From assembly GCA_951406725.2 (NCBI GenBank), contig OX597827.1, forward strand, positions 46,314,001 through 46,378,000: a DNA stretch of 64,000 nt. Reading direction: 5' to 3'. The DNA comes from Octopus vulgaris. Lineage: Eukaryota. The translations under genes and the position numbers were made by a program. The notes below the pieces were generated by a model. It worked only from the letters and a program-made list of their open reading frames with translations, searched no databases and was not told the DNA's origin. Below are positions 1 to 64,000 of this stretch, one piece after another. Position 1 is the stretch's first letter, and every line of letters begins with the position of its first letter.

Positions 1-1240
1 AATTGTCATCCATAATTATGACCCTAGTATCGAACTATTGCATTTCAATCTGTGTTAGGGTTAGGATTAGGGGTGGGGGGAAGGGTATATTTTTTTCTTC
101 ACAAATGTAAATAAACCCAATCTGTTTCTTAAACGAGGGACATATTCATACGGCACAGAATGTTTTCACCTCAATAGACGTCATTGATTGGTTAAAATTG
201 CAGAAATTGAAGAAAAAAAAACAACGAATATCTTACAAACTATAGAATTTTCTCAATAAAGCCAAGAGAAAAAGATGTTTTATAAACACATTCTACTAGT
301 ATACGAAGTTTAAAAGTGTTTAGTTACCTAGAAATTATGTTAAAAACTGCCGTTCAAACCGAAAAGATCCCAATTATTCGGTAGCCATGATAAAACTCCG
401 AGTTTCGGATGCCGAGTTGAAAATCCATGCCGCCATCTTTTCAGTTGTCCGGCCATCGGAAAAATCCTATGAAAAATGACCGTTATAGGAAGGGAAATTA
501 CTGCGTGATTGACCGTTATTAAGACAAAAGAGCTATTTAAATGACCGCTAAGTGAGGGAAGGGAGTAAAAGTAAGGGGGTAGAAATTTCATAGTATTCGC
601 GTAAGCGCGCATGTTCATACCTACACATGTGCGCCTAATAGTATACATTCATCCACTCTCACTTTTATTCTTTTAGACAATCATCCACTTTTTCATGCTT
701 GCGTGGATCAGACACATTTTGTATGGCTGGATGCCCATCCTGTCACCAGCCCTCATATATTTTCAAGTAATATTTCACCTTGGCCATACATGTTTACATG
801 AAATTAGGTAGATGGAACTTGTATGGAGTCCCAACAGATGGTCTGTATTCGTAATTCAAAGATCCAGCCCTATGACACTAATTCCCTCCAAGAATTATAC
901 TAATTAATACTTGTGTCTGCGGAATACTCAACAACCTACATGCCGATTCATTCAGCCATATATTTTTTAAAATCGTTTTTTGTTTCAATCTTTAGACTGA
1001 AGCACCGACTTGAAGGAAGTTTTTTTTAGATGTGTGAATCAACTCCTGTACTTTTTTTTTTTCGCAAACCTGACACTTATTCTATCGGTCTCTTTTTACC
1101 GAACCACTAAGTTACGGCGTCGCAAACATACCAACACCAGTTGTGAAACGATGGTGGATAACAGTCAATAATCCCACCCCCATGTATACATATATATATA
1201 TGTGTGTGTGTATACATACATACATACATACATACATACA

Positions 1241-1272
<32 letters not shown>

Positions 1273-4183
1273 TGTGTGTGTGTGTACATATATATGACGT
1301 GCTTCTCTCAGTTTCCGTCTACCAAATCTACTCGCAGGGCTTTGGTCGGCCCGCCCGCGGCTATTGCAGAAAACACTTGCCCAACGTATCACACAGTTGG
1401 ACAGAACCCAGAACCATGTGGTTGGGAAACAAACTCCTTAATACTCAACCACGCTTGCGCCCGCATATATATATATTTGGTGAACATAGCTTTGATTGGA
1501 AAGAGCAGGTGGTATTTAGAATTTGGACCGTAACCCCCTCCAGTGAGCGGTCAGCTGAGATGACCAACTCATTGCTCATCATCTTCTCTTGGCTTCCAAT
1601 TTAACTCTCGTCTTTTGCTCCATAACCAGCGAGAGACTCTTCCTGATGCTTCTCCCATCCTGTGCACAACTACTTTTCTCTCTCTGTCTCTTATTCCAAT
1701 GATTGTAAGTAATCTCCATACTGAGTAGGAAATCTCTGTTCAACCTCGACTGGGAATAACTACGACTGCCATTCTTTCTCCCCGCAATCCTGCAAAAAGC
1801 TTTGGTAGTATTGAGATTGATCTAACTGAGGGAGAGAGAGAGAGGGGGGAGTGTGTGTGTGGGGGGACAATTATTTCGTCACCTTCAGGCATCCATTTCA
1901 TGAAAGAAGAAAATTCAGGATCCAGAGTTACCTCCCGTGCACTGTGAAGTGTCCTCTCTCTTTCTCGCTATCGTGGGTTTCCTATTTCTGTTTTCAAGAA
2001 GCGCTAGACAACAGAGTGTTTGACAAAATATTTTGCAGCTTTGAGTAACGACCGTTCATAAACTGGGTTCACATCCTATAGGGATCGGGTTTTGCTTTTT
2101 ATTCCTGAATATTCGGCGGCATTTAATCACGTTCCTAGATCAAATACCTCTTCTAGTTTCTCGAGTATCGACAATACTGCAATCAGTCTCTACTCTTCTT
2201 CAAAACGTGTCTGCTTGTGCCATTGTTAAAAAAAGCAGACACAGTTTCCCTTTAAAGAGGAACATTAAAAAAATCTTATTTCTGTCGTTAATGTATTTCA
2301 GTGTACGAGAAAAAGACAAAAAATATGTTAAAATATACAAAACTCAGTTCCGTAGGGAATTCTTCATAGCTATTAGGAAACAAATACGCCGTGGGAAATG
2401 CTTTTATTTTATCATATCATCGAGAACATATTTAGATGTAGTGTCTACTCGGCTGGCATACATGAATAGTATCTGTATTTCAAAGGGCCAACCGTATCAC
2501 ATTCTGTGTCACGCTGAATTCCTTGAGAACTACGTTTAGGGTAAGCGTGTCTGTGGAGTGCTCAGCCACTTACACGTTAATTTCACGGGAAGCCTGTTCC
2601 GTCCATCGGATCAACTGGAACCCTCGTCGTCGTAATCGACAGTGTTAGTAAAGATGCAGTGTATATTTGTCAGTGACCAGGTTACAGTTGGCACGGAGAA
2701 AAATTTGACATCATAAGACAGATAATAAATGTTTAAGTGAAGTAAACCATTTCGGTGTGTTTTTGAATGACTAACACTTGTCTTCCACATTACAACCGTA
2801 GAATATATTCAATCGTTTGATCAAATATTAAAACTAAATATTGACACAAAATATTTTAATAATGAAGGGACAAGCCAATCAAAGTTGTTCACTTTTAAAT
2901 GATTTTTTTCTAACCATATCGTAGGAGTTGGAGTGGTTAGGTGCCCCAAATCACATTGATCATGCAGTGATTATGTTCTATTATTTTACTATCTGTGGAA
3001 GGCACATTTCCTAGTGGTTAGGGTGTTATACATCGTACCTTGGGCAAGTGTTTTCTACTCAGAACGTAAAATATTTTTTATTAAATAACAATATGGTCAA
3101 TGATGTAACTAATCACTGTGAAGAAATCATCTGTGCAGATGCTTCAGAAAGAATCTGTAGAATTGTCTTTCTTGAACTCTGAGAGAGACTACCATCTTTT
3201 CATTTTTGCATCTCATATTTTTTCAAAAGCTTTGACAGAAACTGTCTGATACTGTGTGAATAAAACTCATACAGTTCCAGCAAATTAAAGTAACTATTTG
3301 AATGCATGATGAACTGGCACATGATTTTGGGTTACATGGCACCTTGGGCAAGTATTTTTTGCTATAACCCTAGGTTGACCAAAACCTTGAATGGCTCTGA
3401 ATGATGGAAACTGAAAGAAACCTCTCATCATCATCCAGTGTTTTAAATCTGGGGGGAAGGGTGGTCGGATCTACCTCAATGCTATAGCAACCAAGGTAGA
3501 CAGGGGCAGCCTACCCCAACCTTTGGGCTGACTGGTGCCCATTCTCCTTTGCTATCATGAGGCGTTTTTTGGAGCTGGATTTTCTAGAGGGAACATACTT
3601 TTGCTTACCCTCAATCTGTTTCAAGACAATTGTATAAATTTAAGGTGGCGAGCTGGCAGAAACGTTAGCATGCAGGGTGAAATGCCTAGCAGTATTTCGT
3701 CTGTCTTTACGTTCTGAGTTCAAATTCCACCAAGGTCGACTTTGCCTGTCATCCTTTCAGGATCAATAAATTAAGTACCAGTTACGCACTGGGGTTGATG
3801 TAATTGACTTAATCCCTTTGTCTGTCCTTGTTTGTCCCCTCTATGTTTAGCCCCTTGTGGGCAATAAAGAAATATGTATAAATATGTGTGTGGGTGTATA
3901 TGTTTGTATTTCTTTGTCCTGACATTGCATGATAGTCGTAAATGAATGTCACTGTCATACAAGCAGCATTCTTCATTTCCAATCTTGCATGCAAACATAT
4001 CTGGCTGTGGGGAAACATTACATTACCTTACTTAGACACAGGCAAGCGTTTGCAAGATGAAGGAGATCCAGCCATGGAAACTCTACAACAATAAATTCTG
4101 TCAGACTCATACTAGCATAGAAAAGTGGCTGTTAAAATGATGACAATGATGTATACACACATATCTATCACTCTTTCTCTCTC

Positions 4184-4216
<33 letters not shown>

Positions 4217-4436
4217 GTGTATTTATATATTCTTTTTCTTGTTTCAGTCATTTGACTGTGGCCATGATGGAGCACCACCTTTAGTCGAGCAAATCGACCC
4301 CAGGACTTATTCTTTGTAAGCCTAGTACTTATTCTATCGGTCACTTTTGCTGAACCGCTAAGTTATGGGGATGTAAACATACCAACATCGGTTGTCAAGT
4401 GATGTTGTGGGGACAAACACAGACACACAAACATAT

Positions 4437-4475
<39 letters not shown>

Positions 4476-5538
4476 CGACAGGCTTCTTTCAGTTTCCATC
4501 TACCAAATCCACTTACAAGGCTTTGGTCGGCCCGAGGCTATAGTAGAAGACACTTGCCCAAGGTGCCAGGCAGTGGGACTGAACCCAGAACCATGTGGTT
4601 CATAAGCAAGCTACTTACCACAACAGCCACTCCTACACCTGTGGTACGTATGCATGATAAAATTAAAAAAGAAATATATACAAAGCTGCTTTGATATTTT
4701 ATTCGTTTATGTATATTCATTAGTAAATATACTGACCGGCAGATACTTCAAATTTTGATGCATGCTTGTCAACAGCAGACATGTGGCCAGCAGACATGCA
4801 TATCTGCTTCCATAACTTAGAGAAGAAGAATGCACCACTGAAAGTAAGAGACTACAATTATTATAACCACCACTACCACCACCACCACCCCACCATTACT
4901 GCCATTGTCATCATCATAGTTAACATCATTCCTTCCTTGTAAACCATGTTTGACTGTTTCTTGTAGTTGATCCCTGTATAAAAAAAACTTGTTTTAGGAA
5001 GACATAACCTCGGGTCTATCAGGGAACAAATGAGGGAAATATATGCACTTCATCAAAGATATACCCTGTCCCTCACTTATGGCCAACCCATGGTTATAGT
5101 GAAAACCATTGACACAGATGCCCACAGAGGTATCAAACCTGGGATCTTATGGTTGCAAAGCCAATTTTCTTAACCATTCAGTCTCATGTGTCACAGTATA
5201 AAGGACACAGATTTATATGGAAAAGTGTTAATATATAATGTTCAGTCCTATTTTCTATAAAAGCATTAGCAAGGGGTGCCCCAGCATGGCCACAGTCCAG
5301 TGGCTGAAATTGGTAAAAGACTAAAGGCAAATATAAGTTATGGAAAATATTTGAACTGCGACCATAGTTATGAATTACTGCTGCTGCTGCACCACCACCA
5401 TGACCACCAACCTGTCATCATCATTTTCATCGTCGTCATCTAGCTTCCATGATGGTTCTAGATGAGTATCACCATCATATGAGTGATGCAGTTTGCTTAC
5501 AGTTTTTCGCAAGAAACATGTCTAGCCACCGAGTATTA

Positions 5539-6104
5539 TTGGGTTGTCCGGAAAGTTCGTGCCGATTTATAGCAGCTTACTTTTCGACTTATTTTAGAAC
5601 ATGGTTGAGTCCATAAAATAGGATTTGACTACACTTCCATTTAGAGCACAGTTTAAGCTATCTTTTCGTGGAAGAAGGTTTATGTTCCTATAACCTGTGT
5701 TAATTTTGTAACCCTTTAAAATGGAAGATAAGAAAGTTCATTTTCGGCACTTGATGCTTTGGGAACTAGACAAAAACTGCTGCACCTCGGTTGGGATGTG
5801 TTATCCCACCCTCTATATTCACAAGGTATTGCTCCTTCGGATTTTTACTTATTTAGGTCTCCTCAGAATAGTCTTAATGGTAAAAATTTCAATTCCTTGG
5901 ATGATGTAAAAAGATACCTTGATGAATTCTTTGCCAGGGAACCACCTCAAATCTGGGAAGAGGGTATTTTCAAGTTAAAGGGAAGATGAAGACACATTGT
6001 GCAACTAAATGGTTCATATTTCGTTGATTAAAAATGTAATGGCAAGTATTTATTGACCTTTTTCTTTCCTTTAAAAATCAGCACGGACTTTCCAGACAAC
6101 CCAA
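5539..6104 (+). mobile_element. internally deleted mariner transposon
   Basis: ~30-bp TIRs ttgggttgtccggaaagttcgtgccgattt / aaatcagcacggactttccagacaacccaa; TA on both sides; N-terminal MEDKKVHFRHL joined to C-terminal HPLYSQGIAPSDFYLF (YSPDLAPSD-like). Confidence 0.9.
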
Positions 6105-6889
6105 TATTTTCCATGGAGACAGGTGAGAGTTGGCGACAGCAAGGGCATCCAGCTGCAGAAAATCTGCACCATTGAATTCTGTCTGAGCTATGCAAGGATG
6201 GAAAATGGACATTAAAATGATGATGATGATGGTGATGATAATGATAAAAAAAGTTACATGTGTGTGTGTGTGTGGCACTAGTGTGACAAACAAAAATACA
6301 TTGTGGTATTGAGTTATATCCCTTGATATCAAAAAAGTAAAGCTATTTGATAAATAAACATTGATGAACCAGAAAAAAAATACCGGCAGTGGTGTTGGTG
6401 CTCTGGTATGGCCACAATTCAATCACTGAGAGTAGGAAATGGATAAAAGAATCTCTCTGAAATTATAAACATTGATTTGAGTACAAGCATTCCTGTTGCT
6501 ACCATCATCACCACAATAACAACCATGATGACCGCAATATCAGCAACAACCACCATTGCCATAAGAATCGAAATCCAAGAAACAAAAACACATTAAAATC
6601 AAAAGGTGAAGAGGATTTATTATATATATATATATGTATATGTATGTCTATATAGATGATATAGTCAATAGGAGAAAGGAAGTTCATAAAAATCATTTTA
6701 TTTCCTCTGTTGTTTTCATATGTGTTTGCTATGATATCACGACCTTATGGAGTTTTCTCACGTCTTTGCAACCAAGAGGATATCGCATGATATCACAGTG
6801 ACATATAATATATTACATTATATTATATTATATTATATTATATTTCTGTAAGATGTCACTTCTTTCAGCTTGTGATCAATCATCTTTAT

Positions 6890-7510
6890 CAATGGTTTCT
6901 ATGGAAACAAAATTATCACATGATCACAGTCACGAACGTAAGATGCTTCTCTTGGATGAGGCTGAGAGGGGATAGAAAAAAAAAATACGTTTGTCATGTA
7001 CATGAACCACAGTCATAAACATCAGTGTCAACATAAGATTGCTTATATGGGAACATTCTCATGTATATAGGATGGTTTCTCTGGGAAACGAAATCATCAC
7101 ATGCCCACAGTCAAATATGTATGGTGGCTTCTTTGAGAACAAAATTGTCATGTGAACACATTCATAAAAATAAGATAGTTTCTATATGAAGAAACAGTCA
7201 AGTGACAAGTAATAAAACTTTGATGGCTTCTACATGAATAATAACTATGTGGTTTATCATAAACATTAAATGGGCTTCTATGGAAACAAAGCTGTCATAA
7301 GATAAGTCATAAATGCAAGATGGTTTCTATGAGTAGTGGAGTTGGGGGGGGGGGGCGGGACAGAACTGTCATATGGTTATAAACATACGATTGTTTCCAT
7401 GAGAACAGGACTGTGACAAGTTCAGTCATAAATATAAGATGGTATCTTAGAAAATAGAAATGTCAATGTGACAAAATGGCTTCTATGGGAATATGATTGT
7501 TAAACGACCA
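6890..7510. repeat. degenerate ~50-bp minisatellite (atggtttctatggaaacaaaattgtcat..agtcataaatataag)
   Basis: about a dozen diverged units by eye; one more unit after the SINE at ~7945-7990. Confidence 0.65.
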
Positions 7511-8532
7511 TCTTTTGTTTTTTTTTTCTTTCCACTTGTTTCAGTCATTTGATTCTGCCCATGCTGGGGCACCACCTTGAAAGGTTTTAGTTGAATGAAT
7601 TGATCCCAGGACATTTTACTTTTTTATATTTTTTTTAAGATTTGTACTTATTCTATCAATCTCTTTTTTTTTTTGCAAAAATTCCTAAGTCATGGGGACG
7701 TGAACAAACCAATACCAGTTGTCAAGTAGTGGTGGGGAACAAACACAAAATAAAAAAACACACACACACACACACATAATGTATATATGATGGATATCTT
7801 TGATCTTCCATACCAAATCCATTGACAAGGCTTTGGTCAGCCTGGGCCGAAAGCAGAAGACACTTGCCCAAGGTACCATTCAGTGGGACTGAACCCAGAA
7901 CCATGTGGTTGGGAAGCAACCTTCTTATCACACAGCTACATACAGTCTCTATGGAAACTGTTGTCACCTGATCAGTCATAAAAGTAACAGATAGAAAAAT
8001 GGACACGAAGCTATTGCATATGAAAAAATTGTTGTTTTCCCCATTTTTCTAAATGTTACAGACATGTTTACAAGTGCCAAACTGTAGTACCGTTTTTTTA
8101 AATATTTTTATTTCTTTTTCTTTTTAGCAGAGAAGAGGGGTACATCTGTTTGTGCCATGGAGATAATATACTTCAACCCAACAATTTCATTAGTTCTTTA
8201 TGAGTTCTCTTAAATTTCACCTCAGTGTTTCTGGTCAAGTCTCAGCACTCCTTTTTGGTTTGTTGTGTTCTCTCAATCTTTGATATGACAATTAAAAAAA
8301 ATCAAAATGCTTTAATACTGATAGTAGAGTAGTTTATCATTGTTTAGTTCCCAGATCAGCCATATCAAATAGTCTTATGATGATACACATTCCAGCTGTG
8401 ACCATCATGTCATTTTTTTTTGGTTTTCATTTTTTGATGTGGCCTTCATCTAAGATGGCAAGGTATGATTTGAGGGATATTTGGCTATTATTCATAGGTG
8501 GTCAAACAGTCCTGCAGACATTTTCTTTTTAA

Positions 8533-8749
8533 CCCTTTTGATACCAACCCACCTGAGACTACACCTCCTGGTTCTATAATACAAATGTCTTGTTTTAAAA
8601 TTAAAACCTTTCATTAAAATTTCTAGTTAATTTATGTTCCATACACCAGCTTAATAATGACAAAAGTTATTCGTTAAATTCTCCATCATTTTCAAAATTA
8701 CTTGAAACAAAGACAGTATAGTTAAACAAAAAATTTGGTAAGAAAAGGG
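8533..8749. mobile_element. piggyBac-type MITE
   Basis: TTAA on both sides, CCCTTT/AAAGGG termini; homologous to 13360-13579. Confidence 0.75.
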
Positions 8750-9428
8750 TTAAAGCAATGCCGTCCAGTCACTGACCATTAGTAAACAGAGTGAATCCTA
8801 GTGTAGATGCTTTGTCAATCACTAACAGAAAGGGCAAATCCTTTAGATTCCTGATGAATATTTCAAGTGACAGATCTTGTAATTGATCAAACCGGAATTT
8901 TTTTCTTTTTGTATCTGGGTCTCAGTCAGCATAAATTATCCCCCTGCTCTTCTTTTGAAGGGTTTTCAAGATTGGTGGAATGAAGGGAGGGAGATAAAAA
9001 CTAGAATTCAAGGATTCTCTTCAAACTTGAGACCCAAGTCAAAGGCTTGCAAAATGGTGGAATCCATTAAAAGTGACTCACAGTCATGATGACAATGTTT
9101 CCTATAGTTTTTAGTTGTCTGTCTGTACAAATATTTTACATTGTACCATTTTTTTTTTTTACCTGTGACATCCATTTTTCCATTTGATATTTCCATACAG
9201 TTGTGAGTTGGAAGAAACTTCTTTTGTCAGAATGAGGCAGTCTTTCACAGTTGGATGTCCTTTATGATGCCAACCTATGCTTATTTTTCAAGTAAGGTTT
9301 TTTTTTTATTTCACTGTTCTTCAGATGTCAAAACTGTCCAGCAATGCCACATTTCATTTTTATGGATGATGTAAACAAGCTCCAAGGAAGTTCATGCAAG
9401 TTCATGTATACACACACACATATATACA

Positions 9429-9478
<50 letters not shown>

Positions 9479-10803
9479 CATATATAATATGTGTGAAGGT
9501 GCATAACTTAGTGGTTAGGGTATTCAGCTCACAACCGTAAGGTCACGAGTTCAATTCCCAGGGTTGCGTTGTGTCCTTGAGCAAGACACTTTAGTTCACT
9601 CTGCTCCAGTCCACTCAGCTGGCAAAAATGAGAAACCATGTGACAGACTGGCATCCCATCATCCAGGTGAGGAATATATACATCACAGAAACCAGGAAAC
9701 TGGCACTATGAGTCTATATGATTCAAGGAGCTTTATCCTAGTTTTTTAACCAAGGACCATGTGATTGCAAAGAAAACTTCTTAACTATATTTAGGTCATG
9801 TTTACATGTGTGTGCAATTTCTGAATCACTCCATCGGATTAAAGAGCAGTCACAAAAATACATGGGTCTGATGTTGTGTATCTGTGACAAGGCAGACAGT
9901 TTGTTGAACTTCACACTTCACCAAGTTGTTCAATAAGAAGGAACTTAAACTCAGCACAGCTCAGCAATTTTACAAAGTGCCTGCCAAAGTCCTACGGTGT
10001 TGCTGCAACATACAATGGTGAATTATTTTAAATGTATTAATAGCTCAGTGGGTTGGACCACTTGAAAGAGTTAAATGTCTTGTCCACAGATACACCACAG
10101 CAGTAATGGTAACGAGATTCAAATAGCTGATCCCTTTCGGCTGGTTGGTTGGTTTGTTCAATATTTCTATCAATGAGATTGTCAACATTCTCCAGATATA
10201 TCTGCTGGGGGTGGGGTGGGGGGAAACCAACAAAGTTCACTCTCTTTTTGACGAGGCAGGGGATATAAAAAGTTAATTTTTGAAACGATGGTTATAATGG
10301 AGTGAGCTGACACATCCCACATCCCACTTCCGATTTTTAGTGACATCCAATTCATATCACCTCAGAGACCCTAAAAAGTTAAGTTGACTCTTGCTTTGGC
10401 AGGATTTCAACACTGAACAATATGGTAACAAGAAAGATAGATACAATCAAACAGTTAGTCAGTCCACTGCTAACACACCGACAAGCAGAAACTTCATTGG
10501 ACGAGGTCTTCAAGATGATTTCTTAAAATTATTATTATATATTTATCATGGTTGATTAAATCGATCCTCTTGTATTATCTCTCCTGATAGTATATCACTT
10601 GTGGTTGTTTATGTGAGGAGGGGGTTTTGATCAGTGAGGTACTAAACTAGTTATAGTAAAGCCTCAAGTTCGAAGTAATGTAATTTGGCATAAGGTCTTT
10701 ACTGTGTCCACTTGTGTCAACAAAACAATAAATATACCCACAACAATAAACAGCTTCACTGTGACAATGATCCCAATTCTTGATTCCAGACGTAATTGAA
10801 TGT

Positions 10804-12147
10804 TTAAGCAATGTGTGATTCCAGATGAATCTTTAGATGAAAGTAATCGAAGAAGTCTTCACCGCAGACCTGACAATGGAAAATATTCTCCAGCGTGTGT
10901 GTTTTGATGTGTTTTTTCAACAAGCTTTTCTCGGCATACTGCTTTTCACAAATGTCACATTGGAAAGGTTTCTCCCCCGTGTGAATCCGAATGTGTCGTT
11001 TCAGGTGATAGTTGTCGGAAAACCCCTTCCCACACAACTCGCACAGGTAGGGTTTTTCCCCGGTATGCGTTCGAATGTGTCTTTTCAAGTGGAAATTTTC
11101 AGAAAAGGTTTTCTCACATACTTTGCATTGCAAATTCTTCTCTCTCAGATGCATTCTCATGTGACCCTGCAAGTGGAAGTTTTGAACAAATTCTTTGTCG
11201 CAAATCTGACAAGTGAATGGTTTCTCCCCGCTGTGGATCCTCATGTGCCCTTTCAGCTGGAAATTCTGAGCAAATTCTTTGCCACACATATCACAAACAA
11301 AAGGTTTTTCACCTGTATGTCTCCTCATGTGTATCTCCAAATTATTTTTCTGCAGAAAATCTTTGCCGCAGACTTCGCAGTGGAACTGCTTCACAGCTGT
11401 GTGTCTTCGGACATGTTTCCTCAGGAAACTCTTCGAAGCAAACCCTTTCCCGCAAATGTCACAGGTAAAAGGTTTATCACCAGTATGCGATTTGTTATGG
11501 ACTTCTAAGCTGGATTTATGAGAAAAGTCTTTCCCACAGATATCACAGTGAAAGGGTTTCACGCCTGAATGCGTTCTACAATGCATTTCCAATAAAGATT
11601 TAATAGAAAAACTCTTTCCACAAACTCCACAAGGAAAAGGCTTTACACCTAAATGAGTTTTGATGTGTCTCGTTAAATGAGATTTATTATAAAATTTCTT
11701 ATCACACTTTTCACAGCCAAAAGGTTTATCCCCCGTGTGTGTCCTGATGTGTGTAACTAGCTGAGGTTTCGTTGTAAAGTCTTTACTACAAATATCACAA
11801 TGGTATGGTTTCAGCCCTAGATGTATAGCAATGTGTCTTTTCAAGTGGTAATTAGTTGCAAAATCCTTGGTACACATCTTGCAACAAAATGGTTTTTCCC
11901 CATTGTGTCTCCTCACATGCATTTCAAACTGAGCTTGTACAGTAAAATTCTTGCCACATTCGTCACAATGATGAATTTTCCTGGCATTGTGAGTCTCAAC
12001 ATGTCTTTTAAGATGAGCGTTCTTGGCATACTCCTTCCCACAAACCTCACATTGGTATGGTTTTGCCCCAGTATGCATTTTCATATGTACTCTCAAATAG
12101 ATTTTCTGAGAGAATTCTTTGTGACATATTTCACATTTGGCCTGCAT
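10804..12147 (-). CDS. C2H2 zinc-finger protein, 447 aa, 16 tandem fingers, no effector domain, single coding exon
   Basis: ORF is 16 consecutive C-x2-C-x12-H-x3-H units at 28-aa spacing with TGEKPF/Y-type linkers; ATG context gtcatcATG; stop at 10804. Confidence 0.95.
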   Translation of the reverse strand: MQAKCEICHKEFSQKIYLRVHMKMHTGAKPYQCEVCGKEYAKNAHLKRHVETHNARKIHHCDECGKNFTVQAQFEMHVRRHNGEKPFCCKMCTKDFATNYHLKRHIAIHLGLKPYHCDICSKDFTTKPQLVTHIRTHTGDKPFGCEKCDKKFYNKSHLTRHIKTHLGVKPFPCGVCGKSFSIKSLLEMHCRTHSGVKPFHCDICGKDFSHKSSLEVHNKSHTGDKPFTCDICGKGFASKSFLRKHVRRHTAVKQFHCEVCGKDFLQKNNLEIHMRRHTGEKPFVCDMCGKEFAQNFQLKGHMRIHSGEKPFTCQICDKEFVQNFHLQGHMRMHLREKNLQCKVCEKTFSENFHLKRHIRTHTGEKPYLCELCGKGFSDNYHLKRHIRIHTGEKPFQCDICEKQYAEKSLLKKHIKTHTLENIFHCQVCGEDFFDYFHLKIHLESHIA

Positions 12148-13037
12148 GATGACGGGTATTTTTCAAGGTGAAAAGTATATGTAAGTATGTATGTATATAT
12201 ATATACACGGTTTCCTACCTCCAGTTGTAGGAGAGGTCATATGCCCTCTGCCATTAGAGCTTGACAAGTTGTCTATAAAGCTAAGCGCTTCATGGATGCA
12301 AAACCATTGGTCACTCTATGACCAGACATACATTTAATTGCATGTAAATACATTATAGATCTATCTTTAGAGTGTGCTTTTTTTCTTTTCAGATATATGA
12401 TCCACTGACAATGTGTGTGTGTGTGTGTGTATGTATGAATGGTTTAAAAGGAACAAATTTCCAGGAATGAAACAGTGATAAAAATATGTAAATAAATAAA
12501 TTTGTTCCTTTGAAGTTACTGTTGCCGTGGAAAATAGCTATGCAATGTTCTGTTTCCTCTGTGTGCAAATGCAAATATGCAACCAGCATGCAAAGGAAAC
12601 AAACACATGTGCAAAAGCTACATTCGTTCAAAAGTGATGCATGGCTGGTTCAAAGTGATGCATGGCTAGTTCACAGGTTCCATCCATCATCAAAACCCTA
12701 AGGTAACATACTTTATATAATGCATGCATACTTAGATCTCTTTTCTTTCTTTTTTGCATTTATGAAATAGATGCCAAAACTATCTTAATACTTTCAGGTT
12801 TACATGCACTCAAGAATTTTGTGCAAACATATGTTTGTTGTTGCTGTTGCTGCTGGGGGCAAAATCTGCACATCATAATAATGCTGTGTGCAAAACCGAT
12901 TAAAACTTAAGAGAGGTGAGTCTGGTCAAGTGGTGCTGCCATCACAGTACTGAAGATGATAACTGCCACAAATTCCATGGAAATGTAGAGAAACTGCTAT
13001 CACCACAGACTAACTGTAAGCATACCAATGCATTTAC

Positions 13038-13093
13038 CTGGTAAAAATACACCAAAATGCGGAAACTGTTTGACACCATGGAGATGGTAATTC
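13038..13093 (-). other. possible upstream (5' UTR) exon of the ZNF gene
   Basis: 56-bp non-repetitive segment bounded on minus strand by ttattttcag acceptor and CAG|gtaaat donor; no transcript evidence. Confidence 0.3.
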
Positions 13094-13122
13094 CTGAAAA
13101 TAAATGACAAAATTATGGTATC

Positions 13123-13209
13123 ATATACTCTTCAACTAAATATATGAAATATATATACTCTTCAACTAAATATATGAAATATATATACTCTTCAACTAAA
13201 TATATGAAA
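13123..13209. repeat. 30-bp tandem repeat, about three copies
   Basis: atatactcttcaactaaatatatgaaatat repeated. Confidence 0.9.
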
Positions 13210-13359
13210 CAAATGATTAATATATAATTAATATATGTAATATACATATTATACATGCAAATATATATATATATATATAAGACATTAAAATAAGGATGGA
13301 TAATTATACAGCCACAAAGATTGTTTATTACAGTCATATATACAATATATTCTCTTTAA

Positions 13360-13579
13360 CCCTTTCGTTACCAACCCAGCTGAAACTGCTTCTGGCTCTG
13401 TAGTACAAATATCTTGTTTTCAAAAGTTTGAATTAAAATCTTCCACCCATCCTTAGTCACAATTTATGTGCCTAACACTAGCTTAATGATATCTAAGTTA
13501 TTATACTAAATTCTTTGTTATATTTAAAGTAATTGAAAGAAATACAGAGCATCTCAACAGAAAAATGGTAACAAAACGG
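13360..13579. mobile_element. piggyBac-type MITE (second copy)
   Basis: ttaa-ccctttcgttacca ... tggtaacaaaacgg-ttaa. Confidence 0.75.
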
Positions 13580-14079
13580 TTAAAACTCTATCTGCCCGGT
13601 AAGGTATCTGCCCAGTAAGGTATCTGCCCAGATTTCATATCCTTATCCATTCACTCTATGTATGCATGGGCCACCCTGTGTATATATATATATATATGTC
13701 TGAGACCCCATTCGGTCATGACACAGACCATGGGATTGCACCTAGAAAGTTACCCTCCCAGGCACAAGTCCGGGCAAGGTTGTTTATGGAAGACCAGCAG
13801 TCGCCCATGCATACCGGCCTTCCCTCTCCACGCCACCAGTGTTATCCAAATGAAAGGCAAAGGCTGATACAGCTTGGCACCAGTGACATTGCAACTCATT
13901 TCTACAGCTGAGTGAACTGGAGCAATGTGAAATAAAGTGTCTTGCTCAAGAACACAACACGCAGCCCAGTCTGGGACTCGAGCTCACAACCTCACAATCG
14001 TAAGCTCAACGCTCTAACCACTGAGCCATGCTGGTGTCCTCGTCCCTATGCATCACATGACCATACCAGTGCAATCTTC

Positions 14080-14220
14080 TCTCTTGGCATCAGATGTGAT
14101 GCGCAAGAGAGAAGACTGCACTGGTATGGGCATGTGATGCAAATGGATGAGGACAGCAGAATAAAGAAGTGCCGAGCTCTAACAGTGGAGGAAACCTGTG
14201 GAAGAGGTAGACCCAAGAAC
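14080..14220 (+). mobile_element. RTE-clade LINE C-terminal fragment (related fragment ~20845-20990)
   Basis: RRLHWYGHVMQMDE..GRGRPK motif. Confidence 0.7.
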
Positions 14221-14271
14221 CATGTGGTTGGTAAGTAAGCTACTTACCATACAGTCACTCCTATGCCTATG

Positions 14272-14304
<33 letters not shown>

Positions 14305-16444
14305 ATATATATACATCATCATCATCATCATCATTGTTTAACGTCTGCCTTACATGCTGCCATGGGTTGGACGGTTTGACAGGAGTAGGCCAGGTAGAAC
14401 CCTACACCAGACTGTGTCTGTTTTGGTAGGATTTATATATATATATATAAAGCATCCAGGCCAACACCATGTAATAAGCACCTGTGCAGGCGTCACATAC
14501 AAGCACACCTGTGCTGGTGCCATGTACATGAACACCCATGCTGGCACCACGTAAAAAGCAGCTAGTACACTCTGTAAAGTAGTTGGCGTTAGGAAGGGCA
14601 TGCAGCCGTAGAAACCATGTCAAAACAGACAACTGGACCCCAGTGCAGCCCTCTGGTATGCCAGACTCTTGATTCAACATTAACATTGTCTGACTCTCTG
14701 CTCAACATCAACACTCTGACCCCACTCCACTGTCCAACCCATGCCAGCATGATGATGATGATGATGAAGACGATGATGATATTGATGATATATACGAGCT
14801 GTATCTAACCACTAGTTATTATATATACTCTAGAACGAGTCCCTGTTATACTATTAATATTGTATCAGATACTAAATAATATCCTACGCATTATGCACGC
14901 ATGTGAGCATGCATGCGTAAATAAACGCAAGCATGGTCGAAGGATTAAAAAGTGAGCCTCGGAATAATGAGGGCCGGGTTCGATCTCACTATATGGTATC
15001 TTGGGCAAGTACTGTTTACGAAACAGAGTAGAGGGAAACTGGATGGAAGTTCGTTGGATGGGATGTACTTGTAATTCAATGGATCGACCTCGTCATACAC
15101 TGACTCTACGTAAGGGAGCAAGTGTCCGCGGAATAACCAGCCACTTACACTACAATTCGATAAGCATGTAGTGCAGTTGATGATCGAACAGCTGGAATAG
15201 TCAGCATCGAAACAGACGGAGATCCATCTGAAATGTCACGCTTCTAGCATTCATGACTCTTTTACGGATAAAAAACAGCATCAAAATCTTTCGTAGTAAA
15301 CCCTGATCTGGTCACAAAAAAAAATCTACCTTTATATATATATCATCATTATTATTATTATTTGTACTACGACGGATGGCTGTAACAGCCCTCCACCGAT
15401 ATCCCCGAAGTTGGCACTGCACTCCGGTTAGAATTTTTCAAAAATAATATAAAATCCCTTCCTGAATCATTTATATATTCATTAATTACTTCTCTACTTA
15501 CATTTAAAATGTTTCCGTTGTATTTCCAAGTAACTTGCACAGTTCCACAGTCTGTACAGAAAAAGATAAATCTCAGAAACATGGGAGACAACTGGCTTAA
15601 CGACCTGCCCAGTTCGTTCTATTTCTCTCTCTCCCTCAAACACACTCGCATACATAACATTAATATACGGAGTGGATATCCGAGTTACACATAACTTATA
15701 TGTATGCATGAGTGTGTTATGTATGTGAAGGTGCGTGGTCCAGTGGTTAGGTTGTTACGATCACGAGATCGTGAGTTCGATTCCAGGACCGGGCGGTGCA
15801 TTGTGCTCTTGAGCAAAACACTTCATCTCACGTTATTCTCCGAGCTGGCAGAAACGTTAGCACGCCGGGCGAAATGCTTAGCGGTATTTCGTCTGCGTTA
15901 CGTTGTGAGTTCAAATTCCGCCGAGGTCGACTTTGCCTTTCATCCTTTCGGGGTCGATAAATTAAGTACCAGTTACGCACTGGGGTTGATGTAATCGACT
16001 TAATACCTATGTCTGTCCTTGTTTGTCCCCTCTATGTTTAGCCCCTTGTGGGTAATAAAGAAATAGGTATTTCGTCTGCGTTACGTTGTGAGTTCAAATT
16101 CCGCCGAGGTCGACTTTGCCTTTCATCCTTTCGGGGTCGATGAATTAAGTACCAGTTACGCACTGGGGTCGATGTAATCGACTTAATACCTATGTCTGTC
16201 CTTGTTTGTCCCCTCTGTGTTTAGCCCCTTGTGGGTAATAAAGAAATAGTTATTATCCGATCACTTAGACGTCTGACTGTGGCACAGCGTGCACCTGTAC
16301 AGGCAATGACGATCTGATGGAGAGAGTGGGCTAATAATGTACAGCATAAACAAACAAATCAACTGAACAGGTTGCTCAACAAGAAACTGCACACCGGATC
16401 CCAACTTTTCCTCGCACTCGACAGACTACCAATATATCTTTGCA

Positions 16445-16830
16445 AGTGGAGGTGCAATGGCCCAGTGGTTAGGGCAGCGGACTCAGGGTCATAGGATCGC
16501 GGTTTCGATTCCCAGACCGGGCGTTGTGAGTGTTTATTGAGCGAAAACACCTAAAAGCTCCACGAGGCTCCGGCAGGGATGGTGGTGTTCCCTGCTGTAC
16601 TCTTTCACCACAACTTTCTCTCACTCTTACTTCCTGTTTCTGTTGTACCTGTATTTCAAAGGGCCGGCCTTGTCACTCTCTGTGTCACGCTGAATATCCC
16701 CGAGAACTACGTTAAGGGTACATGTGTCTGTGGAGTGCTCAGCCACTTACACGTTAATTTCACGAGCAGGCTGTTCCGTTGATTCGGATCAACCGGAACC
16801 CTCATCGTCGTAACCGACGGAGTGCTTCCA
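16445..16830 (+). mobile_element. tRNA-derived SINE family C, representative copy; others at ~30987-31293, 42470-42648, 58205-58583, tail fragment 2470-2643
   Basis: tggcccagtggttagggcagcggactc..ggtttcgattccc head with A/B boxes; shared body. Confidence 0.8.
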
Positions 16831-18423
16831 TCCATTCATATCTTTGCAAATTCTTACTTTTCTTTCAATCACGGAATTTTTTATTTTAACACTTTTAGTT
16901 CTCAAACAAAATTAACAAATAAATGGGAGTTTTTTCGTTTCTTTTTTAAAGTACTCGAGAGGTTGTGTTTACATATACTATTTCTTTACTACCCACAAGG
17001 GGCTAAACACAGAGGGGGACGAACAAGGACAGAGAAACAGATTAAGTCGATTATATCGACCCCAGTGCGTAACTGGTACATATTTAATCGACTCCGAAAG
17101 GATGAAAGGCAAAGTCGACCTCGGCGGAATTTGAACTCAGGACGTAGCTGAGCATTTCGCCCGGCGTGCTAACGTTTCTGCCAGCTCGCCGCCTTTCTTT
17201 GTGTTTACATATACATATCTATAAACACTTGCATAGATACAAATTCTCCCGATACAAGCGTACGCGCACACACATGCGCACGTATATACTTGTACACACA
17301 CACAGACATGTACACACATACATATACAAATATACATACACACATACATGCACACACACACACACGCGCGCACATATATATGTATATACGTAGACACACA
17401 CATTATAGATAGATATGTTTCTTTATTAGCCACACAGGGCTGCACACAGACAGAACAAATTACAAGGTAGAGCTTTTCTTTTGGGGATAAAAAAAAGGGG
17501 GTTGGTTTTCGATCAAAAGGGATCGTAAAAGGAAAGAAAGAGGACAAAAAAGGGGAGGATTTAAAAAAAGGGGCGGGAGAGGGAAAAAAAGAAAAGGGGA
17601 GAGGATAGATAGATAGATAGATATGCACACACACACACACATTCCCTAACACTTGTAAACACACATTTTCATTTACTTCTCTCAACTATACAAAACTGGT
17701 GACAACGAAATTATAAGAAAAAGCGAATTCCATCTCGTCACATTTTACTTTTTTAATTGCTAATTGAAAATTTTAAAAAATACTAAACAGAAATATACAA
17801 ATATTCCCGGCATAAACAAAATATTCGAGAAGGGGGGGGAGGATACGAAACTAATGTTCCTTTCCAAGAAGAAAAGCTAGCATTTTATTTTTTTTTTATC
17901 AACAAATTCAAATTGTCATAGAATAAAATCAAAACAAAACTCTAAAATTTATTATGTCATATAATGAGAAATTAGAAATTAACATTTTCATTAAGAAAAA
18001 AAAAATCATTCACGTAATTGCAAAATGAAAATTTCATTGGAAATATTGATTTAATCAATTGATAAATAAATATGGATAGATTGTCAAATGCATAAAGTCG
18101 TAAATTTCAGAAGAATAAAATAGATTATATTCACACTGTAATTGACTGGTATTATATTTTATCGATTCCGAAACAATTAAAGACTAGCTTAAACCACGAA
18201 GGGGCTGGAAGACTCGACCTGACTTATTTACACTAGAATCAGATATTTAAGTAGTTATTTTTCTATCCATCTTTACGTTCCAAATCCAAATTTCACCGAG
18301 GTCGACTGTGCGTTTTATCCTTTCGGAGCCGAAGAAAAATAATCGTACAGGTTGAGCGATAGGGTCGATATAATTGACAAGCCCCCGCCCCCAATATTTC
18401 AGGCCTTGTGCCTATAACAAAGG

Positions 18424-18473
<50 letters not shown>

Positions 18474-18744
18474 ATGCCGCCGAGGTCGACTTTGCCTTTC
18501 ATCCTTTCGGAGTCGATAAATTAAGTACCAGTGAAACACTGGTGTCGAGGAAACCGACAAGTCCCCCTTCCTTCAAATTTCAGGCCTTGTGCCTTAAACA
18601 GAAAGGATTATTATTGTCGACTTTGCTTTTCATCCTTTCGGGGGGGGGGGGTCGATAAAAGAAGTACAAGTCGAGCGCTGGAGTCAATGTAATCGACTTA
18701 CCCCTCCTCTCGAAATTTCTGGCCTTGTGCCAAAACTCGAACGA

Positions 18745-18800
<56 letters not shown>

Positions 18801-20994
18801 CAAAAACATTAAGATGTTTATTTAATGCAAAGATGGTTTAACCGATTGAAACGTTGCTAATCAATTACTCTTATTTTAGCGACTCTGACGAGACATGAGA
18901 GGTTAAAAGCATTAACGGAGGGAAACCCAAACACAGAAATACACCTGCTGTAATAATAATACATATATATACACCATTAAGTCTCGTCTTAGATAGTAAC
19001 AATAATCAATACGTGATCGAGCGATGCTGATAGAAGTAGCGACCAAATTCTTTTAAATCATACCCGACCATCTTCATGCAGGAATGACGTTTGGACGACG
19101 TAGCCCATGATATATATATATTTCTTTACTGCCCACAAGGGGCTAAACATAGAGGGGACAAACAAGGACATACAAAGGAATTAAGTCGATTACATCGACC
19201 CCAGTACGAAACTGGTACTTTATTTATCGACCCTGAAAGGATGAAAGACAAAGTCGACCTCGGCGGAATTTGAACAGTCCATGATATATATATAACCATA
19301 CGGGATGGTCAGTCCTGGAATACGTTTGATCCGAAGTCTATTCACTCAGGACTGTCATTTAGCTAAACAACAAAATAATGAATAATGATTGTTTTTTACA
19401 TTATATAAATATCATTTGTTTTAGTTGATTTGATGGTGACATGTATCAAATTACTGGTCCTTATTGGCCCGGGAGGAATGAAACGGCGAAATGTAATTGG
19501 ATTTAACAGACACAAGACCATTTTTATTTGTTCAGTGAATTATCATCATTCTTGCCGACTCTGATCACTCTTAGGAATAATTCATCATATGCTTTTAATT
19601 ATAAATAACATCAGGTTGGTCATATGATCAAACATTCCAATCGTGACAATCACGTCTATTTCTCTCTCTCTCTCCATTCACATTATCCCGTATGCAGAAT
19701 CCCTTACCGAAGACGGCAAGGTATGATTGGAGTAAAATGTGGCTGCTATTTCTAGCAGGCAGATCGGTTATATAGAGGCCCCCTTGTTTATCAGGGTTTT
19801 AATCGTATTTGCTAAATACGCCGGTGTCGTGGAGTAGAGGGAAAGCAAAAAAAAAAAAAAAGAAAAAATCAATTACAGCGGCAACGGTTTCGATTCCTGG
19901 ACGAAACCACATCACTTTGTTACGATTATTATTATTATTATTATTTGTGATATGAAGATTAACTTCTCACTTTCATTCTCCTATATAAATTAAATGCTTC
20001 ATGTCTAATTAATCTTTCTATACAGGTATCGAACAGTAAATATGTAATTAACATTAATAATAAATTTTCCTAACTACATAGGTGGCTGGAGAAAGTGGAA
20101 TCGGTAATGTCCAAGACTTTATCCAAAATGTTGCAGTTAGTAAAGTTAAAAGAAATAACGAAATACAACAAATAATAATAATAATAACGTTAATCGTAAT
20201 AATTACAATTAGCGCCGTATTAATTACTGTGAGTGTCTGTGTGTGCAGTATAAAGTAAAATATGCTTGATACCAACCTATTAAATAGACGACATCTTTCG
20301 GAGGTAACCAGTAAAAGGTTATCGAAATATGTAAATATTACAAATATATGTTAAAGCTGTATAGGGATAACTACGGATAACCAAGAGCGACATAAATTGT
20401 TATCGAGGAAACTAGTATTAATAACTAACGAAAAATATTAACTAAAAAAATGTGTGGTACGGTGTCTATTCTAAATGCTACTGCACCTCAGTTTATTTTC
20501 TTCCTTTCTTTCTGTCTTTGTTCGTTTGTTCTGTCTGTGTTCGTTTTCTTTTCTTTTTTGTAACAGAAATATAAGTCACGGGGATTAGATAAATTATATC
20601 ACTTGTACCATAAGCTAGTTATGCATCTTGACATAAAATAATGTTCAAATATTGGTTTTAATGTGGAGTGCTTTGTATGTAGTTCTTTCAGTTGTCGTTG
20701 ATATTTTGATTTATATTGTTTTATTTTTTGTATACACATTAGTTCATTACATATATTAGTTTAAAAATTCCATATTTGAAAACATAAAAAAAAAAAAAAA
20801 TTACCTGATTGATTTTTATTCAACTGTATTTTCTAATGACACTCCTAAAGAAGTGCTGATCACTTAAAGCAGAGGGAAGCTGTAGAAGAGGGAGACCCAG
20901 GGAGACATGGAATGAAATATTGAAAACCAGTCTCAAGATGCTGAGCCTTACAAAGGAGATGAAACCGGACCAAGACATGTGGTGCAATGCTGTA

Positions 20995-21195
20995 CAGTTA
21001 TTCCTCAACTATTGCAGGTGTTGCATTCCAAAACCTCCCACAGAAGTAATTAAAATCTAAAAAAATATAAATACCTATCGGCCACAGAAACCCATATTGT
21101 AGTGAGCATGCGATAGGTGAACTGCGACGTACTGAATGTGCAATGGGTGAACCATGATGTACTGAGTGCACGATAGGTGAACAGAAGTGAGATTC
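20995..21195. mobile_element. pogo/Tigger-like MITE copy with internal ~30-bp unit repeated three times
   Basis: homologous to 51660-51865; gtactgagtgcacgataggtgaac-like unit x3. Confidence 0.6.
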
Positions 21196-22209
21196 TAAAA
21201 CCAAGGGGCCACAATAAAAAAGCCTTGGGATGGGTGCTGGTGCCATGTAAAAAGCACTGGTGATGGTGCCACATAAAAAAAGCACCCAGAACATTCTGTA
21301 AAGTGGTTAGTATTAGGAAAGGTATCCAGCTGTAGGAATCAATCCAAGATAAGTTATGGAACCTGGTGCAGCCCCTGGTCTTGTCAGTTTCTGTCCAACT
21401 CATGCAAGCATGGAAAATGGATGTTAAATGTTTATGATGATAATGATGATACATTTTCTAATGAGCATCAAATCTAGCTACACAGCTGAAATTATAGAAC
21501 AGACATGGCCAACCTTTTCTGAGAAGTGGCCTGCTTGAGACATGGCTCATTATCAGATAGGCTGGACTACTTAAATAATTCGTGGTAAGTAGCTTGCTTA
21601 CGAACCACATGGTTCCAGGTTCAGTCCCACTGTGAGGCACCTTGGGCAAGTGTCTTCTACTATAGCCTTGGGCCAACCAAAGCCTTGCGAGTGGATTTGG
21701 TAGATGGATACTGAAAGAAGCCCGTCGTATATATATACATGTATGTATATATACGTATATGTATATGTATGTGTGTGTATATGTTTGTGTGTCTGTGTGT
21801 TTTGTCGTCCCAACATCGCTTGACAACCGATACTGGTGTGTTTACATCCCTGTAACTTAGTAGTTTGGCAAAAGAGACCAATAGAATAAGTACTAGGCTT
21901 ACAAGGAATAAGTCCTGGGGTCGATTTGCTCGACTAAAGGCAGTGCTCCAGCATGGCCGCAGTCAAATGACTGAAACCAGTAAAGAGTATGTGTGTGTGT
22001 CTCAGTATCTTGACATTGTGTGATGTCAATACAGAAGGATCATTTGTTTCCAATCTTCCATGAAAACGTGTCTGGTAATGGGGAAAAATTATCTGCAAAC
22101 AGGTGATGACAGGTGGCAGCAAATTCTTTATAACCCCTGCAAGCATGGAAAAATAGACATAGAAAGTAGGAGGAGGAGATGGAGGATGATGATGATAGTG
22201 ATGATGATA

Positions 22210-22240
<31 letters not shown>

Positions 22241-23215
22241 CGACGACAACGATGATGACAATGATGGTGAGTTTATGGTGATGATAATGATGACGATTAT
22301 GACAATGATGATGATGATTACGATGATAAGTTTATAGTGATGATGGTGAAGATGATGAGTTTATTGTGATGATGATAAGGATGATGAGTTTATGGTGATG
22401 ATGGTGGTGATGGTGATGATGATGACGCTGATGATGAGTTTATGGTGATGATGATGATGATGATGACACCAAGTAGCATTGAACTCGATAAAATACCTAT
22501 GCCTAGTGTTTCTCTGAAGAGAAAGGAAGAGCATCCATGATATAAGAAAGTGAAGAGCCTTTAAGTAGAAATTAGAGAAAAAAATGGGAACGCAGGCTTG
22601 TTGTTCTCAGCTCTCCAAGAGCTTACCTTTGTATTAAAATAAGATTAGAATATGGAAATATGTTAATTGTAATAAATTATAATAATTTTCTGCACAGGTG
22701 CCAGTGTGGCTGTGTGGTAAAAAGTTTGCTTCTCAACCACATGGTTTAAGGTTCAGTCCCACTACATCGCATCTTAGGCAAATATTTTCTATGATAGCCA
22801 CCTTGGGCTGACAAAATCCTTGTGAGTCAATTTGGCTGATGAAAACTGAAAGAAGCTTGTAGTATTTATATATATGTAAGCATATATCTATATGCGTGCA
22901 TGTGTGTGTGCTTGTGCTTGTTCCCCAACACCACCACCACAATAAATAAGAGAGAGAGAGAGAGAGATCACATGACCAGTGACTGGAGGATTATCAGGTT
23001 CTTATCAGCTCTAAGGTTTCTGAAGATGCATGCTCTCATTTAGATGCAAACACATACTGACAGGCTCATGCAGTTACTAAATATCTGAAAGAAATGTCTG
23101 CATAATATTTCCATGTTGTTACCTTCTTATATATAATTTATCTATCTATCTATCTATCTATATATATATATATATATATATTTATCAAAAGAAAAACAGG
23201 ATGCAAAGGATTTAG

Positions 23216-23300
23216 CGGTACATATGTTTCTGGCTTTATTGAACAATTTATATCAATGCATAATTGATATAACATGTAGGTCAACAGCCTTCTTCAGCCG
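23216..23300 (-). ncRNA. type I hammerhead ribozyme motif, slightly degenerate
   Basis: minus strand: cgg-CTGAAGA-aggct..agcca-GAA-ACATATGT-A-ccg; A.A mismatch at base of stem II. Confidence 0.6.
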
Positions 23301-24163
23301 TATACAATTACCACACCAAAGACATGTAGGCTGAAGAAGGCTGTTGACCTATATATCCTATCACCTACACCACTAGCTGGCATATACAGGTGCTTACAGT
23401 TATCACGTATATATATATATATATATATATATATTATCCTTTACTTGATTCAGTCATTAGGCTGCAGCCATGGTGGGGTGACACCTTGATGAATTTACCC
23501 TGGTACTTTTTTTTTTTTAAGCTTGGTATTATTCTACTGGTCCATTTTGCCAAACTGTTGAGTTATGGGGATGTAAACACACCAACACTGGTTGTCAAGC
23601 AGTGGTTGGGGGAACAAACACAGACACACACACATACATACATACAACAGGCCAGGTTTCTTTCAGTTTCCATCAACTAAATGTTTTTCGCATGGCTTTG
23701 GTCTGTCCAAAGCTATAGCAGAAGACACTTACCCATGGTGCCATGCAGTGGGACTGAACCCAGAACCATAAAGAGGTCTAGAATTAAACTGAAGAGTTTA
23801 CTGAAGAGGTCTAATTTGAGTTAAACACGACTGAAGTTGTCTCTCTTGACTTGATAAAACAATTAAAAGAATATTAGCCACTAAGCCAACATTATCAATT
23901 ATCTCATTATGTTATTAGTTTTTAATTATCTTTTTGATGTTCACTTTATTTAAATATGCTAACACTAGCCTGGCTATTGTCTTTTTTTTATTACAATTGG
24001 AGAAATTTTTATTATAGCTTAATTATCTCTTATTTTATACAACTATGAAATGACAGTGAAATAGTTTTTTTTCTTTTTTGGCATTAAGGCAAAGCAGGGA
24101 AATCTGTAAAGTAGATTGCTTGCATACTTATTGGATAAATGTGTGTGTTTGTGTGCATGTGTA

Positions 24164-24194
<31 letters not shown>

Positions 24195-26007
24195 AAGAGG
24201 AAGCAGACTTGTTAAGAAGTTCTTTTCATTAACTTAAGGTACACATTCTTTCATTTATTTACTTGTTTCAGTCTGTGGCCATGCTGGAGCACTGCCTTTT
24301 AGTCGAAGACATCGACCCCTCGGCTTGTTCTTTGTAAGCCTGGTGCTTATTTTATTGGTCGCTTCTGCCGAACTGCTAAGTTACGTGGGACATAAATGCA
24401 CCAACATCAGTTGTCAAGCGATAGTGGGTGGGGACAAACACAGACGCATAAAATATATAGGTGCTCCAGCATGGCCGCAGTCAAATGGCTGAAAGTAAAA
24501 GAATACATACATACACATACATATATATATATATATATAATGACGGGCTTCTTTCAGTTTCCATCTACCAAATCCACTCACAAGGCCTTGGTTGGCCTGA
24601 GGCTATTGTAGAAGATACTTGCCCCAGGTGCCACGCAGTGGGACCGAACCCGGAACCACATGGTTAGGAAGGAAGCTTCTTAGCAAATCTGTGCCTATGC
24701 AACATATTTTCTTACTTTGGACAGTTCTATGAATCTTTCCCTGCATTCCTTGTTGCGCAATATATTACCTTGGGGGCAGGGACCTTCCATATGGTTTTCC
24801 AGCAAAGTTTGAGAGGTAAAAATATCCTCACACATGTCTCATTTAAATGTCTCATCAACTGATCATTAAGCCACAAGTTATTTTAAACTGCTGTTCTACA
24901 CAAAGTCTTTCTCAAAGATTATACAATAAAACTAAATATCGGTTGATTGGGATGCCCGATGTTTCTACACCCTACATCATCATCATCATCGTCGTCGTCA
25001 TCGGCATTGTTGTCGTCATCATTTAACGTTCATTGCTCATGCTGGCATGGGGGGTTGGATGGTTTGACCAGCGAGCTGGCAGAATCATTAGCACGCTGGG
25101 TGAAATGTTTAGCGGTATTTCGTCTGCATTACGTTGTGAGTTCAAATTCCGCCGAGGTCGACTTTGCCTTTCATCCTTTCGGGGTCGATAAATTAAGTAC
25201 CAGTTACGCACTGGGGTCGATGTAATCGACTTAATACCTATGTCTGTCCTTGTTTGTCCCCTCTGTGTTTAGCCCATTGTGGGTAATAAAGAAATAGGTA
25301 TTTTGTTTGTCTCTACGTTCTGAGTTCAAATTCCGCCGAGGTCAACTTTGCCTTTCATCCTCTCAGGGTCGATTAAATAAGTACCAGCTATGCACTGGGG
25401 TCGATATAATCGAATTAATCCATGTCTGTCCTTGTTTGTCCTCTCTGTGTTTAGCCCCTTGTGGATAGTAAAGAAATAGGTTTGACCAGAGCTGGAAAGC
25501 TGGGGAGTTGCACCAAACTCCAGTCTGATTTGGCACGATTTTCTACGGTTGGATGCCCTTCCTGATGCCAACCACTCTGAGAGTGTAATGGGTGCTTCTA
25601 CATGCCACCAGCATGGGTGCCAGTTGTGTCCCACCAGTATCTGCCACAACTATCATTTCATTTAGCTTGACGGTTCTTCTTCTCAAGCACAGTATATTAC
25701 CAAAGGTCTCTCGGTCATTTGTCATTGTCTCATGGACCATACATCTTTAAATAGTCAAGTGGTATGATTTTTTTTCACCAGTGTGTAGCCTAACGTGAGT
25801 TAGCAAAGCATGTCATTGCATGAAATTTTCATTGCAAATCTCACAATCAAAAGCTTCTTATCTATATAGGTGTACTTAAGTGGAATTCTAAAAATCATAG
25901 CTAAGCATTAACATATAACTAAAAAAAATACTCTTTCTGCAACTCTCACAATGACACAATTTGTCTGTGATGCACATCCTCTGGTGTATTGTTAACAAGC
26001 TATTCAA

Positions 26008-26404
26008 TACTCTTTTACTTCTTTCAGTCACTTGACTGTGGCCATGCTGGAGCACCACCTTTAGTCGAGCAAATCAACCCCAGGACTTATTCTTTGTAAG
26101 CCTAGTACTTATTCTATCAGTGTCTTTTGCCAAACCGCTAAGTTACAGGGACGTAGACACACCAGCATCGGTTGTCAAGCGATGTTGGGGGACAAACACA
26201 GACACACAAACATATATACACATATATATACATATATATACGATGGGCTTCTTTCAGTTTCCGTCTACCAAATCCACTCACAAGGCTTTGGTCGACCTGA
26301 GGCTATAGTAGAAGACACTTGCTCAAAGTGCCAGGCAGTGGGACTGAACCCGGAACCATGTGGTTCGTAAGCAGTCTACTTACCACACAGCCACTCCTGC
26401 GCCT
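26008..26404 (-). mobile_element. tRNA-derived SINE family A, representative full copy; others at ~985-1462, 4236-4640, 7535-7940, 21581-21985, 22695-22935, 23440-23770, 24255-24700, 29435-29878, 29984-30375, 30395-30725, 40670-41150, 44442-44826
   Basis: head aggcgcaggagtggctgtgtggtaag..ggttcagtccc (Pol III A/B-box-like), conserved body, internal microsatellite; many dispersed copies. Confidence 0.85.
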
Positions 26405-27059
26405 ATGTGAAATATTTCCCATAAAGATTTCTGCAGCAAGTATAAGCTTTTAAGTTTGTGCAGTTTATAACAAGTCTTGACAGGTTTGGCTTCTTTCTGT
26501 TGAGAGTTTTACTTGACAAAACTATTGTAGAGATCACTCTAGAGTGTGGCCTCTTTCAGTGTACAGCACATCAGGAAGCAACTGAGCTAATTGATTTACA
26601 GTCAGCTCTGTACACATGTAATGCACATATACACAATACAGAATGTGTATATATGTTCATACTTACATACAGAGCTGTATCGTCTCTAAGTTGAAATATT
26701 TTGAAAATTATTAACAAAAAGAAAAGTTTTCTCCTTTATTTTCTGACCACAATGGTGTCCTTACAGACCATATCTTTTTTCTTGTTTTCTTTTTTACTGC
26801 CTCCCACAATAGTATCTGGCTGGTTGTGTTTTAATTTGGTAGCTGTTTTACTTTTTAAAGTTTCACCAATATTTTTTTGACTTTGTGGATTGGGCAATGA
26901 GATCTAATTACTTTTTGAAGTAGTTATCAATTGGCCCATACAGATTCAAGCCATCAACAATAAAAGGTCATATAGGAACAATATAGGAACAGGATCTGTT
27001 CCTATAAGTATTAGGTTTTGCAATCTGGGATGATAAGAGGTTTAATGAAAAAATAAAGA

Positions 27060-27400
27060 ACAGTAAAGAGAAGCTATCACCCTGGAGGATGCCTTGTTGG
27101 TAATATATGGTGTCAGATTTGATGCCTTCATTGTTACCTCTAAGAAGTAAAGAAGTGTACCAGTTTTTGGTCAGATGGTTGGTCAGCAGCTACCAGTGGT
27201 GCTGATACTTTGGCTAATTGCAGTGCTTTGATAATCCATCCATATGGTAGACTATCAAGGGTTTTGGGGGAGTCCAGCCATAACATAGCCAAGATTTTGT
27301 GGTTGTTTATTGTTCTTTCCCATATAATTTTTTTAATTAGTAGATGCTTCACATATCCCCGTGCTTTCTTCTTTTCACCAATTTGTTCAAGAATTACAAT
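27060..27400 (-). mobile_element. R4/Dong-like non-LTR RT fragment
   Basis: EQIGEKKKARG..LLI, MLWLD..KTLDSLPYGWI and QGILQGDSFS motifs. Confidence 0.7.
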
Positions 27401-28378
27401 ATTGTCGGCCAACTTAAAGAATGCCACAGTGCTGAAATATGCAGATGACATCAAGCTGTACCTCGAAATAAATAGGACAGATCCTGTACACTACAGATCT
27501 TTATTGCAATCAGACCTAGACACAAAGCAGCAGTGGATCATGGACTGGCAACTCAAGCTGGCTGTGTACAAATGTACCACCATGCATTTCGGGAGGAAAA
27601 TTCCAGCATCTACTTACTCTTCTTGTGAACGTGGCCTGGGCATTATTGTTGACAGCGATTTGTGTTGGACAAAACACATTGCTAAAATTGCCAAGAAGGC
27701 TGAGGGTGTCTTGGCATCACTTACCAAGTCCTTTGTGCCGCTCTCCAGCTATCTATCTGAGGCTTTATATAGCAATGGTGCAGCCTCACCTGGAATTTGC
27801 ATCACCAGTCTGGAACCCCTATCTTGCCCAGGATTTTAATCGTCTGGAAACTGTTCAGCGGCTTGCAATCAAGAGAATACCCTCCATCAGGCATTTGCCA
27901 TATTCTGAACGCCTTACTTCTCTGGGCATGGATACATTGAAACTCCGACATCTGGCAACTGACTTGGCAGACACCCATAAAATTATTAACCATCTTACTA
28001 ACAATAATTCCGACCACTTTTTCAAACTCCACCCGTCTAACACCTGTGGACATGTTTACAAAGTCAGAAAACAGCACAGCTCCCATGACTTTTGGAAACA
28101 TTTTTTCACACTAAGAGTTGCTGAAGCATGCAACAAACTGCCGGCATCAGTTGTTAGTTGTCGGAGCACTGCATCCTTCAAAACTTCCATGCTTCCTGAG
28201 ATCGCCAACACTACACCTGATTTTCTCCCCTCCATACACACGCAAGCATGTATCTAACTCATACACTGTTCACTTTCCAGACATTTGTACATTACAGCAT
28301 ATGTTTTATACGCACTTTTGACAAGTTGTAGTGCACCTGATCACTGTATACAATAATTTCATTATTATTATTATTATT
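27401..28378 (+). mobile_element. 5'-truncated CR1/L2-group LINE with frameshifted RT and (ATT)n tail
   Basis: KYADDIKLY, LQSDLD, GLGIIVDSDL, VQPHLEFASPVWNP motifs across two frames; ends caataatttc(att)n. Confidence 0.85.
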
Positions 28379-28954
28379 AAACACATACATACGCAAATAT
28401 ACATCCACACATAAACAAATATATTCACAAAAAATATATAAACAATAAGAGATTAAGCTGGAAAAAAAAATCAGAGGAATAAAATATTTTTACGAAAATT
28501 GCCAATTACGGTTTTGATACACTTTCTCCGAAAGATTTTCCTCTATTTTATTTCCCTATATAGAGCGATGAAAAACAAAATCAAATTCGGCAGCATTCGA
28601 ACTCCGAACGTAAAGGGCTGTAACTAAAAACCGTAGCCATAATTAGTAACATACGGAAAATTCCTTAAATATGTAACGTACACGATTCGATGTGCAAAAG
28701 TTTATAAAATTACTACCAGTCATGTACTAAGGTCAAAATAATCGTCTGTCTACATCATCTACCCATAATTAGAAGTATAAGGTCAAGGGGTAGGGTATAA
28801 TCAATAATATCGATCCAGTAAAATTCATAAAAGTCATTTATTCATTCATTCATTCATTTTACCGACGCCAGGTGAGCGAAAGGTAAAGCTGTCTCCGACG
28901 GTATTCAGACTAATTATAATAATACAACAGAAAATATTACATTATGCAGGTGTG

Positions 28955-29015
<61 letters not shown>

Positions 29016-29677
29016 GCGTGTGTATTTACACACACGCACACACACGCGCAAATGCACACATATATATATGCATTTATAGTGCGCGTGTGTATGTACATAT
29101 GTATATTAAACGCATATTTAAATTGTCTCACGAAAATAAAATGACGAGGCCATAAACCAAGGTAACACTATAATTTACCGAAACAATAACCTCCAAGTAT
29201 TATTTATCTGTAAATATTGGTAGACATCGTATATAAAACAAGAGGAGAGTGCTAAGATATTATTTACATACAATTGATGAAGATTAGGCTCTGGTGCTAA
29301 GTACGGATGGCCAAACGCAATGCAATTTTCAGACGCTTTCAAGCTCGTGTATGTGTGCGCGTACACGTGTGTCGGTGTGTGTGCAGGTGTACGTTAAGGT
29401 ATGTGTGTGGATGTGTGAGCATCATTCTTTTATTCTTTCATTTGTTTCAGCCATTTGACTGCGGCCCTGTTGGAGCACCGCCTTTAGTCGAACAAATCGA
29501 TCCCAGGACTTATTCTTTGTAAGCCTTGTACTTACCCTATCGTTCTGTTTTGCCAAACCGCTAAGTTACGGGAACGTAAACACACCAACATCGGCTGTCA
29601 AGTGATAGTAGGGGGAAAAAACACAGACACACACACACACACACACATACACACACACACACTCACACACACACACA

Positions 29678-29715
<38 letters not shown>

Positions 29716-32629
29716 GACAGGCTTCTTTCAGTTTCCGTCTACCAAATCCACTCACAGGGCTTTGATCGGCCCGAGGCTATAAGTAGGAGACATTTGCCCA
29801 AGGTGCCACACAGTGGGACTGAACTCGGAACCACGTGGATGGTAAGCAAGCTACTTACAACACAGCCACTCATGCACCTTATCTTTTCATGTTTCAGACT
29901 TTAGACTGCAGCCACGCCGAGGCACCGCTTTGAAGAATTTTAGTCGACCGAATCGACCCCTATACTTGCTTTAAAAAAATGTCTGGCGCAGGCGTGGCTA
30001 TGTGGTAAGAAGCTTGCATCCCAATCACATGGTTCCGGGTTCAGCCCCACTGCGTGACAGCTACGGTAAGTCTCTTCTACTATAGCCTCGGGCCGACCAA
30101 AGCCTAGGTAGACGGAAACTGAAAAGAAGCCCGTCGTATATATGTATGTATGTATGTATGTATGTGTCTTTGTGTCTATGTTTGTCTCCCCACCATCACT
30201 TGACATCCGATGTTGGTGTGTTTACGTTCCCGTAATATAGCGGTTCAGCAAAAGAGACCGATAGAATAAGTACTAGGTTTACAAAGGATAAGTCCTGGGG
30301 TCGATTTGTCCGACTAAAACGCTTCAAAATGGTGCTCCAGCCTGTTCGCAGTCAAGTGACTGAAGCAAATAGAAAATATAAAAGAACATTTGTTCTCTTT
30401 GTGTCTTTTGCGAAGCCACTAGTTAACGGGGACGTGAACATACCAAGACCGGTTTTCAAGCGGTGGCAGTGGAAAACACACACACACCCACGCACACCCA
30501 CACACACTCACACCCACACACATGCACGCACACACACACACACGCGCGCATAAACACACATACACGCGCACGCACGCAAGACGAGCTTCTTTCAGTTTCT
30601 ATCTATCAAATCCACTCACAAGGTTTTGGTCGGCCCAGAGCTCACCCAATGTGTCGCGCAGTGGAACTGAACCCGGAACCACATGTTTGTGAAGCAAACT
30701 TCTTATATTAACCATGCCTACGCCAGTAGTTCAGAATTACATTCTGTATATCTTACTTAACGTGGATATGATGTAGAAAGTCACAAATCTCAGAAACTTG
30801 CCCAAGGTGCCACGCAGCGGGACTGAACCTGGAACCATGTGGTTGGGAAGCAAATATCCGAAATGAAAATGACCTAACTAAAACAACACAGACGAGCCAG
30901 TGACATGTATTTGAACAACAAAGACGGATAAGAGCGTATCAAATAACATACACAATAATTCTTTTTCTTAGACGCATCTTTCCTCCCGTGGAGGCACATG
31001 GCCTAGTGGTTAGAGCAGCGGACTCGCGGTCGAGTGATCGCGGGTTCAAATCGCAGACCGGGTGATGTATGTGTTTCTGAGCGAAACACCTAAGCTCTAC
31101 GCGGCTCCGGCAGAAGGTAATGGTGAACTTCTGCTGACTCTTTCGCCACAACTTTCTCTCACTCTTTCCTCCTGCATCTTGCAGCTCACCTTCGACGGAC
31201 CGGCGTCCCGACCAGGTGGGGAACCTATACGCCAAGGAAACCAGGAAACCGGCCCTATGAGCCAGGCATGGCTCGAGAAGGAACAAACAACAATCTTTGT
31301 TTCCAGAAAAGGTAGAATAATTGGTTGGTGTCAGTTAAGTCTAAGAAGGGGGAGATAATCTCAAGAATCAAGAGTTTTCTAAAGTTGATATGCCATTAAG
31401 GAAAAGACAGTCTTTCTGAAGACGAAGGGACAACTGTTGGAATAAGTTTCTGTCTCAATCGGCGTCATAAGCATAATGACCCACTTTGTCTTTAGTAGAC
31501 GAGATACTTGAACATACGCAAAAAAGAGTAGAATACATTTTTTGTCCTTGTAATTTGCATAAGTGAAGCCAAAATAACTTAGAGTGGGTTTAATGTTCTG
31601 TATTTATTAAATTATTGATTTGTGCCCAAAAATTAATCACATTATCATAATTAGTATGTAAAACTACATTAATGAGGAAAATTTCAAAATATCGAACACT
31701 GCGAACGAAACATCAGAGTTCACACACACACACACACACACACATCTCTTCCTCTCTCTGTATATCCAAACATGTGTATGTGTGTGATAAAAGACGATGA
31801 ATAGACAATAACATTTCAATACTTGTTACACGTGTTTTAATAGTATGGTAATTTATTCGACTGCAGCCAATTTTTATTCCACTGACAGTTCGGTTGCCCG
31901 AGGAAATGGAAAGTGATTTCTAATTACATATTACGTAATGCACAAATAATGAATAAATTACAATGCTACAGAAATATATGTAGCATGTATAGAACTGTTA
32001 TCCTTCAGTCATCTTTCTAATTTACATTTCTTTATATCACGAGAAACGTAACAAATTTTACTACTGAGATTCGAGTTGCAAAGTAGCTGATATCATTAAA
32101 CAACCGTTTTCAATGGTGATCTGATCGTAAAACGAGGATATTAGATTATTGATTTATTAGCATTCCTACTGTGTTAACCGCAAGGCATTTTGCACGCTGG
32201 AAACTACCGGGCTATTGTCCACAATCGACAGAATCTGAACCAATTGTTGTCACTTTCGAACGATGCCACCCCGCTAGTTAGACAGGAAGGCCAACATAGC
32301 CCCTGCATGGAACGCCTCTACTCAAAATTATCTGTTTTACTCACTCACTCCCATTATCTCTCTATTTTTATTCACCACATACCACTCTCACAACAACCAG
32401 TAGTTTATCTTTTTTTTTACTATTTGAGCGACTTCCTTTAGCCTTACACACATTTACGGAAGTAGGAACGTGGTTATAATTATGTGTGTGTGTATAAATA
32501 TATGTATATATGTGTGTGTGTTAGGATATGTAGGTATATCATACATATATACACAAATGTGAATACATAAATCATCATATATATGTCTGTGTGTGTGTAT
32601 ATGTGTATTTATGCATGTATGTATGTATG

Positions 32630-32660
<31 letters not shown>

Positions 32661-32946
32661 TACTTAGTTGTGCTCATGACTTAGTATTCGCTTCTTCCAT
32701 GGGTATAAGTAAGTATTTCACTTATTTCTTTGCAGTATTTATCACTGATGAAGGGAAGGTTCTTATGAACTAACTCTGAAATCGGGTCCGATATGGTAAT
32801 AACGGGATTTTTTAGAAATTTCTGTCGGCTTTCTTCGAAACGCGTGCTTGTAGTGATAAATTATATGGTTATTGACGTTGTGTCTATTTTCGGCATATTT
32901 TGGCATTAGAAATCTTTTCTTTTGCCCTTACTTATAAATATGTATG

Positions 32947-32980
<34 letters not shown>

Positions 32981-33231
32981 TGTATGTATGTATGTATGTA
33001 TGTATGTATGTATGTATGTATATCATTATTCAGTTTTATTTCAAGATTTATAACCTAGATCCAAGGCTTCTTCATTGGAATTTCAACATCAACAGCGTAT
33101 TTTTCTATGTATTTGTGTAAATGTACAGTATTTGGAGTCAGTGTATGTGCAGATTTATATGTTTTGTTTTATGCATGTATTCTCATGCATATGGTTGCAT
33201 GTCTAGACATCCACACTCTAAAGTGATAAGC

Positions 33232-33264
<33 letters not shown>

Positions 33265-33289
33265 TGTATGTATGTATGTATGTATGTAT

Positions 33290-33660
33290 GTCATCGTTCA
33301 GTTTAATTTCAAGATTTGTTGCTAATAGACAGAGAGCCGGTTTCTAACCTTGATCCAAAGCTCCTTCATTGGTATTTCAACATCAACAATAGGGTATGTA
33401 TGTATGTATGTTTGTATGTATGTATGTATGTATGTATGTATGTATGTATGTATGTATGTATACATGCAGATGTATATGTTTTGTTTTATGTATGTATTCT
33501 TATGCATATAGTAGCATATCTAGACATGCTCATATATATTTTATGATAAACTTCTGGAAAGTTTTACAGACTTTTACAGTTCCCGTGATGGAGTGGATCT
33601 GTAATCTTCGAATCAGGTCTCTCCTTTCTCTGTGTGTGTCTCTTTCTCTCTCTCTTTCTT

Positions 33661-33691
<31 letters not shown>

Positions 33692-34186
33692 CTCTCTTTC
33701 TGAAAATCCCAGTTTATCCCAATTCTCCTTTAAGCATTTACTAGCAAATCCTAGTGCTCCAGTTATTATTGGCATGAATATGAATATGAATTCATAGTCT
33801 GGATATAAAAGCTGGAGGCTTCGAAGCAGTTGTCCATAGATATCCTCTTTTTCTTTGATTTTCAAAGAGATATTTATATCTGCAGAGCAGCTGACCTCTA
33901 TGACGGTACATACCTTTGCCCTTCTGTCCCAAACAACAATATTCCACCTGTCATGTTTACATTTGACAGAAGTTTTCATGGGAATACTCCACCAATATTC
34001 ATTGAGTTGATGTTTATGAATGTATTCCATAACAGAGGGATTTTCTAAGTTTATTTCAGGACAGTCTTTTTTATAGCGCACACATACGGTTACATCTTGG
34101 GATTACAAAAGCGTCTTATTCACCACGTACTTTGTAATAATCTCCTGTTCCTGGATTGCAAACGCATAGCCCTCAAAGTGTGATGT
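33290..34186 (-). mobile_element. 3' portion of R4/Dong-like RLE-type retroelement embedded in (TATG)n
   Basis: SHFEGYAFAIQEQEI and IVVWDR..VIEVSC..KEKEDIY..PIITGALG restriction-like endonuclease region; 3' UTR shared with 33020-33200, 35805-35908 and 57527-57846. Confidence 0.75.
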
Positions 34187-34208
34187 ATGTATGTATGTAT
34201 GTATGTTT

Positions 34209-34437
34209 TTGTTTACTACCCACAAGGGGCTAAACATAGAGGGGACAAACAAGGACAGACAAAGGGATTAAGTCGATTACATCGACCCCAGTGCGAAACT
34301 GGTACTTTATTTATCGACCCCGAAAGGATGAAAGGCAAAGTCGACCTCGGCGGAATTTGAACTCAGAACGTAACGACAGACGAAATACTACTAAGCATTT
34401 CGCCCGGCGCGCTAACGTTTCTGCCAGCTCGCCGCCT
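34209..34437 (-). mobile_element. SINE family B, representative copy; others at ~3643-3872, 15841-16248 (dimer), 16981-17194, 19121-19274, 25071-25478 (dimer), 61719-62033
   Basis: ggcggcgagctggcagaaacgttagc..gagttcaaattcc head; gtcgactttgcctttcatcc core; ccccttgtgggtaataaagaaat tail. Confidence 0.85.
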
Positions 34438-35918
34438 TAAATGTATGTATGTATGTATGAATGTATGTATGTATGTATGTATGTATGTATGTATGTATGT
34501 ATGTATGTATGTATGTATGTATGTATGTATGTTCAGGTCAGGTCAGGTCACTTTTGAGTGCTACTGGTAACATGTAATCCAGTACAACCTGTTGCATGGT
34601 CAGGTCGTCGGCGACTAAACCTTCAACCCCACCAAGCTTGCTTGGTGAGGAGGGTGTTTATTGGTCACCCTGGGGGATGAAAAACAAAACCCGTAAAAGG
34701 GCGGAGGAACTCTTGAGATCAACGGCCATCCAATAAATGTCTTAAGGCTGTATCATGCGCGGGGACATAGAAATAATCGGACTGAATACCCGATCGCGCG
34801 GTTAAACCATTGGGAGTGAAGGACTCCTAGCCTTTGTTAGGGCATCCTTCTAGGAGAAGGTAGCTCAGGAAACTGGGATAACTCCGACATAAAACCTTCG
34901 GTTCAGTGGTTACCGATGATGTTGACTTGTTCTTATTTTCGGATTATTGCTGTTGCTTAGTGAGTGGGATTGACTCAGTGCACAGCCTTTCCTCACTTTA
35001 AAAAAAATCTTCTTGCACAGGCATTGCACGATAACAACATTGATTAAGCTTCGCGCAATAGCCATACTCGATAACGAGGGGGCAGCCACCATGTATGTAT
35101 GTATGTTTGTATGTCTACGCGCCTACACAAACAACATTTATCTAGTTGTAGTTGCTGTCAGTTTATCTTTGAGCGGCTTTCAGTTTCATCTTAAACCAAA
35201 GTGGTCGTGCAATTGTCAATATCGATGTTCGGCTGCACCAGTAAACGCAATACATTTTAAGTTGCGTAACTGTTTTCTTTTCTGATGTCGGTTGCTTCCC
35301 TTAGATTAGACGTTTCAATAACTGAAGACCGTAAAAAGCTGAAGTTCTTAAAGAGTTTACCGAAAATGTATTGTGTATTCTTTTAGTCTTTTACCTGTAT
35401 CAGTCATTTCACTGTGGCCATACTGGAGCACCACATACCACGTGTATGTATATGTTTGTTATCATAGTGTGTTACAGTAAGATAAATACGTTTAAACCGG
35501 TCGTGTTCCATGCTTAAACCTTTTTGAAGTCAGGAAGTTCTCTATGAAAAGTTGTCAGTTTATTAAACTCTGATACACAGCACACTCTCAACACCTATGT
35601 ATGTACTGTAAATACGTGTATGTGTGTGTGTTGATATATGCATCCATACACATATGCATGCATACACACATACATCTATACATACATGCATGTATACATA
35701 CATACATACATACATACATACATACATACATACATACATACATACATACATACATACATACATACATACATACATAAATACATACATACATACAAATAAA
35801 AATACCCTGCTGTTGATACTGAAATTCCAGTGAAGGAGCCTTGGGTCTAGGTTAGAAACCAGGTCTTTCTCTACTGGCGAGAAATCTTGAAATAAACTGA
35901 ATAATGACATACATACAT

Positions 35919-35957
<39 letters not shown>

Positions 35958-36279
35958 CATACATACATACATACATACATACATACATACATACATACAT
36001 ACATACATACATACATACATACATACATACATAGATGAGGTCCTACGATGTGCTTAATCTGCAAACATTATTATACATCACCGAGCCCCCGGAAACAGCT
36101 GTTGGATTTGTAATACTTTCCCTCATCTCCTTTAATTCTCTATATCATTTGTATTCTGTGTAAGTCGGAGCTTTTTATATGTATAAATTTATACTTGTCT
36201 TGTAGTTCATGTATTTAATATACTTTTCTTTATTGATCTGTCTAACATGCTTATCCCTACATTTACTTTATATATATAT

Positions 36280-36361
<82 letters not shown>

Positions 36362-36547
36362 TAAGCAATTAAGGGTTTAGCAACGAATTGCCTCACCACA
36401 CACCGAATTTAGAAATAGCAGTCAAAGAGTTATAGCTATTCTTTCTACTAAAAGGGAGATCTCAGTAAAAACACACCACTTGAAAGGCAAACACAGACAG
36501 GTAAGAGAGAATGAAATGACGGCAATCTATCATACAATTTTAAGTCA

Positions 36548-36638
36548 CCTACGGACGTACGTTTCGAAATTAAGTTTTAGGAAAGCATAAGAATTAGATA
36601 ATTATATCTTACCCAACTTCTTTTCTCATCAGCGTAGG
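36548..36638 (-). ncRNA. type I hammerhead ribozyme motif (mirror copy)
   Basis: reverse complement of 37002-37092. Confidence 0.85.
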
Positions 36639-37001
36639 ACACTACAATTATGAATAATTGTATATTAAATTTCGAGATACTAGAAGGCATCATCTCAACT
36701 CAGTATCAGAGCGAGCTAAAGCCGTTACCAGTACCACCAAATTCAAAGTGTGAATGAAAGTTTGTGTCACCAGCCCCTTCCCACCCGCGTGTAGCCAAGA
36801 CAAGATGCTGTGGTCATTTACTGGGATGAAATATGGTTATCAGTAACAATATAGGGTGAAATTAATTAATTTGGAATAATTTTCATTCACACTTTGAATT
36901 TGGTGGTACTGGTAACGGCTTTAGCTCGCTCTGATACTGAGTTGAGATGATGCCTTCTAGTATCTCGAAATTTAATATACAATTATTCATAATTGTAGTG
37001 T

Positions 37002-37092
37002 CCTACGCTGATGAGAAAAGAAGTTGGGTAAGATATAATTATCTAATTCTTATGCTTTCCTAAAACTTAATTTCGAAACGTACGTCCGTAGG
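37002..37092 (+). ncRNA. type I hammerhead ribozyme motif
   Basis: stem I cctacg/cgtagg; CTGATGA 37008-37014; stem II gaaa..tttc; GAAA 37075-37078; palindromic stem III ACGTACGT; GUC cleavage triplet ending 37086. Confidence 0.85.
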
Positions 37093-37276
37093 TGACTTAA
37101 AATTGTATATGATAAATTGCCGTCATTTCATTCTCTCTTACCTGTCTGTGTTTGCCTTTCAAGTGGTGTGTTTTTACTGAGATCTCCCTTTTAGTAGAAA
37201 GAATAGCTATAACTCTTTGACTGCTATTTCTAAATTCGGTGTGTGGTGAGGCAATTCGTTGCTAAACCCTTAATTG

Positions 37277-37364
<88 letters not shown>

Positions 37365-38581
37365 GGATAAGATCGTTTTTTTAAATACTGATCATATCAA
37401 GTGGCTAGCATGGGAATAAAATACCTCATAGGTAATAATTATTATTAAAATTATAATTAAGGGTGCTGTATAAATAATTGATGCGGTTTTAGAGTCAAGT
37501 TTTGATTGCTATCTCTAGCATGATGGTATCTCTTAGATACCCTTAATTATAATTATAATTTTATATATGTATATATATAGTCAGGGACTTTTGTGCGACT
37601 TTACTGTATTATAACATGTTATGAAAGCGTGCAGATACGCATTCATAATATGTTACAATACAGTAAAGTTGCTCTATGAAGTTGTTGTATGCCTTCTCAG
37701 GATGCCTTAACACACTTCTTAGAGTGTCTGTTTTATAAAATGTCACTAGTCTAGGATTTACACAGTGATCATATTTCTTTGGCATAATTTGTATGTTTTT
37801 GCCTTGCTCAAATACAACTTACAGCCGTGGAAAATGTTTCCTGTAGAATTTAGTCGTCGTACCTTCAATTTCCAAATACATCTAGTGTTTGGAAGTAATC
37901 CATTTGTTTATGATTTTGAATGAGAAAGCATCGATTGAAACAATTGGCGCTTCGTTGATTACGACGGCGAGGGTTCCACTTGATCCGATCACCGGTGAAA
38001 TTAACGAACAAACACGCATACCCATAACGAAATTCTCGGGTACATTCAGCGTGACACAGAATATGACAAGGCTGGTCTTTTGAAATACATGTAGAACTCA
38101 TTTTTACCATGCTGAGTGGATTGGAGCAATGTAAAATAAAGTGTCTTGTTCAAGGAAGCAACGAGCCACTGAGAATCGAACTCATAACCTTACGATCGTG
38201 ACCCGAATACTTTAATCACTAAGCCACGCGCCTTCCCTATCGCTTGGAATAACGATGCTTATAACTGCCCTTCACTATGCCACTGTAGTGTTTATCTCAG
38301 TTATCTAGAGTTTGCTTTGTGAAGATCATCTTTAATTCACAGGAAATTGCATCGGTATTGTAGGAGTAATCAGGAGGCATTAGTTTTTTGTCTTTTTTTG
38401 TTTTGTTTTTGTCTCTGAGTGAACAATTTACTTCTGTTGGTTTAGTTGTGGTACTTGTAATTTTATATTTTCTTCTTTACCGTACAGCTATAACTTAACT
38501 TAAAATTTTCTTTATTGAATAATTTCTTACAATGATAGTTGAAAGGCAAACGTTAATTCCTTAAATCTATATATATTTAGG

Positions 38582-38678
<97 letters not shown>

Positions 38679-39453
38679 GAACTAATCTTTAACAGGAAAG
38701 AATTGAACCAGGTGATATGGCAATTTTCTTCCTCGTGTATTGGTGTCAAATAATTAGCGGTTCATTTAATCTCATTCTTATACACTCGAGTTATTAGTGC
38801 TTTGTTGTAGTCAGTTATCGTTCATTAGCAAATTTTCTTATTCGACAAGTTAGAGATTCCTATACAAATAGCTTAGACCAGGCTTATGTAAACTATGGGT
38901 GGATGGAAAACATGTTAATATACACGATCTCTTCGTTCAGTTTTTCCATATGAAATAAAATTATATAGTTTTATATTTAAACGACTGTCTTAGTGTACAG
39001 GGTACAGCAGAAAAACTTCCCATATTTTACATAGCCATTGGTGTGACGCTAGAAACGTTAAGTGGATGATAATGGTGTCTTCATGTAACTAGTGGTTCAT
39101 TGAATTTCTTTTTACTTACCCTCATTGTTAAAACTAGTGTAAAGTATGCGTTCGCTGCAGAAACATTTATGGATGGTGAGTTTATGGTGGGATGTGCTGC
39201 ATATTGTAACAGTGTATTCCGTGGAAAAACCTAATGAGCAAGTATGATCACAGGTTGTCGACCGCGTCATGGGTTGATGTGTGGATATCAGCAACGTAAT
39301 AACATATAATTTTCAAAATACTCAAAATACCAAAATAAGGCAAAGGTTAAATAAAGAAAAAAGACAAAATATCTATTCAAAAGTTTATAATATATTCTTT
39401 ATTATTATTACTATTTATATATACAGATTAATGTTTGTGTGTCTCTACAAGGA

Positions 39454-39486
<33 letters not shown>

Positions 39487-39677
39487 TGTATGTATGTATG
39501 TATGTATGTATGTATGTATGTATGTATGTGTAGATGTACATATATATGTGTGTGTGTGTGTGTGTATACATATAGGTGAATAAGTACACATATGTATGTA
39601 TTTTATATATATTTAGGTGTATATGTATATGTGTGTGTGTATCTATATACAGGTGAATAAATACACACACGTGTATG

Positions 39678-39734
<57 letters not shown>

Positions 39735-40103
39735 GGTATGTATGTATGCATGTATATGTATGTGTTTATGTATGCCGTGTATACCATGATGTCTGCAAAT
39801 TTAACAGTGGCCTCAAAAGACGTTTTAAGATTCACAAAGATCAGAACTTAACTGCAGATCTTGGTGACTCAAATCGGATAGGCAATCTATGTGAGTGTCT
39901 TTTCAATACATTGTCTGGTTTTAAAAGCCACATCAGACGCCATCATGGATCTAAGGCGTAAGTACAAGAGGTGGTCAGACTCTGCATAAGGAGCAGACAA
40001 CCACCATATATATATGTATGTATGCATGTATGGCAACTGTATTACGCTTATATACATATATTTAAAACCTCATATTGATTTGTGTTTGTGCTTTGCCATT
40101 TAC

Positions 40104-40134
<31 letters not shown>

Positions 40135-40297
40135 ATATTTTTATATATTGTATTATATCAACTGCATTTAGTTTGTGTGTATATATGTATATATACACTT
40201 TCAAATACTTGTATTCTTTTTTTGCATTTAACTGTTATGTATTTGTGTATTAAACATCTGGCAAATAATATAAACATCATCATCATCATTATCATCA

Positions 40298-40346
<49 letters not shown>

Positions 40347-40518
40347 CAGTATTATTATTAGTAGTAGTAGTGATTGTTGTTGTAGTATTGGTGGTGGTGG
40401 TGGTAGTAGTAGTAGTAGTCGAGCACTTGCATTAATTTCATCAATTGTTCCTATGAACCCAAAATAATTATCATCATCATTACTTTTATTATTATTAATA
40501 TTATTGTTGTTGTTGTTG

Positions 40519-40552
<34 letters not shown>

Positions 40553-40883
40553 AATCATCATTATAATCAGAATTGGGAGAAAAAATATATATATATACAA
40601 AATTTTAAATAATATACAAACAGCCCCCCCTCTCACGGTGCGTGTGTGTGTGTGTGTGTGCGTGTGTGTGTGTAGTTAAGATGCCTACATTGCTACCATG
40701 TAGTTCCGGTTTCAGTCTGTCTACATCTTGGCATATTCGACAGGTGCCTTCTACTTTAGCCCTAGGTCGACCAATCCTTTGTGAGTGGATTTGACTGACA
40801 ATCTATATGCAAGCCTGTCTTGTGTGTGTGTGTGTGAGTGTGCTTGTATATGATGTATATAATATAAACAAAAAATGTGTATG

Positions 40884-40955
<72 letters not shown>

Positions 40956-41358
40956 GTGTGTGTGTGGTATATGTATTTGTTTATCACCCCACCGCTTGGT
41001 AACCGGTGTTGGTTTCTTTACGTCTCCATAAGAAACCAATAGAATAAGTATCAGGCTTTAAAAAGTAAGCTCTCTGGTGGACTGTTCGACTAAACCCTTC
41101 GAGGCGGTGCCCCAGCATGGCTGCAATTTAGTGACTGAAACAAGTAAGATATAAAAGCTGGAAAAAAAAAGCGCAGGAAAACATACTAGAGACACACAGA
41201 TTGATGGATAATGAAACAGAGAAACAGATATTTGGGTATATCGAAAATGTGATGACTTTTGGTCGATAACTAATGAGGGGTGACCCTGTCCACGTCCTTT
41301 GTGCGTGTGTTTTCTGTTTTCCGAATGTTTTTGCGTTATCTTTTCGTGCCAAATTTTA

Positions 41359-41450
<92 letters not shown>

Positions 41451-41717
41451 CTGTGTAGTAAGAAGCTTATTTATTTTTTTATCGTGATAGATATAAACAC
41501 CTGCTCGACTTTTCTGTCTTCGTTCCATCCATTGGAACACCTAGGATTTGATAGCTGTGCTAGTTCTTTATTTATCGATTATCGATCCCGAAAAAAACAT
41601 GAGAGGCAAGGTTTTACTTAGGCAGGATATGAACAGTGTGCAGACACTTAGAGCAAATATCACAGCATATTCTACGTGACGCCTCTGTCAAGTCCGCCAA
41701 CCTACCGATTGATATAT

Positions 41718-41771
<54 letters not shown>

Positions 41772-42811
41772 TTGTGTGTGTGAGAGAGATACACACATAT
41801 TTGTTGGTCTGTATGATAGAAAGAGAAAGAGATGATGATGATGATGATGATGATGGGAGAAGAAGGTTTAAGAAAAATACAGTGATGGAGTCTGCTGTTC
41901 GTAATTCCAAGACTTTGAAGAGACGTGCAAAGCTTCAATGCCCTTCACAGCTTAATATCGCACACACAGAGACATTCAAATGTTGAAGATGCATACTATA
42001 GTCAATCGTATCAATCTCAGTACTTCACTGCTACCTATTTTATCAACCCTTCTCCCACCCCTCAGAAGGAAGGAAGGACAGCAAAACTGACCTAGACGGG
42101 TTTCGAACTCAGAACATAAAGGGACGCAATGAAATAGCACAAGGAAGGCGTATAGTCCACCCACTCCAGCGGTTCTTCGACAAATATTCAAATATTTGTC
42201 TTCGGTGAATCAGGCGTATTATGAACACACATCGTCTAAATGGGGATGTTTTCCGATGAAGGAAAGTAACAGTCATTCGCATATTCACGTTCGAATCTGC
42301 CAGGGTGTATTAGGAATAAATAGACGCTCTATTGTTTGGATTCTTGCCTTTCTGCGTGCATCTCCCGAATTATTCAAAGACCATCTTTCATTATTTAAAC
42401 TCGAGAAGTGAGTCTGGAAATAGAATAGTGCAGACGATTAGCAGTTCTACCTGGTCTACAATGTTGCTGTAGTGGAGGCCCAGTGGTTAGGGCAGCGGAC
42501 TCGCGTCATAGGATCACGGTTTCGATTCCCAGACCGGGTGTTGTGAGTGTTTATTTTGAGCGAAATTACCTAAAGCTCCACGAGGCTCCGGCAGGGGGTG
42601 GTGGCGAACCCTGCTCTACTCTTTCACCACAACTTTCTCTCACTCTTAGATCTTGGTCTACCAATTATGTTGGCAGGGTTTGCCTTTTTTTCTTCTTCAT
42701 TTTGTTCACTAGATCTTTTGCCTTAATGTTTCCATCCCTTTTTCCATTTTCGACTGCCCCCTACTTCATTATCATCTGTCTTTCCCTCCATCTTCTGACT
42801 CTTGTTTTATA

Positions 42812-43212
<401 letters not shown>

Positions 43213-44293
43213 TCGTCATTCCGCTTATCGTTGTCATTCTCTGTTTTTCTTCATTTCTTTCTCTTTTTTTTTTAATCTTCTGTTTCTAATTTTTCAGGCT
43301 AAACTCTGGTTACCCGAACTTGTTGATGTAAAATATCTAATATATAAAAATACGTTTGATGTTTAAACCATATCAGTACTCATATACTGGTTCCGACTGC
43401 TTCGGCTAAGCTGGAGCACTATCCTGAAGGGTTTATAATCAATTATATCGACTCTCGTACTCATATTATCGATCTCAATTTATTGTATAGCTATTGAACT
43501 TCATCCCATTGTGGACGTGAACACTACAAACATTTACCTCTATTTACACTATAGATATATAGAAACTTTGATACTATGTTTCTGCTATTTTCTTTAATTC
43601 GTGTATTGTAATAAACATTTTATTCCTACATTTGCAATTTTTCTCTCTATGAATATTTTAAAAAAAATTGATAAAACATACATTTGTATCAGCAATCCTA
43701 TAACCTGTTCTGGCGTTAGTGTGCAAAAGAGTACTACAAACAGACGAAAACGTACCATCCCCTCTCTTCCTATGCCGGTTTTGTCACAAAGCAAACAAGA
43801 ACAAAAAGTTTGCAAATCAAATTTACCAATGAAATATAAGAATGAACTGATTATGCACTTCTAAGGGAATGTATAAAACCAATAATACTGGACGGAAGCA
43901 CAAATTATCAAAATCAATAAAAAAAAAAAAAAAAAACAATGGTGGAATTATTCGATAAAACACTAAGTAACACCTGACAGTGATCTCCAGCCAATATCTT
44001 AAACCGTCAAGCAGTCTAATTGCAATATATGAGAAGATTAAAGCAAGTGTGGTTGTAAATATTTGACAGCGTTTTATCTCTACAGATTAGAGGTTTATAG
44101 TTTGAGAAGTTATAATCTTATCAACAGCAATAACAACAACGTCTCATTTCGGGACATTTCAACATTCAGTTTTTTCTGGATAAATAATTATGTTAAAGAA
44201 ACTGCGCGATCAACGTGACGCTATTGTGGGTTTAAATATTTGCCGCAAGAGCGTTTGTTTGAGTGTTCCGAGTAAGAAGGAATCTTAACATTA

Positions 44294-44399
44294 CGAGGAG
44301 TGTATGAAAAGTTTGAAGTGTTGTACCTTCATCAGAAGTTTTGTACCGTGTTTTTTTTCTATTTTGTTTTGAGACTCAAGACTTTTCATATACCTCTCG
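44294..44399. mobile_element. Tc1/mariner-type MITE
   Basis: imperfect TIRs cgaggagtgtatgaaaagt / acttttcatatacctctcg flanked by TA. Confidence 0.65.
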
Positions 44400-45517
44400 T
44401 ATAACATTATGTGTAGCGTTTTCACGTAAAACAATACATATACTCTTTTACTCTTTTACTTGTTTCATTCATTTGACTGCGGCCATGCTGGAGCACCGCC
44501 TTTAGTCGAGCAAATCGACCCGGGGACTTATTCTTTGTAAGCCCAGTACTTACTCTATCGGTCTCTTTTGCCGAACCGCTAAGTTACAGGGACGTTAACA
44601 CACCAGCATCGGTTGTCAAGCAATGCTAGGGGGACAAACACAGACACACAAACATATACACACACATACATATATACGACAGGCTTCTTTCAGTTTCCGT
44701 CTACCAAATCCACTCACAAGGCATTGGTCGGCCCGAGGCTATAGCAGAAGACACTTGCCCAAGGTTACACGCAGTGGGACTGAACCCGGAACCATGTGGT
44801 TAATAAGCAAGCTACTTACCACACATCCACATATAGAAATAAAAACTACGTTATCTGCAAAAGACTGATATCATGTTCATAAAAAAGATTTGCCTCAGAA
44901 AGAAGTTCTAATCCCATCACAGTCAGCTATGCCTTTCATCCTTCCGGGGTCGATATAAAATAGTTACCAGTGAAGTACTGAGTTCAATATAAATGATTAT
45001 CATACACTCCCTCCAGCAAATTCAGGGCCTTATGCCCAATGTTAGCTTTTACTTTTTTTTTTCTGTTATCAAGAAACACAAACGAAAATAAAGACAAAGA
45101 CAAAACGATAAAAATGAACAACAACAAAAAAAACCCCAGCTCTTACTTCTGTCCCTTGACATTATCCTGACACCCCCAACACAATAACAACAACAATACA
45201 TAAAACAATAACAAAAATAATAAAATAAATCATGAAAAAAAAAACAAACAAAAGTATTGAAAAAAGAAAATAAAAACAAAAAAAAAACAGAAGAAACAGT
45301 AAAAAATATAATAAAACAAAAACAACGAAGGAGTTGTTTGTGAGTTCAAATTAGAATTTTCCTGGTTGCTGCGTTATTTTATTGAAGTCTTCCTCGCTTA
45401 TTTCATCCTGATCGCTCTCTCCAAGTTTCGATCTGTCGTAATAATATTCTTCGGGTCCATCTTTACCTGTTCAATACATAGGACAAGATAAGAGACGAAA
45501 AAAAGACATACATATAG

Positions 45518-45571
<54 letters not shown>

Positions 45572-45574
45572 GTA

Positions 45575-45640
<66 letters not shown>

Positions 45641-45642
45641 TA

Positions 45643-45729
<87 letters not shown>

Positions 45730-45731
45730 TA

Positions 45732-45775
<44 letters not shown>

Positions 45776-45949
45776 GTATAAGTTAGAGGGATAGATATAT
45801 CCGAAGGCACTCCTGGTAATTACCTCAGTAGGTATAATCCTTGGTAAAAGGTATACGGCAGCAGGTAATTTAGCGGGTAAACTGTAGTTTAATTTATATA
45901 GACGAAATGATTTCCTAGCGCAAAAGACACACTTCTTATTGCTATTCCC

Positions 45950-46048
<99 letters not shown>

Positions 46049-46239
46049 CACACATTAAGTACAGGACATCACAAGTGAAAAATATGAGATAAGTACAGGA
46101 CAAAATACCAAAGGATGTCTAAGCCTTCCTCAGTTGTCAACTGTTTATTGCTACCTGTTTCGAGCTTTCAACGACAATATATATATATATGTATAAGTCA
46201 GTAAATGGTAGGGTTATGTTAACCGCACGTGGAGAAATG

Positions 46240-46522
46240 ATAGGAGAGGAAAAAATAAGGCAGAATGCTAAATTGAAAGTAAATTTTTATAAAATTGGGT
46301 GTATGAAAAATTAAAAAATTAAAAAAGAAAAAAAAATCAAACCAGCTTACATTGGAAGGCAAATTTAAAAAAAAAATTTTTCTCCTTCCAAATCTTGAAA
46401 ATTTGCCTTGCAATTAAAGCTGGTTTGATTTCTTTTTCTTTTTTAATTTTTCATACACCCAATTTTATAAAAATTTACTTTCAATTTAGCATTCAATTTA
46501 GCATTATTATTTTTTCCTCTCC

Positions 46523-46525
<3 letters not shown>
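46240..46525. repeat. AT-rich inverted repeat (arms ~46240-46366 and 46399-46525)
   Basis: ataggagaggaaaaaataa..gctaaattgaaagtaaatttttataaaattgggtgtatgaaaaatt and its reverse complement. Confidence 0.8.
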
Positions 46526-46607
<82 letters not shown>

Positions 46608-47286
46608 ATATTTCGGAATGGTCATATTGCCAGTTTAGCCAATAAAAACACACGCACTATATATTTGGTGTTATTTTGCTTCAGTGATATTTATTTTTTA
46701 CATTAATCTTAATCTTATTTCGGCCAAAGTTCTTTCGTCACACTCCTGTGACCGCATCAGTGGTCCTTTGTTTTCTTCTCACTTACTTGTGTCTCTCCTT
46801 ACTAACCGTCAGCCATTTTGTATTTCTATTGTATGTCTTCATTTGCGCATGCTTATATCTCTATGTGCGTCTATGTTTATTTAGTGTGTGTGTGTGGGGG
46901 GGGGATGCCTGTAATATTTGTATCTTCTGGTTATATACATTCTTGTAATTTGTATTTTGTTTTTGTTGTTGTTGCTTTTGTTCTAATTTTGTTCATGTGT
47001 TTACATCCACCCATTATTATCATTACATATGCTTGTATGTATGTATAACAACAATATTAGTAATAATAATAATAAATCTAATCGAGAAAAAAAAAAAAAG
47101 AATATACATATACATATATATATATATATACATACATATACATATACATATATATATATATACATATATACACACATATATACACATATACATATACATA
47201 TATATACACATATACATATATATAGATATTCATTTCTATTTCTTTAATTACCTGTGTATTTATTATGTTTGCAGGATCCACTATTG

Positions 47287-48458
47287 TCATATGTTGTGGT
47301 GTGCGCTATTGCTCCATTCTAGTTTTCTATTCAGGCTAGGTTTATTTTCTATTATATGTGTAGCTTCTGTAATTTGTCTAATTGTTGCATCTGTTCTATG
47401 TGTGGACAATATCTTAATCTCTATGTTATTGATTGATCCCCCGTGTTCTTGTTCGGCGTGTTGGTACAGAATCGATGAGCTTTTACCTTCCTTGAGTTGT
47501 CTCCAATGTTCATTCACCCGCTCACCAATGCTTCTTGCAGTTTCCCCTACGTATGTTACTGTCTTGTTACTGCATCGTCCCTCTATACATCTTATACTAT
47601 AGACCACATTTCTGGCTTTACAGTTCGTTTGTGGGCTAAATCTACATACAGTGCAATAGTTATCCGTACAGAGAGTTCTACTAAAAGGATAGGTTCTACC
47701 AATTATAGATCTGATAGGGTTGCCTGGCTTTTCAACAACCTTAATTCTTAGTTTAAGTTTATCTAGGGTCCTTCTAAAGCGGTACGCTAGTTCACCTCCA
47801 GGGGTGGTGTCAACGAACATGACACTCTGGTATTTATGGCTATCATACCAAGAGTTGGCCTTCCTTATTTTCTTTTTTGTCCTTTCTATAGTGTTCCACG
47901 ACTTGTTCCTATAGAGTGGGCAAATCCCATTCCTATCATTACATAATATATTATCAAATTTCTTCATGGCTCCTTTGTATACTCTGATCCTTTCTTTATG
48001 GCTGTAACCTGAGAACTGCATGCGGTGAATGAAATACTGTATGTGTCTCTTTAATTCTGTAGGCTCGCACATGCGTGACACATTTCTCATTATTCTGACG
48101 AGGTCTGCCATCAAAATATTGAATTTGGCATTGCCCGCAATGGCTGAGTTCCGGTGGATCAGGTATTTTGAGGCCATAGGTTTTGCATAGTATGAATGAA
48201 GGATTTGGGTTTTATTTTTCACAATTTCTAGCCAGAGTTCAGTGTCTAGTACTGGTAGTCTATGGTTGGGGTGTTTAGTGGGGTAGTCTATTGTGACCTT
48301 AATACTCTGGTGGATGGAGTTAGCTATTTGCTGGATGCTCTCCATAGTATTAGTTTCTATTACTATATCAACAGTACTCTCTTGTGGGGGTGCCTTTACT
48401 ACTATATTGATATCATCAACATAGCGAGAGTACATGTTTACGAGTATGGATTTCTGCA
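47287..48458 (-). CDS. inverted duplicate of the Penelope-like RT/GIY-YIG ORF
   Basis: translation identical to the + strand copy from QKSILVN to the stop. Confidence 0.9.
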
Positions 48459-48467
48459 TACATTTAA

Positions 48468-49754
48468 ATTAATAATAAAATATATGCCCAGGACGAGGGG
48501 GCAGCCATCGGTGTTAGTATCGCTGGTGATGTGGCCAACCTCTTCATGGTATGGTGGGACAGAAGGCTTAAAGAATGCCTACTGCAGAAATCCATACTCG
48601 TAAACATGTACTCTCGCTATGTTGATGATATCAATATAGTAGTAAAGGCACCCCCACAAGAGAGTACTGTTGATATAGTAATAGAAACTAATACTATGGA
48701 GAGCATCCAGCAAATAGCTAACTCCATCCACCAGAGTATTAAGGTCACAATAGACTACCCCACTAAACACCCCAACCATAGACTACCAGTACTAGACACT
48801 GAACTCTGGCTAGAAATTGTGAAAAATAAAACCCAAATCCTTCATTCATACTATGCAAAACCTATGGCCTCAAAATACCTGATCCACCGGAACTCAGCCA
48901 TTGCGGGCAATGCCAAATTCAATATTTTGATGGCAGACCTCGTCAGAATAATGAGAAATGTGTCACGCATGTGCGAGCCTACAGAATTAAAGAGACACAT
49001 ACAGTATTTCATTCACCGCATGCAGTTCTCAGGTTACAGCCATAAAGAAAGGATCAGAGTATACAAAGGAGCCATGAAGAAATTTGATAATATATTATGT
49101 AATGATAGGAATGGGATTTGCCCACTCTATAGGAACAAGTCGTGGAACACTATAGAAAGGACAAAAAAGAAAATAAGGAAGGCCAACTCTTGGTATGATA
49201 GCCATAAATACCAGAGTGTCATGTTCGTTGACACCACCCCTGGAGGTGAACTAGCGTACCGCTTTAGAAGGACCCTAGATAAACTTAAACTAAGAATTAA
49301 GGTTGTTGAAAAGCCAGGCAACCCTATCAGATCTATAATTGGTAGAACCTATCCTTTTAGTAGAACTCTCTGTACGGATAACTATTGCACTGTATGTAGA
49401 TTTAGCCCACAAACGAACTGTAAAGCCAGAAATGTGGTCTATAGTATAAGATGTATAGAGGGACGATGCAGTAACAAGACAGTAACATACGTAGGGGAAA
49501 CTGCAAGAAGCATTGGTGAGCGGGTGAATGAACATTGGAGACAACTCAAGGAAGGTAAAAGCTCATCGATTCTGTACCAACACGCCGAACAAGAACACGG
49601 GGGATCAATCAATAACATAGAGATTAAGATATTGTCCACACATAGAACAGATGCAACAATTAGACAAATTACAGAAGCTACACATATAATAGAAAATAAA
49701 CCTAGCCTGAATAGAAAACTAGAATGGAGCAATAGCGCACACCACAACATATGA
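48468..49754 (+). CDS. Penelope-like element ORF, 5'-truncated: C-terminal RT, Cys-rich linker and GIY-YIG endonuclease
   Basis: [21 protein letters not shown] and [10 protein letters not shown] motifs; [10 protein letters not shown] linker; [27 protein letters not shown] motifs; frame open from 48468. Confidence 0.92.
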
Positions 49755-50273
49755 CAATAGTGGATCCTGCAAACATAATAAATACACAGGTAATTAAAGA
49801 AATAGAAATGAATATCTATATATATGTATATGTGTATATATATGTATATGTATATGTGTATATATGTGTGTATATATGTATATATATATATATGTATATG
49901 TATATGTATGTATATATATATATATATGTATATGTATATTCTTTTTTTTTTTTTTTCTCGATTAGATTTATTATTATTATTACTAATATTGTTGTTATAC
50001 ATACATACAAGCATATGTAATGATAATAATGGGTGGATGTAAACACATGAACAAAATTAGAACAAAAGCAACAACAACAAAAACAAAATACAAATTACAA
50101 GAATGTATATAACCAGAAGATACAAATATTACAGGCATCCCCCCCCACACACACACTAAATAAACATAGACGCACATAGAGATATAAGCATGCGCAAATG
50201 AAGACATACAATAGAAATACAAAATGGCTGACGGTTAGTAAGGAGAGACACAAGTAAGTGAGAAGAAAACAAA

Positions 50274-50318
50274 GGACCACTGATGCGGTCACAGGAGTGT
50301 GACGAAAGAACTTTGGCC
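50274..50318 (+). ncRNA. degenerate hammerhead motif in Penelope 3' UTR/pLTR (mirror at 46722-46766, minus)
   Basis: ggacca-CTGATGC-g-gtcac aggagt gtgac-GAAA-gaac-TT-tggcc; A9 replaced by C. Confidence 0.55.
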
Positions 50319-50493
50319 GAGATAAGATTAAGATTAATGTAAAAAATAAATATCACTGAAGCAAAATAACACCAAATATATAGTGCGTGTGTTTTTATTG
50401 GCTAAACTGGCAATATGACCATTCCGAAATATAACAATATCTGTTTCAACACACGACTTCACATAAAAAATCTTGCACAACAAATATTTAAAC

Positions 50494-50538
<45 letters not shown>

Positions 50539-50571
50539 TATACATACATACATACACATACATACATACAA

Positions 50572-50611
<40 letters not shown>

Positions 50612-51072
50612 CTGTAAATGTTATTTTAACTACAATTAAACTATGACCATTTAATACCATTGATCAACTTCTAATTGTTAATTGTTGATCCATTTCTTTT
50701 CTTATCTGAATATATTAAACCACGGTTTATCATTTAAAATACCAAACTCCTGTTAACCGTATAGCAAGGCCTATACATAGTTAGGTAATACACCTGTAGT
50801 GCCTACGGATACATTTATCCCTTAGACTGTTGCATAACTTCTTACTCATAATTGTTTTCGTCTAAATATTATCTTCCTTTCTACTTCCTTTTCTTTCTCA
50901 GCAGTTACAACAGCGATGGTTCATTACGTCATTTTCTCTAAACTAGAATTTTCACGTTCTTATTTGAATTTTTCGCGTTTCAACTTTTCTCTGTTTTTCA
51001 CTCGTTCCCAAAGTTGACGGACATTTAAAGATATGTAAAACCGAATCTGTTGTGAGACTTTTTATTTTTCGA

Positions 51073-51131
51073 TTTATTTATGTACTCGAAGAAACCCAGA
51101 ACAGATCGAAACATGTGTCGTACTAAATAAA
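51073..51131 (+). ncRNA. degenerate type I hammerhead motif
   Basis: stem I tttattta(t)gtac/gtactaaataaa; tcgaaga in place of CUGANGA; gatc-GAAA-catgtGTC. Confidence 0.5.
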
Positions 51132-51659
51132 ATCTTTTTTTTTTTCAATCAATTTTATTAATACTATTACCTCAACCACCACTATGAAGTTCCAGCAATC
51201 TACGGATAATAACAGGTAATCGAAACAGTGCTGGTGCTTTATTCATCATCCACTTATACATTTTGAATAATTTCTCCATTATATATGTATATATAGAATA
51301 AAACTTTATATATAAAGAACGTGAAATACACGAAGTGACGAATATATATATATATATATAAGAAAAAACCACCTTTTATCAATTCAATATTGAAAAATTT
51401 AATTAAGTAATTTGATTAAGTAATGTACATTACTTAATCATTGGTATATGTTTTTATCTTATATTTAATTTTTTTCTATAGGATGTAATTTTTTTTTCTA
51501 TATGGTATAATTACATTTTTTCATTGTTGAATTGATAAAAAGTGTTTTTCTTTCTTATTTATATATGTATATTATATTTTGTGAAATTTGATTTAGTATT
51601 TCTAAATTGAATTTTTCACTGTAAGTTTGGAATTATATTCCCTAATGAGATTGTATGTA

Positions 51660-51865
51660 CAGTAATCCCTCAACTATCGTGGGTGTTACGTTCCGAAGCC
51701 TCCTACAGAAACAATTAAAACCTAAAAAAATATAAATACCTATCGGCCGCAGAAACCCGTGATATACTGAGGAGTCCGTGATATAAATTTACATATATTA
51801 GCCAGAAAAATCCGCGATGTACTGAGGGCACGGTAGGTGAACCGCGATATGGCGAGAGATTACTG
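51660..51865. mobile_element. pogo/Tigger-like MITE
   Basis: TA-cagtaatccctc ... gagagattactg-TA; related copy at 20995-21195. Confidence 0.75.
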
Positions 51866-54600
51866 TATATATGTACGCACACACACACAGTGAATATGTG
51901 CCGAGACATGGATGTCTTACTTAAATAGGATGGAACCAACACAATTGCCTCTGCCAATCACACTTTACTGTCTATAAAAGAAAAATTATCAACAACACAT
52001 TTGCTAATTTAACCTTAAATCTTAATTTAGAATTAAAAATTAATTTAGATTTATGTGCACTATGTCTGGATAACAAAATAAATTTAGACTTAAATACACT
52101 ATGTCTAGATAATAAATGGGATGTTCGTGGCTGGAATGTCTTTTATCGTGAGTACAAGATTGTACAATGGCGAACGTAGAGACATATAAATGTTAAGCGT
52201 AGAGACATACAAACTGTTCAGCGTGGAGACATACAACTGTTCAGCGAATAAACAATTTAGTGACACCATCTGCATGATAAACGATAGTTAAGTTCGTGTT
52301 AACACATTAAATGCACGTTAAATTACCATTTACTTTACATTAAATCGGATTTATTATTTTTCTTATTTTATATCCTTTGTCTGGAAATCTTTCGTCATAC
52401 GTCCTGTGAACTCTTCATGTCTTCTCCTGTAGTGTCTAGTCCATTTAGAATGGATTAGAATGGACAGAACAGAACAGCAGGAGACACGTGGGATGGAGAG
52501 TCGCTGACGAGGTCACAAGATATATGACGAGAGATTTCCAGGCACATTAAATCACCATTTACTTGGTGATTCTTTCATCGCCACTTGAAGTCTATTATTC
52601 ACTGATAAGGGAATAATCGTTTCTACTTTAAACACGAGGACTGAAATTTATAAGAAGGGTGGGGCTAGCTGATTACATAGACCCCAGTGTTCAACTGGTA
52701 TTTATTTTATCGACCCGAAAGGAAAAAAGACAGAATTTGTATTCAGAACGAAAGGCTCCTAAGCATTTTGCCTGGCGCACTAGCGACTCTGCTGACTCAC
52801 CGCCTTCTTATGAGGTGATAATAAGACCGAAACATGTCCAGTGTTATCTTCCCTTCTTTGCTGAGATATATAATATTAGTCATTGACTAATATTATTTTG
52901 TTCTCTTTCTTATTTCTTCGCTTTTAAATGTTTATTTTATGATATATGTTAACACTAACTTGACTGTTGTTATTCAAGCGGGTGGCGTGTCTGAGTTAAT
53001 TCATTCTCTGAAACACTGTTGACTTACCGTCATGTGGAAGAGCCACTCGGACAGGAATGGAGTAACCGCTCTCAACCATGTTACTTAACATGTCTCGTTC
53101 TATTTGCTTATTGTCGACTTTATTTGCATCTATGCCTGCTGTGGCCCCTGGAGGGGAAGAAACGAGGGCCAAAGGGCCAGAAATTAAAACTTAAGGCATT
53201 AGATTAAGCATTAAGAAACTCCAAGGCACACGTCATAACGAAATAAATTTTGATTTTAGCATCGTTTAAATCGCAGGAAAAAATCTCTCCTAAAATACGC
53301 CTCCCCCCCCCACACGCACAAACACTCTAAAAACACACTTTCACATTTTGTGAATGCAACCACAAGCTTGCACATACGTAAACACATACATACACACTCA
53401 AAGACACAAGCGCGCGCGCGCACACACACACAGTACGCACTAACTTTTAAGGCAAATTTCAAATGGCCTCAAGAGACGCAAAGAAGGGCCAAATGAATCA
53501 GTGCTTAATACATTTTCTATTGCATGCAACAAATGAGAGATATATCTCCACTTATCTCATTTCCGGGATAGGACGCTAGGGCATCGAACATAACATTCCC
53601 AGTGAGCTTCCTCTATGCACAAATAGAAACTCTAAAATGAAGTGTTGTTATTGATGTTCTGTAACTCTAGATTAACTCTGATCGAGTCTATCTATTGGTA
53701 AAGACATTCCAGCCGTAACCATCCATGCTCTTTTTTCTGTAGTGGGAACCCAAGACTTAGTAGGGCATCCACGCAGCCCTCTTCCTCCTCTCTCTCAACT
53801 CATCCTGTCTCTCACTTCTTCCTCTCCCTATCTCCTCCTCCCTCTCTCTACTCTTCACGTTCCCCCCTCTCTTCTCCTTTCTCTCTCCCCTCTTTCTTCT
53901 CTATCCTCTTTTTCCACTCCTCTTTCTCCCTTCTCTCCTCCTCTTTCTTCTTTCTCCTTTCTCCTCCACTCCCTCCTCTCTTTCCTCTCTCTTTCTCTTC
54001 TCTTACCCTCTTCCATTCTCTCCTATTCCTCTCCTGGTGCTACAGTCGATCGTGCATGTCCATGACTGCTTTCTAGGTTATTCAACCATCATCACTTTGC
54101 AGGCCGCCCTTTGGAGACGTGGGTATACATAATCACGAAGGCTATTTACAAGTTAGCTAGATTTTCACAAATTACTAGCGACACTGTCTCGGGGACAGCG
54201 TAATGCTTTGAATGTTCAACGAAATGATTGCAGTAAATTTAAAGTGAAAATTTACGAGCTGGTTGCTGAATTTAAATTCTATTCACATGCAGCAATGATA
54301 ACCATCATGCACATAGACATATGCAAATAAAATAATGATACCCCACCGCACACACACACACACACATACACACACACACACATACATACACACACACACA
54401 TACATGCATACACACACCACAATGATAAATTATCACACACATGCACATACACCAACAAAACAATGATAATCACGCGATAAGATCTCGCACCTATATTTTA
54501 CATCGTGTATCCGAAAAAGATAAACTCCGTTTATTCTTTCATTATGTAGATTTAATGTCATGGCTCCAAATTATTAAGTGGTATATATATTCATATACAT

Positions 54601-54650
<50 letters not shown>

Positions 54651-54663
54651 AAACGACACTTAC

Positions 54664-54882
54664 CTAGTTGGTTGACGTTTTTGCTGGGGTTTGCTGATTT
54701 AGCTATGTTATTGTGTTGATCAAGTTGCACGTTCTGTGTTGGTGGACTAGTTATTCCGCCAGCTGCACCTGCAACAGTTGCCGTTGTAGTTGTTGGTCCA
54801 CCATCTTGGAATATTGGACCGGAAATAGGGATGCGGGTATTATTGGGAGATGGCATTCCATAGATGGGGTTGTCAATTCCGG
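54664..54882 (-). CDS. MEGF10/Draper-like receptor, cytoplasmic exon with NPxY motif (AGIDNPIYGMPSP...)
   Basis: ccattcag acceptor, G|gtaag donor, 219 bp, phase 1-1; DNPIY motif; downstream exon(s) not confidently located. Confidence 0.85.
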
Positions 54883-54886
54883 CTGA

Positions 54887-54938
<52 letters not shown>

Positions 54939-55078
54939 GAGCCATGGAGTGCTAACAGAACTTTACAACGATGTTTTGCAACACCCTAGCATGATGCTCT
55001 CTTGGCTAGTTAATGGTTTAACATTCCTGCTTCCAAAATGTGAAGAAACAAATGAACCAAAAAATTATAGACCCATAT
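54939..55078 (+). mobile_element. R4/Dong-like RT fragment adjacent to (AAT)n
   Basis: SWLVNGLTFLLPK..EPKNYRPI motif. Confidence 0.65.
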
Positions 55079-55314
55079 ACGACAACTTTAACACGAAATA
55101 ACTTGGTCAAAAGCGTTCAGAGTAAACCGTGTTCTACATGAGAAATTCTGCCAGTATTCGAAGCTTCAAACTGTTTAGTTAAAAAAAGTAATTAAAAAAT
55201 CTGTGATTGAGATGGTCTTTATATCTATATACATACATATATGCACGTATGCATATATTTGTATGTAATGTATATATGTATATTATGCATGATATAAAAG
55301 AGGATGTAACTTAC

Positions 55315-55524
55315 CGACTTCCACATTGTGCTTATATTTCATGACTCTTTGAGCTCCTTCAGCCGCTTGTAGTCCCAACCGGCGCAGCTTGTTTCGGTAA
55401 TAGAATGCCATAGAAATCAATACGATGATAAGGACTACGAGGAGAACAATCAGCACCATAGTGGTGGCGCTCATGGATGGCTTCTCTTGGCTCTCCATGC
55501 CGTAAGCAGCATTGGCTATCTTTA
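55315..55524 (-). CDS. MEGF10/Draper-like receptor, transmembrane exon
   Basis: ttccacag acceptor, G|gtaag donor, 210 bp; encodes MVLIVLLVVLIIVLISMAFYY followed by basic stop-transfer RNKLRR. Confidence 0.9.
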
Positions 55525-56003
55525 CTGTGGAAACAGTAGCATATACGAATAGTTAATTTTGGGAAAGATTGATTTTCGATGGCGATAGAGAAAGAGGGAA
55601 AGGTGGGAAGAGAAAGAGAGGAAGTAAGCGGGAGATGAAGTGATGTTGGGAGGGAGACCAAAGAGCTTATCAATTAGATAGCTGAGAGAGATAGATGGGA
55701 GAATTGATGGATGAATGGCTGGAGGGGGTGAATGATTGTAGAGAAAATTCAAAAGGGAGTTTATAAACGATTAACGGGAAATGAACGAAAGCCATGGAAC
55801 ACACAGAACTACCTCTCATCAGCCATGGAAATCCAGGCTATAAGCGCAGTTTCGGAAGATATTAAACTCCATGGTACTGCTCATCCAGTTGTGCCAGTAG
55901 TACGGAATATCGGTACGATGATGGACAAAGAAGGGCAAAACGAAAAAGACAACAAAACAAAAGTAGGACAGAAAATTACGGATAGAAACAATACAGTAAC
56001 AGA

Positions 56004-56088
<85 letters not shown>

Positions 56089-56407
56089 CATATATATACA
56101 TATATATACATATACATATATACACTCATATATATAAATACGCGAGCAAATACACAAACGGGCGTTTGTATGTGTGCCGTCTCGCACGCATGTAAGTACA
56201 TATAGTATATAGCGGAATAATAACATGGGCTAGCTAGAAACACGGGTATGTAAAATACAAAAGGATAGACGGACAGATGGCTGGATGAAGAGACGGATGT
56301 ACACATCCTTTCCTCCGCACACACTCACACTCACATACGCATACAATGGAAAAGCGGGGATGGTTCAGAAAAGGAAGAAAAGCAGAAAAAAAGAACAGAA
56401 TACATAC

Positions 56408-56497
56408 TTGTACAGCCCAAGATGAAGTCACAATACTGTTGATCGTTGCACTTACACACGTGTTCACAGTTATCTCCATAACGGCCGTATGGACAAC
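56408..56497 (-). CDS. MEGF10/Draper-like receptor, last EGF-like exon (SCPYGRYGDNCEHVCKC...CDFILGCT)
   Basis: cgcttag acceptor, A|gtatgt donor, 90 bp, phase 1-1. Confidence 0.88.
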
Positions 56498-56986
56498 CTA
56501 AGCGACACACGCAAGACAAAACAATATTGTATATAACTTTATGTAATTTTACACACACACACACACAAATATATGACAGGTTATATTGTATGCGTGCTGT
56601 CTCGCACGCATCTAAACACATAGTATATAGCGGAATAATAACATGGGTTAACTAGAAACACGGGTATGTATTCGTTAGAATTGATTGGGCAACTCCGAGA
56701 GTTTGTTAGCGATAGAAAGCCTGTTTAGGAGGTTATTCGCAGCGTCTAAAGTGCTGTAAATCGGGATTGCACAGGCGGAAAAAAATCCTTTATCAAAATG
56801 CAAAATAATAAGAGGAAAGAATTTTACAAAATAAAATTTTAACGAAAAAAAGAAAAGGAAAAAGAACGTAGAATAATATACAAAAATATTTTTTTAAGTA
56901 TAAAATGCACCTGTTACATACACACACACATACGAACATATATATGCATATTCAAATATATATACACATGTACATAAGCATACATA

Positions 56987-57050
<64 letters not shown>

Positions 57051-57098
57051 CACATACATATATATATATATATAAACACATACATACAGGCAGGAAGC

Positions 57099-57170
<72 letters not shown>

Positions 57171-57198
57171 CAGCCATTATCTATAAAACTTCACTTAC

Positions 57199-57327
57199 TT
57201 TCTTTACAGTGTACACCAGTATATCCCGGAAGACATCGGCAGGCGCCATCATTGGTGCGGCACTTTCCACCATTGCTGCACTCACATTTAAACTGGCAGT
57301 TTTCGCCGAAATAACCTGGTTCACATT
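57199..57327 (-). CDS. MEGF10/Draper-like receptor, EGF-like exon (ECEPGYFGENCQFKCEC...GYTGVHCKE)
   Basis: 129 bp, phase 1-1, A|gtaagt donor; acceptor AG preceded by an A-run. Confidence 0.88.
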
Positions 57328-57526
57328 CTTTTTTTTTTATCAAATGGAAATGTAACAGAGGGATAGAGAAAAACACTATTGTAGATTAATACATACATAC
57401 ATACATACATACATACACACATACATACATACATACATACATACATACATACATACATACATACATACATACATACATACATACATACATACATACATAC
57501 ATACATACATACATGTATACATACAT

Positions 57527-57846
57527 TAGGCTTCTCAAAATCAGAAAGGAGAAAGTTGATTAGAAAACTACAGATCCAAGCTTTCACTGGAACTGTAAAA
57601 ATCTGTAAAACTTTCCAGAAGTTTATCATTTAAGTATATATGAGCATTTCTAGATATGCAACTATATGCATGAGAAGGCATACATAAAATAAAGCATACA
57701 AATCTGCACATATGCATACGTACATACAAACAAAATTACCCTGTTACTGATATCGAAATTCCAATGGAGGAGCCTTGGATTTAGGTTAAAAACTGTCTCC
57801 TTTTTTTATTTGCAAGAAATCGTGAAATGAAACTGAACAATGGCAC
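57527..57846 (+). mobile_element. 3' end of the same R4/Dong-like family flanked by (CATA)n
   Basis: homologous to reverse complement of ~33290-33630; CATA repeats on both sides. Confidence 0.7.
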
Positions 57847-58123
57847 ACATACATACATACATACATACATACATACATACATACATACATACAGACAGAC
57901 AGACAGACAGACAGACAAAATCTTAAAACTAAGAACGTGAAAGGCAAACAAAATGACAAAGTTAAAGTTATTAATTTTACAGTCAGATATTTAGAAATAG
58001 AAATGTTTTAACGTTTCCGAGGAAACGTGCGCACAGAGGGGAGGGGGGGAAGAAAGGAGATATTAACTGTATGGGAGACAAATTTCTGTATGCAAATTTC
58101 AAATTGACTGCCCCGTATGTCTT

Positions 58124-58157
<34 letters not shown>

Positions 58158-58615
58158 TGCGTGTATGCGCGTGTGTGTGTGTATGTGTGCGTGCGTGTGT
58201 GTGTGGGGGGGCGTAATAACCCAGTGGTTAGGGCAGCGGACTCGCGATCGTAGGATCATGGTTTTGATTCCCAGACGCGGCGTTGTGAGTGTTTATTGAG
58301 CGAAAACACTTAATGTTCTACGAGGCTCCGGCAGGGGCTGGTGGCGAACTCTGCTGTACTCTTTCACCACAACTTTCTCTCACTTTTTCTTCCTGTTTCT
58401 GTTGTACCTGTATTTCAAAGGGCCAGCCTTGTCACACTCTGTGTCACGATGAATCTCCTCGAGAACTACGTTAAGGGTACACGTGTCTGTGGAGTGCTCA
58501 GCCACTTGCACGTTAATTTCACGAGCAGGCTGTTCCGTTGATTTGATCAACTGGAACCCTCGTCGTCGTAACCGATGGAATGCCGTCATGTGTGTGTGTA
58601 TGTGTGTGTGTGTGT

Positions 58616-58666
<51 letters not shown>

Positions 58667-59483
58667 CGCAAAGAACTGAGCAAGATGGTTTTTTTAAGAT
58701 TAGCAAATGCCCTGGCATGCAAGTCTTCCCACGCCACACCACCGACGTTTTTATCCAAAGGAATGACCAACGACTTGAAAAGGCCAGTGTCGTAGCACAC
58801 GTTGCTAGCAGAACGCTAAGGGCCGAAGCAGCTACTCTAAGGCGCCTTGTATTGTAGCACTTTAAATTGATAAAAAGCAAAAATCGACTTCGGTGTGATA
58901 TGAATTCAAAGTGCAGACGATCGGAAAAAATGCCGCCATAAACTTTATCTGGCGATTTAACGACTTAGCCATTTCGGCGCCTTACGGCTTTTTCTGCTTT
59001 CTTTCTTCTATAGGCAAAGAGCCTGAAAATTTGAAGGAGGTTTCTACTCAATTACATCGGCCATAGTGTTCAACTAGATCTTGTTTTATCGACCCCGAAA
59101 GGATGAAAGATAAAGTAGCCTCGGCGGAATTTCAACTCAGAACGTAAAGCCGGCTAAAATATCGCTAAACATTTTGTCCGACGTAAAAACAATGCTGTCA
59201 GCTCGTCCACCTTCGGTGCTTTAATATTCCTTCTAATCAAATTCCGCTGAGGTCGACTTTGCCTTTCATCCTTTCGGGGTCGATAAATTAAGTACCAGTC
59301 GCATACTGAGGTTGATCTAATCGACTGGCCTCCTCCCCCAAAATTTCGGGACTTGTGCCTAGAGCAGAAAAGAATATTTCTTCTACTAACGATTCTACCA
59401 GCTCACCGACTTTATGCGCCTTAATATCATTACTAGAATACTATTAGAAGAAATGTTTTTAAAGAATTAATCAGGAAGCTTAC

Positions 59484-59615
59484 CAATGTTACATTTGTCA
59501 CCAAGCCAACCAGGTAGACACTGACAAAAGCCTGTTACACTATCACATCTGGCGCCGTTAAAACAGGAATCGCATTTCTCACTGCAGTGGAGACCAAATG
59601 TACCGTTTGGACATT
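59484..59615 (-). CDS. MEGF10/Draper-like receptor, EGF-like exon (ECPNGTFGLHCSEKC...CLPGWLGDKCNI)
   Basis: tcttttcag acceptor, G|gtaag donor, 132 bp, phase 1-1. Confidence 0.92.
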
Positions 59616-59684
59616 CTGAAAAGAAACAAAAAAAGAGAACGGTTCAAATTATTTTTTAGAGTTAGGTTAGTGCACGCTCTTGTA

Positions 59685-59732
<48 letters not shown>

Positions 59733-59733
<1 letters not shown>

Positions 59734-60127
59734 GAGCAAAACGCCCCCCCCCCTCCGTCCATTGGACGGTGCTGAGTTGTCAAACATTTAAACCAAATTT
59801 TCTCAAAATAACTTGTCTGACCCTCCCATAGGCCTCCCCTTTGAGAAACACTGATTTAACTTAAATTTGAGACGACAGCAAAAGAAGAAATAAAGATAGA
59901 CTGTTTTCTATTCCAAAGAAAAGCGATTTTATTGCGCGTACAAATGCATGTTCACACGGCTTTATCGACTGCATTCTCACCAGGAATCGATTTTTGTAAT
60001 TTTTTCAAGACTTATACACGCCCTGATACCGTCAGTATCTACATATCAAATTTGAGCACAATCGGATGGAGGATGCCCGAGATCCTAGAAGACACACACA
60101 CAGACAGACAAAACGGATTTTATGTAA
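59733..60127 (-). mobile_element. degenerate Helitron-like element
   Basis: hairpin ccgtcc-att-ggacgg near a degenerate terminus; other end resembles the 62.6-kb element (aatttg..gacagaca..tttat). Confidence 0.4.
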
Positions 60128-60580
60128 TACGACACACACACACACACACACACGCACACACACATGCACACACCCAGACACACGAAAATTTAATATTCAT
60201 GTATAGCACATCATGTGTATTTTAAAATCTAAGTTAAATTCAAAGTAGTTTAGCCGCAGTTTTTAAAAGTCTTTTGCGGTTGAACATTAAACTATGAATA
60301 CGTCTTGACATTTCCTTCGTATACAGGAAAGCATAAAAGTTACGACATGTTTCATGGTTCGTTGATCAGTCATCAGAAGTAAAGTATCCCCCATCCACTA
60401 CACACACACCGCAAACATTTTTTTTCTCTGTAAGAAGAGAATAACTGGATGTATTTACACCAGTTTAAAGATTCACAGCGAATGTCCTTAAAAGTGTCGT
60501 TTATTTGCTTTAAGTTTATCTTTCGAATCCGAAACGTTTTAAAGGGTCACAGCCATTCTTCAAAGCGATATCCAGCTTAC

Positions 60581-60721
60581 CTTTATCACAGAGATAGCCC
60601 ATCTTTCCTGGAGGACACGTGCAAAGTCCAGTGAGTAAGTTACAACGTAAGTCCCCGTCGTGCACAGGACAAGCAGGACAGGACTGTTTACACCAGAAAC
60701 CGTAATATCCAGGTTCGCATT
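60581..60721 (-). CDS. MEGF10/Draper-like receptor, EGF-like exon (ECEPGYYGFWCKQSCPAC...CTCPPGKMGYLCDK)
   Basis: ttcttttacag acceptor, G|gtaag donor, 141 bp, phase 1-1; translated by hand. Confidence 0.9.
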
Positions 60722-60933
60722 CTGTAAAAGAAATAAAATACGTCTTAGAAAAATAAAATCAGAAAATGCGCAAGTAAGTTGTGCACAAGCAGGCAAGCGT
60801 TTAGCATTTTTTTTTAATGGCGAACAAGGAATGATCAGAGATCAAACGTGTAAATGATGATGACGATGACGACCACATCGACGACCCTCCTCCTCCTTCT
60901 CCTCCTCACCATCACCATCACCATCACCATCAC

Positions 60934-60975
<42 letters not shown>

Positions 60976-61480
60976 TGTTTTAGCGCCTAATTTTCCGTGC
61001 TTGAACAGATCAGACGGATATTCTATGGCCGCATTCCGTTTCGGTTGCCAACCGTCAATTGTTTCCCTATGACCGAACATGTTTTCGCGGAAGATTGTAA
61101 ACGAACGATATCGCTTGCATGACGTGGAAATTCATTTACAACTGTCACCAGATGTCACAAGAATGAAACACAAACACAAATGCATGTGTGTGTGTGTGTG
61201 TACGGCGGGTTTCTTATAGTTTTCGTCTACCAAATCCAACTTATAAGGTTTTTGATCAATCAAGGGATTTAGTAGAAGGCACTTAGCCAAGGTGTCACAC
61301 AGTGGGACCGAACTTGAGACCACGTGGTTGAAAAGTGAACTTCTCAATCATACACCTATACTGGCACCAGGTGAAATATTTTCAAAAACCATTTCTAAAT
61401 ATGAGATTAATACCTCGGGAAATTATATTTGTATTAACAACGACTCATCTCAGATATTTTGATATTTAAGATAATCTTAC

Positions 61481-61627
61481 CTTCTTCGCATTTATCACCA
61501 ATCCACCCAGGTTGACAGTGGCATTTACCCGTCTTCATGTCACATGATCCACCATTAGCACAGGTGCACACTCGGTCACAATTCTCACCCCATATACCAT
61601 CAGGACAAGTACTGTTGCAAAAAACAC
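61481..61627 (-). CDS. MEGF10/Draper-like receptor, EGF-like exon ([11 protein letters not shown]...GWIGDKCEE)
   Basis: ttcctcag acceptor, G|gtaag donor, 147 bp, phase 1-1. Confidence 0.92.
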
Positions 61628-62162
61628 CTGAGGAAAACAAAAATAACAACAAAAAAATTAACAAAATAACCAATAAATAAAAAACAAATGCACCCTTTTG
61701 AAGCCTAGCCAGGCTCATGGTACTTAATTTATCGACCTCGAAAGGATGAAAGGCAAAGTTGACCTCGGCGGAATTTGAACTCAGGGCGTAACGGCAGACG
61801 AAATACCTATTTCTTTACTACCCACAAAGGGCTAAACACAGAGAGGACAAACAAGGACAGACAAACGGATTAAGTCGATTATATCGACCCCAGTGCGTAA
61901 CTGGTACTTATTTAATCGACCCCGAAAGGATGAAAGGCAAAGTCGACTTCGGCGGAATTTGAACTCAGAACGTAGCGGCAGACGAAATACCGCTAAGTAT
62001 TTCGCCTGGCGTGCTAACGTTTCTGCCAACTCGCATTGTCGGCATTGCGAGCAGACATTCACAGGCAAAGGGATAATGTCGGCATAATGAACAGACAGTC
62101 TCTTCACACGCATTTCTAATTTCTGAAAGAATTAACGTTTTCCTTTCTAATATTATTATACA

Positions 62163-62679
62163 CTAGCAGTATCGCCCGGCGTTGCTCGGGTTTGTAAGGG
62201 AAATAACTATATAAGCATTTTTAGAGAGTTACTTCCTTTATAGATGCCAATTCGGGCTTTCTTAGCCATTTCTGTTTTGGTGTCTTCAAGCCATGAAGTC
62301 GTTGTTCTAAAAGAACGCTGGTCTCCTTGACAACGCATTACGACGTTGATTTCCTTAAACTCCCTTCCCCACAGCTTCACGAGGGAGAGAAGAAGGGGGA
62401 GAAGCAAACACAGGTGCAGGTGTTTGAGCGTGGACGCCAACTCCGCCGCCATCGACACACGAAAAATTATGCATTAAAATGGAATAAAAAATGATGTTAA
62501 ATTATTTTTAAAATCGTAGACTCATCGTAGACGCGCGCTAATACTCAGACGGGCTCGATATTAATCACGACTACAAGATACCCGAATTTGGTTAAACTGC
62601 ACCGCAAAATGTGGGAGGAGTTAGGAATCTAAATCGTAGGAGACAGACACTCACACAACTACAGTTTTATATATATAGA
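62163..62679 (-). mobile_element. complete non-autonomous Helitron (517 bp)
   Basis: minus strand starts TCTATATATATAAA and ends with hairpin cccgagcaacgccggg then CTAG; inserted between host A and T with no TSD. Confidence 0.8.
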
Positions 62680-62704
62680 TGAATGGGTATCACATTTATC
62701 TTAC

Positions 62705-62813
62705 CTGTCCATCCATGTTCACATGAACAGAGTCCAGTTTCTGAGTCACACCTGGCAGTATTGGAAGCGGTACAAGGACATTGTTCTCTACAGTTGACAC
62801 CGAAACGACCATT
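62705..62813 (-). CDS. MEGF10/Draper-like receptor, EGF-like exon (NGRFGVNCREQCPC...CSCEHGWT)
   Basis: tcaacag acceptor, G|gtaag donor; phase 0 to 1, fits neighbours; translated by hand. Confidence 0.9.
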
Positions 62814-63414
62814 CTGTTGAAAAAGACAGGCAGAAGGAGAAGAAGATAAGCGAAGATGAGGGGGTGCTGTGGGAGGATTAGAATTAGATCAATAAACAAA
62901 TATATTAACTTGATAAAGGCGCAGGGGTGACTGTTTGTTTTAGAGAAGCAGAAGATCGGCGACCGCCTTTTGCCTTCTCCCATTAATATCATTATTTCGT
63001 TTATCATTTCATCTCATTTGTGTTATTGTCCAGCCCGCAGCTACATCTGTGTAATACCCTTGTGGCAAAATATATGAATAAATGTTTGCTTTCCAACTAC
63101 ATGGTTCGGGGTTCAGTCCCACTGCGTGGCATTTTGGGCAAGTGACTTCAGTCAATTGACTGAAACAAATAAAAGAATAAATGAATATATTCGCCTTTTT
63201 GTAGTGACTCGGTAGCCAAAAACTCAAGCTAATTCTCCCTCAAATCACACCGTGCCGTATTATTTAAAAGAACAGATTTGATAATGCCATATTGGAAGTG
63301 TAAAAATACAGGAACGCCTTTGATCAGAGATTTGCACGATTAGGGTTAATTTGAAGCAAAAAGACAACACACATACAGATAGAGAGGTGGAGAAACAGAG
63401 AAAGCGTGAGAGAA

Positions 63415-63451
<37 letters not shown>

Positions 63452-63542
63452 AGAAAAAGAAAGAGAAACAGAGAAACAGAGGGAAGAAAGACATTAAAAC
63501 AAAGTAATAAATAATATAACAGAAAAGCGAAACTGTGCTCAC

Positions 63543-63706
63543 CGGACAAGTGTCTTCACAATGAATTCCTTTGAATCCCGGCTTACAATGACATTCTCCA
63601 GTGACGTGATCGCACGATGCATCGTTCCTACAATCGCAGACTCTGCTACAGTTTTGTCCATACAAAACCCCGGGGCACTGTTCTTCGCACATATGACCTC
63701 GCCAAC
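63543..63706 (-). CDS. MEGF10/Draper-like receptor, EGF-like exon (GWRGHMCEEQCPG...CEDTCP); gene continues upstream beyond the window
   Basis: ttttag acceptor, CCG|gtgag donor, Cys-rich laminin/EGF-like spacing; ends phase 0. Confidence 0.9.
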
Positions 63707-63719
63707 CTAAAATAAACAG

Positions 63720-64000
63720 TATTGACATTGCATTCAATGCTATTGTCTTGGCAATCAACGTTTGCCACTTTTTGCATTCAATATTACTAACTTGGCATTC
63801 AGTTGTATCGACATAACAGTCAATATTCGCTACTTAACATTCAAACGTTACCACTTCGGCATTCAATGCTATCAACTTGAAATTTAACGATGCTGAATCT
63901 CCATTCAACTTTACCAATGCTATATTTAATGCTAACAATACGACGCTAAAAATTAGCCAGTTGGTATTCAAATTTATCGACTTGGAGTTCAATAACAATT
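63720..64000. repeat. degenerate ~21-bp intronic minisatellite
   Basis: recurring cttggcattcaatgctatcaa-like units to the window end. Confidence 0.7.

Follow-up and report, generated by a model that had tools for sequence, protein, structure and literature searches.

A long and young hairpin of a 5'-truncated Penelope-like element within a (TA)n microsatellite of Octopus vulgaris

Introduction

In a 64,000-nucleotide stretch of the Octopus vulgaris genome (assembly GCA_951406725.2, contig OX597827.1, positions 46,314,001 to 46,378,000; hereafter the window, numbered from its first letter), an initial annotation made from the sequence letters had pointed to a 3.8-kb near-perfect hairpin of a 5'-truncated Penelope-like element (PLE). 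Such a locus raises three questions, namely whether the hairpin is a genuine insertion, how its two arms were made, and to which PLE lineage it belongs. As for the second of these, the making of inverted arms in PLEs is stated as open in passages of two papers (PMC8557442; PMC11167929). Here, we describe the anatomy of the hairpin, weigh the ways in which it could have arisen, and compare its family with known PLE clades.

Results and discussion

Anatomy of the hairpin

Using a repeat finder, we delimited a core of 1375 nt with 100% complementarity (47084-48458 versus 48583-49957), which extends outward to 46600 and 50440, and this confirmed the long hairpin and its spacer (Table 1). The arm-to-arm alignment gave 99.7% identity over 1861 columns, with the arms being identical even over a 125-nt microsatellite. 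As had been claimed, the arms differ slightly, there being a sole substitution (46719/50321) and two small indels in short runs, these being a 2-nt difference in a T/A run (47100/49942) and a 3-nt difference in a C/(CA) run (46895-7/50145). The identical RT-GIY-YIG translations reported for the arms were likewise borne out.

Table 1. Features of the hairpin and its surroundings, in window coordinates.
Positions	Strand	Feature	Basis or detail
46532..46603		(TA)n run at the left end, inferred target; final 4 nt overlap the ATAT end of the arm	pure 72-nt run
46600..48458	-	left arm, an inverted 5'-truncated copy with no tail	1859 nt; arm alignment
46722..46766	-	minimal hammerhead-like motif, left-arm copy	pattern scan, fold
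47287..48458	-	left-arm frame with the 3' part of the RT, linker and GIY-YIG	last 389 aa identical to those of the + copy
48455..48458		inversion junction at a TGCA palindrome; presumed microhomology of 2-3 nt to the parent	deduced from protein P0001
48459..48582	+	spacer, the upstream RT sequence that belongs to the + copy (motif 4/B), its frame shifted by 1 nt near 48469 when set against P0001	124 nt
48468..49754	+	open frame with RT motifs 4-7, thumb, Cys linker and C-terminal GIY-YIG; lacks a start codon and RT motifs 1-3	428 aa
48583..50440	+	right arm (+ copy)	1858 nt; arm alignment
49371..49421	+	CX4CX2C linker, with the next Cys after a gap of 7 aa (spacing like that of Nematis)	by eye against Fig. 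S2 of PMC8557442 (source seen in part)
49434..49730	+	GIY-YIG endonuclease; CCHH present, R, E and N conserved	Pfam PF01541, E=0.0012 (below cut-off); conserved columns
49755..50440	+	3' region, putative pseudo-LTR (pLTR)	sequence; label suggested by the hammerhead-like motif and the start of the ORF
50274..50318	+	minimal type-I hammerhead-like motif, right-arm copy	pattern scan, fold
50415..50494	+	opening 26 codons of the element's ORF, from the ATG in the pLTR on into the tail	against the P0030 N-terminus, 10/22 identical
50441..50494	+	one-sided tail, missing from the left arm	54 nt; arm alignment; behind 50440, other copies pass into (TA)n
50495..50532		(TA)n run at the right end	pure 38-nt run

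That the loop is the genuine upstream RT sequence of the + copy also proved correct, as its translation (...ANLFM) aligns to P0001, a related octopus protein, from residue 453 onward. In P0001 the preceding residues are HTFK, which are read one frame off at 48457-68, and thus the spacer carries a 1-nt frameshift, overlooked at first, while the native sequence enters the left arm by about 2 nt. Also overlooked were the 54-nt one-sided tail, the (TA)n run at both ends, and the hammerhead-like motif in each arm.

Outside the arms, the flanks are not mirror images, and share just a 34-nt TA-rich match and an 11-nt match at chance level, both on the same strand. A target-site duplication is unreadable within (TA)n. 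Where the tail continues the start of the ORF, the score of the match to the N-terminus of P0030 was reached by 3 of 500 shuffles against the first 60 aa of 50 relatives and by 12 of 500 against the whole proteins, with such a match being seen in only one of 51 long relatives. An internal TA/TG microsatellite occupies about 49814-49941 of the 3' region; around it, we noticed by eye a possible intron (49790-49967, + strand) with donor-like CAG|GTAATT and acceptor-like T-run/AG sites. Directly left of the TA tract of the insertion lies an older MITE-like inverted repeat (46240-46525, 77% identity).

Taken as a whole, the hairpin has an already-known PLE insertion shape, in which a 5'-truncated copy adjoins an inverted one, also truncated, with a tail on one side only and (TA)n as the target. 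According to passages of PMC8557442, an inverted 5'-truncated copy frequently sits directly at the 5' end, and a tail of 30-40 bp is often present at one end. The same unit is described in part of PMC3846280, where the pLTR and the tail together code for the ORF's first 22 aa (26 aa here). When compared with the canonical endonuclease-bearing unit (the portion of PMC8557442 around Fig. 2; Pen2a_Av in that of PMC3846280), the octopus copy is alike in its truncated and inverted copies, in a tail that continues the ORF start, in its microsatellite target, and in a hammerhead motif near the 3' end (hammerhead-like here). In contrast, its inverted copy is 1.86 kb long with RT and endonuclease coding sequence, whereas the pLTR is about 200 bp, its tail is 54 rather than 30-40 nt, and an upstream direct pLTR is lacking owing to the truncation.

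Coding content and the hammerhead-like motif

With RT and GIY-YIG in one ORF, identification as a 5'-truncated PLE is supported. Pfam gave E=0.0012 for GIY-YIG and E=0.014 for RVT_1, both short of their cut-offs. Foremost among the relatives is the O. vulgaris protein P0001, with 340 of 349 residues identical. The CCHH residues, with two Cys between GIY and YIG, are present, and the C/H columns are conserved in the alignment of relatives; judged by these and the R, E, and N residues, the GIY-YIG motifs appear intact, as was first proposed. The upstream RT was found in three O. vulgaris proteins (P0001, P0058, and P0081). Since the copy is without RT motifs 1-3 (the first half of the RT) and without the promoter-side pLTR, it is presumably non-autonomous. 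Separately, we observed that the first ~150 aa of P0081, an F-box/LRR protein model, are 98% identical to the RT region of the octopus family, making P0081 either a gene-prediction fusion or an exonised insertion.

The hammerhead-like motif in each arm (sites 50280 and 46760) consists of CUGAUG-C, an extra nucleotide, a 6-bp helix II, GAAA, and a 2-bp helix III, with C instead of A at position 9. A pattern scan of the whole window returned one further, weaker site (32745). The motif fits the minimal PLE layout in the cited portion of PMC4209133, save for the C at position 9, and its fold has a z-score of -1.4. At 50313, a variant that is common in the family creates a CUC cleavage triplet. An Rfam search of 46400-50700 returned 24 matches, all below the gathering scores (microRNA on TA repeats and two lncRNA), with no hammerhead among them.

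The family in public sequence runs and the reality of the locus

The octopus PLE family is abundant. At least half of the sampled words are contained in 20 of 24 listed sequence runs, which come from 10 studies, none of the runs being recorded as RNA. Contigs from four runs (6,534-15,684 contigs per run) were aligned to the + copy only. Here, depth climbs toward the 3' end, with the 5' bins at 0.02-0.07 of the 3' bins (summed contig depth, not copy number). Moreover, among 15 of the 45 joints, as listed, we found strand-switch joints belonging to other copies at 50164/50204 (two of four runs), 50213/50356 (one of four), and 50215/50392 (three of four), and loose ends pass into (TA)n behind 50440 (20 contigs for X15, 23 for X2), so that 50440 is an end shared across the family. 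At 50321, nearly all contig depth shows the letter of the left arm, which is thereby the family letter. The copy also differs from nearly all contigs at, for example, 49142 and 49176, although P0001 shares the residue at 49176, and these differences were not counted as private mutations.

Whether a fold-back chimeric long read or a misjoin could have created the second arm during assembly has to be considered first. The near-identity of the arms would suit such an artefact, as would the placement of two of the three arm differences and the spacer frameshift in short runs, which resembles long-read error. Furthermore, the hairpin's own joint (48459/48583) and the flank junctions are absent among the 15 of 45 joints listed, and no contig spans the stretch. 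Against this, the mirror ends at 50440, where other copies end, with the tail and flank left out, and a chimera has no reason to stop there. The left arm, too, bears the family letter where the right arm differs, and strand-switch joints are present in contigs from independent studies. Given an abundant family, joints of this kind in other copies, and copies ending where the left arm ends, we regard an artefact as unlikely, and indeed strongly so.

The same boundary bears on a rearrangement after insertion, in which an ordinary copy would have broken and been mended through template switching or fold-back synthesis. Microhomology junctions are typical of these forms of break repair. Nonetheless, the duplicate stops at the element's own tail boundary without flanking DNA, and the same geometry is recurrent in the family, which together leave this explanation highly improbable. 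The locus is very probably a true and very recent insertion, in a (TA)n microsatellite, of a PLE that bears an endonuclease, the inserted copy being non-autonomous.

From one substitution in 1856 columns and a rate of 0.0036 per site per My (quoted in part of PMC13282606), the insertion would be ~75,000 years old (range 2,000-417,000), an estimate that RT error or conversion between the arms could move either way. Passages of the same paper give 336 recently active Penelope-like insertions for O. vulgaris. A read-through transcript of the hairpin would be expected to form a near-perfect duplex of ~1.86 kb, and the host might conceivably keep such a hairpin as a source of dsRNA/siRNA or as an ADAR substrate against the family. 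This young age and the commonness of the shape speak against it, no selection signal was seen, and we give the proposal scarcely any credence.

How the two arms were made

For the arms themselves, we lean with modest confidence towards an explanation in which this insertion was made by two coupled primings with 3'-end pairing. The order of events that we infer would be as follows. The RT-endonuclease of the element would nick both strands of the TA tract, and each free 3' end would then prime reverse transcription within the RNA of the element, at one or other of two adjacent sites a little inside the beginning of the ORF. One of these would account for the tailed end (50494), its neighbour for the tail-less one (50440). 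The two cDNAs, held in one complex or made on one RNA, would halt at nearly the same place, ~1.9-2.0 kb upstream, where their 3' ends would pair via 2-3 nt (TGC/GCA), with each serving as the other's second-strand template. The outcome would be a head-to-head duplicate with a single-copy spacer of 124 nt.

Priming at two RT start sites accounts for one arm ending at the tail and the other at 50440. It has a precedent in vitro, in a Poseidon PLE that cuts both strands of its target and extends them, with RT starting at two adjacent internal sites whose interval equals the tail (passages of PMC11167929). As the 5' depth is 0.02-0.07 of the 3' depth, two independent cDNAs would rarely both reach so far and stop 124 nt apart, which suggests that their lengths were coupled. 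Several points count against two primings, namely that coupled arm lengths fit a fold-back equally well, that the microhomology is only 2-3 nt and deduced from a protein, that the 54-nt tail exceeds the published 30-40 nt, and that the in vitro work was done on a PLE of another clade. A literature search on Penelope with twin priming found no relevant paper.

Alternatively, a single cDNA from the tailed end could have stopped near 48457, looped 124 nt, self-primed on 2-3 nt, and copied itself as far as 50440, after which its ATAT end joined the TA target. This is close to the initial annotation, in which the inversion 'recopies the element', and such copying does fit the data, though as only one of two mechanisms that do so. 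Self-priming has already been proposed for PLE inverted junctions (passages of PMC3846280). Arms that are identical even through the 125-nt microsatellite would follow naturally from it, as would short spacers, these being 124 nt here, about 40, 143, and 177 nt in other copies, and 115 nt in a second hairpin of the window. Yet the other joints all lie at most 350 nt from the 3' end, where spacers would be short under any model. The copying must also halt exactly at the family-wide end of 50440, and the palindrome at the junction is just 4 nt long. On this evidence we consider a fold-back possible but rather unlikely, and two coupled primings is the explanation that we prefer.

Other repeats in the window

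The second near-perfect hairpin (36362-37280) has arms of 401 and 403 nt that differ by one substitution and a 2-nt indel, and is tail-less with (TA)n at both sides. Its ORFs matched none of the first 50 relatives significantly, nor was a hammerhead found in it; it could represent a foldback element or else a different PLE family's 3' stub. Two further inverted pairs are found at 51344-51572 (gap of 102 nt, 85% identity) and 29425-30386 (gap of 106 nt, 71% identity), the latter resembling two copies of a dispersed SINE-like repeat. Other features include a C2H2 zinc-finger ORF (10807-12162, - strand, 452 aa, 12-15 fingers) ~34 kb from the 3.8-kb hairpin, and a decayed RT fragment (27144-28254, + strand, RVT_1 E=0.00012) that was unmatched by the five PLE proteins tried.

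Clade placement and an insertion between RT motifs A and B

To place the family, we compared its proteins with 297 relatives, in 199 of which the distance between RT motifs A and B was measurable (and in 98 not). The distance is 128 aa in P0001. Among the 199 relatives, 195 have a distance of 117-141 aa, while in the remaining four, which are the weakest matches of the relative search, it is 56-59 aa. In the alignment, the excess is a single block of ~70 aa. This block, which is known through P0001, as it lies upstream of the truncation point of the copy in the window, sits at the position of the telomerase IFD. Read by eye from Fig. S1 of PMC8557442, as far as the figure was seen, the distances are ~57-60 aa in Neptune and Nematis, 81 in one Naiad, 115 in human TERT, and 149 in Tetrahymena TERT, and the block is thus similar in size to that of telomerase RT. 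The possible likeness is one of position and size only, with no sequence match to any TERT chain. In the excerpted text of PMC8557442, the IFD is reported only in Naiad, Chlamys, and some Coprina.

The initial annotation had guessed at Naiad or Neptune. The Naiad assignment fails, since Naiads have an N-terminal endonuclease (passages of PMC8557442) and the endonuclease is C-terminal here and in 80 of the 81 relatives that have both motifs. Naiad and Chlamys do share with this family an RT insertion lying between motifs 3(A) and 4(B), a (TA)n target, inverted copies, and a tail, but their insertion is 20-40 aa as against ~70 aa. For Neptune, there is agreement in the C-terminal endonuclease, the Cys linker before it (CX2-5CxxC), and the (TA)n target; the features otherwise diverge, with a linker gap of ~25 aa (by eye from the Fig. 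S2 rows) versus 7 aa in the octopus copy (and 6-9 aa for 44 of the 52 relatives that could be measured), an A-B distance of ~57 versus 128 aa, and DKG versus DKS. Nematis shares a C-terminal GIY-YIG with CCHH and a CX2-5CxxC linker that is separated from the next Cys by a short gap of 7 aa, though its A-B distance is ~60 aa (Fig. S1 rows) versus 128 aa in P0001. Naiad, Hydra, and Poseidon were rejected on motifs. In the quoted portions of PMC8557442, Hydra has no CCHH, a CxCX5C linker, DKT, and no IFD, whereas this family has CCHH and CX4CX2C, with DKS in P0001; Penelope/Poseidon, in turn, have no Cys linker between RT and endonuclease, whereas one is present here.

In quick trees of the region downstream of the insertion, the rows lacking it (5 of 33, and 3 of 18 in a second tree) fall on one side of a branch with an SH-aLRT of 99, a separation that serves as a lead only, because the trees use hand-picked subsets with long-branch warnings, unlabelled outgroups, and no labelled reference elements. 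Here, the Nematis-looking P0048 falls, on a long branch, outside the octopus lineage, and the Neptune-looking P0047 and P0049 group apart. As a side note on these two Neptune-looking PLE proteins, P0047 carries an N-terminal OTU-like domain and P0049 has precomputed PF01398/PF14464 domains.

Searches in other collections added no clade name. A cluster-representative search gave 270 matches at E<=1e-30, and the few named non-octopus relatives are from sea cucumber and coral. In the PDB, no PLE or TERT chain was matched, P0001 giving one chance match and the profile two bacterial RT and two unrelated chains. The Atlas returned unnamed clusters and RT/HTH_animal clusters, with no clade name. The list of eight PLE clades was confirmed in an excerpt of a bioRxiv preprint. 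In the open literature, to which the search was confined, no paper was found on such an insertion in PLEs with a C-terminal endonuclease, and for Penelope with IFD the matches listed were only Craig 2021 and telomerase papers. Arkhipova 2006 or Repbase may already cover the octopus lineage.

With the features of Neptune and Nematis not fully shared, the octopus lineage is possibly an unnamed one, as far as its motifs indicate. We tentatively suggest, with some doubt, that the family belongs to a large unnamed clade of marine-invertebrate PLEs with a C-terminal endonuclease (DKS, WWD, short Cys linker), in which the RT has a conserved, TERT-sized domain of ~70 aa at the IFD position.

Implications

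By itself, the 3.8-kb hairpin is PLE debris of a known sort, albeit both long and young. Where arms reach kilobase length in a family that is young and abundant, comparing RT errors from one arm to the other can tell fold-back apart from two-primer synthesis. Should the family prove active enough in octopus, young hairpins could settle how the inverted arms of PLEs form. Pfam, moreover, barely detects the RTs of this family, and the lineage may therefore be under-annotated. PLEs are the sister group of telomerase, and hence a telomerase-sized A-B insertion bears on the origin of the IFD. If the assignment holds, a TERT-sized domain at the IFD position would break the published rule of IFD-less canonical PLEs and would give a transposing model for the domain.
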